In this document: in pieces, positions 1 to 64,000 of the stretch
Layout: every line of letters begins with the position of its first letter
How positions within the stretch are numbered: position 1 is the first letter of the stretch
DNA from: a virus
Length of the DNA: 64,000 bases
Virus record (IMG/VR): IMGVR_UViG_3300037483_001116
Location: 64,001-128,000 of that record
Strand: one strand, 5' to 3'
Position numbers and translations under genes: made by a program
The notes under the pieces: model-generated
What the model was told of the DNA's origin: nothing
The model's input: the letters and a program-made list of their open reading frames with translations, nothing else
Database searches by the model: none

Positions 1-161
1 CAATTACACCAACTCCCATTGGTGGGTTGGATCCGAAGACGGGGACCCCTCCGAACCCAACCCCTTACCATCCTGCAACCGGGCCCCCTGATAATTGGGC
101 CCGGGTTCAGGTTCCTGGTTCGGGGGGCCCACAAATTCGCGGTCGGCGGGCCCCCCGAAGT

Positions 162-611
162 TCAGCGCTGCAAGGTATTCCACGTCGGTGCGTAGGTCTT
201 TACCTTGAGGGTCATGCCGGCCTCGTTGGGCAGCCGGTCGCCTTTGCGCTGGTTGCACGGGTCGCAACACGCGACGGTGTTGACCCAGGTGTTTTTTCCG
301 TTCCGGGATACGGGCCGGATGTGGTCGACGGTGTTGCCGGCCGCGGCGCCGCAGTAGCCGCATTTGCGGCTGTCCCGGCGGAGCACACCTTGCCGGGACC
401 AGGTAGGTCCGGCGGTGTACCGCCATTTGGTGACGATGAAGTGAATGAGCCTGACGGACAGGGGCCGTTCGTAGGGGCCTATGCGTATTTCAGGTTCCGA
501 TTCGTGCACTTCCGCAACTCCGCGGAAGAGCATCCGGATGGCGTGCCTGAGGCTGACTCGATGCAATGGATCGAGGTCGGCGTTCAGGACCAAAACTGCT
601 GCTCCCTGCAT
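162..611 (-). CDS. HNH endonuclease (McrA-like, actinobacterial type)
   Basis: VLVLNAD N-terminus; RRD..CGYC...NTVDHIRPVSRNGKNTWVNTVACCDPCNQRKGD; AGGAGG RBS upstream. Confidence 0.92.
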   Translation of the reverse strand: MQGAAVLVLNADLDPLHRVSLRHAIRMLFRGVAEVHESEPEIRIGPYERPLSVRLIHFIVTKWRYTAGPTWSRQGVLRRDSRKCGYCGAAAGNTVDHIRPVSRNGKNTWVNTVACCDPCNQRKGDRLPNEAGMTLKVKTYAPTWNTLQR

Positions 612-654
612 CGAGTCACCTCCTTTGCGTGCAGAGGGTTCAATCTAGGTCACG

Positions 655-725
655 AGCGGCTACGGGGGCTCGAACCCCGGTGTCCGGCATGGCGAGCCGG
701 CGCACTACCACTGTGCTATAGCCGC
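655..725 (-). tRNA. tRNA-Gly(GCC)
   Basis: Cloverleaf GCGGCTA..TAGCCGC; anticodon arm CCGGC-TCGCCAT-GCCGG; T-loop TTCGAGC; U73; no CCA. Confidence 0.9.
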
Positions 726-843
726 ATGTGAGGGGTGGGTTCTAGCGTCAGACTTCAACTCTCATGGAGAGGCTGCTTCCAAGGCTTCAGCGACCTAAAG
801 CCCTACTTTCAATGCCAGGTCATTCTCCTGGACCAGAACCACG

Positions 844-916
844 AGCGACCTGCGGGGCTCGAACCCGCGACCTTTTCCTTGGGAAAGAAACGCGCTACCA
901 GCTGCGCCACGATCGC
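844..916 (-). tRNA. tRNA-Gly(CCC)
   Basis: Anticodon arm TTTCT-TTCCCAA-GGAAA; T arm GCGGG-TTCGAGC-CCCGC; U73. Confidence 0.85.
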
Positions 917-918
917 AC

Positions 919-1233
919 TTACTGTCCAGAATCTTTGCCGGTTGTACCTGGGTGCCATCGGGCCAGGGCCTCTGCTGCGAGTCGGCTTTGAGGTTGAAGT
1001 TGCTGACCTGGCGCCTTTGGCATTTGTCGACATTCAGCTGTTTCAGCTTTTGCTTGCTCCTTCTTCTCGGCCTGCCAGGTGGCTTCCAGCTGCCGGTTAC
1101 GGTCCCGCTTCTCCCTTACCTCGACCTTTTGAGCTTTCAGGATTGATCGGCGCCTCCTTCTGGAAGCATCCTGGAGCAGCACCTGCATCCGGAGGTGCTC
1201 GTACTCCTCCAGAGGAGTGTCTTGTCCAGTCAC
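919..1233 (-). CDS. hypothetical protein (charged, helical)
   Basis: ORF fills the gap between two tRNAs; GTG start 1 nt after the tRNA-Thr discriminator. Confidence 0.55.
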   Translation of the reverse strand: MTGQDTPLEEYEHLRMQVLLQDASRRRRRSILKAQKVEVREKRDRNRQLEATWQAEKKEQAKAETAECRQMPKAPGQQLQPQSRLAAEALARWHPGTTGKDSGQ

Positions 1234-1234
1234 G

Positions 1235-1307
1235 AGCCCCAGGTCAGATTCGAACTGACAACCTTCTCCTTACCATGGAGACGCTCCACCGAGTGAGCTT
1301 CAGGGGC
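1235..1307 (-). tRNA. tRNA-Thr(GGT)
   Basis: Anticodon arm TCTCC-ATGGTAA-GGAGA; T arm GTCAG-TTCGAAT-CTGAC. Confidence 0.88.
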
Positions 1308-1340
1308 AAAAACCTGACCCACGAGGAGCCAGGTGGATAT

Positions 1341-1742
1341 TCATTTTGACGGCCGTTTCGGCCGGACTATGGGCCCAATTCCCTGCCAGCAGGGGTCAGG
1401 GCTGAGGGTGACGGCGATGATTTCCAGGGACGTGAACCAGGGAAATGGTTGGTCGTCCAAGGTGTAGTCGGGGCCGAGATCCATCGCTGGATACAGGTAT
1501 CCGGAGAATGCTCCGATTCGTTCGTGGATCTGGATTTGGGCCCAGATGGCAGTGTCGTCCAGGTCCCAGACCCGGCCCACCTTCCCTACCACTTCAGCCG
1601 AGGTGACGGCCCCAGGCATGGTCAGGAGCGGGGCGCCGCCTTTGTGGAGCCGGATGGTGGCGTCTTTGGTGATGCCACGTCCGTCAACGGTGGGAATGTT
1701 TCGAAAGGCGATGGGGCCTGCCCACCAGAAGCTGTTGTTCAC
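1341..1742 (-). CDS. stand-alone paralog of the prohead protease domain, predicted inactive
   Basis: Aligns by eye with 14706..15902: PTVDGR/PTGDGR, VVGKVGRVWD/VVGKVNRIYD, PAMDL/PSVDL, IAVTLSPDP/IGVTLVPMP. Confidence 0.8.
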   Translation of the reverse strand: MNNSFWWAGPIAFRNIPTVDGRGITKDATIRLHKGGAPLLTMPGAVTSAEVVGKVGRVWDLDDTAIWAQIQIHERIGAFSGYLYPAMDLGPDYTLDDQPFPWFTSLEIIAVTLSPDPCWQGIGPIVRPKRPSK

Positions 1743-1743
1743 G

Positions 1744-1818
1744 TGCCGACCCCGGGACTCGAACCCGGACTGTCTCCCTTTTGAAGAGAGCGCCTGCTAC
1801 CAATTGGGCTAGGCCGGC
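1744..1818 (-). tRNA. tRNA-Leu(CAA), short variable arm
   Basis: Anticodon arm CTCTC-TTCAAAA-GGGAG; T arm CCGGG-TTCGAGT-CCCGG; A73. Confidence 0.85.
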
Positions 1819-1828
1819 ATCTTGTCTA

Positions 1829-2101
1829 CTACCAGTACTCTTTCCCCGGCTCGTAGTCTTCCCACACGATCTGTGGCTCGGCGTGGACGACGGTCCGCAG
1901 CTCGACCAGTTCCTTGTGGGCGTCGATGCAGTCGTCACAGATCCAGACCACCATGACGGGGGCGCTGTGGGTTGGGTCCCAGATGCGGCTGCCGTAGTTG
2001 CCGCCGGCCGTAAACCGGAGGCCGTGGCTGGGAGTTTTCTCGCCGAGGTCGTGTTCGCCGAAGACCAGCTCCAGCTTCTTGGCGCATTTGAAACAGTTCA
2101 C
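1829..2101 (-). CDS. small zinc-binding protein (CxxC...CxxC)
   Basis: MNCFKC ... WICDDC; lies between two tRNAs. Confidence 0.75.
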   Translation of the reverse strand: MNCFKCAKKLELVFGEHDLGEKTPSHGLRFTAGGNYGSRIWDPTHSAPVMVVWICDDCIDAHKELVELRTVVHAEPQIVWEDYEPGKEYW

Positions 2102-2102
2102 G

Positions 2103-2177
2103 TTGGGCCGACGGGCCTCGAACCCGCTTCTCTCTCGTTATCAGCGAGGGGTTTTCACCGGATTAAACTACCGCCCA
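2103..2177 (-). tRNA. tRNA-Ile(GAT)
   Basis: Anticodon loop CTGATAA closed by CTCG/CGAG; T arm GCGGG-TTCGAGG-CCCGT; one acceptor mismatch. Confidence 0.8.
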
Positions 2178-2187
2178 CGTTTTTGCG

Positions 2188-2258
2188 CTCGGGTACCTAG
2201 ATTCGAACTAGGACTACTGCATCCAAAGTACAGTGGGCTTCCATTACCCCATACCCGA
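2188..2258 (-). tRNA. tRNA-Gln(TTG)
   Basis: TCGGGTA..TACCCGA acceptor (U1-A72); anticodon arm CTGTA-CTTTGGA-TGCAG; G73. Confidence 0.9.
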
Positions 2259-2265
2259 TCGTACG

Positions 2266-2338
2266 AGCGGCCTGCGGGCACCGACCCCGCTGCTTCAGTT
2301 TGGAAGACTGACGTGTCCGCCGAGTTCACCAAGGCCGC
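2266..2338 (-). tRNA. tRNA-Gly(TCC), atypical T-loop
   Basis: Anticodon arm TCAGT-CTTCCAA-ACTGA; perfect acceptor stem; T-loop GTCGGTG. Confidence 0.78.
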
Positions 2339-2341
2339 ATG

Positions 2342-2406
2342 TTTCCCCTGCGGAGCTGAACCGCTCTGCCTGCATACAGGTGTGCTGCCGTTACACTAAC
2401 GGGGAA
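2342..2406 (-). ncRNA. tRNA-like RNA lacking an anticodon loop
   Basis: TTCCCC/GGGGAA acceptor; D arm GTGT-AACGGCA-GCAC; short arm CCTG-TATG-CAGG; T arm GCGG-TTCAGCT-CCGC. Confidence 0.65.
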
Positions 2407-2540
2407 TTGGCCTGGGCGGCGAGGCATTGCTGCCCGACGCCTTGCATGTCCCCACCCTATGGGCGCGGCCCAGGCTACGAAACTGACGTTGGCCCCTGAG
2501 TCAGTCAATCAGGGATGACGGGCACTAAGCGCCCATGCCG

Positions 2541-2613
2541 TACCCCACGCGGACTCGAACCGCGACTCCGAGCTTCTGATGACACGGTGTGTTGCCATTT
2601 ACACCAAAGGGGC
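2541..2613 (-). ncRNA. tRNA-like RNA with a 20-nt irregular anticodon arm (anticodon undetermined)
   Basis: Normal acceptor, D and T arms (CGCGG-TTCGAGT-CCGCG); anticodon arm CCGTGTCATCAGAAGCTCGG. Confidence 0.7.
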
Positions 2614-2699
2614 TTGAGACTGGCGTCGGCTCCCTGGGCCAGTCAACCGGGGTGGTGTAGCCGCGAATCCCGGGGAAGAATCCGGGGGCAGCATTGCCG

Positions 2700-2771
2700 T
2701 AGAGCGTAGGAGAATCGAACTCCTCTTCTTCTCGCTGAGAACGAGACGGGACACCACTACCCCAACGCTCC
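2700..2771 (-). tRNA. tRNA-Glu(CTC)
   Basis: Anticodon arm TCTCG-TTCTCAG-CGAGA; T arm AGGAG-TTCGATT-CTCCT. Confidence 0.85.
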
Positions 2772-2807
2772 ATTGGCCCTGGGAGGCGGTATCTCCCAGG
2801 GAGCTTG

Positions 2808-3830
2808 CTACTTGATGAGGTACAGGTACCGGGTGCCAGCGATCAACTTCCGGTTGATCGACGTCGACTGGACGAAGATGTCGAAGTCGGCGTTGTGGTT
2901 GGGGCTGACCCGTACGTTCATGTCGGGCAGGCCAATCATCTGCCGCGCGTCCCGGCCGCTGTACACCTTGTGGTCTTTCTTGCCGACCACGATGATGTCC
3001 TTCGACGCCTGGATCTCTTCGCGCTTCATCAGCTGGTAGAACCCGCGGCCGACCTGATAGGTGTGGCCACACTGCTTGGTGAACTCGTCGATGCGGCCGT
3101 CGGTAGGCACCGGCACCAGGATGTAGCTGCCTCGGGCCAGCGGCGCGAGGCCAGCCTGGGCGATGGTCTGGACGTTGACGGCGTCAGCCCCGGTGGAGAA
3201 CAGGCTGCGGGTTGACCGGACGCCGGTGGCTCGGGCCTGCATGTAGCTGTCGGTGGCGGCCCTGACCCTGTCGCCAGCCTCCGAGACACCCTTGGCGGAA
3301 TTCGCGTCCCAGATTTCGATGTTGCCGGCCGGGAAGCCGAACTTCTTCGCCTCGTGCACGCCGCGGGCGTTGGGCACCAAGGCGGCCAAGGTCCAGTGGT
3401 CTTTGAGGTCCTTGAGGGCCTGCTGCAACGTGTAGGCGGTATTGCGGCTGCGGTTTTCTTCGCCGTCGGTCAGGACGTAGACCAAGAACGAATGGTCCCC
3501 ATACCGTTCTGGTGTTTCGCCCAGGTCCCGGATGCTCTGCAAGGTGGCGTCGATGAACGCGGTGTTGCCGTTGGGGCGGTAGTACTGGGCGATGCTCGGC
3601 AGCCGGAGCACGTCCTTGTCCCACACGACGCAGTGAATGTTGGTGGGGTCGGCGAACGTCCAGACCGAGATGCGGGTTTCTTGGTCCAGTTCGCGGGACC
3701 GGCGGGCTAAGTGCTCGATCTGGCTGTCGGCGACTTTGACCAGGTCGTGCTTGTACGGGTCCATGGAGGTGGAGGCGTCTAACACGAGGCCGATGTGGTT
3801 GATGATGTTCGCGGCGGCTGCGGCGGGCAT
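2808..3830 (-). CDS. von Willebrand factor A (vWA) domain protein
   Basis: MIDAS motif LVLDASTSM; GNTAFIDA; VLTDGEENRS. Confidence 0.9.
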   Translation of the reverse strand: MPAAAAANIINHIGLVLDASTSMDPYKHDLVKVADSQIEHLARRSRELDQETRISVWTFADPTNIHCVVWDKDVLRLPSIAQYYRPNGNTAFIDATLQSIRDLGETPERYGDHSFLVYVLTDGEENRSRNTAYTLQQALKDLKDHWTLAALVPNARGVHEAKKFGFPAGNIEIWDANSAKGVSEAGDRVRAATDSYMQARATGVRSTRSLFSTGADAVNVQTIAQAGLAPLARGSYILVPVPTDGRIDEFTKQCGHTYQVGRGFYQLMKREEIQASKDIIVVGKKDHKVYSGRDARQMIGLPDMNVRVSPNHNADFDIFVQSTSINRKLIAGTRYLYLIK

Positions 3831-3974
3831 GCGTGGCTCTCTTCCAGGCGGAGGTACGGTGTGCCCCGTATCTTCCGGCTGGGGTATGACATTTTTGGCT
3901 AGGGAGGAACCGTGTACCCGGTCTTCCTGTCTCCCGCGAGACGCAGACCGTACGGCCGGTCTCTGTCCCTAACG

Positions 3975-4046
3975 TGCTCCCGGGCGGAATCGAACCGCCG
4001 TATCTCGGGCTTCAACCGAGTGCTACACCATCTCAGCTACAGGAGC
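3975..4046 (-). tRNA. tRNA-Phe(GAA)
   Basis: Anticodon arm CTCGG-TTGAAGC-CCGAG; T arm GGCGG-TTCGATT-CCGCC. Confidence 0.9.
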
Positions 4047-4157
4047 GCAGGATTCCTTTTCCCCCGACGCCGTGGCGCCGTGTGTGGTGGTACTGGGGAA
4101 TCCCTAGGACCGTCACCGTTGAGTCTGCCCGCACGGTCCCTGACACGAGCAGCGGAG

Positions 4158-4358
4158 CTATAGAGATTCCGGTTGCCGTACATCACCTTTGGCGAAGCTC
4201 AAAGTGACCACGGCCGACTTCGCCACGTTGGGGTGGTCGTAGAATTCGATGTACCTGGACTTGTGGCTCTTGAATTTGGCGACGAAACGGGTGCCGTTCC
4301 GCATCCAGACGATGACGCGTTTGCCTTGCTGTACGGACATGTGGCCGCTGCGTCTCAC
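4158..4358 (-). CDS. small beta-rich protein, possibly Sm/LSm(Hfq)-like
   Basis: GKRVIVWMRNGTRFVAKFKS resembles an Sm1 motif; GGAGG RBS upstream. Confidence 0.6.
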   Translation of the reverse strand: MRRSGHMSVQQGKRVIVWMRNGTRFVAKFKSHKSRYIEFYDHPNVAKSAVVTLSFAKGDVRQPESL

Positions 4359-4380
4359 TGGATTCCTCCAAGAGGATTTG

Positions 4381-4455
4381 GGCCCCGCCGAGGAATCAAA
4401 CCTCGGACCTCCAGCCCGATCGCGGGCTGGCGCTCTATCGATAAGCTATCGGGGC
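4381..4455 (-). ncRNA. tRNA-like RNA whose anticodon arm is an 8-bp stem with a tetraloop
   Basis: GCCCCG acceptor; D arm GCTT..GAGC; arm CCAGCCCG-CGAT-CGGGCTGG; T arm CGAGG-TTTGATT-CCTCG. Confidence 0.72.
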
Positions 4456-4568
4456 TTGTCGGCCCCGGCCCTTCACCGGCCAGTCCATGGCCGGCGGGTA
4501 CCGGGGCCTCTAAATGCTGCACCGTCCGGGGAAGGTGTTGGTGCAGCAGCTACGCGCGGGTCATGGCG

Positions 4569-6125
4569 TTACGCTACCGCGACCCGGTACACGTGGTGGC
4601 TGTACTCAGCTGCGAACGTGTCGGTGAATCGGCCACCGGTCACAGTCAAGGTCCGGTTCTCGCCGACGACCTCGACGCTTGTGCCGGTCACGCCGGCCGG
4701 CAGGGTGAACGTCTTGGCGCCAGCCGTTTCCTTAAGGCCGATGTCCGCGAAGATGTACGCCGAACCCTGGTAGACCTTCAGCATCGTGTCTGTACCGTTG
4801 TCGAAGTCATACCGGTAGGACTGGGTGTTGATGACCGGCGCCAGACCGCGCACCGTGGCGTTGAGGGCGGTGAGACTGGTTTCCATCGCACGCTCGCACG
4901 CAGATCCCTCGTCGCATGCCGGGTCGTTGTTGTGCATGAAGTACGAGATACCGCGCGCCTCGTGGATGATCATTGACCAGACGGCGCCCTCGATTTGGTC
5001 GGGCGTGATCGTCCGGGCACCAGCGTCGCCGAGTAGCGGCCGTGCCGTTTCGACAAATCCCCACGCCGGCTTGAGGGTGTTCGGCGCCATGAACGAGCGC
5101 ATTTGGTCGACCTGCCAGCCGTACGCCGCCGCGGTTGCCGGGTCCGCTCCGGCCGGCCAGTCCGGGGAGTGGAGCAATAGGTCGTCGACGTCGGGGCTGG
5201 TGTACGAGTACTTGTCGGCGCTGACCGAGTCCATCAGGGCAACGTGGTCGTCCATTGTGGTCGGTGCCCACCAGGTACGCGTGATGCCGTTGCCGAAGTT
5301 GGCGTGCTTGAACCGGCCGTCGTTGTATGCCGTTACTTTGTCCACGTAGGACTGCTGCACGGCCAGGCGGCCGTACTCGCCGTTGTCGTTGTTCCAGTCG
5401 GGGGTGCAGTCGCTGTAGCCCATCTCGCACTCATCGGAGATGAACCACGACACCACGCGCGGGTCGTTGCCCACCTCCGCCGGGGTCCATTCTTCTTGCT
5501 GGGCCATGACGAACATGCCCTGATTGGTCACGGTCGACATCGGCCAGATCGCGACGTTGTGCTCCATGGCCTGATACGTGTTGATGCCCAGGCTCTTGTA
5601 CCGGGCCGCGTCCTGCATCTTGCCGAGGAACACGCTGATCGGGAAGAAGTTGGGATCGGTCCAGCCGACCGACTGAGCTTTCGGGAAGTTGGTCCAGTAT
5701 GTCGATCCGCCCTCCCATGGGATGCGCGGCAGAGTGAGCACACCGCCCGATGGGGTCACGGTCGGCGTTGGCGTCGGAGTGGGCGTACCTGTCGACGGGC
5801 TTGGCGTCGGCGACACCGACGGACTTGGGCTGGCGGATGGGCTCGGGCTGGCGGACCCAGTTGGGTCCGGCGTCAGGCCGGCGCCGAAGATGGCGATGCA
5901 GTCGGTCAGCCAGTTCCGGGCTCGGGCCGACAATCCGGCCGTGCCCTGCGCCTTGCGGTCCACGCACCATTGGCCGAGCTGGTCGGGGGCCAGTGCCGGT
6001 ACCGACAGGTCCACCGGTGCGGCGGCAAGCTGACGTGGCGTGCCCCAAGATGACAGAAGAGTCCCTGCCACAAGAGCGACGGCGATGAGGGCCGACGTGA
6101 AAGCAATGCGTTTACTGCGTATCAT
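4569..6125 (-). CDS. secreted glycoside-hydrolase-like protein (signal peptide, Pro/Ser/Thr linker, TIM-barrel-like domain, beta-rich C-terminus)
   Basis: Start at MIRSKRIAF after an AAAAGGA RBS; hydrophobic leader; SPSPTP linker; LGINTY, WFISDECEM, WGFVET, IHEARGISYF. Confidence 0.7.
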   Translation of the reverse strand: MIRSKRIAFTSALIAVALVAGTLLSSWGTPRQLAAAPVDLSVPALAPDQLGQWCVDRKAQGTAGLSARARNWLTDCIAIFGAGLTPDPTGSASPSPSASPSPSVSPTPSPSTGTPTPTPTPTVTPSGGVLTLPRIPWEGGSTYWTNFPKAQSVGWTDPNFFPISVFLGKMQDAARYKSLGINTYQAMEHNVAIWPMSTVTNQGMFVMAQQEEWTPAEVGNDPRVVSWFISDECEMGYSDCTPDWNNDNGEYGRLAVQQSYVDKVTAYNDGRFKHANFGNGITRTWWAPTTMDDHVALMDSVSADKYSYTSPDVDDLLLHSPDWPAGADPATAAAYGWQVDQMRSFMAPNTLKPAWGFVETARPLLGDAGARTITPDQIEGAVWSMIIHEARGISYFMHNNDPACDEGSACERAMETSLTALNATVRGLAPVINTQSYRYDFDNGTDTMLKVYQGSAYIFADIGLKETAGAKTFTLPAGVTGTSVEVVGENRTLTVTGGRFTDTFAAEYSHHVYRVAVA

Positions 6126-6290
6126 CTGCGATCCTTTTCGGTGACCCCGTGTGGCCATTCGAGAAGATCCCGAATAGTTTGCACGGGCCAGCTTGTTGCT
6201 GGCCGTACGCGATTTGGAAGTTCGATGAGCTATGGAACGTGGAGCCGGTGCGGGCGGAGGTACTCGCTCCGGAGTTTCCCAACACCGACG

Positions 6291-6363
6291 TGGAGATGAG
6301 GAGATTCGAACTCCTTGCCTCTGCGTTGCGAACACAGCGCTCTACCAAGTGAGCTACACCCCC
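6291..6363 (-). tRNA. tRNA-Ala(CGC)
   Basis: G3:U70 pair; anticodon arm CTGTG-TTCGCAA-CGCAG. Confidence 0.93.
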
Positions 6364-6558
6364 AAGGGCCAGGTTGCGGAGAGGGATCGCACCTTCCGAT
6401 GGCCCTGAGGACCATTCCCCACTAAGGGAACCTAGAACACGACCTGGCCGAAAGAAAACGATCGCGCATCGATCCTCCCGAACCCCGCTGCAAACGGTAC
6501 TGGGTCAACCCCTGGAGGGGCAGCCTTTGCAGGACTGCCCCCTACGGGAGGATCAACG

Positions 6559-6633
6559 TGGAGGTAAACGGATTCGAACCGATGACTCCCACACTGCCAG
6601 TGTGGTGCTCTGACCGGACTGAGCTATACCCCC
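6559..6633 (-). tRNA. tRNA-Ala(GGC)
   Basis: G3:U70 pair; anticodon arm CCACA-CTGGCAG-TGTGG. Confidence 0.93.
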
Positions 6634-6852
6634 AAAGTTTTGACCCGCCTTTCTGGCCCTCAGGACGGGTCCACCGAGGCATCATCCAGCCGGCACAAAC
6701 GGCTGCTGCCATATCGGAAAGCTTGGTTGCGCTGGTCGTTGCTCCTTCGGCGACTTAATCCGACTCCCGGACCAACAAGGGACCACATGTCCGCCCCACG
6801 ATCCGGGCCGGGCTACCAGTCACGGCGCCCATATTTGCATCAACCAGCACAG

Positions 6853-6926
6853 TCGGGACGGAGCGATTTGAACGCTCGACCCCTCGCTCCCAAAGCGAGT
6901 GCCCTACCTGACTGGGCCACGTCCCG
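6853..6926 (-). tRNA. tRNA-Pro(TGG)
   Basis: CGGGACG acceptor; anticodon arm CTCGC-TTTGGGA-GCGAG. Confidence 0.93.
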
Positions 6927-7094
6927 AAGTTCCGGGCCCTTGGTCGATAAGACATCGGCTTTCGCCTAGACCATGCGCAACCAAGGGCCCGGAGCAATAT
7001 GAAGAAGTCCTGGCCCCAAACCCGAGAAGGTTCCTCGGACCGGCCTAGGCCCCTTGAGACAGGGGGGCCAGGACTTTTACACACATGCTGTCCA

Positions 7095-7114
7095 CTGTGA
7101 AGTTCTCAAGGAAC
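7095..7114 (-). promoter_or_regulatory. boxA-like antitermination element
   Basis: GTTCCTTGAGAACTTCACAG resembles the rrn-leader boxA; preceded by a hairpin at 7111-7134. Confidence 0.55.
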
Positions 7115-7139
7115 ACCCCGAAGCACTGGGGTTCTTGCG

Positions 7140-7212
7140 CAGGGGCGACAGGATTCGAACCTGCGACCTTCGGTTTTGGAGACCGACGCACCACCAGTTG
7201 TGCTACGCCCCT
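7140..7212 (-). tRNA. tRNA-Trp(CCA)
   Basis: AGGGGCG acceptor; anticodon arm TCGGT-CTCCAAA-ACCGA; G73. Confidence 0.95.
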
Positions 7213-7348
7213 ATGTATTCAGTTATGGAAGAGCCGCCCTTGTCCGAGATTCTAGTCCCGGGGGGCGGCTCCAGCTTCTTGAGCTTGAGCGGCCCTACAC
7301 CTTGGGCTCCCGGTAGAAGGAGGCTGGTCGGCTGGGGTTCAGCATGGC

Positions 7349-7378
7349 AGTATCGCCACACGGGAGCACCAGGTGCAA
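7349..7378 (-). promoter_or_regulatory. putative sigma70/HrdB-type promoter for the tRNA operon
   Basis: TTGCAC-N18-GATACT, about 135 nt upstream of tRNA-Trp. Confidence 0.45.
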
Positions 7379-7553
7379 CCGGTTGTGCGATTCTGTCCCG
7401 AACATGCTGTTACCTCCGACTAGGCGGCTCATCTGGAGCCTGTCACATTGTGGTGGCCTTCCGCAAGGATGTTCGTTCCTGTGTTGTCCGGCCTGACACG
7501 AGAACCGTACCCGTACCCAGGGGTGTGGGTCAAGGGGTTTGGTTCAAGATCTT

Positions 7554-7940
7554 CTACTCGCAGGCGACCCCGTCGCTGTCCCCGTCCCGGTACCAGCCGT
7601 ACTCCCCGTCCACCCCCTTGACGTACGGCCCGAGCCCATGCTGCTTGACCTCGGCACAGGTGGCATACCGAGGGTCCATCTGGTCTGGATGCGGGGCTAC
7701 CACGGGAGCCGGCGGGGCTGTGGTGGGTGTCGGCGGCATGGTGGTTGGCGCAACGGTCGCTGACGCAGGGGCCGGTGAGGATGTAGCTGACGACTCCGAG
7801 GCGACGACGCCGGAGATTGTTGGTATGACCTTGTCCTGGCCGGAGCCGAAGACCTTGGCCGCGCAGCAGCAAACGAGGACCAACGCCACGGCGACGCCCA
7901 GAGCGATGAGCCAGGGCCGGATCGATGGATTCAGCTTCAC
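7554..7940 (-). CDS. membrane-anchored Excalibur calcium-binding domain protein
   Basis: N-terminal TM helix; Pro/Thr linker; YATCAEV...YRDGDSDGVACE. Confidence 0.85.
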   Translation of the reverse strand: MKLNPSIRPWLIALGVAVALVLVCCCAAKVFGSGQDKVIPTISGVVASESSATSSPAPASATVAPTTMPPTPTTAPPAPVVAPHPDQMDPRYATCAEVKQHGLGPYVKGVDGEYGWYRDGDSDGVACE

Positions 7941-7949
7941 GTCGACAGG

Positions 7950-8156
7950 CTAGCGCGGCTTGGCCGGATCGTTCGAGGTAGCCCACACCAGGGCGCCCGT
8001 GCCGACGGCGGCGATGGCCCCAAGCGCAATCTCCCACACGGTGATATGCCCGTCGGCCAGGGCCGCGGTAATAGCTACGCCTAAAGAACCAGTGACGGCG
8101 ACAACGGCCTTAGCGATTGTCGGGCCTTGATCCAGGGGTTGTGTCATAGCTTCCAT
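7950..8156 (-). CDS. small two-TM membrane protein (holin-like)
   Basis: AKAVVAV...ALADGHITVWEIALGAIAAVGTGALVWATSN. Confidence 0.7.
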   Translation of the reverse strand: MEAMTQPLDQGPTIAKAVVAVTGSLGVAITAALADGHITVWEIALGAIAAVGTGALVWATSNDPAKPR

Positions 8157-8179
8157 TGTGCCCTGAAGATCGTGAACAC

Positions 8180-8214
8180 AAAAGGGCCCCGGAGCCGAAG
8201 CTCCAGGGCCCTTT
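8180..8214 (-). terminator. intrinsic terminator (possibly bidirectional)
   Basis: AAAGGGCCC-ggagc..gctcc-GGGCCCTTT hairpin with a U-tract on the minus strand. Confidence 0.75.
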
Positions 8215-8223
8215 CCGAGCGAC

Positions 8224-8349
8224 TTAGCGACCAGTGGTGGTCGCCGACGGAACGATGCTGAGGATCTGGAAGATCCACGGCTTGAATAGAACGATCAGAG
8301 CTATGGCTCCAATGATGGCCAGGACAGTTTTGACGTTCATCGGGGTCAT
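8224..8349 (-). CDS. small membrane peptide (41 aa, not in the ORF track)
   Basis: MTPMNVKTVLAIIGAIALIVLFKPWIFQILSIVPSATTTGR; AAAGGA RBS. Confidence 0.6.
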   Translation of the reverse strand: MTPMNVKTVLAIIGAIALIVLFKPWIFQILSIVPSATTTGR

Positions 8350-8383
8350 CATCCTTTGTCGTTGTTGTCGAACGCCGACAACC

Positions 8384-9997
8384 TCAGTCCTTGTGAGTCC
8401 AAGGCCACTCGGCTCGCTGTCCCGATTCGATCATCGGGATCATAGCGAAAGTTGCATCCGTCAATCCCGCGAGCTGGTGCCGGGTGCTGGAGGTGTCCAA
8501 CATAGCCGGTGCGTAACCCGCAAGATTGAGTGAATAGATCGGAACTGATGTCGGGATCTGGGATCCGACGTCGCCCTGCCAGTAGCCCCGGCCGGGCCCG
8601 AAGGTTTGCTCATCGGTGAAGATGGCAACCCGGTCGTGGCCCTTGAAGGTGGCCTTCAAGGCCGCCGCGGTGTGGGTGCCACCGCCGCGGACTTTTCGGT
8701 TGAACTCTTCCACCGACCGTAGAACGCTAGCGCCCTTCCGATGCTTGTGCTCCCAGACAGTGTCGTCGAACCCATACAGGTCCACCTGCTCGCCCTTGTT
8801 CGCCAAGGCGACACCGAACAGGGCCGCAGCGTGCAGAATCTGGATCTTCGACTCCTTGGACAGAGTCTTGCCGACCATCGACCCAGACGTGTCGATCAGC
8901 ACCAAGGTGCGATGCCGCCACGCCGGGATGTTGGCCGTCGAATACTGCAGCGCGGTCTCCAGGGCCTGCACCCACTGTGACCCTTGGGCGTACAGGTATG
9001 CCGTCAGGAACCGGAACGGCAACTGCCGCGAGTTCATGACGCCGGTCTGGCTTTCCAACCGCTCGCAGACCAGCCTGGTGGCCTCGCGCGAGATGCCGGC
9101 CTCCTGGAGGTTGCGCAGGTTCTTCAGCAATGCGCCGAAGCCCATGACTGGGATCAGGTTCTCCCAGACGTCGGCGGTCATGGCACCCCACGAGGAGGCC
9201 TGCTCCCACGTGATGCCGGCAGCCCGCAGAATCTCCTCCGAGTCGTCGCCGAACATCAGGTCCCGCTTCGCCCTGTCCGGCAGGGCCAGGATCGCCGCCC
9301 GCTTCTGCAGCATAGGCAGCTCTTCCGGGATCGGCGTCTTCGAGTCTCGCCGCGAATCCAGGATGTACTTGAACAGCGCCGACTGGGCGAACGACTTCGG
9401 CTCCGGGTGGCACAACTCGATCACGTCAGCCATGGTGACGGCCTTGTCGCCGCCGTTCCACTTGATCAGGGCGTATTCGTTGTACTTGGCCCGTGCCGCG
9501 TCCCCGAATCCACGCCGGATACCGGCTGGAATCTTGCGGCCGTAGGTGGCCAGCCAGTAGGCCAAGCCGTCGGCGACTTCGTCAGGCCGGGCGACCATGT
9601 AGAAGTCGCGCAGCAGCTGACGGGAAGGTCCGGCGGCCGAGCCTGGCTGACCGGCGGCCAGCATCGTCTTCGCGGCTTCGACGGCGGCGACGACCGCGGC
9701 GGTGCGGATGTTGGCCTTGTCCCGCAGCCAGGGGATGAACTCCAGAATCCAGGCCGGGTCCTCGGCGGCAACGGTCCGGACCAGAGTGGCGAGACGCGCA
9801 TTGCGGTCGTTGGCCTTCTCGTGGAAAGTCTCTTCGCCGTAGAAGGTAGACACGGCCAGGAGGAACAGGTCTGACTTGGCGTCACGGCTGTACGCCGGGG
9901 CACCTAAGTAGGTCTTGGTGTCCTGGGCGACAGTACGTAACGGAGAGCCGGCGTTGGGTGTGGCCGTCTTGGTGCCGCGCTTGTTGACGGTGGCCAT
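8384..9997 (-). CDS. Ro60/Rsr-like TROVE + vWA RNA-binding protein
   Basis: TROVE motifs DLFLLAV..EETFHE, ALLKNLRNL, SRQLPFRFLTAY; vWA LVLIDTSGSM, GGGT, FTDEQ; GGAGGG RBS. Confidence 0.95.
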   Translation of the reverse strand: MATVNKRGTKTATPNAGSPLRTVAQDTKTYLGAPAYSRDAKSDLFLLAVSTFYGEETFHEKANDRNARLATLVRTVAAEDPAWILEFIPWLRDKANIRTAAVVAAVEAAKTMLAAGQPGSAAGPSRQLLRDFYMVARPDEVADGLAYWLATYGRKIPAGIRRGFGDAARAKYNEYALIKWNGGDKAVTMADVIELCHPEPKSFAQSALFKYILDSRRDSKTPIPEELPMLQKRAAILALPDRAKRDLMFGDDSEEILRAAGITWEQASSWGAMTADVWENLIPVMGFGALLKNLRNLQEAGISREATRLVCERLESQTGVMNSRQLPFRFLTAYLYAQGSQWVQALETALQYSTANIPAWRHRTLVLIDTSGSMVGKTLSKESKIQILHAAALFGVALANKGEQVDLYGFDDTVWEHKHRKGASVLRSVEEFNRKVRGGGTHTAAALKATFKGHDRVAIFTDEQTFGPGRGYWQGDVGSQIPTSVPIYSLNLAGYAPAMLDTSSTRHQLAGLTDATFAMIPMIESGQRAEWPWTHKD

Positions 9998-10025
9998 GTC
10001 TTTCTCCCTCCAGGGGCAAACGAAG

Positions 10026-10062
10026 GCAGGGGCGGATCCTCGTCAGAGAATCCGCCCCCTGC
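10026..10062. other. GC-rich hairpin between the Y-RNA array and Ro60
   Basis: GCAGGGGCGGAT...ATCCGCCCCCTGC. Confidence 0.55.
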
Positions 10063-10076
10063 TGGGACGTTGATAC

Positions 10077-10183
10077 TGTCAGGCGACGAGGTGACCCAAG
10101 AGTCCGCACCTTTGCGGCCTAGCCAACGAGTGGCTGGGGAGGAATTGAACCTTCGAAGTATCTCGGGCCGAACAGATCTGACA
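10077..10183 (-). ncRNA. YrlA-like Y RNA (copy 5)
   Basis: TGTCAG/CTGACA terminal stem; TACTTC; permuted T arm (GG-TTCAATT-CC), loop-closed acceptor and D arm. Confidence 0.75.
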
Positions 10184-10194
10184 ACGAAGCTAAG

Positions 10195-10280
10195 GCTGGC
10201 ACGGGCAACAAGGGTGGGGCAACGCGATTTGGTCAAATTTGCAATTTGAAGTAGCGCTACTCCGGCGGATCCGTGCCAGC
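10195..10280 (-). ncRNA. Y-RNA-like (copy 4), without T/D arms
   Basis: GCTGGCACGG/CCGTGCCAGC stem; GATCCG..GCTACTTC..GTTGC; hairpin TCAAA-TTGCAAA-TTTGA. Confidence 0.7.
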
Positions 10281-10380
10281 GATCTTGAAGCAGGCCCATG
10301 TCCTGCAATGGGGTGTGGCTAGTCGGGCGGGGAAGGGTAAGGCCCGGAGTGGGCTGGTCGGGGATGGCCAGTCGATGGGT

Positions 10381-10443
10381 CGCCAGACAACTAGACGGCT
10401 TTTATCCCATTGATGAAGTAGCCCGAACCAAACGGACCTGGCG
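10381..10443 (-). ncRNA. minimal Y-RNA-like (copy 3)
   Basis: CGCCAGGTCCG...GCTACTTC...GTTGTCTGGCG. Confidence 0.7.
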
Positions 10444-10501
10444 CCCCGTTCGTGATCAAAACCTTGCCGGTCCCGGAGGACGACAAGGAGCAATATATTG
10501 C

Positions 10502-10635
10502 CCACCAGGCAACAAATCGGCGCGAGGTATAGAGTTCTACCAATTAAACTACATCGCCATAGCGGCGACGCCGGGACTCGAACCCGGGCCTCTTCATTAA
10601 CAGTGAAGTAACCCCATCGCCAGCGGATCTGGTGG
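10502..10635 (-). ncRNA. YrlA-like Y RNA (copy 2) with a permuted tRNA-Asn-like domain
   Basis: CCACCAGATCCG/GTTGCCTGGTGG; CTTCA-CTGTTAA-TGAAG; T arm CCGGG-TTCGAGT-CCCGG; closed acceptor; D arm. Confidence 0.88.
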
Positions 10636-10644
10636 AAAGCTGTG

Positions 10645-10790
10645 TGTCGCCAGGCAACGTTTCGACTGAGGCAACGTTACGCGCTCTAGCCAGGCTGAGC
10701 TATACGGACATGGGTGCCCGCACCTGGATTTGAACCAGGGACCTCGCCCTCCGCATGGAAGTAGCCCCGATGTCCTCGGATCTGGCGACA
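10645..10790 (-). ncRNA. YrlA-like Y RNA (copy 1)
   Basis: TGTCGCCAGATCCGA/GTTGCCTGGCGACA; T arm CCTGG-TTCAAAT-CCAGG; acceptor TGCGGGC/GTCCGTA closed by a loop; D arm GCTC..GAGC. Confidence 0.88.
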
Positions 10791-11155
10791 AACGATCTTT
10801 AGTTGTCAGATGGTGCGGTCTGTGTGAGAACTTCTGAAACCTACCCCCGGGTCCGGGTGCCGGTCAAGGGCCTTTGTGTAGATGGGAAGCCCTTGACCGG
10901 CAACCTGGGAAACTCCGACACGAAGGTGTGATTCATGCGCCTCACCCCTTTAGAGGCTGCCTGGCACATCTCCAGGACCACGCCTCCTTCGCGTCGGGCC
11001 CGTTCCCCCAGGAACGACCAACGGAACGAACCATACCCCGACGTGGGGGTAGGGTCAAGGGCAAGGCGAGGTGAGGCTAGGCCGAATCTGGCAGGGCATG
11101 GCAGGCAGGGCAGCGGCGGGAGCGTAGGCCCCCGGTCCACCAAGGGACCGGGGGC

Positions 11156-11461
11156 CTACTGCTGTCCGAGATCAAGTAGCAGGTGCACGTGCTGGTGCAG
11201 CCAGGCACGAAGCTGGGCGTCTTCGGCCCGGTCGAAGGCGTGCAGGCTAGCCAGCGCCGGTACCAGGTAATGCCTCTTCGGGGCGAAGACCGGCCGCCTG
11301 CGCCACAGCTCGTGGCGACGTTCCACGTGCAGCCGCACCGTTCTCCGGCCGGCGCGGTACACCTTGCCGACGTACACGCACCAGATCCCAGGCCCCACGT
11401 GGCAGGCGGGGCACTCGACTTCCAGGGACTCTTCGTCGTCGTGCCGCCAGTATTGCCGCAT
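11156..11461 (-). CDS. zinc-finger-like protein
   Basis: LEVECPACHVGPGIWC...LHVERR (CxxC-C-H). Confidence 0.7.
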   Translation of the reverse strand: MRQYWRHDDEESLEVECPACHVGPGIWCVYVGKVYRAGRRTVRLHVERRHELWRRRPVFAPKRHYLVPALASLHAFDRAEDAQLRAWLHQHVHLLLDLGQQ

Positions 11462-11573
11462 ACCCGCGAGGCTAGCACCCCCACCTAGGGGTCATTGATT
11501 TGTATCTGTATCCCCTCGTGGGGGTACGCAATTCGCCACGGGTGAACTATCCTTATTCCCCCCTCTTGCCATT

Positions 11574-11885
11574 ATGATTCTCGGCATGATAGTGGGCACC
11601 TTTCTGCTGGTCACGCTCGCCGTAGCGCGCGGGACCCTGCTGGTGACCAGCGACCGAATCATGCTGCCTTTCCGCCGCTGGGTAGTCAACCGCTCCGGCG
11701 AGGAATCTCTCTGGGCCTACTGGGTGCACTGTGTCCGTTGCACCTCGATCTGGATTGCGCTGCCGGGGGCCGCATTCTGGGCCGGATTCACCCTGCCGTG
11801 GAAGTCCTGGTGGCTGATTCTGCCGGCCTGGTTCGCCATGTCCTACCTGACAATCCTGGCGTCCCGACTGGAGGAGAAGGAGTGA
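11574..11885 (+). CDS. membrane protein (DUF1360-like)
   Basis: AVARGTLLVTSDRIMLPFR...WVHCVRCTSIW; hydrophobic helices. Confidence 0.75.
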   Translation: MILGMIVGTFLLVTLAVARGTLLVTSDRIMLPFRRWVVNRSGEESLWAYWVHCVRCTSIWIALPGAAFWAGFTLPWKSWWLILPAWFAMSYLTILASRLEEKE

Positions 11886-12008
11886 GCCGACTGGTTTACG
11901 CCTCCACCGACAAGCGCAGGGCGCGTGCCAAGACAAAAAACCGTACGCCCTGGACCTTGTGCTACGGGGGACGGCGTGACCGCGAACGACGGAAGGCGGC
12001 GGCTTTAG

Positions 12009-13985
12009 ATGGCCTTCGGTAGAAAAGCGGCAATCACAGCCTCAGCGGCTCCAATAGCCGGTTCCGTGCCCCAAAAAAAGTCTCTGATTGCATCGGCCCT
12101 GCGCTTTAGGTTTGACGATGCCAGTTATCACTCTTACAGGTTCAGAGACGAAGCATGGCAAAGAGAGCTCTGGCGATTGTGGCGCTGTACTCCGGAGCTT
12201 CATTTTGCCGCTAGCTGGGTCGGACAATGCTGTTCCAGGGTCCGAATCTATGTCGCTGATGTTGATGAATTGGGCCGGGTTCAGGGCGAGACGAAGAATA
12301 AGCAGATTCAGTCGTTAAGCGACAAGCTGCTGGGTGGTCCGTCCTCTAAGGCTGAGCATTTGCGCATGATGGGCATTGACCTCAGCGTTTCTGGCGAGTG
12401 CTATATCATCGGCAATCCTGGCGATGCGGTAGGCCCCGATAAGTGGTACATCGTGACGCCTACGGAGTTCCGGCGGATCCGTGGCAGCAACGGCGAATGG
12501 GACTGGGCTTGGGGCCCTAAGGGTAATCCCATGAAGCTCGACCTGGAGAAGCAGGTCGTTACCAGGGTGTGGAAGCCGGATCCGGAACGTGTCTGGTGTG
12601 CTGACTCGCCAGCCAGGGCTTGTTCTTTGATTCTTCGGGAACTAGAACAGTTAACCAAGCTGGTCGCCGCCGAGATTGATTCCCGGCTCATTGGCAACGG
12701 TCTGCTCATCATCCCCAACGACCTGGATTTGCCGCAGGAAGAAAACACCACCAACAACGCCGACTCTTTGATGATCCGTATGGCCACTGCGGGTGCCCAG
12801 GGCCTCAAAGGTGAAGGCTCAGCACTGGGTGTTTTACCACAGATCATTGAAGCCCCCGATCCGGACCGGTTCCGGCATTTGACCTTGTCGACGGAGCTGT
12901 CGAAAACGGCTCACGAGCTGCGCAAGGAATGCATCGAACGGCTTGGCGTCGGCATGGACATGCCGCCCGAGGTGCTGTCCGGAACTGGCGATAGCAATCA
13001 CTGGAACTCGTACCTGATCGAGGGCCAGGGAATCAAGACCCATATTGAACCTCTGATGAATCTGATCTGTCAAGCCCTGACAGAAGCGTATCTGTATCCA
13101 GCGCTGGTCCTCATGGGCAAGGATCCCAGCCGCTACACCTACGCCTTTGACACGTCGCCGCTGATCGTCCGGCCGCAGCGACTGCAGGACGCATTGAACC
13201 TGTACGAGAAGGATCTGATCAACGCCCAGGCCGTCCGTGAAGCCGGGTTCTTCCGCGAAACCGACGCCCCCACGGTCCAGGAATCTGCCGGCCGGAAAAC
13301 GTACGAGGTCCTTCTCCGCGATCCGCAGCTATTCCAGAACCAGAACGTACGCGAAGCGGTCGGCATCCCCGAGTCGGTCATTTCGCAGTTGTCGATGGTG
13401 GCGCCGACCGCCCAGTCGATCGGCATGGGTCCCGGGGGTAGCCCCGGTGGTGGCGGTAGCGGACCGCCGCCGCCGATGCCGCCGCCCACCGGTATTCAGT
13501 CGGAGTTGCCGCCTCCGATCCCGGACACGTTGGGCAAGGTGGGCGCCCCGCCGACCCAGCCGGGTGGACCGATCGGCCGGCCGCCGGACAACAGCCCCCC
13601 GCCGACGGGTCTGACCGCTTCGGCGATGACGACGCAGCAGATGGGCGTCGTGGTCCTGGCCGAGGCCACTGTCCGGCGGGCCCTCGAACTGGCCGGGAAG
13701 CAGCTGTTGGACAGGAACAACCGCAACCGCTGGCCCGACGTCCCAGCCCACGAGCTGCACACCCGCATCACCGTCGAGGACGCGGCGAGGGCCAACCGGC
13801 TGTTGCTGCGGGCCTGGACGCAGCTGGCCAGCTTGGTGGCCGTGGTCGACGAGGAGTTCGACGTCAACCCGTTGGAGAAGAGCCTGCACAAGTACTGCGC
13901 CAACCTGCTGGTCCGGGGCGTGGCGCATCAGCCCCCGATGCTGCTGAGCGCCTTGATTCAGGACGGCGTGATTCATGGGCGCTAG
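12009..13985 (+). CDS. portal protein
   Basis: WQRELW..PELHFAASW..CSRVRIY; SRLIGNGLLIIP; GMDMPPEVLSG..SNHW; first large gene of the head module. Confidence 0.85.
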   Translation: MAFGRKAAITASAAPIAGSVPQKKSLIASALRFRFDDASYHSYRFRDEAWQRELWRLWRCTPELHFAASWVGQCCSRVRIYVADVDELGRVQGETKNKQIQSLSDKLLGGPSSKAEHLRMMGIDLSVSGECYIIGNPGDAVGPDKWYIVTPTEFRRIRGSNGEWDWAWGPKGNPMKLDLEKQVVTRVWKPDPERVWCADSPARACSLILRELEQLTKLVAAEIDSRLIGNGLLIIPNDLDLPQEENTTNNADSLMIRMATAGAQGLKGEGSALGVLPQIIEAPDPDRFRHLTLSTELSKTAHELRKECIERLGVGMDMPPEVLSGTGDSNHWNSYLIEGQGIKTHIEPLMNLICQALTEAYLYPALVLMGKDPSRYTYAFDTSPLIVRPQRLQDALNLYEKDLINAQAVREAGFFRETDAPTVQESAGRKTYEVLLRDPQLFQNQNVREAVGIPESVISQLSMVAPTAQSIGMGPGGSPGGGGSGPPPPMPPPTGIQSELPPPIPDTLGKVGAPPTQPGGPIGRPPDNSPPPTGLTASAMTTQQMGVVVLAEATVRRALELAGKQLLDRNNRNRWPDVPAHELHTRITVEDAARANRLLLRAWTQLASLVAVVDEEFDVNPLEKSLHKYCANLLVRGVAHQPPMLLSALIQDGVIHGR

Positions 13986-14709
13986 CCGCGGTGCGGAAGA
14001 CGGAGTGTTCCGGGCAGCCAAGGAAGGGCTGGTCCGGTGGCTTGGTCGTGCCCGCGAGGCGGTGATGGCGCCGTGGCGGCAATTCGGGGCGACGCCAAAT
14101 CCGCAGGCTATTGCCTCGACGGTGCCGTTGTGGCAGGCGCAGGTCGACAGGATTCTGCCGGCGTTGACTCCGGCGCAGCGGGAAGGGTGGGCCGCGGCGC
14201 ACCTGCCTGGCGACTTTGAGCCCAATGACCCGTTCATTCAGGCCAACCTGGCTCTTACGCACAATCTGCTGGTGCGGATTCCGGACGAGGTTCATGCCAT
14301 GGTGGTCGGCGCCATTTTGGAAGGGGCCCAGAAGGCGGAGTCAACGGAGCAGATCGCGAACCGGGTCGACGACATCCTGACCTATACCGGGTCCGAGAAT
14401 TGGGAATCCAGGGCCCGAACGATTGCCCAGACGGAGTCAAATAGGCACTACTCGGGTTCCATGCTGGCCCATGGACTTCTACGCGAGCAGATGGGGGACG
14501 CATCGCTCACCAAGCGGTGGGACACCCGGATGGATGGCAAGGAACGGGACTGGCACAAGGATGCTAACGGCGACGTCAAGCTCTTGAAACAACCTTTCAT
14601 AGTCGGCGGCGAGGGGCTGCTGTTCCCCGGCGATCCCACCGGCAAGCCATCGAATGTTATCAATTGCCGGTGTGAACTTCGGCTCCTGAAGAATGGCGGG
14701 TTGCAATGA
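13975..14709 (+). CDS. minor head protein (MuF/SPP1 gp7-like)
   Basis: RARTIAQTE; KRWDTRMDGKERDWH; FPGDP..NVINCRC. Confidence 0.9.
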   Translation: MGASRGAEDGVFRAAKEGLVRWLGRAREAVMAPWRQFGATPNPQAIASTVPLWQAQVDRILPALTPAQREGWAAAHLPGDFEPNDPFIQANLALTHNLLVRIPDEVHAMVVGAILEGAQKAESTEQIANRVDDILTYTGSENWESRARTIAQTESNRHYSGSMLAHGLLREQMGDASLTKRWDTRMDGKERDWHKDANGDVKLLKQPFIVGGEGLLFPGDPTGKPSNVINCRCELRLLKNGGLQ

Positions 14710-15902
14710 CAGTACGCTTCCGTGGCCTCCTGGCTCCAACGGAGGTCCCCACTGGCGATGGCCGCATGTTCGCCTCTGGAAAGTTAACCAGTCGCCCGAT
14801 GCCGATTCCGCTGATGGTGCGGTTCGGGTCCGGCGGCCACGACGGCGCCACAGTGGTTGGAAAAGTCAACCGGATCTATGACGGCCCGGGTGGCTATTGG
14901 GGTGAAGGAGAATTTCTTGACCCCACGATGGTGCCGGAAGTTCCCAAAGCGATCTACATGCTGAACAATAAGGTCATGGGCCCGTCGGTGGACTTAGACC
15001 GGGACTTCACTGTTGAGGCAGTGAAGCACCCGACTCGTGCCGACAAGAAAGCCGGATTATTCAAGGAGTACAACGTTATTGGCGTGACGTTGGTACCCAT
15101 GCCGGCGTTCCATCAGGTGCACATGGCGATCGACAACGATGACGACAAGGCCCTCGTCGCTTCCGTGTTGCCCGAAATGGACATGTCCGATTGGCACCCT
15201 TTTGCGGTGAACGGGGACAGCTGGAAGCAGTGGCCGCTGGCCCCCAGGGACTACAAGTTCGACGCCGACGATGCCGTGAAGCGGATCGCATTCTGGTCTG
15301 GCATCGGGTCGAAGGAGCCGAACCTGAACGGCTACGCGTCGGCGTTCCTGTGGCGCAACGGCAACCAGGTCGGCGACAGCCTGGCCCAGGACTCGTTCCG
15401 GCTGCCCCTGGCGGACGTCATCAATGGCGAACTGCATCTGATCTACCACGCGGCGTACGCCGCGGCAGCCCTACTGTCTGGCGCCCATGGCGGCCTGCCG
15501 AACATCCCGGAGGAAGACAAGCAGGCCATGGTGCCGGTCCTCAACGAGGTCTACGCGGCCTGCGCTGAGGCCTTCGGGGATCCGAACCTGGTCTCACCGT
15601 TCATGCGGGACCGGGAAGGCGCCAAGCCCCAGTATTCGGTCACGTTCCAGGACGAAGACTGTGGCTGCGACGACCTCCAGTCGCACGTAGAGCCGTTGAA
15701 GAGCTACAACGCAGCCAACGGCCTGCTGACCATCGTCAACTCCGACGGCACCACGACAGTGGTTCCAGTCGATAACTTCACCCTCAGCTTCGCGCCGCTG
15801 CCGCCGGACGTGCTGAAGAGTATGGGTGAAGAGAAGGAGCCGTACGACGGGGGCGGTTGCCATCTAGACGATGACGGTTTTTGCATGGCGTGTGGTTACT
15901 GA
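14706..15902 (+). CDS. capsid maturation (prohead) protease
   Basis: PTGDGR; GGHDGATVVG (His); GPSVDLD (Ser); GVTLVPMPAF. Confidence 0.8.
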   Translation: MTVRFRGLLAPTEVPTGDGRMFASGKLTSRPMPIPLMVRFGSGGHDGATVVGKVNRIYDGPGGYWGEGEFLDPTMVPEVPKAIYMLNNKVMGPSVDLDRDFTVEAVKHPTRADKKAGLFKEYNVIGVTLVPMPAFHQVHMAIDNDDDKALVASVLPEMDMSDWHPFAVNGDSWKQWPLAPRDYKFDADDAVKRIAFWSGIGSKEPNLNGYASAFLWRNGNQVGDSLAQDSFRLPLADVINGELHLIYHAAYAAAALLSGAHGGLPNIPEEDKQAMVPVLNEVYAACAEAFGDPNLVSPFMRDREGAKPQYSVTFQDEDCGCDDLQSHVEPLKSYNAANGLLTIVNSDGTTTVVPVDNFTLSFAPLPPDVLKSMGEEKEPYDGGGCHLDDDGFCMACGY

Positions 15903-16549
15903 TGGCAAAAGACTACATTGGCGCCCGCTTCGACAGACTGATTGTCGTCAGAGAGGTCGAACGGGTCAAAAATAATCGTCGCTTTGACTGTAGGTGCGAC
16001 TGCGGCAACACGACCGTGAAGTATCTTGCAAATCTGACTCAGGGCAAGTCTAGGTCATGTGGTTGTAGATGGAAGGACAGTAGCCGCAACGCCCGGGAGG
16101 CAATAGTTGCCGCCCGGCGTGAGCGTTCACAAGAGTCTGATGAGGGAAGAATTTGCCTCACATGCGATACCTGGAAGCCCTGGGCGGCGCTTGCCGGAGA
16201 TAAGAGAAGAGTGCGTGGCAAAGCGTCCAACTGCACAGAGTGTGGCAACTGGAGATCCATAAAAGCAAACTTCGGCATCACTAAAGAGCAATGGGGCTGG
16301 CTTCTTAATCAACAAGGTGGGGCTTGCGCTCTATGTCTTATGCTGCCCGCTCGTAAGCGTCGGATGAGCGTCGACCATGACCATCGGTGTTGCGGCGAGA
16401 GCCGGGCATGCCTTAATTGCATAAGAGGCCTTTTGTGTACTGACTGCAACCTCATGTTGGGGTATGCGGAGAAGTCGGAGACCAATCGTTTGCGGTTCTC
16501 GGACTACCTCAAGGTTCGTCCGTTTGTAGAGCTTGGAGAACGCCGGTGA
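15902..16549 (+). CDS. endonuclease VII-type homing endonuclease
   Basis: CRCDCG/GKSRSCGC N-terminus; QGGACALC..SVDHDH..IRGLLCTDCNLMLG; lower GC; overlaps both neighbours. Confidence 0.88.
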   Translation: MAKDYIGARFDRLIVVREVERVKNNRRFDCRCDCGNTTVKYLANLTQGKSRSCGCRWKDSSRNAREAIVAARRERSQESDEGRICLTCDTWKPWAALAGDKRRVRGKASNCTECGNWRSIKANFGITKEQWGWLLNQQGGACALCLMLPARKRRMSVDHDHRCCGESRACLNCIRGLLCTDCNLMLGYAEKSETNRLRFSDYLKVRPFVELGERR

Positions 16550-17790
16550 CCGACAAGACGCCGTATGGCCCTAAATCGAAAATTGACTATGGCGACCCTG
16601 GATACCAGTCGGACGGCAGAGCTAGGTATCCCCTTAATACCCCAGCCCACGTGAGAGCAGCGCTTGCCTATTTATCAATGCCCAAGAACGCTGCCAAGTA
16701 CAGCAAGGATCAACTGAAGAAGATCTGGGTACGGATCAAGGAAGCTGCCGACAAATATGGGATTGAGGTCTCGTATGACACTGGGGAAATGGGCACTGCA
16801 GCTGTTTCGATGGGAGACGACCCCGCCGCGCTGCTGGCATCAATCGCGCCCGTCGCCCCTCCGTCCGCATGGTTCCACGATCCCCGGCTGTCGGCGCCCA
16901 CGCCGCTGACCATCGAGGACAACGGCCGCGTCTATGGCCACTTGGCCCAGTGGAAGGTATGCCACGTCGGCATCGGCAACAAGTGTGTGATGGCGCCGAA
17001 GACCAGGACCAACTATCAGCTGTTCCGGGTCGGCACCGTCCGAACCGATGACGGGAAGACCATCCCCATTGGCAAGATCACCTTGGGGACGGGTCATGCC
17101 AGTGACCGGTGGGGCATCATGCCCAGCCGCGAACACTACGACAACACCGGCTGGGCCGCCGCTGTGGTCAATGTTGGTGAGGATCGGCATGGCATCTGGG
17201 TGAGTGGTTCGTTGACCACGACAATGACCCCGGAGCGTATTGCCGAGTTGCGTGCTGCGTCGTTATCTGGCGACTGGCGCGAGGTCAACTACAACCTGGA
17301 ACTGATCGCGGCCCTGGCCGTCAATAGTCCAGGTTTCCCGGTGTATCGGGAGCAGGGTGGCAGGAGTTTCAGCCTGATGGCGGTTGGCGTCATCGGCCAG
17401 GAGGAGGAGTACATGGACGAGGATGCTGAATTCTCCGTCGAGGAGATGGAAGAGGCTACCGGCTTCGCCGCCGCTAAAGACGCCGATGTCGAAGATGAGG
17501 AAGTCGACGAGGACGACGGCGAGTCTGGCGACGAGGATGACGATGGTGAAGACGACGACGATGCGGAGCTGTCGGCTCGGCTGGAGCGTTGGACCGCCAT
17601 CGAGGAAGAGCTGGAAGAGCATCAGCTAGAACGTCGGGCCGCTCAGCTGGCCGCCATTGATGATGAGCGGATGGCCCTGGCCGAAAAGTCGGAGCGCGCT
17701 GCACCGGCTGGGTCCGTGTCGCCGACCGCTGAGGATGACGCGGTTTTCATCCAGTACAACGCCCGCTTCCAGGCTTTAGCGCAGGAGTGA
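16546..17790 (+). CDS. protease-associated head morphogenesis protein with an acidic tail
   Basis: DPGYQSDGRARYPLN; APPSAWF..PTPLTI..GRVYGHLAQW..CH; LSGDWR..LELIAALAVNSPGFP; D/E-rich scaffold-like tail. Confidence 0.75.
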   Translation: MTDKTPYGPKSKIDYGDPGYQSDGRARYPLNTPAHVRAALAYLSMPKNAAKYSKDQLKKIWVRIKEAADKYGIEVSYDTGEMGTAAVSMGDDPAALLASIAPVAPPSAWFHDPRLSAPTPLTIEDNGRVYGHLAQWKVCHVGIGNKCVMAPKTRTNYQLFRVGTVRTDDGKTIPIGKITLGTGHASDRWGIMPSREHYDNTGWAAAVVNVGEDRHGIWVSGSLTTTMTPERIAELRAASLSGDWREVNYNLELIAALAVNSPGFPVYREQGGRSFSLMAVGVIGQEEEYMDEDAEFSVEEMEEATGFAAAKDADVEDEEVDEDDGESGDEDDDGEDDDDAELSARLERWTAIEEELEEHQLERRAAQLAAIDDERMALAEKSERAAPAGSVSPTAEDDAVFIQYNARFQALAQE

Positions 17791-17799
17791 GGATCTTCG

Positions 17800-20700
17800 G
17801 TGGCTATCGACCTTAGCCGGTGGAAGCCGGAATTGCACCCTCGTGACTCGAAGGGTCGGTTCCGCGACAAGTGGGGGCTGTCGCCTAAAGCCCGGTCCGA
17901 GGTGGACCGGCTGCTGGCGAACTTCACTGACACCCCCCCTCTTCGCAGCAATGAACATGCTGCGAGCTACCTGCGTACGCAGGCACCACCAAAGAGGTCG
18001 GACCGCCAGAAGGAAGCTATTCGGAAGTTCTTGAGCCGCGAAGGTAACGAGAACATCCAGTCGACGTTGCGGGCGCACGACAAGCCGACGCCCGACATCA
18101 AGGAACTTGACGGCATGATGGTGCCGTTGGAGCACGATCTGGTTCTGAGTCGAGTGGTAGGTCCGGACGCTTTTGGTCTCCGCGGCGAGGATATGGCCGG
18201 GGTCGAGGAGTGGAACGGCCAGAAGCTGATGGACTACGGCTTCTCGCCGTACAACATCGGTGACGCCTATCAGATCGCTGGACCGCATATCGAGATGCGG
18301 GTCCTGGTGCCGAAGGGCACTCCGGCTCTTATTGTCGGCGGTGACGGAAACAGCGCTGACGATGCCCGTACTGTCATTTTGCCGCGTGAGCTACCGACGC
18401 AGAACATCAAGATTCAAGATGATGGTCGCGGTGGCTGGTATGCCATGTCGGTTGTGGCTCCAGAGCAGGGTTCCGGGAAGGTGGCCCGAGGGCTGGCGGG
18501 TCGGCCGTTGCCGGCTCGGGACAAGTCGCCGGCTATTGAGGCCACGCCTGACGAGCTGGAGCGTCGTGGCATCTCCCCGGAGGAAGCTGGTGTCCCAGCC
18601 CCCCAGGAGCAGCCTGGACGGTTCGGCCCGGCGACTCCTGCGCCCGGCGCCGGGCAGCAGGTGTTGCCGCAGGCCGCCCCGACGGCGCAGAGTATCCCGA
18701 ACCCGGCCGCAGGCCCACCCGGCGACGCACCTGTACCTGAGGGTGTGGCCCAGCCAGCAAAGGCCATTAAGAAGGCCCAGGGTCAGATCCCAGTTGGTGC
18801 CGGCGGCGTTCCGGAGGAGGGTGTTGAGCCGACGCCTCGCGGAAAGATGCCTTCCCGGTCGGCCCGGGGTGTGGCAACTCCCGAGTCGCAGGCCGCCGAG
18901 GACGCGAAGACGCGGGCAGCGGCCGACAAAGAGGCCAAGGCCCGCGAGGATCGCCGGGTGGCGGCCGAAGAGGTCATGGCTCGGCGTGAGGAGCACATCG
19001 CCAGGCGCGAGACGCAGGTTGCCGAGCAGCAGGCGCAGATCAATGATCTACAGGCGCAGCAGATCGGTCAGCAGCAGGAGCTGATCGACCGGCTGATGCA
19101 GACACCTCCAGCCGCCGGTGGCGGGTCCGAGGGTGGTACCCGGGCCGCAGGTCTGTCTCCGGCGCAGAAGAGGGCCGTTAAAGGTCGGTTCCGGCCGGAA
19201 GGCACCTCGGACGAGGACCGTCGTCAGCAGGAGCTGGTCCGTCAGATCGACGCCGAGGAAGCTGCGGCGGCGGGCACGGGCGGAGATGGCGTTCCGGCGC
19301 CGACCAAAGCCGCTGGGGCTCCGGCTGCACCGCCAGCGCCGCCGGCCAAAAAGGGTATCAAGAAGGCCGCGAAGAAAGCTGCGCCTGAGGCAGCGGAAGC
19401 CGCCCGGGAAGCGCCAGGAACGGGCGGCGGCGAAGCGGAACAGGCTCCCGAGGACATCACCTTGGAGCAGGTCCGGGCCTACGGCGACGCAGACCGGGCC
19501 GCCATCGCCGACGTCAAGGATGAAGAATTCCCGGCCCTGACTCCCGAAGAGGCCACCGACGTTGAGCGCCTGTCACCGGAGCAGGAAGAGGTTTACTGGG
19601 CCCGGCGGGCGGCGGGCGCCATCCACACCCGGGCAATGCGTGGCCTGGGACCGCAGCCAGGGGCCAGGAAGAAGGCCGCGGCGGCCCGACTTGCGCCCGG
19701 GGCTCGACGCAGGAACTTCATCGGCCGGCAGGTCCGCGGCGAGCAGCTGAAAGAACTCCGCCCCGGCGACGTGGTCGAGGTTCCTTCCACCCGTGGCGGC
19801 AAAGGCGTCCAGCAGAAAACCGTTCGGGCCGTTGATGACGACGGCACCTTGATCTTCACCGACAATGAGCGTTTCGGCCGGGACCGCGGCTCAGTCAAGG
19901 TCGTTTCGCAGGGCAAGTTGAAGCCTTCGGCTGCCGCCCAGGGTAAGGCGCGGCGCTTGTCCGACCGCGTTGCTGCGGGCCTGAGTACCGACGAGACGAT
20001 CAAGGCTGTCCGCGACGGCCGGATCACGCCGGAGCAGGCCGCCAATAACCTCGACTCTAAGATCTACGGCTACCGCAAGCAGCAACTGCAGCTGGGCGAC
20101 AACGCCCCGCCGGAATTGACACGGGTTATTGACGCCCTGGTGAAGATGCGGGCTGACCTGCGGGGCGAAGGCACCCCGTCGGCAGACGAGGCCAAGAAGA
20201 CCACGGCTGCGGTCAAGCGCGCGACCAAGAAGGTCGCCGCGGACCGCGAAATCAGCGGCGAAGAGGTGCCGCTGGAGGCTGTCCGTCAGACCCCGGCGTT
20301 GAAGAAGGCCGCCGCCAAGTCAATCAAGAAGACCGCAGCAGCTGCCGGTCCCGACCTGGTTGATGCGGACCGGCCGGATGCCGCCAACGTCAATGCGGTG
20401 CGGCAGGCGAAGAGCCTGGGCGACGTGAACGCAGTCGCTGGCCGGCTTGGGGTCCGGATTCCGGCAACTGTGGGTCGACGGGAAGACCGGCGGGCCTTCC
20501 TGGAGAAGGCACTGTCCATGCAGGACGGTGAGTCGAAGGCTGATTACGACGCCCGGATCACGGAGCTGGGTAAGGCTCCGACGGGACCGGTGCGTGGTCG
20601 GCCGCGGAAGGCACGCCCAGGGGCGCCTGAAACTGTTGCGCCCGAGACGCCAGCGGCGGCTCCGGCCAAGAAGGCCAGCCGTCTGGCAAGGAAGGCTGCT

Positions 20701-23700
20701 CCAGTAGCCGAGGCCCCACCGGCCAAGAAGGCAGCCAAGAAGGTTGTTGCCGCCCCCGAGGGCCCGAAGCCCGTCAAAGCCCGTAAGGGTGCGGCCCCGG
20801 CGAAGGTAACCAAGGCTGCGAAGGCCACACCGGAGGCCCCGGCTAAGAAGGTTGCCGCCAAGGCTCCAGCGAAGGCCATCAAGAAGGCTGCTCCCGTCAA
20901 GGCCGCTAAGGCTGCGCCCGAGAAGCCGACCATCACCCGGGCCACGCCTCTGGCCAAAATGTCAGATGACGACGTCCTGGCCGAAGCCGGCCGCATCGAG
21001 GGTGCGCCTGAGACTCCACGCCAGCGGGCTGTTGCCCGTCGTGCCGCTGCGATCAACACTCGTCGCGAACGTACGCAGGCGCGGGAGCAGGTGCAGGCCG
21101 CTCGTGCCTCCGAAGCCGAGGCCCGCAAGGCGACCGCAGAGGCCAAGAAAGAGGCCGCTGCCGCACGGCTGGACGCTGCCAACGCCCGGAAGGAAGCCGC
21201 TGCCGCGAAGAAGACGGCTGCCGCGGCCAAGAAGGCTGCGCCAGAGAAGAAGGCTGCGGCGCCAGCCAAAAAGGTGGCCAAGGCAGCTACGACCAAGGTC
21301 GTAAAGAAGGCCTCCGCGCCAGAGAAGGCCGCCCCGGCCAAGAAGGTCGCTAAGGCTGCTCCTGAGCGGCCGGTTAAGGTTCTCCGTAAAGGTGCAGTCA
21401 AGAAGGCGCCAGCGTCAGCCTTTGATCGGGCCGACGCCATGTCACGGCTGCAAAACTTTGAAAACCCGCCCAGCCGCGAAGAGGCCGGAGCGTTGCTGGA
21501 GAACGCTTCCCGTGCGGATCTCGTTGCCATGGCGAAGGAAATAAGCGTTCCGGGTGCCTCCCGGAAGACGTCGCCGGAGCTGCGTCGGGAAGTCGTCGAG
21601 GCCACGGCTGGTCGGCGCCTTGATTCGATTGCCATCCGCGGATTCCGTGGCAAACGTCCAGGACAGAGGGCACCTGAGGAGCGGTCTGTCCGTCGCGTCA
21701 AGGCCCCGGTTGAGGATGCGGGGATTGGTCGTCGGGAGATTGCACCCATCCCAGGCGCTGTTCGTCGGCCGGGATTGGCAAATCCATCTGCATCTGCCAT
21801 CAAGCGCGGCGACCGGATCATGGTCACACGGAACGCCGATGGCCAGTGGGTTCGCACCATGAACAAGGGCGGCGCGGTTCCGCTGACTGTTGATTCAGTC
21901 GAGCGGGCGCTCGCTGGAAATCAGACTGGATACGTCTTCCACGGCAAGACGGACGACGGCAAGGACATCAGCACTGCCCCAGTGTTCGGGCAGAACGTTT
22001 TCAAGCGGGCCCCCGAGAAGGTGGCGGCGCCAGCGGTTGCGAAGAAGGCCCCAGCTAAGGCCATCAAGAAGGCCGCTCCCGCCGCACCAGAAAAGCCGAC
22101 CGTCACTGCGAAGAAAACCGCTAAAGCTGCCCCTGGTGGGCTGTTGCAGCGGGTTGTGGCTGACCTGGAGCAAGACAAGCAGGATCGTGCGGCAGCCAAA
22201 AAGGCTCCAGCGAAGAAGGTCCCGGCTAAAGCGATCAAGAAGGCGGCTCCGGAGAAGCCGGTCATCACCCGAGCTGCGCCAGTGTCCAAGATGGACGATG
22301 ACGCAGTCGTGGCCGAGGCCGCCAAGATCGAAGGTGCGCCTTCAACGCCTCGCGAGCGGGCGGTTTCCCGTAAGGCCGGACTCATCAGTGCCCGTCGTGA
22401 GCGGGGAGCGGCCAAGGCCGCAAAGGCTCCGGCGAAGAAGGCCACCAAGGCGCTTGCTGAGCCCAAGAAGCCGATGGCCGGCTACCGCGACACCGGTGAA
22501 GTTGTTCCCGAGGCAGACCGCGAAGGACTGCACGTCTCGCCGCAGAAATGGGGCGGCTACGGCGTTTACGACGGCAAGCAGGACCGCGTCGAAGCCGACT
22601 ACAAGACCGAGGCCACGGCACGGCGCCGGGTCCGGGAACTGCAGGCCGGCGACACGGTCAAGGCCATCATCCCCAAGGAGCGCACCGCCCGGCAGCAGGC
22701 CGCGGACAAGAAGGAAGCCGACCGTCAGAACGCTTTGGCGCGGGCGGCTGGGCGTGGGTCTGAGGTTGAGGCTCCTGCCGCAAAGAAGGCTCCGGCGAAG
22801 AAGGCCGCAGCTCCGACGCCCCTCGACGAGGACGAACGGCTTCTCGGCCCGGCGCTGTCCCGGGTGACTCGGGCGCAGCGCGCACAGGGCATCCCTGACG
22901 ACAAGATCCTGACCAATCCGGCTGACGCCAAGGCCGGCATGTACGTCTACTGGTCGCCCTCGAATCGGTTCAACAAGTTGGTCCGTCCACGCACCCGCCC
23001 CGGCAAGGGCTGGCACGTGGAGGATGGCAACCCGCAGTACCTGGGCTCCTTGCCGCAGGCCCAGGTTGATTCAGCGGTTGCTGAGTACAACCGCATGGCC
23101 GACCAGATCAAGGCTGCCCGCAAGAAGGTGCCAGCCAAGGCGGTCAAGAAGGCTGTACCTGAGAAGGCTGTACCTGAGAAGGTGGCGCCGGCCAAGGTGA
23201 CCAAGGTCGCACCGGCCAAGGAGGTTGTCGCTAAGGCTGTTCCTGGAAAGGCAACAGTCGCCAAGGCTGCACCCGAGAAGCCGGTCATCAAGCGCGCCAG
23301 CAAGAAGGCCCCGGCCACCCGCGGCATCACCGAGGCGGAGAAAAAGGCCCCGCCAACACCGGTGGGTGCCGCACGTCCTGAGGCCGCTGCCGCAACCGTC
23401 CGGCCCGCAGCGTCGTGGACTCCCGGTAGCGGTATGGATACGTCGCTGTACCTGTCGCTTCAGCAGTCGCTCGGCAAGGCCAAGGTCAAGAACCTCAACA
23501 CCTTGGACCGTGAGACCCGCGTTGCCAGCCGGCACCAGAATGTGCCGGCTGCCTACCAGGCTTTGCGTGCCGATCTGGCCGGCAGTCCCGACCTACAGGA
23601 CCGGCTGGACCGTTGGTACCGGTCCACATTCAAGCCGGCCGGCGGCAAAGACAAGGACCTGACCCGGTCGCTGCGTCGCGGTGTCACGGTTGAAGATGCA

Positions 23701-26700
23701 CCGCGGACGCCGCGGAAGGTCATGCCGTCGACCCCTGCGGCTGACGCTAAGATCCGCGCCACCGTCAAGGGACTGTCGCCGGAACTTCAGAAGGAATTGC
23801 TGGACAGCATGACTCCGGAGCAGCGGAAGGCTGTTCAGGATGCGATTGACCGTGTCGATGTGAAACTGGCGGCCCGGAAGGTCACCAAGGCAGCGAAGGC
23901 GGCCCCTGAGGCGCCGGCTCCGGCAAAGGCGGCCAGAAAGGTTACCCGGAAGGCAACAACGGAGGCCGTTCCCGCCGCTCCGGCGAAGAAGGCTTCGATC
24001 AAGAAGGCGCCAGCTAAAGCCGCTGCTCCTGAGCGGCCAGTCAAAGTCACCCGCAGAGGAGAAGCAGAGTCGCCAACAGCTGCTGCCCGTCGGGAGCGGG
24101 CAGAGCGTCGAGCGCAGCGACCGGCCCTGGAGTCGAAGGAGCGGAAGGCCGCCAAGGCTGAGGTTGCCCGTAAGGCGAAGGCCACTGATGCCCGCATCGC
24201 GGCGGAGCGGAAGGTCGAAGATAAGGCCCATGCTGACTTCATCCGGCCGATCCTCAAAGACGCTGGGGTCAAGCGGTCGGACCTGTCGGACCTGGACCAG
24301 ACTGGGCTGCGGGTGGTCAGCGACAAGCTGCGCGCCGGCCGGATCAGCAAGGCTACGGCGGCTCGGCGGCTGCGGACCGACCGTGACTCGCCGCTCAACA
24401 AGATCGCCGACGCGATTGAAGCCAAGCCCCGTAAGGCCGCAGTCAAGAAGGCTGCACCTGAGGCCCCAACGAAGGCTGCCAAGGCTCCAGCGAAGGTCAT
24501 CAAGAAGACAGCCACTAAGGCTGCTCCGGGGAGGCCAGTCAAGGTCACCCGGCGGGCGGACGAGAAAGCCGCCGCCATTGAAGCTCCAGCTAAGGCCGCA
24601 AAGGCGCCAGCGAAGGCCATCAAGAAGGCCGCCGTCGCCAAGAAGGCTGCACCAGAGGCAGCTCCGGCAGCGAAGCTGACCCGTGCCCCTAAAGGCGTGG
24701 ACAGTAAGCTGGTCGACGACCTCACCCCGGACCAGGTCGCACAGATCAACGACTTGAGCCCGGACAGTCAGGACCAGTACTGGGGCCGGCGGGTCACCCG
24801 CGGCATTGGTCACGACAGCGCCTGGCGGTCCGTACCGAAGGGCGACGTTGAGGCCCTTCGCGTTCCGAGTCAGGAGCCTCGTACACCGAGCCCGGCCCGT
24901 GGGCCTGGCGATGCGGCAGCAGTGGAGGCGTTGCGTCGTCCTACCATTGGCCGTCGCGGGACTGGTTCCCAGCGGCTGACCGAAGACGAAAAAGACAGCA
25001 TCATTCGACAGGCCGCCGACGCCAAGGCCGCCAATCCGAACTTCCCTGTGACACGAGAAGACCAGGACTTGGCCCGGGAGGCCGCAGAAATCCAGGAGGC
25101 CCGCGGCTCCACCACCAAGGCCGTCAAAGCCACCAAGAAGGTAGCCCCGAGGGAGGTCGTCAAGAAGGTCGCCCCGAACGTTGTCAAGACCCGGGAACGT
25201 CGGGCCAAGCAGTATGACGAGGCCGTCGGTGACGTTCCCGGCGACAGGGGTGGCCTGCTGCGCAGCACCAAGAAGGCCCTCGCGGAGGGGGAACCGGCAG
25301 CTACCGCCAAGAAACGTCTCGGCGACCGGGCTGAAAGTCTCCGAACTCAGGCCGAGCTGCTGCGCGAAAAGGGCAACAGTGACGTCCTTGGTCAAGAAAT
25401 CGCCAAACTTGAACGCGACGCCGACACCTATCAGCGTGCCGCAGACCTGGCCGGTAAGCGGGTTGTGCCGGTCAAGAAGGCCGTTAGGCCTGGCGAAAAG
25501 GTAGCCGTCAAGGATCTGGAAGACGGTGACGTTGCTGTTCTTGACGGCAAGAAGGGTGTGTTCCGGCAGCCGAAGCCTCGGACTACGTTCATTGAGTTCC
25601 CGGACGGTAGCCAGGAGAAGGTTCAGAAGTCGCGTCTGGCGTCGATGGTGCGGGAGAAGCGCCTTGCCCTCACCGGCGGCCCTCAGCGCACCGGTGTGCC
25701 GGAAGCTGAAGTCCCAGCGGCGGCGAAGAAGGCCCGACCCAGCATCAAGCGGCCACCGGCCACCGCGGCGGCTGAAACGCCTGGCAACGTGGGGGATCGG
25801 CGCCGGCTGGATGCCCTTGGTGACCGGCGGGATATGGCCAAGGCCCGCGCCGACGAGCTGGTCCAGGACGGTAAGACGTCCCCGGCGGCGTGGCGACAGG
25901 CTCTGGACGAGGTTGGCGCGCTTCCGGAGGAGAGGTCTGTCCGGCGCCGCTTGACTGGCCCCGTGGGTGGGGAAGGCAACGTCGACACCAGTCTCGAATC
26001 CCGACGGGCCAAGAAAGCGGTCCGGACCGTGACGCCGGGCGGCGAGTCACAGGTCGTGCCGTTGAAGCGGGGTGCGAAGAAAGCTGCTGCGCCCGAGGTT
26101 GAGGCTCCAGCGGCGAAGAAGGCTACCAAGAAGGTGGCGGCGGCTAGGCCTGAACGGCCAGTCAAGGTCACCAAGGCGGCGGAGACGCGGGCCGCGAAGA
26201 AGGCAGCTAAAGCTGCACCGGCGGCGCCAGCGGGACCGACGCCGCAGGAGGCACGTCGGGCCGCCCAGGCGGAGGCACGTCGGGTCCGGGAAGATGCCCG
26301 CCGTCAGGCCCGCGAGGCGCGGGAGGCAGTGTCGGCGGGACGGGCCAGCGAACGGCAGAAGAAGTACGGCCCCGGCGGCCCCAGTCACATCGACATGGCC
26401 CAGGTCGGCGACATTCGCAATGTGGATGTCACCGACGAACAAGCCGACCTTAACAACGGCAAGACGCCGACTGAGGTTGCCAAGAAACTGGACTTCCGCG
26501 CCCGCGGCACCAAGAACAGTGCGGCGATTATCGACGGCGGATGGGACAACGAAGCCAACCAGCGGCGCCTGGCTGACGACCCCGAATACTACGGACCCCT
26601 TCTCAGGGCACAGCGGGAAAGGTACGAGGAGGGAATCGCGCGTGGCGACCGGCTTCAGGAGCTGGCCGACAAACTGCGCGCCACCCGCCGCCCGGTGGCC

Positions 26701-29700
26701 CGTAAAGCTGTAGCCAAGAAGGCGGCGCCTGAGGCCCCAGCGCCGACTAAGGCAACCAAGGCTGCGAGGAAGGCTGCGCCCGCGGCCCCAGCGAAGGTGG
26801 CAAAGGTCGCCGCCAAGAAGGCGGCCCCTGAAGCTCCAGCTAAGGTGGCCAAGAAGGTTGCGGCTAAGGCTCCCGCTAAGGCTCCCGCAAAGGCCATCAA
26901 GAAGGCTGCCCCGGCTGAAGTTCCCGTGCATGAACGGCCTGACGTTAAGGCCGTCACCGACCGGCTGCCGGAAGTCCACCAGGACCAGATCCGACGGATG
27001 CTGACCGGCGACTACCGGGTGGCGAAAAACCGTCGCAGCCAGGCCTCGGCGCTGCGCAAGCAGGCCGCGTTCCGCCGCAACAGTGCCGACTCGTCGCTGC
27101 GGCAGAATCCTAACCTGCAGCGGGTCCGAGATGAACACGCCCGCGACATGGCCATTGCTGACCACTACGACCGGGTCGCGGACCTGATCTACCCGAAGCC
27201 AGGGTCGACGCCGTCGCGAAAGAAGCTTCCCGACGTTCAGGAAACGTTGGCGTCGAAGGTCAACGCCGCGGCGAAAATCATGGGCAACAGCCCTGCCGAC
27301 GAGCCGGTCCGCAAGGCCCTCGACTCGGGCGACAACAGCAATGTGGTCAGTGTCCGCAGCCGGGCGCAGGACCTGCGTGACGGGGCGAAGCGGATGCGGG
27401 CCGCGGGTGTGCTGCGCCGCCGGTCGAAGGACAAGGACGAACGGGAACTGGGTCTGCGGCAGGTTGCCGCGGCGAAGGAAATGGAGACGGCGGCCGGCGC
27501 GTTTGACGCCCACGCCGACACCATCCCAGAAGCCAGGGCCACCAAGCAGTTGGCCGCCGAGGTCCGTCGTACTGATCTGGTGCAGCGGCGGGAGCAGGCC
27601 CGGTTTGACCGGCGCCGGCAGCAAGGTATCGGTGCCGGCCTGGATGAGGCCGAGGCTGACGACTTTGCCCGCGGGGCGTCGACCATTGGCCAGTGGCGCC
27701 GCCGCAACGCCCCAGTTCCGGAGAAGAAGGCCGTTCCGGCGAAGGCGGCCAAGAAGGTAGCGAAGAAGGCTCCGGCGGAGGCCCCTGAGCGGCCAGTCAA
27801 GGTTATCCGTAGAGCCAAGAAGGCGACGGCCGCGGAGGCGCCGCCAGAGCGTCCAGTTCGACGCAGCAGCAAGGCTGTGCCGGACGCCGAGTCCGCCACG
27901 CCAGCCAAGAAGGCCCCGGCAAAGGCTGCCGGAAACGTGCAGTTGGACCGGGACCTTGATGTGTGGGAGAAGACCCGCATCAAGATCGAGGATCACCTTG
28001 GAAAGCTGCGGGCTCAACGCGAGAAGTCTGGTGACACGACACCAAGCGCCGATGAGCAGCGTTCAGCGCGCGCCTTGGGTCGGGCCATCAAGAGGATCGA
28101 CGGGCTGAAGGCAGAGAAGGCGTCGGTTGCCAAGAAAGCTCCGGCGAAGGCCATCAAGAAGGTTGCTCCTTCCGCTCCGGCCGCCAAGAAGGCGGTGCCG
28201 GCGAAGAAGACGGTGCCACTGAAGAAGGCTGCACCCGAGGCTCCGGCCAGGGCAGCGAAAAAGGCCGCCCCGGAAAAGCCGACTATCACCCGTAAGGCGA
28301 CCAAGGCAGCAGCTCCGGCGGCGACTCCTCGTCGCACCGCGGCTCAGAAAATTGCCGGGTCGAGGAAGTCTCGCGTCGAGGCGCCGGAGGGCTATGACCG
28401 GAAGACTGTTCCGGTCAGCAAGGCGTCGTGGGGTATCAAGTACCCGGACTACAAGCCGAACAGGTTCACCGCTGACGTCGTCAAGAAGAACGACGAAACG
28501 CTGCGCCCCCCAGGCAACACCGATCCCACCAAGTACTGGGCCGACCCGCCGAACGTCAAAGACGTCAAGCGGGAGTTCCGCAGCTACGAGGGCCCGGTCA
28601 AGCTGGACGCCGAGGGCCGGCCGCAGAACCCGTACACCCGCACCGGCGTGCAGGACCGCGGCGAGCTGGGTAAGTGGGGCGCCAACTTTGCCGGCGACGC
28701 CATTGTCACCCGGGTAGATCCGGAGACTGGCCGCTTGCAGATGCTGACCATTCGCCGTAAAGATGGTCAGCCCGCTATTCCTGGCGGAATGGTCGACTTC
28801 AACGAAGACATCTGGAAGACCCGCCGCCGGGAACTAAAGGAAGAAACCGGCGTCGACCTCGACCTCGCTGACTCCAAGGAAATCTACAAAGGTTATGTCG
28901 ATGATCCACGCAACACCGACAACGCGTGGATGGAAACGTCGGTTGGCCACAAGCACCTGAGCCCAGAAGAGGGTGCCAGGACCGACAAGTTCAGGCCCGA
29001 CAGCGAAGACGAAATCAAGGGCGTCTACTGGGCTGACGTCGACCCGGACATGATGGATGGTCTGTTCGCCAGCCACGGCGACTTCGTTGCCACCATGGCC
29101 GAACAGATGGCATCCGATAGGGGCCTGTCGCTAGCTGAGCGTCGCCGGCTGCGTTCTGCGGTCCGGACCCGCGCTGCCAGAAAGGTTGCCGCACCGAAGA
29201 AGAAGGTCCTGTCGAAGGCTGCCGTCAAGGCGTTGCCGGATCAGCCGGACCAGCCGACCGCCGCTAAGGCCACGAAGGCTGCCAAGGCTCCCGCGAAGGC
29301 CATCAAGAAGGCTGCCCCGACCACCGCAGAGGCTGCCCCGGCCAAGAAGGCGGTTCCGCCGACCAAGCGGACCCTTGGGCAGAACATGGCCAACCTTCGC
29401 GCCGCTACGACACCGGAGGAAGCCGACGCTGCGCTGGACAAGCTCACCGAGAATCAGCTGTGGTGGATCCGCCAGGAGCTGAAGACAGCTACCGAGAAGC
29501 AGGGTTCGAGCTGGACCCGGGCTCATTCACGTCGCGCCATCGTCGAGAAGCTCTTCCCTGCCAAGAAGGCTGCCCCAGAGAAGCCGACCATCACTCGCAG
29601 GGCTACTAAGGCTGCCGCCCCTGAGGGGCCAGCGAAGGCCACAAAGGGGCTGCGCCGCGCCGGCAGCAACGACGAAGCTCCGGGGCGTCTTGATGCCGAG

Positions 29701-32700
29701 GAGGCTCGGGACCGGCTGGAGGCGGAGCTGACCGTCCGCCAGCGCGGTCAGGTGGACAGCTTGTCCACGCTGCAGGACAAGGAGGACTACTGGACTCGGC
29801 GGGCTAATGGCGAGTCCCACCTCAAGGCCTGGAGCGGACGCACCGGGCGACCCGCGGCCAAGAAAGCCGCCGCACCCGTTGCTGCAGAAACACCAGCAGT
29901 CAAGAAGGCTGCACGGTCGATCAAGAAAACAGCCGCAGAGGTTGCACCTGAGGCGCCGGTCAAGAAGACGGCGGCGAAGAAGGCCGCTAGGAAGGCCATT
30001 CCGGAGAAGCTGCCGACAGGTGCAGCGGCCCTGGTCCGTCTCGGTCAGGAGCAGGGCATCCTCGGTGCTGGTGATTTGAGCCCGGAGGCTTTGCGTTCGG
30101 CGTTGGAGGCGAAGCGTCGGGACCCGAACCTGGTGCCGATCTCAACGGAGCTGATCCCTGACGTCATCAAGTCCGCAGATACGAAGAAGCTGCGGGCCAT
30201 CGCCAAGGTGGGGAACCTCGGCGAGCTGGAAGGCGACACTCCTGACGCGTTACGTGAGGATCTGCTCCGGAAGGCCATCGTCAAGGCGGCGCGGGAACGG
30301 CTGGAAGGCCCCCCTGCGAAGAAGGCTATCCGTAAGGCCACCAAGGCAGCTCCGGCTAAGGCGGCCAAGAAGACGGCAAAGGCCGCACCGGAAGCTCCGA
30401 CTGAAACTGTCCGTAAGGTCCGCGCCGCTGACTCCATGTCCGATGTGGACAAGGTCCTGGCCGACAAGGATCTGCAGCAGCTGCGGGCCATCGCCAAAGC
30501 TGACGACACCCCTGGGGTCACCACTCGGGACAGTCGAGCCTCCATCCGGCAGAAGATTCGTCAGGCAGAGGAGGCTCGACGCAGCCACAAGGTGTTGCAG
30601 CGTCTCGGCCACCGCGGCCTCGATGAGAAGGCCGTTGGTTCCACCTGGAGCCGCAACGTCGTCAAGGACGCCAACAAGGACCTAGCCCGCGGCGAAAGTA
30701 ACGAAGACGTTGCCGCCAGTTTACGCGGCAGGGCGGAAGAGCTTCGCTCTGAAGGCTTGAATGACGGCGACTTCCCGGACCGTGTGCACCGTGACGATGA
30801 CGACCGGCGCGAAGTTGCTGGTACGGAGGCGCGGCGGCTGGAAGAAATGGCCGACAGCCTCGATCCGCCGGAGCGTTCGGTTCGTAGGGGTGGCCCAACG
30901 CCGGAGCCCGCCGCGGCGAAGAAGGCCGCCAAGAAAGTGGCTCCCACCAAGGCCGTGAAGGCGACCAAGGCCGCGCCGATCAAGAAGGTAGCTGCGAAGA
31001 AGGCCGCGGAGCCGGCCGAGAAGTTCCTGCCGGCGCTGGCCGACGGCACCCAGCGGAAGAGCCTGACCAATGTCAAGGTCGGTGACACTGTCCGCGTGGG
31101 CAACAACCTGGGCGACCTTGGTGTCCCCCAGCGCGTGACCAAGGTCGAGCGGGACGGCAACGGCGTCAAGCTCACCCGGGCTGACGGTTCCGTCATCAGC
31201 GGCAACAACAACACAGCCGTATGGCTGGGCGATAAGCTCCGCCCCGGAGAGCGGTCAGGATCCAGGGCCACTAAGGCGGCAGCGAAGGCCGTCCCCGCCA
31301 GGCCGACCATCACCCGGGCGGCGAAGAAGGCGGCGACAGCGCCTGAGGCCGAGGTCCCAGCGACTCCGGCGAAGCGCACCACCCGGCTGGCCAAGAAGGT
31401 GGCACCCGAGGCCCCGAAGTCGGACCTGACGGCACGGCAAAAGAGCGAGGCCTCCAACCTGACGCCGGCCCAGCGGCCGGGCTACGACAAGCTCACCGAC
31501 GAGCAGAAAGACCTGTACTGGCCTTACCGTGGAACCCGGAGCCACGCGGCTGCGGTCCGCGACGCGAAGGCTTACACCCGACTCAGCCAAGGCATCAAAG
31601 ACCTTGATGAGGCCGAGTCCTATGACGCAGCTCGCGCTTCATTGAAGAAGTACAGCGACAACGACCTTGGCGACATGCTTCGTCGGGACCGCGGGCGCCC
31701 ATTGGGTTCACGGTTCCCGTCGGACATGAACCGCGAGGAGCTGGAAACAGCCACCGTCAACACCTACATCGGCGAAAAGGCCCGCAAGCGCCTGACTGCC
31801 GAACGCGAGGGCCGTGAGGGTGCTGTTAATTCTGTTGTTGATGACCTGAACGCTAAGAAGATCGACAAGCGGGAAGCTGTTCGCCAGCTACGGGACCTGG
31901 ACACAGCCGAGTCGCGTGAGCTGGCCGACGGCCTGGAGGAGTCGGGCGACCTGGAGGCGGCCAGCTTCCGTGACCTGAAGTCCGGCGACACGATCATTGA
32001 CACTGACGGCGATTTAAGGAAAATCGCCAGCGTCGACAATGCCACCGTCCTCGATGGCGACGGTAACCGGATCAACCCAAGGTTCCTGGACCGCAGTCGG
32101 GTACTCCGGACCCACCGGGCGCCGGAAGCGCCGACCCCGGCAAAGAAGGTCACGGTCCGGAAGGCAGTTCCGCGGGCTACAACAGTCCAGAAGAACCTGC
32201 TCGACGCGGACGGCCCCGAAGGGCGCCGCCAGGTCATGGACGCGCTACACGACGACCTGTCTGTGGTGCAGTGGCGGAAGCTGGCCAAAGACCTGGGCGC
32301 CGGCACCCAGCGCGGGTCCAAGCAGGATTCCCGTGATGCGATCGAACGGCACATGGCCAGCGGCGAAGGCAGTGTCCCGAAGAAGAACCTCCGGGACCAG
32401 CTCCGTGACGCTGACGTCAATGTGGGTCACCGTGACAGCCAGGAGAGCGTGGAGGACCGTCGGTATATCGAACGGGCCTCGGCGGTGGCTAAAGACGATC
32501 CGGACAAGCTCCGCCGTGAAGCGGACGAGTTCGTCCGGACAGCGGGGGTCCGGCGGGGCCTGGCCAACGACATTGAGGCTGACGGCGACGACAACGCAGA
32601 ACGGGTTCGGCTGCTACGGGAAGGGGCTGACAACTACGACAAGGCCGCGAAGGTGTTCCGGTCCAGGGCCGACACCATCGACAAGGGCCGGGTCGCGGCC

Positions 32701-35700
32701 GGCAAGAAGGTGGCAGCAAAGGCTGCGCCGGAGGCCCCAGCTAAGAAGGCTGTATCGCTGAAGAAGGCGGCAGCGCCAGCCAAGGCTGCGCCCGAAAAGC
32801 CGACCATCAAACGGGCGGCAAAGAAGGCGGCCCCCGAGTCGACGCCCGAAGCTCCGGCGAAGAAGGGCGCATCGGCCAAGGTCGCCGCCAAGGCTGCGCC
32901 AGAACGGCCGACCATCAAGCGGGCCGCGGCCAAGAAGATGGCTGGGACTCCGTCGGCAGAGGATGTGGCCCGGGAACGGGGCATTGACGCAGAGCGGAAG
33001 TACGGCCGGCGGCTGCTGTCGGGCCAGCGGGCCCAGGTCGACGCTATGACCCCGGCCACCCGGACCAAGTACTGGAACCGGGTCGCTGACGGCAAGGACC
33101 ACGCTGACGCTATCGACGATCTTCCGTACAGCCGCCGCACCGGTAATGCCATCACCGGCCCCATCGCCGAGGACAGCCCCCAGATCATCGGCAACGCCCG
33201 GGAGCAGCGGGCCCTCGACGGCATGGAGCGGTATGAGGCTCGGTTGACGCCACGGCAGAAGCTGCAGCTGCGGGACCTGGACGACGAGCAGAAGCTGGAT
33301 TACTGGAACCGGCGCGAGGGCCGGGAAAGTCACACCAACGCGTACAAGAGGGTGGCCAGCGGCGAAGAGTCCACGCCGACGGCGGCCAAGAAGACGACGC
33401 CGTTGAAGAAGGCAGCGCCCGAAAAGAAGGCAACGCCGGCCAAGGCGACCAAGGCTGAACCGGCCAAGAAGGCCCTGACCCGGGAGGAAGCCGACAGGCG
33501 CGAGCTGGAGGCCAGGAAGACCGCTGCAGAGGAACGGGCCGCGGAAGCCAAGGCAGAGGCCAAGGCAGCGCCGCCCGTCAAGAAGGCGGCAGTCCGTCGG
33601 GTCCGGCTGACACCGTCACAGACAGCACTGTTGCGGCGGGTTGAGGCCGACGGCCACCTCGATAATGATGCCGAATTGACCACGCAGGAGAAGCGGGACC
33701 GGAACCGGCTGCGGCTGCACGGCCTGTTGCGGATGGATTCGGTGAAGCGGGGCAACAAGAAGGTTCTGCGGGACTCGGTCACCGACGACGGCCGCGCGGA
33801 GCTGGCGAGGGCTGACGCGCCAACACCGGCCAAGAAGACGGTCGCCAAGGCTGCAAAGGTGGCGCCTGAGGCTCCCGCCAAGAAGACGGCCCCGGCCAAA
33901 AAGGCAGCCCCGGACCTTCCAGCCGCTACGAAGGCAACCCCTTCTACGCCTGTGAAGGCAGCTCCGTCGAAGGTGACCACGCCCAGCACCCCGGCCACCA
34001 CGGCTCGGGACCGGTTGGACAGCCGCCAGAAAGAGGCCCGGATTCGAAAGGCTTCCGGGGCTATCGACTTGGCCGACAATATGCTCAGCGCCGTTGAGGC
34101 GTTCCGCAATGGCGACAACGCGGATGGTTTCCGGCGGGCCGTTGGGCAGGACCTGAAAGGACCGACACCTGGCGACGTGGGCAATCCACGAGACACCCGC
34201 GCCGCTGGCTGGGTTGCGTTGAAGAAGGCCATGGGCCCGGAGTCCGGTTGGGATACGCCGGACAAGCTGGACGCTAAGCTGCGCGATGCGTTGAAGGATA
34301 TGGGTATCCGGGTTGATCACAACCATGGAGACAGGTTGGCCTTCGACCCGGATTCGATGGACACGTTCGACGGCGCCCAGGTCAACCCTGGCGACGAGGT
34401 CACCGTCATCAAGCCTGGCCTCTCGTACCGGGACACGGACGGGTCGCTGCATGTACTGCGGCGGCCGACGGTGACTCGGAGAAGGGGGGGCGACACAGAC
34501 ACGGGCCCTTTAGCACCTGACGGAGGGCCTGCTGACGGCAACCCATTCGGCGATGTCAGCCTTCCAAGACGGTCAGAAATGACTGTGGCCGATGGCGGCG
34601 TTGACCTGCTTCGTGACCTCAAGGGAGAAAAGGCTTTCCGCAACGACTGGGGTATCGACCGAGCGGACCGGCTCATGCGGCGCATGCAGAAGCGTGAGCT
34701 TCAGTCCATGGCAAAATATCTGGACGTCAGACTCGTGCCGGGCCAGCGACAGAACTCCATCCGTCACGACGTAATGAGGGACATTCGTCGCCGATTGGGT
34801 ATGCCTGCGCCGCGAGCCAGGGAACGGGAAGAGCTGGAGCTTCTTTCCACCGACGAGCTGAGGAAGCGTTTGCCGGCCGGGGCAAAGCCGCCATCGGGAG
34901 CCACCAGGCGGGATCTCGTTGAAATTGCTCTCGGCGATGGCCCCGTGGTTGACCATCACGTGGGTCCGTTGCAGCCTGGCGCCCGACGGGTCCGGGAGGC
35001 AGTCCAGGGCGGTACGAAGGACCTCAAGTACTTCTCCAGTGGCTCCATGGGCCAGGTCGCCCACGTCGAAGGCGCCGACGGGAAGGAGGCCATTCGTAAG
35101 CAGATGAGCCGAACTGACGGGGTTTCCGGCAAACAGCAGGCCGACTCGGAGCAGATCCTTTCCGAGTTGGGTGAACGCATCGACGCCCCCCAAGCCCCGG
35201 TCTACCGTCCCGCCGAAGACGTGGTGTACATGGGCTTTCTGCCGGGAAGCTCGGCAAACAAGATGGGCGATGCCCGGGTCCGGGCCGCGGTGGCCACCCC
35301 GCAGGGACGTCGGGTGGCAATTCTGGATGCCATCACTGGCAACTCGGACCGACACCCCGGCAACTTCAAGATCATAGATGGTAAGCCGGTCGGCTTCGAC
35401 AACAGCCTTGCCTTTGATCGGGAGGGGGGCCGAGGTCGGGACTTTGGACCCGACGGAGAAATCCTGCCTGGCGGTACTCATTCCATGGACCCGTTCGAGC
35501 AGCACTACCCGTATCGCACCAAGGAGCTATACCCGAACTCGGACATAGTCAAAGGCGGCCAGTGGCTGGACCAGCATCCGTTCCCCCGCGAGGAGCTGCT
35601 GGACGTCCGCCGGGAGCTGGAGGCGATGAAGCCGCAGTTCGACCGCCTTGGCCGCGAGGCCTGGTATGACCAGGCCCATCAGCGCCTGGAGGCGTTGATC

Positions 35701-37725
35701 AAGCGTGCACGGCCGGCGTCGGAGCTTGGCATCGCCCCTGAGGAACGGTCGGTGGCCCGGACTCGGGTACCGAGTGTGCCCCCGACCCCCGGCCGGCGCC
35801 CCGATCTCAGCGGAACCAGCGGTCCACCGATCCTGACCGGACGGCAGGGCGTGGACGCCAGCGACATGGGCCCTCCGGGTGATACGCCTCCTGGCGGCAT
35901 GCCGGTCAAGGACTTCACGCTGCGGTCCGGGTACAACATCCAACACGGCACCTTCTTCCGTCAGGACAGGATCCCGTACCTCATTGAGCATGAGGACACG
36001 CCTGAAGGTAAGGCTCACGCCGAGGAAATCCAGAAGGCGCTGTGGGCGCACCGACAGTCGTTGCCGTTGTCGATGCGTGGCCTGCAGCGGTCCTACTCCT
36101 GGGTCCGCGGCCGGAACCCGAAGGATGGAGAAAGAGCCAGGCGACTTGGCCACGATCCGGACGACTTTATCAGCGGGGCCACGTCCGACAGCCTTGGCGG
36201 CGTCACTGTCTACAACCGTGATGAGTTCGGGTTTGACGGGGTAGACGGGGAGCTGGATCACGAGTTTGCCCACAGCCTTGACCACGTCGGCAAGGAGCTG
36301 GGCGGCATTGGGTCGGGGTCCGACGAATGGCTTGATGCTGTAATCGCTGATGGCATCCACCGTGAAGGTCTGTCTGATGTTACCTTCGACCAAGGGCCGG
36401 CGGACACACACAGCCCCATTCGCCTACGCCCAGCCTCAGACAAGTACGAATTTCCGTACGGCGTCACTGACTACGGCACCGCTGATGCTCCCGAAGACTT
36501 TGCTGAATCGTTCCGTCTGTACCGCGCCGGCCCCATCGGCAAAGGCCGCCGCACCAAGGGCGGACCTATCGAACCCCTGTGGTTCCGGGACGTTTTCCCT
36601 GCCCGTGCTGCCATCTTTGACCAGATAGTGCCCGATTCCGCCGAGAAGCAGCTCCGCGAAATTGACCAGGCCCGCGGTACGGACGTGTCGGTGGCGCAGC
36701 GCCGGGAGCTGATCAAACGACTGATCAAGGAACGTGACAACAGTGACCGGGCTGTGGCGTTCCGGCGGCTGGCTAAGACGGCACCGACGCGCAGCAGCAT
36801 GCGGTCGACACTGTCACCTGAGGATCAAGCCTTTATTGATCGGCACGTTGCCGAGGAACGTGCCGGGGTCAGACCTATTTCGGGCACGATTCCAGAGGGT
36901 GGCAGTGTTGCTGAATTCTTCGGTGACAGCATCGGCCCCGAAGGCATGGACGTTAATGACTTGATCTTGGATCAGCATGACTACACCATTCCGCAGGGGC
37001 GGGTGTGGCGTGACGGCAACGACGTCTTCGTCGTGGAAGGCACTGACCCTGCTCGTATGCGCCGAGAAATGGAGACAGTACGCGACGAGGTAAGGCGCCT
37101 TCCACGGGAGCTTAGCCAGTCGACTCGGGCCTTTGTTGTGGCCGATGGCAACAGCCCTCCAGCAGTTGCTCGTCTCCGGGCGGCGGGAATTAGCGACCAG
37201 TTCCTTCCCTTTGCCAGCGCCAACAGCGTGGGCAATGGAAGTGACATCACCTTCTGGGACCGAGGCAGGAGGGGCCCACTGGAGGGAGACAGCCAGTTCC
37301 AGCCAACATTACGACATGAGACATCGCACAATTCGGACGTCGCCTTAGGCAATGTCAGTGCATCTTCCGAATGGCGTCGGGCTGCCGAGAGAGGGACCAA
37401 AGGGACCAAGGTTCGTGGCTTTACTCAGCGAAAGATCAAAGGCCAGGGTGCGTTGCAGCCACCAGGGAAGGCAAAAGGTGCCAAGTTCCCGCTTGGCGTC
37501 ACGCCATATGCCACGTCGAGCGTTCGTGAAGACTGGGCGGAGGCGGCCGAGTTCTACTTCGGCACCGAGAGGTATGGCGGCGTCGTCGGGACCGGGGTCG
37601 TTGGGGGCAAGCGAGTGCCGATCTGGTTCCGGGACCTGTTCCCGGCCCGCGCCGCGGTCCTGGACAAGTACTTCCCTGAGTTCGCGGCTCAGCAGTTGGC
37701 GGAGATCCGTCGGATCCGGGGCTAG
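17800..37725 (+). CDS. giant (6641 aa) polyvalent head-associated protein: ART-like, PAKKA repeats, NUDT9-like Nudix, GrpE-like, HipA/PI3K-like kinase, two HExxH metallopeptidases
   Basis: Uninterrupted ORF; HPRDSKGRF; Nudix box GMVDFNEDIWKTRRRELKEETGV; GNSDRHPGN..FDNSLAF; HEFAH; HETSH. Confidence 0.92.
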   Translation: MAIDLSRWKPELHPRDSKGRFRDKWGLSPKARSEVDRLLANFTDTPPLRSNEHAASYLRTQAPPKRSDRQKEAIRKFLSREGNENIQSTLRAHDKPTPDIKELDGMMVPLEHDLVLSRVVGPDAFGLRGEDMAGVEEWNGQKLMDYGFSPYNIGDAYQIAGPHIEMRVLVPKGTPALIVGGDGNSADDARTVILPRELPTQNIKIQDDGRGGWYAMSVVAPEQGSGKVARGLAGRPLPARDKSPAIEATPDELERRGISPEEAGVPAPQEQPGRFGPATPAPGAGQQVLPQAAPTAQSIPNPAAGPPGDAPVPEGVAQPAKAIKKAQGQIPVGAGGVPEEGVEPTPRGKMPSRSARGVATPESQAAEDAKTRAAADKEAKAREDRRVAAEEVMARREEHIARRETQVAEQQAQINDLQAQQIGQQQELIDRLMQTPPAAGGGSEGGTRAAGLSPAQKRAVKGRFRPEGTSDEDRRQQELVRQIDAEEAAAAGTGGDGVPAPTKAAGAPAAPPAPPAKKGIKKAAKKAAPEAAEAAREAPGTGGGEAEQAPEDITLEQVRAYGDADRAAIADVKDEEFPALTPEEATDVERLSPEQEEVYWARRAAGAIHTRAMRGLGPQPGARKKAAAARLAPGARRRNFIGRQVRGEQLKELRPGDVVEVPSTRGGKGVQQKTVRAVDDDGTLIFTDNERFGRDRGSVKVVSQGKLKPSAAAQGKARRLSDRVAAGLSTDETIKAVRDGRITPEQAANNLDSKIYGYRKQQLQLGDNAPPELTRVIDALVKMRADLRGEGTPSADEAKKTTAAVKRATKKVAADREISGEEVPLEAVRQTPALKKAAAKSIKKTAAAAGPDLVDADRPDAANVNAVRQAKSLGDVNAVAGRLGVRIPATVGRREDRRAFLEKALSMQDGESKADYDARITELGKAPTGPVRGRPRKARPGAPETVAPETPAAAPAKKASRLARKAAPVAEAPPAKKAAKKVVAAPEGPKPVKARKGAAPAKVTKAAKATPEAPAKKVAAKAPAKAIKKAAPVKAAKAAPEKPTITRATPLAKMSDDDVLAEAGRIEGAPETPRQRAVARRAAAINTRRERTQAREQVQAARASEAEARKATAEAKKEAAAARLDAANARKEAAAAKKTAAAAKKAAPEKKAAAPAKKVAKAATTKVVKKASAPEKAAPAKKVAKAAPERPVKVLRKGAVKKAPASAFDRADAMSRLQNFENPPSREEAGALLENASRADLVAMAKEISVPGASRKTSPELRREVVEATAGRRLDSIAIRGFRGKRPGQRAPEERSVRRVKAPVEDAGIGRREIAPIPGAVRRPGLANPSASAIKRGDRIMVTRNADGQWVRTMNKGGAVPLTVDSVERALAGNQTGYVFHGKTDDGKDISTAPVFGQNVFKRAPEKVAAPAVAKKAPAKAIKKAAPAAPEKPTVTAKKTAKAAPGGLLQRVVADLEQDKQDRAAAKKAPAKKVPAKAIKKAAPEKPVITRAAPVSKMDDDAVVAEAAKIEGAPSTPRERAVSRKAGLISARRERGAAKAAKAPAKKATKALAEPKKPMAGYRDTGEVVPEADREGLHVSPQKWGGYGVYDGKQDRVEADYKTEATARRRVRELQAGDTVKAIIPKERTARQQAADKKEADRQNALARAAGRGSEVEAPAAKKAPAKKAAAPTPLDEDERLLGPALSRVTRAQRAQGIPDDKILTNPADAKAGMYVYWSPSNRFNKLVRPRTRPGKGWHVEDGNPQYLGSLPQAQVDSAVAEYNRMADQIKAARKKVPAKAVKKAVPEKAVPEKVAPAKVTKVAPAKEVVAKAVPGKATVAKAAPEKPVIKRASKKAPATRGITEAEKKAPPTPVGAARPEAAAATVRPAASWTPGSGMDTSLYLSLQQSLGKAKVKNLNTLDRETRVASRHQNVPAAYQALRADLAGSPDLQDRLDRWYRSTFKPAGGKDKDLTRSLRRGVTVEDAPRTPRKVMPSTPAADAKIRATVKGLSPELQKELLDSMTPEQRKAVQDAIDRVDVKLAARKVTKAAKAAPEAPAPAKAARKVTRKATTEAVPAAPAKKASIKKAPAKAAAPERPVKVTRRGEAESPTAAARRERAERRAQRPALESKERKAAKAEVARKAKATDARIAAERKVEDKAHADFIRPILKDAGVKRSDLSDLDQTGLRVVSDKLRAGRISKATAARRLRTDRDSPLNKIADAIEAKPRKAAVKKAAPEAPTKAAKAPAKVIKKTATKAAPGRPVKVTRRADEKAAAIEAPAKAAKAPAKAIKKAAVAKKAAPEAAPAAKLTRAPKGVDSKLVDDLTPDQVAQINDLSPDSQDQYWGRRVTRGIGHDSAWRSVPKGDVEALRVPSQEPRTPSPARGPGDAAAVEALRRPTIGRRGTGSQRLTEDEKDSIIRQAADAKAANPNFPVTREDQDLAREAAEIQEARGSTTKAVKATKKVAPREVVKKVAPNVVKTRERRAKQYDEAVGDVPGDRGGLLRSTKKALAEGEPAATAKKRLGDRAESLRTQAELLREKGNSDVLGQEIAKLERDADTYQRAADLAGKRVVPVKKAVRPGEKVAVKDLEDGDVAVLDGKKGVFRQPKPRTTFIEFPDGSQEKVQKSRLASMVREKRLALTGGPQRTGVPEAEVPAAAKKARPSIKRPPATAAAETPGNVGDRRRLDALGDRRDMAKARADELVQDGKTSPAAWRQALDEVGALPEERSVRRRLTGPVGGEGNVDTSLESRRAKKAVRTVTPGGESQVVPLKRGAKKAAAPEVEAPAAKKATKKVAAARPERPVKVTKAAETRAAKKAAKAAPAAPAGPTPQEARRAAQAEARRVREDARRQAREAREAVSAGRASERQKKYGPGGPSHIDMAQVGDIRNVDVTDEQADLNNGKTPTEVAKKLDFRARGTKNSAAIIDGGWDNEANQRRLADDPEYYGPLLRAQRERYEEGIARGDRLQELADKLRATRRPVARKAVAKKAAPEAPAPTKATKAARKAAPAAPAKVAKVAAKKAAPEAPAKVAKKVAAKAPAKAPAKAIKKAAPAEVPVHERPDVKAVTDRLPEVHQDQIRRMLTGDYRVAKNRRSQASALRKQAAFRRNSADSSLRQNPNLQRVRDEHARDMAIADHYDRVADLIYPKPGSTPSRKKLPDVQETLASKVNAAAKIMGNSPADEPVRKALDSGDNSNVVSVRSRAQDLRDGAKRMRAAGVLRRRSKDKDERELGLRQVAAAKEMETAAGAFDAHADTIPEARATKQLAAEVRRTDLVQRREQARFDRRRQQGIGAGLDEAEADDFARGASTIGQWRRRNAPVPEKKAVPAKAAKKVAKKAPAEAPERPVKVIRRAKKATAAEAPPERPVRRSSKAVPDAESATPAKKAPAKAAGNVQLDRDLDVWEKTRIKIEDHLGKLRAQREKSGDTTPSADEQRSARALGRAIKRIDGLKAEKASVAKKAPAKAIKKVAPSAPAAKKAVPAKKTVPLKKAAPEAPARAAKKAAPEKPTITRKATKAAAPAATPRRTAAQKIAGSRKSRVEAPEGYDRKTVPVSKASWGIKYPDYKPNRFTADVVKKNDETLRPPGNTDPTKYWADPPNVKDVKREFRSYEGPVKLDAEGRPQNPYTRTGVQDRGELGKWGANFAGDAIVTRVDPETGRLQMLTIRRKDGQPAIPGGMVDFNEDIWKTRRRELKEETGVDLDLADSKEIYKGYVDDPRNTDNAWMETSVGHKHLSPEEGARTDKFRPDSEDEIKGVYWADVDPDMMDGLFASHGDFVATMAEQMASDRGLSLAERRRLRSAVRTRAARKVAAPKKKVLSKAAVKALPDQPDQPTAAKATKAAKAPAKAIKKAAPTTAEAAPAKKAVPPTKRTLGQNMANLRAATTPEEADAALDKLTENQLWWIRQELKTATEKQGSSWTRAHSRRAIVEKLFPAKKAAPEKPTITRRATKAAAPEGPAKATKGLRRAGSNDEAPGRLDAEEARDRLEAELTVRQRGQVDSLSTLQDKEDYWTRRANGESHLKAWSGRTGRPAAKKAAAPVAAETPAVKKAARSIKKTAAEVAPEAPVKKTAAKKAARKAIPEKLPTGAAALVRLGQEQGILGAGDLSPEALRSALEAKRRDPNLVPISTELIPDVIKSADTKKLRAIAKVGNLGELEGDTPDALREDLLRKAIVKAARERLEGPPAKKAIRKATKAAPAKAAKKTAKAAPEAPTETVRKVRAADSMSDVDKVLADKDLQQLRAIAKADDTPGVTTRDSRASIRQKIRQAEEARRSHKVLQRLGHRGLDEKAVGSTWSRNVVKDANKDLARGESNEDVAASLRGRAEELRSEGLNDGDFPDRVHRDDDDRREVAGTEARRLEEMADSLDPPERSVRRGGPTPEPAAAKKAAKKVAPTKAVKATKAAPIKKVAAKKAAEPAEKFLPALADGTQRKSLTNVKVGDTVRVGNNLGDLGVPQRVTKVERDGNGVKLTRADGSVISGNNNTAVWLGDKLRPGERSGSRATKAAAKAVPARPTITRAAKKAATAPEAEVPATPAKRTTRLAKKVAPEAPKSDLTARQKSEASNLTPAQRPGYDKLTDEQKDLYWPYRGTRSHAAAVRDAKAYTRLSQGIKDLDEAESYDAARASLKKYSDNDLGDMLRRDRGRPLGSRFPSDMNREELETATVNTYIGEKARKRLTAEREGREGAVNSVVDDLNAKKIDKREAVRQLRDLDTAESRELADGLEESGDLEAASFRDLKSGDTIIDTDGDLRKIASVDNATVLDGDGNRINPRFLDRSRVLRTHRAPEAPTPAKKVTVRKAVPRATTVQKNLLDADGPEGRRQVMDALHDDLSVVQWRKLAKDLGAGTQRGSKQDSRDAIERHMASGEGSVPKKNLRDQLRDADVNVGHRDSQESVEDRRYIERASAVAKDDPDKLRREADEFVRTAGVRRGLANDIEADGDDNAERVRLLREGADNYDKAAKVFRSRADTIDKGRVAAGKKVAAKAAPEAPAKKAVSLKKAAAPAKAAPEKPTIKRAAKKAAPESTPEAPAKKGASAKVAAKAAPERPTIKRAAAKKMAGTPSAEDVARERGIDAERKYGRRLLSGQRAQVDAMTPATRTKYWNRVADGKDHADAIDDLPYSRRTGNAITGPIAEDSPQIIGNAREQRALDGMERYEARLTPRQKLQLRDLDDEQKLDYWNRREGRESHTNAYKRVASGEESTPTAAKKTTPLKKAAPEKKATPAKATKAEPAKKALTREEADRRELEARKTAAEERAAEAKAEAKAAPPVKKAAVRRVRLTPSQTALLRRVEADGHLDNDAELTTQEKRDRNRLRLHGLLRMDSVKRGNKKVLRDSVTDDGRAELARADAPTPAKKTVAKAAKVAPEAPAKKTAPAKKAAPDLPAATKATPSTPVKAAPSKVTTPSTPATTARDRLDSRQKEARIRKASGAIDLADNMLSAVEAFRNGDNADGFRRAVGQDLKGPTPGDVGNPRDTRAAGWVALKKAMGPESGWDTPDKLDAKLRDALKDMGIRVDHNHGDRLAFDPDSMDTFDGAQVNPGDEVTVIKPGLSYRDTDGSLHVLRRPTVTRRRGGDTDTGPLAPDGGPADGNPFGDVSLPRRSEMTVADGGVDLLRDLKGEKAFRNDWGIDRADRLMRRMQKRELQSMAKYLDVRLVPGQRQNSIRHDVMRDIRRRLGMPAPRAREREELELLSTDELRKRLPAGAKPPSGATRRDLVEIALGDGPVVDHHVGPLQPGARRVREAVQGGTKDLKYFSSGSMGQVAHVEGADGKEAIRKQMSRTDGVSGKQQADSEQILSELGERIDAPQAPVYRPAEDVVYMGFLPGSSANKMGDARVRAAVATPQGRRVAILDAITGNSDRHPGNFKIIDGKPVGFDNSLAFDREGGRGRDFGPDGEILPGGTHSMDPFEQHYPYRTKELYPNSDIVKGGQWLDQHPFPREELLDVRRELEAMKPQFDRLGREAWYDQAHQRLEALIKRARPASELGIAPEERSVARTRVPSVPPTPGRRPDLSGTSGPPILTGRQGVDASDMGPPGDTPPGGMPVKDFTLRSGYNIQHGTFFRQDRIPYLIEHEDTPEGKAHAEEIQKALWAHRQSLPLSMRGLQRSYSWVRGRNPKDGERARRLGHDPDDFISGATSDSLGGVTVYNRDEFGFDGVDGELDHEFAHSLDHVGKELGGIGSGSDEWLDAVIADGIHREGLSDVTFDQGPADTHSPIRLRPASDKYEFPYGVTDYGTADAPEDFAESFRLYRAGPIGKGRRTKGGPIEPLWFRDVFPARAAIFDQIVPDSAEKQLREIDQARGTDVSVAQRRELIKRLIKERDNSDRAVAFRRLAKTAPTRSSMRSTLSPEDQAFIDRHVAEERAGVRPISGTIPEGGSVAEFFGDSIGPEGMDVNDLILDQHDYTIPQGRVWRDGNDVFVVEGTDPARMRREMETVRDEVRRLPRELSQSTRAFVVADGNSPPAVARLRAAGISDQFLPFASANSVGNGSDITFWDRGRRGPLEGDSQFQPTLRHETSHNSDVALGNVSASSEWRRAAERGTKGTKVRGFTQRKIKGQGALQPPGKAKGAKFPLGVTPYATSSVREDWAEAAEFYFGTERYGGVVGTGVVGGKRVPIWFRDLFPARAAVLDKYFPEFAAQQLAEIRRIRG

Positions 37726-37904
37726 ATGTCGCCGGCTGGCTTGCCTTTGCGGCGCAGGATGGTGTGTTCGACGTTGCCGTCGTCGTATTCGGTGAAGACT
37801 TCGCCAGTGACGGCCTCGGTCTGGTCCGTGGTGGGGGTGCCGTCGGCCTTGTGCCAGGTGACGGTCTCGCTTTTGACGCCTTCGGGCAGTGCGGTCTTGG
37901 CCAT
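37722..37904 (-). CDS. small hypothetical protein, convergent with the giant gene
   Basis: 60 aa; high GC3 on the minus strand; stop overlaps the giant ORF stop. Confidence 0.6.
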   Translation of the reverse strand: MAKTALPEGVKSETVTWHKADGTPTTDQTEAVTGEVFTEYDDGNVEHTILRRKGKPAGDI

Positions 37905-37949
37905 GGGGTCAAGTATCGCTCATGATGAACCCAGGAAGGGGGTGTCGGG

Positions 37950-38165
37950 GTGAGGGTTTTGGAGTTGGTGGACATCTCTGGTGACGAGCCGGTGGTCGAA
38001 GAAGATTCGGCGACACTTGATCGAAACGGGAAAGTGTCCTACAAAGGAATGAGAGTCAGGGCTATCATCGGCAGATTCTTTATTGATCATGAACCCGGGG
38101 ACGTGTTCGATAGGATGGCCAACTGGTCCAACGGGTACGTCCAGCTTCAGGAGAGGGAGCGATAA
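37950..38165 (+). CDS. small hypothetical protein (WSNGY motif)
   Basis: 71 aa, immediately downstream of the giant gene. Confidence 0.65.
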   Translation: MRVLELVDISGDEPVVEEDSATLDRNGKVSYKGMRVRAIIGRFFIDHEPGDVFDRMANWSNGYVQLQERER

Positions 38166-38167
38166 AG

Positions 38168-38320
38168 GTGGCATGTAATTGCGGGAAAAGTAGCGGCGAG
38201 CCCGCCGAGACTTACGTCGTTAGAAAAGCAAACGGCCAGACCGAGGAGGTTTCCTCAAAGGTTGCGGCCGATATTTTGGTGACCAAGCACGGCGGCTCCT
38301 ACAGCGTCCGAAAGAAGTAA
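38168..38320 (+). CDS. small MxCxCG protein (50 aa, not in the ORF track)
   Basis: MACNCGKSSGEPAETYVVRKANGQTEEVSSKVAADILVTKHGGSYSVRKK, upstream of the capsid gene. Confidence 0.65.
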   Translation: MACNCGKSSGEPAETYVVRKANGQTEEVSSKVAADILVTKHGGSYSVRKK

Positions 38321-38451
38321 GGTGGCGATAGTGGACAAAGCTGGCGTGGCCGGTTTATCATCCACTTGATCACCTTTTACTCAGGGACGAGCTGCGGGCC
38401 TCCTGGGGATTGGGACTGTGTGTCCCTTCCTTCACCCAGAGAGGCTCTACC

Positions 38452-40152
38452 GTGGAATTCGAAATTCCCGAGGTGCAGGATTTGCCTCGGTTCACCCTCC
38501 AGGCGCTGCGCGACCTCGGCCTTGAAGCCGCCGCCGCGTATGACGCCCTCCGTGAGGCGCTGACCCCCGAATCCGTCACCAATGAGGACCTGGACGACCT
38601 TGAAGACCTCAAGTCGTTCATGATCTTGGTCGATGAGGAAATGGGCGATCGTCGGGACCGTCAGTCCCGGTTCAATGCCCTTCCGGCCGCGATGAAGGCC
38701 GAGGACATGATGGACGACGAAGACGCCGAGGCTGAAGAGGGTGCCGCCGAAGAGGCCGCATCGTCGGACGCAAAGGTCAAGCCGCAGTCGAAGGGCGCCA
38801 AGGGCACCGACACGACCTATGCGACTGGTACTCCGTCGCTGGCGGACATCGCCCGCAACTCGAACAGCAACGATGTGATCGAGGGCATGGTGGAAACCGG
38901 CCAGGACAACAAGCCCGTCTTCCGGATCCTCGCCGCGGCCGACACCGGTTTCTCCACCGGCCAGGTCCTCGACGGCTGGCTCGACGTCGCGAAGGCGTTC
39001 GTAGCCCGCAGCCGCACCCACGGTGGTGGCACCGCACAGCAGTCGACGGTTGCGTCGATCCGGCGTGAATTCGCCAACGACTTCGCGGTCAGTGACGGCG
39101 ACGACGATGTGACCATCGCCCAGAAGATGGACTTCGTCCGGGACGAGAAGCGCCTGCCGGGTGGAAGCCTGCTGGCCGGCACCGGCTGGTGCGCCCCGTC
39201 GGAAACCATCTACACGACCTGCAACGAGATCACGACTGATGGCCTGCTGTCGGTTCCCGAGATTGGCGCCCGTCGGGGCGGAATCCGGCACAACCAAGGC
39301 ATCCAGTTCGATACCATCTTCGGAACTGGAACCGGCTTCAACATCCTGACTGAGGCTCAGGTTATTAGCGATACGACCAAGACTTGTGTCGCCATCCCGT
39401 GCCCCAGCTTCGTCGATGACCGGCTCAAGGTCGCGGCGCTGTGCCTCACCGGTGACATCCTGCAGAACCGGGGCTACCCCGAGTTCGTCAGTACCTTCGT
39501 GCAGGGCGCTATCGCGGCCCAGGCGCACAATGTCAACCGTCAGATCATCGCCGACATTGTCAGCGACTCGACTGCGGTCGCTATGACCTGTGCGCCGTTC
39601 GCCACCGACCTGTCGGTCATCTCTCAGGTCATGTCCGCCGTCGACAACGCCATTGTCGACATTCAGTACCGGCTGCGCCTGCAGCGCAACCAGACGGTGG
39701 AGATCATCTTCCCGTACTGGCTGAAGGCTCAGATGCGGTCCGACTGGATCCGCCGCAACGGTCCAATGGACCCATGCCTCACCGACGACATGATCGACTG
39801 CCTGTTGCGTACCCGCAACGCCCGCGCGCAGTGGGTCTACGACTGGCAGGACTCGTTCACCTCGACCGGTGTTTCCGGTGGACCGTTCCCTGGTTCGGAC
39901 ACCCCGATCTGCGCACTCCCGACATCCCTCTCATTCCTGGCATATCCTGCCGGAACGTGGGTCGTCGCCCGGCAGGATGTTATCCGCCTCGACACGATCT
40001 ACGACAGTGTCAACTTGGCCACTAACAAAGTGACGCAGTTGTTCTTGGAGGACGGTTTCCGGGCGATGCGTTTCTGCCCGATCAGCCGCGTCTACACCGT
40101 CGCCATCTGCCCGAGCGGTGCGACTACCGCCCTGCAGTCAGTCATCTGCTAA
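38452..40152 (+). CDS. major capsid protein with an N-terminal scaffold-like extension
   Basis: LLAGTGWCAPSETIY; PEIGARRGGI; CPSFVDDRL..LCLTGDILQNRGYPE; followed by a terminator. Confidence 0.9.
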   Translation: MEFEIPEVQDLPRFTLQALRDLGLEAAAAYDALREALTPESVTNEDLDDLEDLKSFMILVDEEMGDRRDRQSRFNALPAAMKAEDMMDDEDAEAEEGAAEEAASSDAKVKPQSKGAKGTDTTYATGTPSLADIARNSNSNDVIEGMVETGQDNKPVFRILAAADTGFSTGQVLDGWLDVAKAFVARSRTHGGGTAQQSTVASIRREFANDFAVSDGDDDVTIAQKMDFVRDEKRLPGGSLLAGTGWCAPSETIYTTCNEITTDGLLSVPEIGARRGGIRHNQGIQFDTIFGTGTGFNILTEAQVISDTTKTCVAIPCPSFVDDRLKVAALCLTGDILQNRGYPEFVSTFVQGAIAAQAHNVNRQIIADIVSDSTAVAMTCAPFATDLSVISQVMSAVDNAIVDIQYRLRLQRNQTVEIIFPYWLKAQMRSDWIRRNGPMDPCLTDDMIDCLLRTRNARAQWVYDWQDSFTSTGVSGGPFPGSDTPICALPTSLSFLAYPAGTWVVARQDVIRLDTIYDSVNLATNKVTQLFLEDGFRAMRFCPISRVYTVAICPSGATTALQSVIC

Positions 40153-40155
40153 CAA

Positions 40156-40197
40156 CAAGGTATGGAGCTGAGTCGAAAGATTCAGCTCCATACCTTG
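40156..40197 (+). terminator. intrinsic terminator after the capsid gene
   Basis: CAAGGTATGGAGCTGAGTC-GAAA-GATTCAGCTCCATACCTTG. Confidence 0.8.
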
Positions 40198-40226
40198 CTT
40201 AGCACCTCACAAAGGGGGCTGGACAG

Positions 40227-40439
40227 GTGGCATGTCAAATTGAGACTGTGGTCTACCCGTCGTGGTGGACTTCGGCGGCGACGGTCCAAGTCACCATAGA
40301 TGGTCTTGGCACTTATAACGTCTCAAAGGCGGACGTGGAACTTTTGCCTCAGGGAATTTCAATCATTGGACCCGATGGGGCCCATCCCACGACTATGGCT
40401 CCGTGGCACACGGTAGGCCCCATTAAGCAGACGAGCTAA
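40227..40439 (+). CDS. hypothetical protein
   Basis: GGGGG RBS; stop overlaps the next start. Confidence 0.65.
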   Translation: MACQIETVVYPSWWTSAATVQVTIDGLGTYNVSKADVELLPQGISIIGPDGAHPTTMAPWHTVGPIKQTS

Positions 40440-41278
40440 TGGCAAGCCTCACCGGCCCGTTTTACGTCCCACCACCGAACCCTGTCGTTCCGCGGTACGG
40501 CCTGTTCAACGTTGTCACAGGTCCCCTGGACCTGCCGATCAACGCCCGAGTCGGTGGCCTGCAGTACCAGATTTCGACGTGCAACCTTCCCCTCGAATAC
40601 GAGGTGGAATGCCAAGAGACCCACAACACGAAGGTCATCACCTCCGGCGTCACCACCGTCACCGGCGCCCCGTTCATTGTCTATTCGGCAATCCAATGCG
40701 GCACCGTCGGCTTGGTGGATTGGGGTCAGGACGAGGTTCAGCGGTACCTGTACCAGCAGCTCATCGCTGGTGAGCAGGCCACCGTTGAAAGCATCTTCTC
40801 GCAGGGCCTCGTGGCCCAGTTCCCGTCGCTGCAGTCCGGCGCCGTCTCCTTGGGCGCAGCCCAAGGGCCGGTGCAGGCAGTCAGCATGCTGGAGGACTGG
40901 CTGTACGCCCGGTTCGGCTCCCGTGGCGTCATCCATGCCCCCATGGAGGCGGCGGCGTACATCAAAGGTGCGCACCTGATCGAGCCTGACGGCAACGTCA
41001 ATGCGGGTGGTGTCTGGCGAACGGAAGTCGGGACCGCGGTCAGTTTCGGCAACTACGCCGGAATCGGTCCCACCGGTCAGGCCGGAACTTGGATCTACGT
41101 GACGGGTCCTGTCGCTATTTGGCGGACCCCGGACAACGAACTGTTCGTCCCGCCGGTGGGCCAGGTCATCAACCGTTCCACCAACGTCCTGACCATCGTC
41201 ATGGAACGCGAATACGTCCTCACGTATGACTGCTATTCGGCAGCTGTACAGGTAACCCTCGACACAACGGACCAGTAA
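40439..41278 (+). CDS. virion protein (minor capsid/decoration-like)
   Basis: PRYGLF..PFIVY..GEQATVE..GVIH; position after the capsid gene. Confidence 0.7.
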   Translation: MASLTGPFYVPPPNPVVPRYGLFNVVTGPLDLPINARVGGLQYQISTCNLPLEYEVECQETHNTKVITSGVTTVTGAPFIVYSAIQCGTVGLVDWGQDEVQRYLYQQLIAGEQATVESIFSQGLVAQFPSLQSGAVSLGAAQGPVQAVSMLEDWLYARFGSRGVIHAPMEAAAYIKGAHLIEPDGNVNAGGVWRTEVGTAVSFGNYAGIGPTGQAGTWIYVTGPVAIWRTPDNELFVPPVGQVINRSTNVLTIVMEREYVLTYDCYSAAVQVTLDTTDQ

Positions 41279-41703
41279 TGCCTCTGATGCGCCAGTGGGT
41301 TGAAATCACCGTGGGTGAGGACCTCCTCATCCCGGTGGTTCGCGAACTCCTGGATATGGCCGCCGACCCGAATCAGGTCGAAGTGGTTCATGGCGACGTC
41401 GGCCGCGTCATTTTGGCCGAAGTCCACCTGGCCGAGCACTGGTTCCAGGAGCGACTGAAGCAGGACACCGTCAACACTGTTCCACTGCCGGAAGAGGACT
41501 TCGTCGTTTCCGCTGCGACCGAGGTCGAGCCCCCGGCTCTGGTGCTTGAGCCGACGCCAGAGCCGGTTACGGAGCCGGTCGTGGTGATGTCGCCGGCCCC
41601 ATTGCTGGCCCCGCCGCCGCCGGCACTTGTGCCACCCAGGCCGCCCGTGCGGCGGACGACCAGCACCAAACCCTCCGCTTCCCTTAACGGCGAGGAACAA
41701 TAA
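41278..41703 (+). CDS. hypothetical protein with a Pro-rich tail
   Basis: Start and stop overlap both neighbours. Confidence 0.7.
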   Translation: MPLMRQWVEITVGEDLLIPVVRELLDMAADPNQVEVVHGDVGRVILAEVHLAEHWFQERLKQDTVNTVPLPEEDFVVSAATEVEPPALVLEPTPEPVTEPVVVMSPAPLLAPPPPALVPPRPPVRRTTSTKPSASLNGEEQ

Positions 41704-42398
41704 TGGCCACAGTATGTTTTACCCCCTTCAAGATTCCGCGGGTGCGGGTGACGCGGCTCAACTCCTGCGGCCAGGTCGTCACCGGCGACTGCTCCCAGGT
41801 CGTGTCCGACGGCATCATCTCCGTCGAAATGACCAAAAATTATGAGGACCGCGAAGAGTTCTTCGTCAAAAACGGTGACGGGACGTTCTGCGTCCGGGCT
41901 ACCAGCGCGCCGATTCTCAAGTGGATTGACCTGGTCCTGACGTTCTGCAACGTCGACCCCGACATCGTCAACATCGTCGCCAACGAGCCGCTATATGCAT
42001 CCGACGACGCAGCTGCGACAAAGATTGGCTACTCGGTCGACCAGGACTCCGCCTCTGGTGTGTTCTTCGCGCTGGAAGGCTGGACCCGGCTGACCGGCAC
42101 CTCACAGCTGTGCACCGGCGGCCAGGAGTTCGGATACTTCTTATGGCCGTTTGTTGTTGAGGGAACCATCGGTGACATGACCCTCGAAAACGGCGTTGCC
42201 AACTTTGTTGTTAACGCAAGGACCACGAACAACTCGCTGTGGGGCGTCGGTCCGTACAACGTGGACTACAGCGACGCGGTGCCGGGCTCGACAACGCCGA
42301 TTCCGATGCTGACGCCGATCACATCGACCCAGCATCAGCGCATGTTCATTACCAGGTTGGCACCACCTGCGGCCAGCTGTGGCTGCGCCGCGGTGTAA
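41703..42398 (+). CDS. major tail protein
   Basis: RVRVTRLNSCG..VSDGIISVEMT..LTFCNVDPD..FALEGW..GDMTLENG; size and synteny. Confidence 0.75.
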   Translation: MATVCFTPFKIPRVRVTRLNSCGQVVTGDCSQVVSDGIISVEMTKNYEDREEFFVKNGDGTFCVRATSAPILKWIDLVLTFCNVDPDIVNIVANEPLYASDDAAATKIGYSVDQDSASGVFFALEGWTRLTGTSQLCTGGQEFGYFLWPFVVEGTIGDMTLENGVANFVVNARTTNNSLWGVGPYNVDYSDAVPGSTTPIPMLTPITSTQHQRMFITRLAPPAASCGCAAV

Positions 42399-42407
42399 CG
42401 GAAATAC

Positions 42408-42725
42408 TTTGATGTCCAAAGGTCCCACCATCAGCTTCTGATAACTGCAACTAGTCCGAGGTGCAGGAGTCAATAGCGGGACCAGAAGTTCCTGCTGGTG
42501 CAACTAAAAATTCTGTGACCCGCGAAAGGCCACGGGGCCCGACTTGCTACGACAAGTAAAAAAAGTAAGGGCGAACCGCTAGGATTCTGGAAAGGGAGGT
42601 GGGCTATGGGCGCACACAACGTTGGTCCATCTCCTCTTTTAGTTCACACGAACAGATATTGAAGCTTCAAGCATCTGGCCCACGAAGACTCCGGTCATTG
42701 CCTGAGCGGAATCTTGAACATCAAG
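42408..42725 (+). ncRNA. candidate large structured ncRNA
   Basis: Ends pair with each other; at least 6 internal helices and two long-range pairings; G-U wobbles favour the plus strand. Confidence 0.6.
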
Positions 42726-42788
42726 AGAAAACCAGCAAGACGCAGGTAGTTGCCGCAGCAGACATAACCCGGGCGGAGGTGAGCCAGT

Positions 42789-44021
42789 ATGGCCAGGCTT
42801 CTTTATGCAGACCCGGGCTCGCAGCTGGTCTACAGGACTGTTGGTTCGCTACTGCGGTCAGCCGTCGGCAAGGTGGCCACCGTCTATGCTGACGCCGCCG
42901 CCACGACCCTTGCCGATATCGCCACCTACAACCCGCTGACCCCGACTGTGCCTGGCGCGGTTATTGCTACGTCAACTTTGACCGTTGACAGCAACTCGCT
43001 GCTGCCCTGGTTCTGGGGGCCGCTCACGGCTGTCGATACTCTGTGGGTAGTGGTAGACGGTGGTCCAATTACGCAGATCAATGCCTACTACGATCCGCGC
43101 ATCGACGCCTTGACGACGACGGCGCTGGGCACCGGAGTGCTGACCGGCGGCGAGCTGAACGCAAGTCTTACCCCATCCTCGCTTGACATCAGCGCGACCG
43201 TTGGCTTCATCACGGATTACACGACTACGCCCAGTACGCCCACTACCGAGCTGGTATCCATCCCAGCGCAGACGGTATTACTCAGCGACCTGGTTGGCAT
43301 TGTCACCTGGTGGATGATCGACTCTACTGGTGCGATTATCCAACAGGGCACAAGGCCGACGAATACCCAGCGTCGCACCCACATTCAACTGGGTGCCACC
43401 GCCCAGTCAGGCGGCGTGATCTTTGTTGATCAGAGCTTGCCCGTTGTACTGCCCCAGGTCGCCAACCAGCTCTATGACCTGATGTATGCGCTGGGGGCAT
43501 TCAACGCAGAGGGAAACATAATTTCTGCGGGCGCCACCGACTTGACCGTGGCTCGATCATCCGGCTCAGTGTTTAGCGTGTCGTCTAATCACTTCGCTGG
43601 ACCGGTATTGACCAACGATCCACATGTCACGGCCACTTCAGCGCTGAATCCAATCTTCATGATCTACGCTACCCGCTCAACGACCACAGTCCCAGCGGCT
43701 GTCACCAGCGTTGATCCCGCCAACTACGATCTCGCTGGAGTTGTCACCGCCATTGGGGGAAGCCCCAACAACGCCACAATTCAGAGAGTCTTTTTTGCGG
43801 CGGTCAATACGCCCCAGAACCAGGTCATCGTGCAGTACGGCCAACGGATCTATGTATCTCTGGCGGACGCGGTAGCTGCAGCTGGAAGTGATGTATTCGT
43901 CAAGAACCCGTTACTCGGCAACAGTGTCCTACTGGGGTATCTGTGCGTCTTGCGGGGTGCCACTAATCTGGCCGATACGGCGCAGGCCCAGTTTATCGTA
44001 GCGGGAAGGTTCATTCTCTGA
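42789..44021 (+). CDS. virion structural protein (fibre/decoration-like)
   Basis: Thr/Val/Ala-rich, beta-type sequence in the structural operon; GGAGG RBS. Confidence 0.7.
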   Translation: MARLLYADPGSQLVYRTVGSLLRSAVGKVATVYADAAATTLADIATYNPLTPTVPGAVIATSTLTVDSNSLLPWFWGPLTAVDTLWVVVDGGPITQINAYYDPRIDALTTTALGTGVLTGGELNASLTPSSLDISATVGFITDYTTTPSTPTTELVSIPAQTVLLSDLVGIVTWWMIDSTGAIIQQGTRPTNTQRRTHIQLGATAQSGGVIFVDQSLPVVLPQVANQLYDLMYALGAFNAEGNIISAGATDLTVARSSGSVFSVSSNHFAGPVLTNDPHVTATSALNPIFMIYATRSTTTVPAAVTSVDPANYDLAGVVTAIGGSPNNATIQRVFFAAVNTPQNQVIVQYGQRIYVSLADAVAAAGSDVFVKNPLLGNSVLLGYLCVLRGATNLADTAQAQFIVAGRFIL

Positions 44022-44098
44022 CATGCCCGCTCCTACAGCCTTGATTCCGGCCAGCCCGTTGGGTGCCACTGCCCCATTCGGGGGGAGGTGCTGCCCTG

Positions 44099-44941
44099 AT
44101 GCCGATTCCGGCCGGCAGTTCCACTAGTCCGTTCACACCGGGGCCCTGCACCTGGCCCGATATCGGTACACAACTCTGCTGCGAAGACTGGGATACCTAT
44201 AGCGCAGCCCTGCGGGAGCAGGCCGCTACCTACGCCCGGATGGTCCTGTGGGCCGCGACCGGCCGCCAGTTCGGACTGTGTGAGCTGACCGTCAGGCCAT
44301 GCGGAAAGTTCTGCGAAGACTGCGGCTCCACCGGCTGGTACTACGACGGCATGGGCGCCTGGGCCCCATACATCTGGAATGGTGAATGGCACAACTGCTG
44401 GTGTGGCGGCAACGGTCCCGGCGGCTGCTGCACCTGCTCCCCAGACTGCCAGGTCTACTTGCCTGGGCCGGTCGCGGAGATCATCTCAGTCCGAGTCGGG
44501 GGCGAAAGTCTCAACGTCACCGGCGGCGACATCTTCGTCCTCGACCAGCAATGGCTCGTCCGGACCGATACCACTGCCTGCTGGCCCCAGTGTGCTGACC
44601 AGAATCTGGCGCCGGGCGACGTGGACGCGTTCGAGGTCACATACCTGCGTGGACTGGCGGTGCCGGACGCGTTAGCCCAGGCCTACGGGGTCTTGAGTTG
44701 TGAGTATGCGAAGGCATGCTTAGGTCTACCCTGTAGGCTGCCTGGACGAGTGTCGTCCCTTAGTCGCCAGGGGGTTTCAATCAGCATGGTCGATGTAAAT
44801 GACCTATTGAAATACGGACTAACGGGCATTCTTGAGGTCGACCAGATAGTCACGGCCATCAATCCATACTCCCTGAAGGGTCGAACGCGCTTTTTTTCAA
44901 GCGATATGCAAGACCCCCGACAGATAACATGGCCCGTATGA
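44099..44941 (+). CDS. head-to-tail adaptor (Cys-rich)
   Basis: LWAATGRQFGLC..VRPC; CRLPGRVSSLSRQGVS..TGILEVD..NPY. Confidence 0.75.
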   Translation: MPIPAGSSTSPFTPGPCTWPDIGTQLCCEDWDTYSAALREQAATYARMVLWAATGRQFGLCELTVRPCGKFCEDCGSTGWYYDGMGAWAPYIWNGEWHNCWCGGNGPGGCCTCSPDCQVYLPGPVAEIISVRVGGESLNVTGGDIFVLDQQWLVRTDTTACWPQCADQNLAPGDVDAFEVTYLRGLAVPDALAQAYGVLSCEYAKACLGLPCRLPGRVSSLSRQGVSISMVDVNDLLKYGLTGILEVDQIVTAINPYSLKGRTRFFSSDMQDPRQITWPV

Positions 44942-45519
44942 GGACCAAAGAATATCAAGCCCTCATCCGTCGCGGGTTTGACTATAGCGTCGGCGACCGA
45001 GACTGTATCCACCTCCACGGAATCAGGGGTGGTAAACACGGCGGCTATGTCTCAGTTCGCTGGAAGGGCGTCAGTAGGCCGGCCCATCGCGTCTCATATA
45101 CTGAATGGCATGGAGACATTCCGCCGGGCAGCCACATTGACCACACTTGCCACAATGAGGCTGCCGCTAGAGGCGAATGTGCTGGTGGCCTGACGTGCCT
45201 CCATCGAGGCTGTATCAACCCTATGCACTTAGAGGCTAAAACTCACCAAGAGAACATGCTTGCGTCGCCCCTGACGGCTCCCGGTCGTGGACCAGTGGGA
45301 TGGGCCGAGTCGCAAACCCAGAAAACTCACTGTCCTCAGGGTCACGAATATTCTGAGGCGAATACATACATTTGGCATCGACCGGAGACCTCCTACATCG
45401 CCCGTATGTGCAGATCATGTATTCGTGAACGCGCCAGGGAGCGTAGGGCAAACTCCTTAAAGGCGGGTCTGACCTCTAACGGAACCCCCTGGAAACGGAA
45501 GCCAAAGGAGCGCAAGTAA
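44929..45519 (+). CDS. HNH homing endonuclease
   Basis: AHRVSY..IDHTC..CINPMHLEAKTHQEN; KTHCPQGHEY..NTY..CRSC. Confidence 0.9.
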   Translation: MARMRTKEYQALIRRGFDYSVGDRDCIHLHGIRGGKHGGYVSVRWKGVSRPAHRVSYTEWHGDIPPGSHIDHTCHNEAAARGECAGGLTCLHRGCINPMHLEAKTHQENMLASPLTAPGRGPVGWAESQTQKTHCPQGHEYSEANTYIWHRPETSYIARMCRSCIRERARERRANSLKAGLTSNGTPWKRKPKERK

Positions 45520-45884
45520 TGGCGACCTCGTGGTCAAGTACGGCGGCCAACGTAGCACTCGATGCCCTTTTAGCAACGTATTCATTCATTAAGCTCCATG
45601 TCGGCTCCCCCGGCGCCGCTGGCACCTCGAACCCGGCCGTAGAGACCACCAGAATGCAGGCCACTTGGAGCGCGGCGGCGGCCGGCGCCTCCGCGAACAC
45701 GAACCTGTTGTCGTGGACCGCCGTGGCTGCGTCCGAGGACTATACCCATTTCTCGGTGTGGACGTTGAATGCGGCTGGCGTCTTCGGTTTTTCTGGAATC
45801 ATTACAGCAAATGCCGTGACGGCTGGCGACACTTTCCAGATTGCCATCGGAGATTTGGACGTCGTCCTTACTCTCGCCTCCTAG
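45519..45884 (+). CDS. virion structural protein
   Basis: LHVGSPGAAGT..THFSVW..AGDTFQIAIGDL, a common phage tail-associated pattern. Confidence 0.75.
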   Translation: MATSWSSTAANVALDALLATYSFIKLHVGSPGAAGTSNPAVETTRMQATWSAAAAGASANTNLLSWTAVAASEDYTHFSVWTLNAAGVFGFSGIITANAVTAGDTFQIAIGDLDVVLTLAS

Positions 45885-45929
45885 TATGATCTTGAATCTT
45901 GTTCCAGGTCTACGGAAGCGGGGTGACCA

Positions 45930-47342
45930 GTGAGCCGCCTATTTAATGGATCGTCCGACTTTATCACCTTCGCCGCTGGTGGCGCCGCCAATCTGCCCAC
46001 CGCTGCTTTGTCGACGGTCTTTTTATGGCGACCGAATGCCATTGACGCTGGCGGCCTTCTTGACGGACTAGACGGTGGTGCCGCCCGACGTATCGGCGCT
46101 AACACATTCGGCAATGACGTTTTCTTTGCCGTTGGTGGCGGTTTTACCTCCACCCCCTATAACACGTACCTCAACCAGTGGGCCATTCTTGGGTTCACTA
46201 AGCCGGCGGGCAACGGCCAGACGGTCCGAACCCACCTCTACCGCTACGACACGCTTACCTGGACTCACACTGATCTTGGCGCACTCGACTCGAACTTGGC
46301 CATCGCGTCAATCCTCGTGGGCTCGTTCAACCCCGGCGAGTTCCTCAACGGCAACCTCGCCGCCATTGGCCTATGGACCGGCACCGCCCTGGCTGATGCC
46401 ACATTTGAGGCTGGAACCGGTTTCCAAACGTCGCTGGCCAACTGGTTCAATGCGACGCCTTCGGTGCTGTGGCGCTTCAACCAAGCATCCACGGCGGACC
46501 CCGTCAACGACATCATGGCTTCTGGTGCTGATCAGACGGCCATCACTGGGACCACGGTCAGTGCGGAGGATCCGCCCGGCTTTAGTTACAACATTGCCGC
46601 TACGGTTGACGGTACCGGTGTGGCAGATCTTGGCTCTTTGTCGGCTGCCGCCACCGGCGGCGTCACCGTCGGTGGTGTTGCTACCGCGGACCTGGGGGTT
46701 CTGTCTGCTGGCGCTTCTGGCGGTGTCGTTGTTTCCGGTGTGGCGTTATCTGACCTCGGCCGCTTGGAGGCTACCGTGACCACGCCGGAACCGCCGGACC
46801 CGGACCGGTTTGTGTCTGTGCTGATGAATCAGCTGCTGGCGTGCTTGTGTGAGCAGGTGGCGTTGCAGGAGAACCCGCCACTGCACTGCTGCTTTCGGGT
46901 GGGTACTGAGATCGCCCATGACGCCGGGATCTTGCAGGATCTGTGCTGTGAGGGCGTCGCCTACGTGGCCCTCGGTGATACGTATCCGTCGTCGGATTCG
47001 TTCCCGGAGGCGGACATTGTCCGGCAGGCCAGCGCCCACTGCGCGCCGCAGACGTGGGCCCAGCAGTTCAAGGTGGGGATCATCCGCTGCGTCCCGACCG
47101 GGGACGAGTTCCTGCCGCCGAGCTGCACGGACTGGAACGCCGCGTCCCGACAGAACGTCATTGACGCTCAGACTCTGCGGCGGGTGGCATGCTGCATGCG
47201 GGACTTTGTGGTGAATAGTGCCGGGGACTTCTTGGGCATGTCGTTTGTGATCGAGCGTCAGTCGCAAGGCAATCCGCAGGGTGGCTGTGTGGAACGGTCG
47301 ATGACGTTGACGGCTCAGTTTATCAACGCAGATTGTTGTTGA
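45930..47342 (+). CDS. LamG/ConA-like domain fused to a neck/tail-terminator-like domain
   Basis: SRLFNGSSDFI..FLNGNLAAIGLW..LWRFN; repeat linker; C-terminal LLACLC..GIIRC..QGGCV. Confidence 0.65.
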   Translation: MSRLFNGSSDFITFAAGGAANLPTAALSTVFLWRPNAIDAGGLLDGLDGGAARRIGANTFGNDVFFAVGGGFTSTPYNTYLNQWAILGFTKPAGNGQTVRTHLYRYDTLTWTHTDLGALDSNLAIASILVGSFNPGEFLNGNLAAIGLWTGTALADATFEAGTGFQTSLANWFNATPSVLWRFNQASTADPVNDIMASGADQTAITGTTVSAEDPPGFSYNIAATVDGTGVADLGSLSAAATGGVTVGGVATADLGVLSAGASGGVVVSGVALSDLGRLEATVTTPEPPDPDRFVSVLMNQLLACLCEQVALQENPPLHCCFRVGTEIAHDAGILQDLCCEGVAYVALGDTYPSSDSFPEADIVRQASAHCAPQTWAQQFKVGIIRCVPTGDEFLPPSCTDWNAASRQNVIDAQTLRRVACCMRDFVVNSAGDFLGMSFVIERQSQGNPQGGCVERSMTLTAQFINADCC

Positions 47343-47345
47343 TCG

Positions 47346-47828
47346 ATGTCTAACTACCAGGTCTACGAAGCCCAGCTACTGAAGCAGACGGCCAGGATCA
47401 CCCGCCGGCAGGCAGACAAGGTCCTCAAGGCGGCGCAGGAAGAGGCCCGAGAAAACGCTCTTGTCGGCGAGTACAGCAAGGGCAACCTGGCCAAGACTAT
47501 CTACCGGAGCGGGCCGTTTGTCCGCGGCTACAGTGCGTCGGGGACAGTCGGCTCCCGGGCCCCATACGCCAAGGCGGTGGAGAAGGGCGCTCGGGTGCAT
47601 AACATCTTCCCCAAGGGCGCGCCGAAGCGTTACCGATTCGGCAGGGTTGAAGCGCCTGCACTCAAGTTTGTGTGGCGTGGCCGGACGGTGTACTTCAACC
47701 AAATCCCCGGCGCAAGAGGCACCGTGGGTCGCTCTCACCCCGGCCAAAAGGGGAAGCATTACCTGTCGCGGGCTCTGGTGAGCGTGGCGGCGCGGTACAA
47801 CCTACGAGTCATCATCCGCGACGTCTAG
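47346..47828 (+). CDS. tail completion protein (HK97 gp10-like)
   Basis: GNLAKTI..VGSRAPYAKAVEKG..ALKFVW..HPGQKGKHYLSRAL. Confidence 0.75.
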   Translation: MSNYQVYEAQLLKQTARITRRQADKVLKAAQEEARENALVGEYSKGNLAKTIYRSGPFVRGYSASGTVGSRAPYAKAVEKGARVHNIFPKGAPKRYRFGRVEAPALKFVWRGRTVYFNQIPGARGTVGRSHPGQKGKHYLSRALVSVAARYNLRVIIRDV

Positions 47829-47838
47829 TATCGGGCCC

Positions 47839-48186
47839 ATGACCAATCCTGACCCTGGGCGCGAGACCCAGATTGTCGATATGCATGGACGTAACGTTGT
47901 CGTCCGGAAACTTGCCGATACGCAGGTGATGCTACTGGCCCGCGAGTCTAAGATCTTGCAGCGTGATGACGTCGGCATGGACCGGAAGTTAGATGGCATC
48001 GACCGGATGTTTGCCATCCTGGAGTCGGTGGTTGTCCAGGCCGAGGACAAGAAGTATATGCAGGATTTGATGACGACTGGTGACCTGGACCTGCGGGAAC
48101 TGGTCAGTTTCGTGACGGTTTTCGAAGCCTCCGAGGACGAGAAGCCGGTTCGGGTGCGTCGTGGCCGGACGCCGGCCAAGCGGTAG
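47839..48186 (+). CDS. tail assembly chaperone-like protein
   Basis: Size and position upstream of the tape measure gene. Confidence 0.6.
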   Translation: MTNPDPGRETQIVDMHGRNVVVRKLADTQVMLLARESKILQRDDVGMDRKLDGIDRMFAILESVVVQAEDKKYMQDLMTTGDLDLRELVSFVTVFEASEDEKPVRVRRGRTPAKR

Positions 48187-48775
48187 TCGGTCCAGTTCCC
48201 GCGGCGGTCCGGACGAGTTGGCGCAGTCAGCCAAGGGTGTTGCGGTTCCCAGCCTGAATACGGATCCGGTGTGGTCACTGAAGCCGTGGCCAGCGGTGGT
48301 GCGGCTGGGGGGCCAGGAGTTTGAGTTGCCGGCGATGCCCGCGGCGGACTGGCTCGCGTATCTGATGCAGCCGGTCCCCGATGTTGAGGGTCTGGTCTTG
48401 GACTTTTTGGGCGCCGTCGACGACCTGATATATGCCGGGAAGGTCCAGGTCGAGGACCTTGATGAGGCGATGCTTGAGCTGATCTCAACGGTGTGTGCTC
48501 GGCCGTGGTGGGTGGCGTTGCGGCAGGTCAAGGTGGCCCGGGATGCGTGGCCTGTGCTGGGTCCGAAGCTGTTGGAGCGGATTGACCTGGAGCGGGTGTC
48601 CATTGCCGCTTTCCTGGACGTTTTGCTGACGGTCACGCTGGAATCTATGGACCCGAGGGACGTAGCCATGTTCGTATTGAGACTGGAGGCCGTTCCGGTG
48701 GAGCTGGCCCGGGACCTGCCGGCGCCGATTGAGTCAATGGAAATGGACCGTGGGTCCTTCCTTTCTATGCAGTGA
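48161..48775 (+). CDS. second tail assembly chaperone-like protein
   Basis: FELPAMPAADWL..RPWWVALR; directly precedes the tape measure gene. Confidence 0.6.
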   Translation: MAGRRPSGSRSSSRGGPDELAQSAKGVAVPSLNTDPVWSLKPWPAVVRLGGQEFELPAMPAADWLAYLMQPVPDVEGLVLDFLGAVDDLIYAGKVQVEDLDEAMLELISTVCARPWWVALRQVKVARDAWPVLGPKLLERIDLERVSIAAFLDVLLTVTLESMDPRDVAMFVLRLEAVPVELARDLPAPIESMEMDRGSFLSMQ

Positions 48776-48848
48776 TCGTTAGACTGTCTTCTGAGTGCCG
48801 CTGCCTTGTCTGCGCACACCACATTGAGTCTTGAGGGGTGGTGCTGTC

Positions 48849-51011
48849 GTGACTGGACCGGTTGGTGATGCCGTTGGTGTTGTCTACGCCGACGTCCGGT
48901 TCAGTGGCAAAAAGGCCCCCCAAGATGTTGCTGACATTCTCGATGATGCCGGCGACAGGGGTGACGCCGAGATGGCGGACATCGGCGACAAGTGGGGCGA
49001 TACCCTTGACGGCCATCTGAAGAAGAGTACGAGAGACACGGGTCGTGATGTAGCTCGTGGCATTTCCGCCGGCATCGAGCGCGAAGGCCTGAGGGTCACC
49101 AGCGAGACCCTCAGGTTGGACCGGGAAGGGAATGTTATCAGCCGCTGGGTGCGCTCAGTGGCTGATGATGCCGTGAAGGTGATCAAAAAGGAAGAGGCTT
49201 CGGGCGTTTTCGGAAAGGTCGGTAGCGCATTCACTGACGCCATCGGTGCTGGGTTCAATGTCTCAGGTAAGTCTCCGCTCATTGTCGCGCTGATCCCCGT
49301 CTTCGGCGAAATCGCCGGTCTCATCGCTGGCGCCATCCAGGCCGCTGGCGCTCTGTCGGCGTTATTGTTCATCATCCCCAACCTGGTGTTTTCTATTGGC
49401 CTTGAGGTCGGCGTCCTGTTCCTGGCCTTCAAGGGTCTCGGCGAGGCAATCCAGGGGGCGTTTGCGGCGACCAATGCTGATGAGCTGAAGAAGGCATTGG
49501 AGGGTTTGACTCCAGCGGCTCAAGGCTTTGTTAAGCAGTTGCTGCCGATGAGGGATCTATTCAGCCAGCTTAGGGACATTGCACAGGAGGGGTTCTTCTC
49601 CCAGTTGGGAGACATTCTCGCCCGGGTGTTCAACTCAAAGAGCCCGTTCTTTACGACTTTGAGTGCCAGCATCGGGCCATTGGCCAAGTCTCTGGGTGGG
49701 TTGGCCGCGCAGCTTATATCGTTCTTGGCCGACCCGGTGTTTCTTCGGTTCATCAATACGATCGTTCCCCAGATCACAAGCTGGCTGGACAAGTTCGGCC
49801 CCGCTATGACCACCTTTTTGGTTGGTTTGGCAAACATTGGAACAGTGGTTGGTCCTTTGTTTGAGTGGTTCGGCGACGTAGTCAATTCATCGCTGGCAGG
49901 CTTTGGGCAATGGTTATCAGACCTGTCGACGGACCAGGACTTTCTTGACTGGCTTGAAGAGGTAAAAGGCGACCTGGCCGCCGTTGGCGACTTCTTCAAA
50001 GAGGCCGGCATCTTCATCTTTGAGTTCGTCAAGCAGCTTGATGCGGCAGGCGGCGATAAAATCATCACCGACCTGACCGGCCAGCTTCAGCTGTTCACTG
50101 CCTATCTTGCCAGCGATGCGGGACAAAAGGCGATGGAGGGCCTTGTCCATGTGATCCAATCTTTGCTTGTCTCCTTTACCATACTTACCTTCAGCGTGTT
50201 TTTCTTCTTCACCGCCATAGAGGTTGTCGCTGAATATATTAGGCACAGGCTAATCCCAGATATCACAGCATTCTTCGAGTGGGTTGGCGGGGGAATCATG
50301 GGATTCGTCCACGCCGCCGGAGAGGCCATCAGCAACTTCTTCACCGTCACAATCCCGGGCCTCTTCTCCGACCTTCGCGCCTGGGTCAATAGCTGGACCG
50401 GCAACTTCTTCAACGAGATGGGCGCAAAGTTCTGGGAGCTTGTCGGGCTTATCGTTGGCGCATTTGGTTGGTTCATTGACCGGATAAGGCAGACCGCCGA
50501 AAACGTCAAACAGTGGGTCAGTGACCGTATCCAGGACGTAAGGGACCTTGTTGACCGCATCCGGGGCGCCGTCGGAGAGGCTGCACTCCAGTTCATAGGG
50601 ATCTTGTACAACGCTGGTCAGAACATTATCAACAGCCTTATCAACGGCATCACCTCAAGATTTTCGGCGATTGGTGACGCCATGAGTCGGGCGGCCACGA
50701 TGGTCCGGGGCTATCTCCCGTTCTCGCCGGCCAAGGAGGGGCCCCTGTCCGGCAGCGGTGACCCGCTCATTTCCGGACAGAAGATCATCCAGCGCCTCGC
50801 CAGTGGCATCGAGATGGAGACACCGGCACTGACTGGGGCCATGAGCAACGCCACGTCCAACGTGCTCATGGGAGCCGGGGCCGTACAGATGAACTTCTAC
50901 GGCCAGACCCCCTCTCAGCAAGAAGCCGCCAGCGTCGGCTCGGCCGCGGGGAACAGCTTCGCCAGCGTCCTGGCGGCACGTAACACACGCCTAGCGGTAA
51001 GGACAGCCTGA
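48849..51011 (+). CDS. tape measure protein
   Basis: Ala/Gly-rich amphipathic helices with W/F periodicity; C-terminal LPFSPAKEGPLSG. Confidence 0.85.
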   Translation: MTGPVGDAVGVVYADVRFSGKKAPQDVADILDDAGDRGDAEMADIGDKWGDTLDGHLKKSTRDTGRDVARGISAGIEREGLRVTSETLRLDREGNVISRWVRSVADDAVKVIKKEEASGVFGKVGSAFTDAIGAGFNVSGKSPLIVALIPVFGEIAGLIAGAIQAAGALSALLFIIPNLVFSIGLEVGVLFLAFKGLGEAIQGAFAATNADELKKALEGLTPAAQGFVKQLLPMRDLFSQLRDIAQEGFFSQLGDILARVFNSKSPFFTTLSASIGPLAKSLGGLAAQLISFLADPVFLRFINTIVPQITSWLDKFGPAMTTFLVGLANIGTVVGPLFEWFGDVVNSSLAGFGQWLSDLSTDQDFLDWLEEVKGDLAAVGDFFKEAGIFIFEFVKQLDAAGGDKIITDLTGQLQLFTAYLASDAGQKAMEGLVHVIQSLLVSFTILTFSVFFFFTAIEVVAEYIRHRLIPDITAFFEWVGGGIMGFVHAAGEAISNFFTVTIPGLFSDLRAWVNSWTGNFFNEMGAKFWELVGLIVGAFGWFIDRIRQTAENVKQWVSDRIQDVRDLVDRIRGAVGEAALQFIGILYNAGQNIINSLINGITSRFSAIGDAMSRAATMVRGYLPFSPAKEGPLSGSGDPLISGQKIIQRLASGIEMETPALTGAMSNATSNVLMGAGAVQMNFYGQTPSQQEAASVGSAAGNSFASVLAARNTRLAVRTA

Positions 51012-51066
51012 TGTGGGCTCGGTGAATTGATGGTTCATGTAGCGGAGAGATTTTGGTCAAAGGTGG

Positions 51067-54000
51067 ATGCTGCATATCGTGCAGCAAAGCGCGGAGGTGA
51101 TTCCCATCGGGTCATATAATCCTCATCTCCCTCAGATCCTTGGCCAGGAGTGGGTGCCGATCCGGGATGTGGGGCTCGTATACTCGCCTGGCGTTAACGC
51201 CGTAGAGCAGGGTGTCGCTTACACGCAAACGACCACCGAGCGCATACGCGACGCTCGCTTCTACGTCAACGAGATGCCCCAAAACATCAACGGGGCGCTG
51301 TACCAGGTCGGCCTTGTCAACATTTACCCAAATGGTAACGAGGCCCTTATCGGCCCGATTCGAGAAGTCATCATTCCCTGTAACAGTGGGTCGGTCACCG
51401 GCACAACGGTTTCAATTAACGGCCTCGGTACAGTCGCTGACGCGGTGGGGCAGCCGGGTGACGGGAAACGGATCCTCATACGAGGTCCGGCGGCTGGAGA
51501 GAAAAGTATTGACTTCTACTTTGCCACCAGCCAGTATGCGCAGCTCCTTCAGGGCAAGAGAATACTCAATGTCTCGCTGCTGTATGGCGGGGTTATACAA
51601 GACGTTCTTGACTGCTCTACGTGCTTTACGGAGTTCGTTAACCCACTGTTGGGCCAGTTTCCTTCCGTCACCTCTATTTCGCAGTACAACGACGCAGGGC
51701 AGGGTGTCACATTCAGTCCCGAGGTTGTCCTCAACAATACGGGAACACTTAACCTTGCGGCCTCAGTCGACAACCCGGCCCATGATTCCAGCTCATCGCA
51801 AACGATAAATGCGCTGGATCTGGGCGATGTAAATAACTTCTGGGACCCGGCCTCGCCCCCATTCCTGACGAATATCGGCGAACGTATCATGCCGTGGACA
51901 TATGCGGCATTGGCCCGACTCGAAGCATCGGCGACAAATCGTCAGAGAATACTCCTGAGAATAAACCTGCCCACAACGGCAGGGACCGCCCTCGACTCAG
52001 GAATACCGCAGATAAGGCTGGACTACATAGCCTTGAGGGTTATCTTCTGCGAAGAGACTCGGGTTGCCTACGGCGGCCAGGCATTCCGGTACAGGCTCGG
52101 TGGAAACACGGTCCGACTGCGGGATGCAGCTAGCACAACCGACGATCCTGTCATTGTTCCTGGCCCATACCTCCCGACCCTGTCCTTCGTCAGTCCCGGA
52201 AAGCTCGACTTTGGTCGCTCCATCAGCGGAAGCTTCCCGACACTGAACGCAGTACGACAGCTGTATGAAATTCCGTCACACCCAGCAGTCCAGCTCAATA
52301 TCCCGTTCCCGTTGGAAGACAGAATCGGCGAAACATTTACCGAACAGTCAACGGCCATCCTGCCGCAGCTGTCGCTTCACGCGTCCGGAGGTACCCTCCT
52401 CAACCCCCACGTCTACGGACGTCAAGATGTTGCGCAGGTTTTTGGATCCGTCACAGCGACCCAGGACATTCTCGATGGCCCGGTAGGCGGAGCAACGACC
52501 TTCCCGTGGGTTCGTTTCTACTGTCGTCGATGGGGGAGCACCACGATCCCGCTAATGCTCGACTCCCCGACGATTGCCGGATCCAGCGTCAGCATCACAC
52601 CAAGCGAATTCGATGCCCTGGACGAGGTCCTCGACGGCTGGAAAGCGGTCTCTCTGAGATTCACCACGCCCCCCACCATGGGCGCCGGCACCAATCCGAT
52701 TTGGCGGTGGTCGGCAACGGGCGAACTGGCCGGAAATCGATGGGAAATTCTCGGCTGCCAGGCATTTGCCATCTCCGGCGACATCCCGGGAAGCTATACC
52801 ACTCCCATCCCCAGTCCTAACAAGCTGACCGTTGCCACGTACGGGCAGCCAGTGTCGGGCGCTGGCATCAACCTAGCCTGGGTCTCGTGGAACGGACCGT
52901 ATGTCTCAGGGTCTACGGACGACGAGACGTCCGACGCCACCTTGATCTTCGCCCAGGACATGCCAGCGGTCACCGGCTTCTCGGTCAGCATCCAGAGTCA
53001 GGCGCTCACCGGCATCGGTCAGGAGTGTGGGATTGATCCGTGTGGGATTCCAACACGCATTCTGTACCCACTCCCGACCTGGGGCGCCTACGCGAACTCG
53101 GCGGTCGTGTCGGACTCTTTCAGTCGGGCCGCAACTGGTTGGGCAAGCGCAGACTCAGGGCAGGTGTACACCGACAGTGGTGGAACTGTCGAAGGTGACT
53201 ACATTACGACGGGCACTAGAGGTACACATACACTGACGACCGTCAATGTAGTTCGACATTCGACCTTGGACAGCACGTTCGCCACCAACTCGCACCATCG
53301 AGTGAAGATCTCCACCAACGGCATCTCGACTGGAGCATCGGTGCGCGGTGCCGTGCAGTTCAATACTGCCGACACCAGCAATTACGACTTCGTCGACCTG
53401 CAGTTCGCTACGTCGCAGACCGCAGAAATAGTTATCGCCAGAATGGTCGCGGGCGTCAGCACTGATATCACCAGCGTCTCGGCCGGCTTCTACGGCGCCG
53501 ATCAAGAGTGGTGGCTTGACGTCGACGTGGCCGTAGACGGCACTATCCGCGCCAAGGCGTGGCCAGTCGGGAACCAGGAGCCCTCGTCCTATCAGGCCAC
53601 TACGACAGCAACGTTCACCAGTGGCGCCGTCGGGCTACGTTCCATTCGATCAACCGGTAATACAAATCCAACCACCCCGGTCATCAGCTTCGGGGACTAC
53701 TCCGTCAGCGCCTCGACCTGGAACTTTGGCTACCTTGAACTCCAGCGCAGTGACGAGCTAACGGACTGGGCCACGATCATGAAGGCGACCAGTCCGGCCA
53801 TCACCAGCTTCAGGGACTACGAGGCCCGGGTCGGCATGTCCAGTAGCTACCGCATCCGCGGCGTGGACGTATACGATTTCGCCGGCCCATGGTCAAGCAC
53901 CGTCAGCATTAGCACCATGGCTCCGGGCGTCAGCGGCTCCTGCCTGGACCAGGCACACGTCATGATCTTCACGACCAACGAACACCAAAGCGGCTACTCA

Positions 54001-54393
54001 AACCTGGCCTATTCCAACGCCTGGGAGGACACCGTCAGCGAAGACTTCGGGTTTGCCGAAGCCGGCTTCACGCAGCTGCAGCCGATGTACAACCGGGACT
54101 TCTTCACCGCCTTCCGGCCGACGGAGCGAGGCGGTGAACAGTTCACCAGATCGCTCCTCGTCCAGGCCGCGGCAATTGCGCCGGAGACCCTGGGAGATTT
54201 CCAGTCGCTGCGCGACATGGCCTGGACGCAGGTCCCGTATATCTGCGTCCGGGACGAGGACGGGAACCGGTGGCTGGCCAACGTCACCGTACCTAACGGC
54301 GTGGTCCAGAACCGGCGCCGGCTGTACCTGGCCTCAGTCGGGATTGTCGAGGTCACCGATACCCCATCGCCCGTGGACCCGTCGTGGCCCTAA
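51067..54393 (+). CDS. minor tail / baseplate protein
   Basis: 1108 aa, beta-rich, after the tape measure; DSFSR..GW, RAKAWPVGNQEP, FRDYEARVG, ICVRDEDGNRW. Confidence 0.75.
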   Translation: MLHIVQQSAEVIPIGSYNPHLPQILGQEWVPIRDVGLVYSPGVNAVEQGVAYTQTTTERIRDARFYVNEMPQNINGALYQVGLVNIYPNGNEALIGPIREVIIPCNSGSVTGTTVSINGLGTVADAVGQPGDGKRILIRGPAAGEKSIDFYFATSQYAQLLQGKRILNVSLLYGGVIQDVLDCSTCFTEFVNPLLGQFPSVTSISQYNDAGQGVTFSPEVVLNNTGTLNLAASVDNPAHDSSSSQTINALDLGDVNNFWDPASPPFLTNIGERIMPWTYAALARLEASATNRQRILLRINLPTTAGTALDSGIPQIRLDYIALRVIFCEETRVAYGGQAFRYRLGGNTVRLRDAASTTDDPVIVPGPYLPTLSFVSPGKLDFGRSISGSFPTLNAVRQLYEIPSHPAVQLNIPFPLEDRIGETFTEQSTAILPQLSLHASGGTLLNPHVYGRQDVAQVFGSVTATQDILDGPVGGATTFPWVRFYCRRWGSTTIPLMLDSPTIAGSSVSITPSEFDALDEVLDGWKAVSLRFTTPPTMGAGTNPIWRWSATGELAGNRWEILGCQAFAISGDIPGSYTTPIPSPNKLTVATYGQPVSGAGINLAWVSWNGPYVSGSTDDETSDATLIFAQDMPAVTGFSVSIQSQALTGIGQECGIDPCGIPTRILYPLPTWGAYANSAVVSDSFSRAATGWASADSGQVYTDSGGTVEGDYITTGTRGTHTLTTVNVVRHSTLDSTFATNSHHRVKISTNGISTGASVRGAVQFNTADTSNYDFVDLQFATSQTAEIVIARMVAGVSTDITSVSAGFYGADQEWWLDVDVAVDGTIRAKAWPVGNQEPSSYQATTTATFTSGAVGLRSIRSTGNTNPTTPVISFGDYSVSASTWNFGYLELQRSDELTDWATIMKATSPAITSFRDYEARVGMSSSYRIRGVDVYDFAGPWSSTVSISTMAPGVSGSCLDQAHVMIFTTNEHQSGYSNLAYSNAWEDTVSEDFGFAEAGFTQLQPMYNRDFFTAFRPTERGGEQFTRSLLVQAAAIAPETLGDFQSLRDMAWTQVPYICVRDEDGNRWLANVTVPNGVVQNRRRLYLASVGIVEVTDTPSPVDPSWP

Positions 54394-55439
54394 CCACCAT
54401 TCCTTTTGATCCGGTCCTGGATCTGGCGCCCTGGGTCGGCCAGCGCAGTAGCACCTTCCGGTTTCGGCTCGTAAACGCCGTCACCGGCGAGAGGCTAGGT
54501 GACATCCATCCGATACGTGGAGGAAGTCTCACCCACGACACGTCGCGCATTATCAAGCGCCAGTTAAATATCTCCCTCGGGACGCAAGACACGGCAGCTG
54601 TAAACCCAATCACGGACCGGATAGAACTGTCCATGGTCGTGAACGACGTCGAGTGGCCCCTTGGCCGCTACATGTTCACGGACCAGACCAAGCAGGTTTT
54701 CACATCCGGTAACCTGTCGAACGTGGTGCTGAACGATGAGATGTTCTTGGTGGACCAGGAGGTCACTAACGGCATCAATTCGGTTGGCTTCAGCATCGCC
54801 GTGACCCTCAATGTGCTCCTGGGGGAATTACCCATCGAGTACACGCTCGAACCGAGTCCGTATATTTCGGCTGGGGCGTGGAGTAGGGGGCAGACAAGGG
54901 GCTCGATTCTGGAGTCCCTTGCCGTAGCCGGGGACCTGTTCTCGCCATGGTTCGGCAACGACAGCGCGATGCACTTCATCCGAACCTTCAACCCAGCTAA
55001 CCAGATACCGGCGTTCGATTTCGACTCCGGATACAAGGTGCTCCGGGAGGGGATTTCTGAAACCTCCGACCTGCTTACTGCGCCCAACAGGTTCGTGGTC
55101 ATATCTAACTCGCCGAATAATCCTGACGTTCAGGTTGTCGCAGTAGCTGATGTTCCACAGAACGCGCCGAACTCGTTCATCAATAGGGGGTTCATCATCG
55201 CGAAGACGGAAGATCTTCAGCTGACAGACGTCGGCCAGGCACTTGCGGTTGCGCAGGGATTGGTCAACCGCCAGACAATCTTCGAACGAGTCACCCTGAC
55301 CACAGCCCCCGATCCACGCCACGACTCTTATAACGTAATCCTGTGGCAGGGAGAACTCTGGTTGGAGTTAGCCTGGAGCCTGGACCTGGCCGAGGGCGGA
55401 ACTATGACTCACGTGATCCGTAGGGGGTACCCAACCTAA
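54384..55439 (+). CDS. minor tail protein (hub-like)
   Basis: EWPLGRYMF; APNRFVVI; synteny. Confidence 0.7.
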   Translation: MALTTIPFDPVLDLAPWVGQRSSTFRFRLVNAVTGERLGDIHPIRGGSLTHDTSRIIKRQLNISLGTQDTAAVNPITDRIELSMVVNDVEWPLGRYMFTDQTKQVFTSGNLSNVVLNDEMFLVDQEVTNGINSVGFSIAVTLNVLLGELPIEYTLEPSPYISAGAWSRGQTRGSILESLAVAGDLFSPWFGNDSAMHFIRTFNPANQIPAFDFDSGYKVLREGISETSDLLTAPNRFVVISNSPNNPDVQVVAVADVPQNAPNSFINRGFIIAKTEDLQLTDVGQALAVAQGLVNRQTIFERVTLTTAPDPRHDSYNVILWQGELWLELAWSLDLAEGGTMTHVIRRGYPT

Positions 55440-56176
55440 TGGATATGGATCGGTTCACACAGCAGATCCCCAACCTCGTTGGGGCTGGCGTTCAAGCGGT
55501 CGTGGAAAATGCAAATCGGCTTGGGTTGACATGGATTCTCCGTCTAGCGACGGTTGGAAGTTCCACTGACGGACCATCAACTATGGCCACCTATGACGGA
55601 GATACTGTCCCCATCGCCGTAACGAATATGACCGGGTTTTTCCTGCCCCCGGGGGAGCGAGTATATATTCTGATCATTCCACCGTCGGGGAATTTCATTG
55701 TCGGCTTTGCCGGAGAAATGCAACAGCTGAGTCGTGGCCAGGTCGACTGGGTCGCGACTACCGCCAACTCGGCCTTCGTCGCCGCAGAGACAGTCGTGCT
55801 CACCGGCGCCAGCGTCATCTTCCGAGCCGGCCGCGCCTACGAGGTAATTTCCCAGTGTGTGACGGACGGAAGTATCGCCAGCAACTCGGCCGGTTACCGG
55901 GTTCGCCGCACCAACCTGGCCGGGACCCTGCTGATTGGGCCCGTGGACTATCTCATGAACACGACCCTGGGAATCTCACAGGAAAGCGGCCTGAGGTGGG
56001 TAGTGGTGAACGCCACCAGTGCGGATATCACCGACAACTTGGTGCTCACGCTGGCGGCAAGTAGCGGCGGCCCAGACACCGTCTCCAGTCGGGCCGGGGG
56101 AGCCGCTCGGCCCCGATTCATGGAGATCTACGACATCGGCGCCGCCGCCGATTACCCCGGCGCCAACCAGATCTAG
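55439..56176 (+). CDS. minor tail protein
   Basis: LPPGERVYIL..FIVG; FRAGRAYEV; C-terminal IYDIG. Confidence 0.7.
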   Translation: MDMDRFTQQIPNLVGAGVQAVVENANRLGLTWILRLATVGSSTDGPSTMATYDGDTVPIAVTNMTGFFLPPGERVYILIIPPSGNFIVGFAGEMQQLSRGQVDWVATTANSAFVAAETVVLTGASVIFRAGRAYEVISQCVTDGSIASNSAGYRVRRTNLAGTLLIGPVDYLMNTTLGISQESGLRWVVVNATSADITDNLVLTLAASSGGPDTVSSRAGGAARPRFMEIYDIGAAADYPGANQI

Positions 56177-56178
56177 GA

Positions 56179-56400
56179 GTGTCCACAGTGGCCCAACCCA
56201 AACCGATCCCTGCCACTGACCCGGTCGCCCAGGCGGGGCCCTACGAGGCCGTCGTGAACGGCACCTGTGCCCAGGGTCACCCCGTCAACGGCATGGGCCG
56301 CTGTCAACCCCTCAACGACGGCGCCGAGCGGCAGTTCACCCCGGTATCGGCGCACTCACCATCGATGGCTGTATTCGAGGGTCTTGGATTTACAAACTAG
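56179..56400 (+). CDS. hypothetical protein
   Basis: AGGAG RBS; CAQGH..GRC. Confidence 0.55.
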   Translation: MSTVAQPKPIPATDPVAQAGPYEAVVNGTCAQGHPVNGMGRCQPLNDGAERQFTPVSAHSPSMAVFEGLGFTN

Positions 56401-56434
56401 GCAAGGAGTCCGTGATGAGCATGGGTGGAAGCCA

Positions 56435-57533
56435 GTGAAGGTGTGCGTGATGCCAGCAGATACCGCTGGCTGCGGGTTTCTATCGACTTATCTGGGCGGC
56501 TGAGCACTTACAGAGCCTCGGGTACAACATCGAGATCCAGTACCCGAAGAGCAAGGGGTCGGGCGACGGCAGGGACACCGGCCTGGAGGTGCACTTCCGC
56601 GGCAATGTCGCCAACGACCCAAACGCCGAAATCGTCGACGTCAAAATCCCCAACGACGCCGATGTGCTCGTGATGCAGCGGCTGAGCCACAACTGGCACG
56701 GCCGAGTCGTCGAGATCCTGCGGTCCAAGGGCGTCGCCATGGTTATTGACATGGACGACGACCTAAGCTGCATCCATCCGGACAACAAGGCGTTCATCAA
56801 CTACCATCCCCGGAACCCAAAGACGCCGTACTCGTGGAAGAACGTCGAGCAGGCCTGCAAGGCGGCCACAATGGTCACAGTGTCCACGAAGCAGCTGATG
56901 GGCGTGTATGCCAGGCACGGCCGCGGGCACGTAATCGACAACTACGTGCCGGAACGGTACCTACGAATCAAGGCCGACCAGGACAAGGTGTTCGGCTGGC
57001 CTGGAACTACAGACAGCCACCCAAACGATCTGCAGGTGACGGGCGGTGCGGTACGGGAGCTGATCGACGCCGGCTACGAGTTCCGGGTCATCGGACCTAT
57101 TACTCAGGCGAAGGGCGCCCTTCGGTTGAAGGAGCAGCCGCCGCATACGGGCGTGGTACAGCTGGCCGACTGGGCCAGTGAAATCGCCAAGTTGCAGGTC
57201 ATGCTGGCCCCCTTGGCGACGACTCCCTTTAACAGCTCGAAATCGCGACTAAAAGCTTTGGAGGCAGCCGCGGTCGGCGTTCCCTGGGTCGGTTCCCCCC
57301 GGGCCGAGTATCGTCGCTTCCACAAAGAGTCCGGCGGCTCGGGTCTTCTTGTCGAAAACCGTAAAGAATGGTTCAAGGCCGTCAAGCAACTGATGGACGA
57401 CGCGTCGATGCGGCAGGACCTGGGGGAGAAGGGCCGCGCCTTCGTGCAGGATCAGACGGTGGAGAATAACTCGTGGCGTCTCTGGGAGGCCTGGACCCGG
57501 GCTTTTGAGATTCAGCGAAAGGGTGGCAAATGA
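56435..57533 (+). CDS. GT-B (family 4-like) glycosyltransferase; the full-length product needs a +1 frameshift at ~56477
   Basis: VIDMDDDL, VTVST, FNSSKSRLKALEAAAVGVP; N-terminus MKVCVMPADTAGCG is in another frame. Confidence 0.8.
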
Positions 57534-57703
57534 CATCAGTGTGGCAGCGTCCCCAGTGCGATACCAGCAACTGCGCCGAGGTGAAGGTCGAAAACGACAA
57601 GGTTTACCTACGCAGCTCCTCGAATCACCAGCTGGTCACCTTCAGCCTTGATGAGTGGAACATACTCAAGGCCGCAATCAAGGCGGGGGAATTCGACCAG
57701 TGA
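57530..57703 (+). CDS. DUF397-family protein (57 aa, not in the ORF track)
   Basis: W...CDTSNCAEV...VYLRSS...LVTFSLDEWNILKAAIKAGEFD. Confidence 0.85.
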   Translation: MTSVWQRPQCDTSNCAEVKVENDKVYLRSSSNHQLVTFSLDEWNILKAAIKAGEFDQ

Positions 57704-57721
57704 AGCTGACCCGGGACCAAG

Positions 57722-58414
57722 GTGCAGTGGCGGATGAGTATGGAGACTAATCTCCCTCGCGGTCGAGGGGCCCTGATTCTTGCCCATGGCCGGCAGGAGC
57801 TGCTGAACCAAACCATCGAGGCCATTCGGCCCCAAGTCGATACCGTAATGGTCATAGACAATGCCTCGGACCCGCCACTAAAGATCCCGGAAGGCGTCGG
57901 GTCCATTTTTGTCCCCGATCAACCTCCCGTTTTGTCTCGTTTCTGGAATATAGGCCTCGACTGGTTTGTCCAGTGGTACGACAGTCAGGGCCGTGGTCTT
58001 AACTACGACGTGGCGGTGTTGTGCGATGACGCCCCACCCCCGAACGGCTGGTTTGCCGCCGTCACCGAAGCGATGCGGGAGACGGGCGCCGTGGCTGGAT
58101 CGTCGAGCCCGTGGAGTCAGCCGCGAGTCATGAAATACGAGATGGACAGCGACATCAGGAACCGCATGTGTTCCTGGGCGTTCATCATGGATGGCGCATC
58201 AGGGGTTCGCGCAGACGAGTCTATGCACTGGTGGTATTTTGACACATCTATGGATATAGATTTACGAAGGACTGGGGGAACAGTCTTGATTGGAACGCAC
58301 CCGGTACAAAATATCCAGCCCAACTTTTTCACTGTCACAAAGCCGAATCTAAATGAGCAAGCGGGCCGAGATGGGGCACGATTCGCTGAACTTTATGGCA
58401 GGCTGCCTTGGTAG
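57722..58414 (+). CDS. glycosyltransferase family 2-like
   Basis: VMVIDNASDP; WNIGLD; VAVLCDD. Confidence 0.75.
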   Translation: MQWRMSMETNLPRGRGALILAHGRQELLNQTIEAIRPQVDTVMVIDNASDPPLKIPEGVGSIFVPDQPPVLSRFWNIGLDWFVQWYDSQGRGLNYDVAVLCDDAPPPNGWFAAVTEAMRETGAVAGSSSPWSQPRVMKYEMDSDIRNRMCSWAFIMDGASGVRADESMHWWYFDTSMDIDLRRTGGTVLIGTHPVQNIQPNFFTVTKPNLNEQAGRDGARFAELYGRLPW

Positions 58415-58977
58415 CCATAGAGTGCATTGAATGTCCTACGCCAGTCTATGGGCGAGGCTTATGTAAGAGACATTACGAATGGAAGCGTATACACGGACTT
58501 CTGGATGGGTTCGCTACCAAGAAACGTCCAGACATGGATCGCTACATGGAAAAGGTTGATAAAAACTGCGGGAGCGATGACTGCCATCCTTGGACGGGGT
58601 CCCTGGACGGATGCGGCTACGGATTTTTTCGAGTTGATCGCCGCATGGTAAGGGCTCATCGTTGGGCGTATGGAATGATGATCGAGCCACTGACTCCCGG
58701 CGAGGTGGTTCGTCATACCTGCGACAATCCACCATGCCAGAATCCGCGACATTGGATCAAGGGTTCGGTAAAAGACAACGTCCACGACATGATCCGTCGT
58801 GGACGCTCACCGGATCGGTCAGGTGGACGAAACGGAAGGGCAAAATTACTGGATCAGAACGTCCTTGAAATACGCGCCTCGGTTCTTGATCCAAAACAGT
58901 TAGCTATACGGTATGACGTGACCGTGACGAACATTCACGCGATCCAGAAACGACTCACCTGGAAGCATCTGCCATGA
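58408..58977 (+). CDS. HNH homing endonuclease
   Basis: CHPWTG..GYG..AHR..VRHTCDNPPCQNPRHW..DNVHDM; C-terminal HTH. Confidence 0.9.
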   Translation: MVAIECIECPTPVYGRGLCKRHYEWKRIHGLLDGFATKKRPDMDRYMEKVDKNCGSDDCHPWTGSLDGCGYGFFRVDRRMVRAHRWAYGMMIEPLTPGEVVRHTCDNPPCQNPRHWIKGSVKDNVHDMIRRGRSPDRSGGRNGRAKLLDQNVLEIRASVLDPKQLAIRYDVTVTNIHAIQKRLTWKHLP

Positions 58978-59174
58978 TCTCTACTATGGATCATCTCCCG
59001 TTCCCGGGAATCAGTGACGACCAGCGTCAGGTCCTAGTCCAGTGGCTGTACGCCGCAGCCGATCGTGAGTTCCATCGTCAGCGACAGGCGGCCAGGGCCC
59101 AGGATCGAGCCCGGCACGGCATCAGGGCCGGCGCACTTCGTGAATTCATTGATGAACTGACGAAGGGGTCGTAG
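58974..59174 (+). CDS. hypothetical protein
   Basis: ATGA overlap with the HNH gene. Confidence 0.5.
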   Translation: MISTMDHLPFPGISDDQRQVLVQWLYAAADREFHRQRQAARAQDRARHGIRAGALREFIDELTKGS

Positions 59175-59223
59175 TGGTGGTCAAGAACCAACGGGCCTTT
59201 GTGCAGAAACATGGCCGCGCGCC

Positions 59224-59844
59224 ATGGTGAACATCGCCTACGGCGTGTGTGTTGGCTCCCAGGAGAAGTTAGATCGCAATGTCGGTCCCCGGGTCAGCGA
59301 CCGGACGCTGTTCGCCATACCTGGAGAAGATTCCATTGCGTCCGTCTACAACGAAATTCTCGACACATGCCAAGAGCGGGGGGTCGACGCACTGGTTCTG
59401 CTACATGATGATCTGGAGATCCTAGATCCTGATGCCGAGGAAAAGTTCCTGAATGTGATCAATGAAGGCTCGGAAGTAATGCTTGTCGGTGTGGCTGGTG
59501 GTTCTGCTCGTCAGGGCCTGGCCTGGTGGAACGCTGACCCTGTTGGCCATCAACGTACCGACGTCATGGACATCGACTTTGGTCCGCGCGTCGGTGACGT
59601 CGATCTCCTTGAGGGCAGCATCTTGGTTTTCTCGTCCGAGGCAATCAGGAGGCTACGGTTCGACACCCGGTTTCCGGGCTTTCATGGGTACGACGAGATC
59701 GGGATGCAGGCAAATATGCTGGGCCGGGTCACCGTAACGGATGTGGATACGCACCACCACAGCCATATGGGCTTTAAGTCAGGGCAAAGTTATGCTGACT
59801 GGCTCTCCGCCGATCAGCTTTTCCGGGAAAAGTGGCAACTATGA
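59224..59844 (+). CDS. glycosyltransferase-like (GT-A, StrF-like)
   Basis: SIASVYNEILD..LLHDDLEI..VGVAG..FDTRFPGFHGYD. Confidence 0.8.
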   Translation: MVNIAYGVCVGSQEKLDRNVGPRVSDRTLFAIPGEDSIASVYNEILDTCQERGVDALVLLHDDLEILDPDAEEKFLNVINEGSEVMLVGVAGGSARQGLAWWNADPVGHQRTDVMDIDFGPRVGDVDLLEGSILVFSSEAIRRLRFDTRFPGFHGYDEIGMQANMLGRVTVTDVDTHHHSHMGFKSGQSYADWLSADQLFREKWQL

Positions 59845-61019
59845 AGCGGACGACATGCAGCGCCTGTGGCTGCGAGGATCTCGATCAGTTCCTTGATCTA
59901 GGTCTGTCTCCAGTCGCTGACGCGTACACAACGATCCCGGGGGAACCTTCGCCGGAGCTGCCCCTTCAGGTCGCCGTCTGCGCCAAGTGCAAGCTGGTGC
60001 AACTGCTTGAAGTGGTCGACGGTGGCACACTGTTCGGCACTGGGTACAGCTTCTACTCCTCGGCATCAGCCCCCCTGTCCGTCTACCACGAGAAGTATGC
60101 GTCCTCCGTCCTGGCCAAGCACCGCGGGCTCGCAGTTCATGGGGTCACTGAGATCGGCTGCAATGACGGTGATTTACTCCAGCACTTCGCCGCCGCGGGT
60201 TGTCCAACGTTCGGTATCGATCCGGCTTCTGGCCCCGTGGGTGTGGCCCGTGATCGGGGTCTGCGAGTACTCAATGTGGCCTTCAATGCGGATACTGCCG
60301 CCAACATGGAGGGCGGCGGTCAGGCCGGTGTCGTCATTGCCAACCACGTCCTGGCGCACGTAGAAGATGTATCCAGCGTTCTGAGCGGCATCTCGGTGCT
60401 GCTTCATAAAGACGGCATCGCAATAATCGAGGTGCAGTATTTACCTGACCTGCTGGTTAATAACGCATTCGATCTCGTTTACCACGAGCATAGGAACTTT
60501 TTCTCATTGACGTCCCTGGAGCAGGCGGCACTGCGGCACGGGCTGCATGTAGCTGAAGCCGAACTAACGGACCGGCAGGGCGGGTCACTACGGGTAACCC
60601 TGCGGCTGCAGGCAACGCCGAATCCAGCCGTTGATGCACTGCGCGCCTCAGAGCACTGGCTGAACAACTTCTCGGCATACGACGGGATGCAGGGACGAGC
60701 CGAACGAATCCGGACGCGGCTGCTCGACCTGCTGGCCGCACAAAAAGGTCCAGTGGCGGCATATGGGGCGCCGGCCAAGCTAACGACATTGATCTCGTTT
60801 TGCGGCCTAACGTCGTCCACCATCCAATGGTGCGTCGATACCACGCGAGCCAAGCAGAACCGGTACATCCCCGGGACTATTATCGAGATCGTCGCACCCG
60901 GAACGCGTCCAGATCCAGAGGCATATTTACTGGCCGCATGGAATTATGCGTCGTCCATCATGGCCGCCAATCCAGGTAACCGCTGGATTTTAGCCATACC
61001 GGCCCCGACATTGTTGTAA
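59841..61019 (+). CDS. SAM-dependent NDP-sugar C-methyltransferase-like protein
   Basis: CSAC..FLDLG..CAKCKLVQL; EIGCNDG; NHVLAHV; FDLVYHEH; YGAPAK; AWNYA. Confidence 0.88.
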   Translation: MKRTTCSACGCEDLDQFLDLGLSPVADAYTTIPGEPSPELPLQVAVCAKCKLVQLLEVVDGGTLFGTGYSFYSSASAPLSVYHEKYASSVLAKHRGLAVHGVTEIGCNDGDLLQHFAAAGCPTFGIDPASGPVGVARDRGLRVLNVAFNADTAANMEGGGQAGVVIANHVLAHVEDVSSVLSGISVLLHKDGIAIIEVQYLPDLLVNNAFDLVYHEHRNFFSLTSLEQAALRHGLHVAEAELTDRQGGSLRVTLRLQATPNPAVDALRASEHWLNNFSAYDGMQGRAERIRTRLLDLLAAQKGPVAAYGAPAKLTTLISFCGLTSSTIQWCVDTTRAKQNRYIPGTIIEIVAPGTRPDPEAYLLAAWNYASSIMAANPGNRWILAIPAPTLL

Positions 61020-61528
61020 TGGAGTATTGCGTGAAGCTGAATCTGGGTTGCGGCGATAGATACGCACCCGACTGGCATAATGTAGATTTTGCCGGATCGC
61101 CGCACCGAAAAGATGAGCAGGTGGACCTGCGGACGTCATCACTGCCATGGTCCGAGATCCAGCTTGCCTATGCAGGCCACCTCCTGGAGCACCTGTTTGT
61201 AGACGAGGTTATTACCCTGCTACAGGCGCTGCGCGGCTGCATGGCCGAAGATGGCGAGCTGATGGTAGTGGGTCCTGATGTCGTCCTGGCCCAGGGCATG
61301 GCTACCGCCGGCACATTGGACGTGACCATGGAGTCACTGACCAACGGCGGACACCGTTGGCACGGCGACGAACACCGCTGGCACTGTACGACCTGGGCCG
61401 TCGAGGCGCTGCTGCGAGTAAGCGGCTGGTCTGAGGTGACGCGTGTGGGAATCGCTAACGTGCCCGAGGTCTGGCCCGTGGCTGATCGACGACCACAGTG
61501 GCAATGCGCCGTGAGCGCTCGACCGTAG
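61019..61528 (+). CDS. class I SAM methyltransferase
   Basis: KLNLGCG..WHNVD..HLLEHL. Confidence 0.8.
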   Translation: MEYCVKLNLGCGDRYAPDWHNVDFAGSPHRKDEQVDLRTSSLPWSEIQLAYAGHLLEHLFVDEVITLLQALRGCMAEDGELMVVGPDVVLAQGMATAGTLDVTMESLTNGGHRWHGDEHRWHCTTWAVEALLRVSGWSEVTRVGIANVPEVWPVADRRPQWQCAVSARP

Positions 61529-61549
61529 ACAGGACCCCTGGAGCCCAGC

Positions 61550-62167
61550 ATGACGCAGCCGAAGATCGGCGTGATCGTTCCAAGTATTCCTCCGCGGCGT
61601 CCGCTGCTGCTACGCGCGCTGACCAGCGTTGGACGGCAGGCGTTACCGGCCAGCGATCTGAGCGTGGCTGTCGACACCGAGCAACAAGGTGCCCCGGTGA
61701 CACGACAGCGCGCCCTGGACGGCGTAAGTCCAGGCATCGACTGGATCGCCCCACTCGACGACGACGACGAGTTCATGCCGTTTCACCTGGAGGCGCTGTA
61801 CGCCCACGCCATGGAAACCGGGGCGGATTACGTGTACTCCTGGTACGAACTCGTGTCGCCGAGCGGGATGTCCTATGGCGACCACGATCCGGTGTTTCCC
61901 GAGACGCACTTCACCAACCCGTTCAACCCCACTGAGCCGGTCGAAACCACAGTCACGATCCTGATTCGTCGCGAGCTGCTGGAAGCGGTCGGCTACCACG
62001 CGATTGACCGCCCCGAGGCATACGCGCTTGGCGCCAGCACCGGCGAGGACCGTAACTTGACCATGCGCTGCATCGATATGGGCGCCACAATCAGCCACCT
62101 GGTGCGCCGCACCTGGCGCTGGCACCACCACGGACGCAACACCTCAGGAAGGCCGGATCGATGGTAG
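61550..62167 (+). CDS. glycosyltransferase family 2
   Basis: VIVPSIPPR; WIAPLDDDDEF..HL; GED. Confidence 0.85.
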   Translation: MTQPKIGVIVPSIPPRRPLLLRALTSVGRQALPASDLSVAVDTEQQGAPVTRQRALDGVSPGIDWIAPLDDDDEFMPFHLEALYAHAMETGADYVYSWYELVSPSGMSYGDHDPVFPETHFTNPFNPTEPVETTVTILIRRELLEAVGYHAIDRPEAYALGASTGEDRNLTMRCIDMGATISHLVRRTWRWHHHGRNTSGRPDRW

Positions 62168-62769
62168 ATGACGTCACGATGGTCATGCCGACCCATCCAG
62201 CGCGTTGGAAAACCACAATGCGCCGTGCGCTGCGGTCCGTCCTGAGCCAGTCCATGCCAGTTGCCGCTATGAGTATCGTGACCGATCTGCGTGGCGAAGG
62301 CGCCGGGCCAACGCGTGACCAGGCGCTGGCCGGTGCGCGCACGAAGTGGGTTGCCTTCCTGGATTCGGATGACGAATGGCACCCCGATCACGTGCTGGCG
62401 CTTGTGACGCAGGCACGCGACACCAGCGCCGACGTGATCTATCCAGCCTGCCGCGTTATTCACACGCAGCTTGGCGAAATCCCGTCGAGCCATCCAGCGT
62501 GGGAGGAATGGGGACGGCCGGGGCGGCCATTCGACGCGGACCTTCTCCGCAAACGGTCGTACCTGCCGGTCACCAGTCTGGTGCGCACCGAGTTGGCCCA
62601 AAAGGCCAGTTTCGTCCCGCCTGATGGCAGCCATTACGACGATTGGGGCTTTTACCTGGGTCTACTTGACCTGGGTGCCACATTCGTTCACCTGCCCCAC
62701 GTGACGTGGACCTGGCATCACGGACCGCACAACAGTGGCGGCACCGCCGGCCGCGGGGATAGTGGGTAG
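62161..62769 (+). CDS. glycosyltransferase family 2
   Basis: VMPTHPAR; WVAFLDSDDEWHPDH; YDDWGF. Confidence 0.85.
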   Translation: MVDDVTMVMPTHPARWKTTMRRALRSVLSQSMPVAAMSIVTDLRGEGAGPTRDQALAGARTKWVAFLDSDDEWHPDHVLALVTQARDTSADVIYPACRVIHTQLGEIPSSHPAWEEWGRPGRPFDADLLRKRSYLPVTSLVRTELAQKASFVPPDGSHYDDWGFYLGLLDLGATFVHLPHVTWTWHHGPHNSGGTAGRGDSG

Positions 62770-62868
62770 TGCGCAAAACCCTGACTGGGCGACCTGGCTC
62801 ACGGAAGAAAAGGTGTCGCCCCATCCCGGCTGAGCCGAAAAACTATCCCAAGGGTCCATACTGATCCC

Positions 62869-63714
62869 ATGCCCACATACCAAGAACTTGCATCTGAACC
62901 TGAGTGGGGTGCCCAGTTCATCCCACCGGTGATGAATGCCGGCCTCTTAGGTCCGTTACGCGTGTTCTACGGCCTGGGTCCGAGCGCTGTCGGTTCGGCT
63001 GGAGACAATAACCATTTGCACGGCCGGCATCGGTCCTATTCGTGGGATCGGCTCTCCCGTTACTGCACGGACCGCGGGTATGGAACTACGGATCCTTTGG
63101 ATCAGGCCGGTAATCACAACTGGTACCGGGCTGTTGACGTGGGAATTCGGGGTCCTGACCTGTTTGCGGCGAGCCGTCGTATGGACGATTTAGTTCGTTC
63201 TGGGACTTGCCCCGGTCTAGCGGAGTGGTTTGGGACCTTCAATGGGATCAACGTTGTTGGTTGGTTTGAGGGCCGGCCGTCGACTTCTGATTCGTCCCAC
63301 CTGTTCCATCTGCACGTGGGGGTCTGGAACAGTTTCGCCAACGATGCCCAAACGATGCAGATTCTTTACGGTGCCATCACCGGCACCGCGGTTAAGGAGG
63401 AAGACGTGCCGAAAATGTTCCGTGTCACTAACGGTGACCTTACCGGCCTGATTGGTATCAGCAACGGCCCGACGTGGTATCACCTCCCAGCGGGGCCGGC
63501 CGTAGATCCCGGTCTGTATGTCAGGGCTGCGACGGGCCTGTGGGGTATCTCCGACGCCGACATTGTGGCCGTTAATGAGGAGTGGTTACCGGGGTTCGGG
63601 GTGCAAGTTCCCTGGCCTAGCAGTGGTGGCGGCAGTGGTGGGGGTTCGGGGCCCAGCGCCAGTCAAATCGCCGAGAGTGTAGCCAACGAGCTGTCCGAAC
63701 GGTTGGAGAACTAA
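62869..63714 (+). CDS. putative endolysin (Zn-peptidase-like)
   Basis: GDNNHLHGRH..RAVDV..SDSSHLFHLHVG; position after the structural and glycosylation genes. Confidence 0.55.
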   Translation: MPTYQELASEPEWGAQFIPPVMNAGLLGPLRVFYGLGPSAVGSAGDNNHLHGRHRSYSWDRLSRYCTDRGYGTTDPLDQAGNHNWYRAVDVGIRGPDLFAASRRMDDLVRSGTCPGLAEWFGTFNGINVVGWFEGRPSTSDSSHLFHLHVGVWNSFANDAQTMQILYGAITGTAVKEEDVPKMFRVTNGDLTGLIGISNGPTWYHLPAGPAVDPGLYVRAATGLWGISDADIVAVNEEWLPGFGVQVPWPSSGGGSGGGSGPSASQIAESVANELSERLEN

Positions 63715-63715
63715 G

Positions 63716-64000
63716 GTGCCCATTACCCGTAACCGGGTCCTGGTCCGGGCTCGATACGGCTGGCCGCAGAAGACCGTGCCGTTCCACAAGACCGGGTTCC
63801 ATCAGCCGGACGGTTACCGTACAGATGCTGCTGGCTACCTGAGTATGTGCTGGGACATTCCGTTGGGTGTGAAGAACTCGTGGGGTGGCCTGTCGACGGT
63901 GTCTATGGATACAGACGGTTGGTGCCATGAGATTGACCCAATGGACCTGAAATCAGGTGACGCCCTTGGTCTACTGGGGCATGGCTCGGTCGGTCCGGAC
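63716..64000 (+). CDS. NlpC/P60-like protein, partial, catalytic Cys apparently replaced
   Basis: ITRNRVLVRAR..GYRTDAAGYLSMCW..DLKSGDAL; runs off the window end. Confidence 0.7.
   Translation, partial: MPITRNRVLVRARYGWPQKTVPFHKTGFHQPDGYRTDAAGYLSMCWDIPLGVKNSWGGLSTVSMDTDGWCHEIDPMDLKSGDALGLLGHGSVGPD

Follow-up and report, generated by a model that had tools for sequence, protein, structure and literature searches.

The window analysed here is a 64,000-nucleotide stretch of the 158-kb genome of an uncultured phage whose host group is the high-GC Gram-positive bacteria. At the locus under study, tRNA genes and small open reading frames alternate on the minus strand; across the whole genome, all 44 tRNAs and the ORFs between them share one strand. 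Read in the direction of transcription, tRNA-Gln(ttg) (2187-2258) is followed after 9 nt by tRNA-Ile(gat) (2102-2177), ORF C (1829-2101, 90 aa), tRNA-Leu(caa) (1743-1818), ORF B (1341-1742, 133 aa), tRNA-Thr(ggt) (1234-1307), ORF A (919-1233, 104 aa), tRNA-Gly(ccc) (843-916), tRNA-Gly(gcc) (654-725) and an HNH endonuclease gene (162-611, Pfam HNH_5/HNH), all on the minus strand. The stop codons of ORFs C, B and A lie 10, 33 and 2 nt, respectively, before the next tRNA.

All six tRNAs were found with both ARAGORN and Rfam, two independent tools that agree on the 3' ends of the three tRNAs preceding ORFs C, B and A. The ARAGORN ends (2102, 1743 and 1234) include the first C after the discriminator, and the full-length Rfam RF00005 matches (2103-2177 for tRNA-Ile, full model, 47.8 bits; 1744-1818 for tRNA-Leu; 1235-1307 for tRNA-Thr) stop on the discriminators themselves, A 2103, A 1744 and U 1235. 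The C at 2102, 1743 or 1234 is position 74 of the tRNA (C74), and both tRNA-Gly genes likewise end in N73(U)-C74. A preliminary description had stated that nearly all tRNAs here end in N73-C-G rather than CCA, and this is borne out in the window by C74 in 14 of 14 tRNAs and G75 in 13 of 14. Genome-wide, C74 is found in 44/44 tRNAs and G75 in 29/44, with CCA encoded in only two, both tRNA-Met; C74 is also present in 49/51 and 35/35 tRNAs of two other phage genomes, G001 and G002. Such genes, with N73-C74 but without CCA, have the C74-type architecture of Actinobacteria. The phage encodes neither a CCA-adding enzyme (PF01743) nor an RNase Z (PF12706), which rules out that the phage supplies its own processing enzyme from either family and implies that host processing applies.

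On the minus strand, all three junctions read N73-C-GTG. The GTGs at 2101, 1742 and 1233 occupy positions 75-77 of tRNA-Ile, tRNA-Leu and tRNA-Thr, and they are the first start codons of the 90-, 133- and 104-aa ORFs, so that the preliminary claim of a single C followed by an ORF-opening GTG stands with the tRNA ends given by both tools. The arrangement extends beyond the window. At position 75 of 8 of the genome's 44 tRNAs there is an ATG or GTG that opens 40 codons or more, whereas each of 80 other offsets (-20 to +60) yields 0-2 cases (background 0.31 per offset, Poisson P = 1.7e-9). Three of the junctions in this genome are of the ATG type. The same spike is seen in the relatives G001 (6/51 tRNAs) and G002 (4/35). 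All 18 position-75 starts in three genomes (G000, which is the present one, G001 and G002) are ATG or GTG and none is TTG; with n = 18 this fit to an ATG/GTG-only rule for leaderless initiation is only suggestive. ORFs that directly adjoin a same-strand tRNA on their 5' side number three in the window and eight genome-wide. The distances from the eight stops to the next tRNA are 10, 33, 2, 393, 149, -1, 2 and 6 nt, the TAG of one ORF running a single base into the tRNA that follows. TAG ends four of the eight ORFs, which is not unusual, as it is the stop codon of 35% of long ORFs.

Most position-75 ORFs are real genes that initiate at that codon. Five of the eight, namely ORFs B and C and three that lie outside the window, have a coding pattern of GC by codon position; homologues are known for four of these five, and dN/dS, computable for three of them, is 0.06-0.34. 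ORF C (GC by codon position 0.62/0.38/0.86, dN/dS 0.17-0.33) encodes a small four-Cys protein (CxxC...CxxC). The CxxC had been said to begin at residue 3, and M1, C3, F4, K5 and C6 are indeed invariant among five homologues; starting at the next in-frame Met would remove this N-terminal motif. ORF B (0.60/0.49/0.74, dN/dS 0.34) has homologues at 78% and 55% identity in which conservation begins at residue 1, and it would lose 41 conserved residues if begun at the next in-frame Met. ORFs A, B and C have no match in Pfam or PHROGs, a comparison of the array region and ORF B with cultured phages (megablast, tblastn) returned nothing, and a viral-contig pattern scan with ORF B gave no matches. An AlphaFold2 model of ORF B built from a 3-sequence alignment (pLDDT 36) is unusable. 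The protease homology described earlier from about residue 5 of this protein is not confirmed; what is left of it is a faint hint of prohead-protease clusters from a language model.

ORF A is a charged orphan whose coding status is uncertain. Its GC by codon position (0.70/0.46/0.55) is atypical, and no homologues were found beyond near-identical strain copies; because these contigs are near-identical, they are uninformative on its first 15 codons. A search of 5.8 billion proteins matched only ORF A itself, called from the ATG at 1188, where the source gene caller had placed the start 15 codons downstream of the GTG. A viral-contig pattern scan gave no matches, and there is no similarity to a 74-aa ORF that adjoins tRNA-Leu in the relative L007. 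Among the position-75 ORFs outside the window, a 171-aa ORF after tRNA-Tyr, opened by GTG, contains the P-loop GVSTAGKTT (residues 8-16); a 176-aa ORF after tRNA-Ala(tgc) has low GC3 and matches phrog_5046 from residue 3; and a 42-codon ORF after tRNA-Val has a GC pattern that is not coding-like. The first 36 nt of position-75 ORFs are weakly structured (-4.6 versus -8.9 kcal/mol, P = 1.6e-7), which supports genuine initiation sites, although the control set consists of internal codons rather than canonical starts and so cannot separate leaderless from leadered starts.

A flush CGTG does not always open a gene. It also follows tRNA-Gly(ccc) and tRNA-Gly(gcc), where it opens merely 15 codons (795-842, minus strand) and two codons (GTG-ACC-TAG, 645-653, minus strand, positions 75-83 of the tRNA). 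The 15-codon frame resembles a relic tRNA trailer more than a gene, since the same sequence follows tRNA-Thr in the relative L005; the two-codon frame is conserved in L001 and L005. Nor is the arrangement obligatory for phages with this tRNA architecture, as Streptomyces phage LuckySocke has C74 in 28/28 tRNAs yet no ORF at position 75. Within the array itself, the HNH gene provides a contrast, with a 42-nt leader after tRNA-Gly(gcc) in which a canonical AAAGGAGGTG is followed by 5 nt and ATG.

Comparison among relatives shows that the flush junction is kept or re-created even where the upstream tRNA differs. ORF C adjoins tRNA-Ile here and in L005, and tRNA-Gln (C74|GTG) in L001 and L007. The P-loop gene follows tRNA-Tyr with GTG here and tRNA-Arg(ccg) with ATG in G001, and the ORF after tRNA-Lys(ctt) alternates between ATG and GTG. 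ORF B has an identical C|GTG junction in L005, and ATG replaces GTG at the same codon in L007. Together with the spike in G001 and G002, these cases answer the earlier suggestion to check whether the spacing is conserved in related phages: it is. In L002, the ORF C homologue starts with ATG at the same codon but is led by a canonical Shine-Dalgarno (SD) sequence on a 14-nt spacer, GGGGAGGA-N4-ATG. Indels between relatives stop exactly at C74|N75, including the absence of ORF A together with tRNA-Gly(ccc) from L005, of tRNA-Ile from L001 and L007, and of ORF B, flush with C74, from the strain variants L016 and L017. Such indel ends suggest that recombination history may contribute to the flush junctions.

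Published work on Actinobacteria offers a route from these junctions to translated messages. In Streptomyces coelicolor, differential RNA sequencing (dRNA-seq) places processed 5' ends directly after C74 (PMC4681348, Table S4); CCA-encoding tRNA genes are cut as C|CA and, by our reading of the table, at least 20 of 29 CCA-less genes as N73-c|nn. In Propionibacterium acnes, dRNA-seq indicates that tRNA precursors are always cut "between the Cs" (PMC3848588). The C74 cut is thus documented in two actinobacterial species only, for their own tRNAs. In mycobacteria, an AUG or GUG at the 5' terminus suffices for leaderless translation and other codons such as TTG fail (PMC4633059), the reporters being primary transcripts rather than processed RNAs with a 5' monophosphate. 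Leaderless translation in Caulobacter is roughly halved by each added 5' nucleotide (PMC8459731), an effect that would explain selection for the exact phase.

On this basis, the minus-strand array is predicted to be transcribed into long precursors in which small protein genes lie between tRNAs. The host would cut the precursor 3' of each tRNA, directly after C74, leaving a tRNA ending in N73-C as substrate for the host CCA-adding enzyme. Since the single C is position 74, GUG or AUG would form the very first bases of the released RNA, which would carry a 5' monophosphate and could be translated as a leaderless mRNA without an SD, as is possible in Actinobacteria. At the 3' side, the RNA would be trimmed by RNase P acting at the next tRNA, which in the window begins 2-33 nt past the stops. 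A separate short message would thereby be freed for each gene, whose expression would depend on how the tRNA before it matures. Taken together, the position-75 spike, the conserved junction, the published C74 cuts and the finding that AUG or GUG at the 5' terminus is enough for translation make tRNA-punctuated leaderless mRNAs the best reading, and a reasonably probable one, for a presumed actinobacterial host in which we infer both the C74 cut and leaderless translation. The earlier proposal that tRNA 3' processing frees leaderless mRNAs is strengthened by junction conservation, by the SD-led ATG in L002 and by the published cuts, but its 1-nt spacer disappears: the C belongs to the tRNA, and the predicted message has no 1-nt leader. 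A broader formulation, to which we give slightly less than an even chance, is that actinophage tRNA arrays double as mRNA punctuation. A host endonuclease would generate a tRNA and a 5'-monophosphate leaderless mRNA in one cut, coupling expression stoichiometrically to tRNA maturation; "RUG-ORF" and "ORF+tRNA" cassettes would be gained and lost at C74|N75, with only those insertions surviving that restore the leaderless phase.

The same start codons might instead be used by internal initiation on the unprocessed precursor, with weak SD-like G-runs or independently of an SD, flush spacing then being no more than the tightest packing possible beside a tRNA whose C74 has to stay. With C74 fixed, no start can lie nearer than position 75; many genes of this phage lack a strong SD anyway, and 5 of the 8 upstream segments contain G-runs that pair with the anti-SD at -4.7 to -6.6 kcal/mol. 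Over all eight starts, however, pairing spans -1.5 to -6.6 kcal/mol and never reaches -7, and the values are no different from those at internal in-frame start codons (P = 0.15), so the preliminary suggestion that the acceptor stem hides an SD receives little support. The candidate bases belong to acceptor and T stems, with just 1 nt between this stable cloverleaf and the start codon, and no accessible purine-rich SD was found 5-10 nt upstream of the position-75 starts. Absence of an SD is in itself not diagnostic, because just 40% of this genome's long ORFs reach -7 kcal/mol. Packing alone predicts a spread of short offsets, whereas a single spike is seen, with the next credible start at 8 nt or more; TTG is never used at position 75; and the clade uses a canonical SD where there is room, as in the HNH gene and the ORF C homologue of L002. 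Internal initiation is accordingly judged unlikely, though it is the strongest of the alternatives. An origin of the transcript within each tRNA gene fares worse. Primary transcripts make up most of the leaderless mRNAs known from Actinobacteria (PMC4633059, PMC4681348), and an embedded promoter could likewise start transcription on the first base (A or G) of the start codon, independently of processing. A TANNNT -10-like hexamer, sought by eye at -12 to -7, is present in 0/8 upstream sequences; a sigma-70-type scan of window positions 1-8000 found no minus-strand promoter with a consensus that captures actinobacterial promoters poorly; and the junction stays while the upstream tRNA changes between relatives, making this explanation very improbable.

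The junctions may also be viewed as scars of cassette exchange, in which recombination at shared tRNA 3' strings (GCTC-GTG, AC-GTGAAC) moves "ORF" or "ORF+tRNA" units. The indel ends at C74|N75 noted above for ORF B, for ORF A with tRNA-Gly(ccc) and for tRNA-Ile suit this view, as does the persistence of CGTG after tRNAs that have no gene. As a by-product of exchange, however, the junction would leave unexplained the translation of the genes, the purifying selection on them, the three ATG-type junctions and the ATG/GTG switches, and LuckySocke has the same C74 ends with nothing at position 75. Exchange as the sole source of the pattern therefore seems improbable, and as a contributing process it is compatible with tRNA-punctuated leaderless mRNAs rather than exclusive of them. 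Least credible of all is that the GTGs are chance or an artefact of ORF listing, mere parts of a CGTG trailer with the true starts downstream. The two trailers that open no real ORF and the ATG chosen by the source caller for ORF A point that way, but the Poisson value for the spike, the conserved residues from positions 1-6 of ORFs B and C and the residues both would lose at the next Met speak strongly against it.

If tRNA-punctuated leaderless mRNAs are confirmed, the array would be the equivalent, in a bacterial virus, of mitochondrial tRNA punctuation and the first natural case in a prokaryotic system of tRNA 3' processing creating leaderless mRNAs; our literature search found no paper describing such messages in phages. 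Phage tRNA arrays, usually discussed for codon usage or defence evasion, would gain a second role as expression signals, and a function would be at hand for the actinobacterial cut "between the Cs", which otherwise lacks an explanation. A tRNA-C-RUG-reporter would then be a compact genetic handle for finding the nuclease and a way to test whether leaderless RNAs with a processed, 5'-monophosphate end are translated. For annotation, such genes will be truncated or missed by gene callers that demand a ribosome-binding site or avoid starts next to tRNAs; ORF A, for one, was begun 15 codons downstream by the source caller.

The closest analogy is with animal mitochondria, where tRNA punctuation was reportedly described by Ojala, Montoya and Attardi in 1981. 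In both systems, protein genes are directly flanked by same-strand tRNA genes and stops lie at or a few nt from the next tRNA; tRNA excision is predicted to set both ends of the phage mRNAs as well, which would likewise lack a leader and an SD. Differences are also evident. The phage is a bacterial virus dependent on host enzymes, its 3' cut is predicted after C74 rather than after the discriminator, where ELAC2/RNase Z cuts, and only a minority of its tRNAs (8/44) punctuate a gene. The genes concerned are small accessory genes, known here from sequence alone, and no phage stop codon is completed by polyadenylation. The Escherichia coli thrU-tyrU-glyT-thrT-tufB operon is an ordinary tRNA-mRNA co-transcript. 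It resembles the array in carrying tRNAs and protein genes on one transcript; unlike the position-75 ORFs, such co-transcripts, along with the HNH gene and the L002 homologue of ORF C, keep an SD-bearing leader.

Cleavage by MazF has also been invoked as a source of leaderless mRNAs, a model that is debated. MazF cleavage in E. coli is described as yielding them (Vesper et al. 2011, as summarised in PMC4681348), and the proposed logic is similar in that an endonuclease cut just 5' of the start codon makes a translatable leaderless mRNA; MazF is a stress toxin acting at ACA sites, with no tRNA involved and no guidance by structure. Actinobacterial leaderless mRNAs (Shell et al. 2015, PMC4633059; Romero et al. 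2014, PMC4681348) share the predicted 5'-terminal start, the restriction to ATG and GTG and the lack of an SD, and they belong to a phylum with robust leaderless translation that is also the presumed host phylum here. The known examples are made from promoters and carry a 5' triphosphate, whereas the phage 5' end would be processed and bear a monophosphate, so the phage messages would be a variant rather than a standard member of this class. Finally, the cut "between the Cs" (Lin et al. 2013, PMC3848588; Romero et al. 2014) matches the phage junctions in acting on N73-C74 without CA and releasing a fragment that begins at position 75. It is described for host tRNAs only, as a maturation step whose downstream fragment has no proposed function, and position 75, mostly t in our reading of the S. 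coelicolor genes in Table S4, is mostly G in the phage clade.

Three minus-strand ORFs in the window begin flush with tRNA genes. At each junction the discriminator base (position 73) is followed by C74 and then by GTG, the first start codon of ORF A (919-1233, 104 aa, after tRNA-Thr(ggt)), ORF B (1341-1742, 133 aa, after tRNA-Leu(caa)) or ORF C (1829-2101, 90 aa, after tRNA-Ile(gat)). ARAGORN, which includes the first C after the discriminator, ends these tRNAs at 1234, 1743 and 2102; full-length Rfam RF00005 matches, which end at the discriminator, independently give 1235, 1744 and 2103. Both agree exactly with the tRNA ends and GTGs of the preliminary description, and the one-C spacing that it reported extends to 8 of the 44 tRNAs genome-wide. 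When ATG or GTG codons opening at least 40 codons are tallied for all 44 tRNAs at each offset between -20 and +60 from the discriminator, eight fall at position 75 and 0-2 at any other offset (Poisson P = 1.7e-9, background 0.31 per offset), excluding chance as the source of the junctions. The five further ORFs lie just upstream of the window, after tRNA-Tyr (GTG, 171 aa, P-loop GVSTAGKTT at residues 8-16), tRNA-Val (ATG, 42 aa, non-coding GC pattern), tRNA-Lys(ctt) (ATG, 75 aa), tRNA-Ser(cga) (GTG, 168 aa) and tRNA-Ala(tgc) (ATG, 176 aa, homing-endonuclease PHROG match from residue 3). With ATG as the start codon at three of the eight, the junctions are more than a conserved CGTG trailer.

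The source record, which supplies the window as its bases 64001-128000, is a single 158,018-bp IMG/VR virus (62% GC, estimated 97% complete) with portal and major head proteins like those of actinobacteriophages. The top portal match is Actinoplanes phage phiAsp2 (32% identity), and no close cultured relative was found when the region and ORF B were searched against cultured phages. All 44 tRNA genes are on the minus strand, 14 of them at window 654-7212. C74 is present in 44/44 and G75 in 29/44, and CCA is encoded by only two, both tRNA-Met.

The array holds other features at its tRNA ends and loops. A two-codon frame, GTG-ACC-TAG, directly follows tRNA-Gly(gcc) at 645-653 and is kept with the following ATTGA in related loci L001 and L005; it could be a minimal start-stop frame or no more than a conserved trailer. 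Only 8 nt after C74 of tRNA-Thr(tgt) (genome 63419-63492, ~0.5 kb before the window), an ATG opens a 129-codon ORF whose GC pattern is strongly coding and whose leader, GCAGCCCC, has no SD; this may be the same arrangement with a short leader. The longest-ORF start of a 588-aa frame (4569-6335, minus strand) is inside tRNA-Ala(cgc) (6290-6363), the real start probably being a downstream Met ahead of the signal-peptide-like MIRSKRIAFTSALIAVALVAG. tRNA-Ile(gat) (2102-2177, minus strand) has a U1-A72 first pair and a G6/G67 acceptor-stem mismatch, and the same tRNA occurs in contigs L005 and L016. tRNA-Gly(tcc) (2265-2338, minus strand), an ARAGORN call with no Rfam match at the gathering threshold, has an unusual T loop, GGGGTCGGTGCCC. 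ARAGORN also calls a tRNA at 2540-2614 (minus strand), below the Rfam gathering score, with an enlarged anticodon loop 'tcag' and no assigned amino acid; similar odd tRNAs in relatives have 'ctaa' (L001 and L006) or 'ccgg' (L007), and all are possibly four-base decoders or tRNA mimics. A tRNA with the amber-suppressor-like anticodon CUA, labeled 'Pyl' by ARAGORN, lies 6.5 kb before the window (genome 57405-57477), and its first base is overlapped by the TAG stop of the 75-aa ORF abutting tRNA-Lys(ctt). With 35% of long ORFs terminating in TAG, there is no obvious sign of genome recoding.

Several lines of evidence mark the abutting ORFs as genes. GC3 well above GC2, the coding signature of this genome, is seen in five of the eight: ORFs B and C, the P-loop gene, and the ORFs that tRNA-Lys(ctt) and tRNA-Ser(cga) precede. 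Despite its PHROG match, the ORF abutting tRNA-Ala(tgc) has a low GC3 (0.44). ORF C homologues (88, 62, 36 and 31% identity) share invariant M1, C3, F4, K5 and C6, bearing out an earlier argument that a CxxC from residue 3 supports this start, and ORF B homologues (78% and 55%) are conserved from residue 1. Comparison with relatives gives a dN/dS of 0.17-0.34 for ORFs B and C; the P-loop gene is lower, at 0.06. Related genome G002 (locus L002) separates its ORF C homologue from tRNA-Gln by 14 nt, where GGGGAGGA and 4 nt precede an ATG that is exactly homologous to the GTG here. The ORF B homologue of L007 likewise has ATG at the homologous codon, behind another small ORF. Sequence comparison thus identifies the GTGs of ORFs B and C as genuine starts, given the N-terminal conservation, dN/dS and homologous ATGs. 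The opening 36 nt of ORFs at position 75, taken from three genomes, fold much less stably than internal RTG-started windows (-4.6 versus -8.9 kcal/mol, P = 1.6e-7), in keeping with sites of initiation. ORF A is doubtful as a gene and a weaker case than B and C: its homologues are near-identical strain copies only, its GC3 is only 0.55, and the source gene calls start it at ATG 1188.

The flush arrangement is retained while neighboring tRNAs change. ORF C follows tRNA-Ile(gat) here and in L005 and tRNA-Gln(ttg) in G001 (locus L001) and L007, tRNA-Ile being absent from L001 and L007; C74 and GTG adjoin in all, so the spacing is kept in related phages. The P-loop gene joins tRNA-Tyr by GTG here and tRNA-Arg(ccg) by ATG in G001, the ORF after tRNA-Lys(ctt) has ATG here and GTG in G001, and G002 and L007 share tRNA-Gly(tcc) followed by a 72-85-aa ORF. 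G001 has C74 in 49 of 51 tRNAs and six position-75 ORFs; G002 has C74 in 35/35 and four. Indels among close relatives, the missing tRNA-Ile included, end exactly between C74 and N75. Near-identical contigs L016 (640-685) and L017 read tRNA-Leu(caa), a 36-nt spacer and tRNA-Thr; the indel is ORF B itself (1341-1742), missing flush with C74, a strain-level presence/absence. L005 lacks ORF A together with tRNA-Gly(ccc) (window 843-1233 versus L005:3367-3666), and the trailer of its tRNA-Thr, C followed by GTGGTTCTGGTCCAGGAG, is that of tRNA-Gly(ccc) here; the pair looks like a single inserted cassette. Such junctions probably arise in part by recombination between strings that tRNA 3' ends have in common, but this leaves their expression, the ATG junctions and the purifying selection unexplained.

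C74 is general to such tRNA genes and the abutting genes are a lineage trait, because Streptomyces phage LuckySocke has C74 in 28/28 tRNAs and no ORF found at position 75 of any. G occupies position 75 in 57-69% of the tRNAs of this phage, G001 and G002; in LuckySocke it is T that predominates there (61%), as t does in Table S4 of Streptomyces coelicolor tRNA genes (PMC4681348); the difference may reflect host or cutting-enzyme preference. LuckySocke (1-18.7 kb) and the window (1-10000) have one module in common, a tRNA array together with two proteins, one Ro-like and RNA-binding, the other vWA/TerD-like; this may point to a Streptomyces-like host or to a shared accessory cassette.

A CCA-adding enzyme and RNase Z are both absent from the phage genome, so host processing applies. 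In Propionibacterium acnes encoded CCA is cut 'always between the Cs' (PMC3848588), as it is in most CCA-encoding tRNAs of S. coelicolor (PMC4681348). By our own reading of Table S4 of the latter study, at least 20 of 29 CCA-less genes have N73-c and then the cut, and another 8 agree provided that the annotated end takes in three bases after the discriminator (PMC4681348). Such cuts place the start of the downstream fragment at position 75. In mycobacteria a 5'-terminal AUG or GUG suffices for translation (PMC4633059), and in Caulobacter leaderless translation is roughly halved per added 5' nucleotide (PMC8459731). By analogy, we infer that the host cuts after C74, leaving a tRNA ending N73-C and an RNA that would begin with AUG or GUG as a leaderless mRNA. 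The single C would then be the tRNA's own position 74 rather than a one-base leader, and RNase P cleavage at the following tRNA, 2-33 nt beyond the stop codons in the window, would finish freeing the message. Such a cut, the 5'-terminal start rule and the Caulobacter penalty would together account for universal C74, exact phase and exclusive use of ATG or GTG (18/18 starts in three genomes).

Ribosomes might instead initiate internally on the uncut precursor, but this is disfavored by the folded tRNA 1 nt away, the spike of starts at a single offset and the absence of TTG from position 75. As previously described, a ribosome-binding site has no room outside the tRNA, the 18 nt upstream being acceptor and T stems. 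The suggestion that an SD is hidden in the acceptor stem finds little support: anti-SD pairing upstream of the eight starts is -1.5 to -6.6 kcal/mol, never reaching -7 and no different from internal in-frame start codons. The genome as a whole makes only modest use of SDs. Promoters inside the tRNA genes have no support; a -10-like hexamer is absent upstream of all eight starts, and window 1-8000 has no minus-strand promoter by a sigma-70-type consensus, which captures actinobacterial promoters poorly. Release of leaderless mRNAs by tRNA 3' processing, as first proposed, is most likely how the arrangement works. Placement, gene status and conservation, as shown here, partly support that proposal; its appeal to protease homology from about residue 5 of ORF B was unconfirmed, and ORF A is a doubtful member.

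Full-text literature searches found no paper on tRNA-punctuated or processing-generated leaderless genes in phages. Actinobacteria are already known to have both components, cleavage after C74 and leaderless translation, and the nearest analogue is mitochondrial tRNA punctuation.
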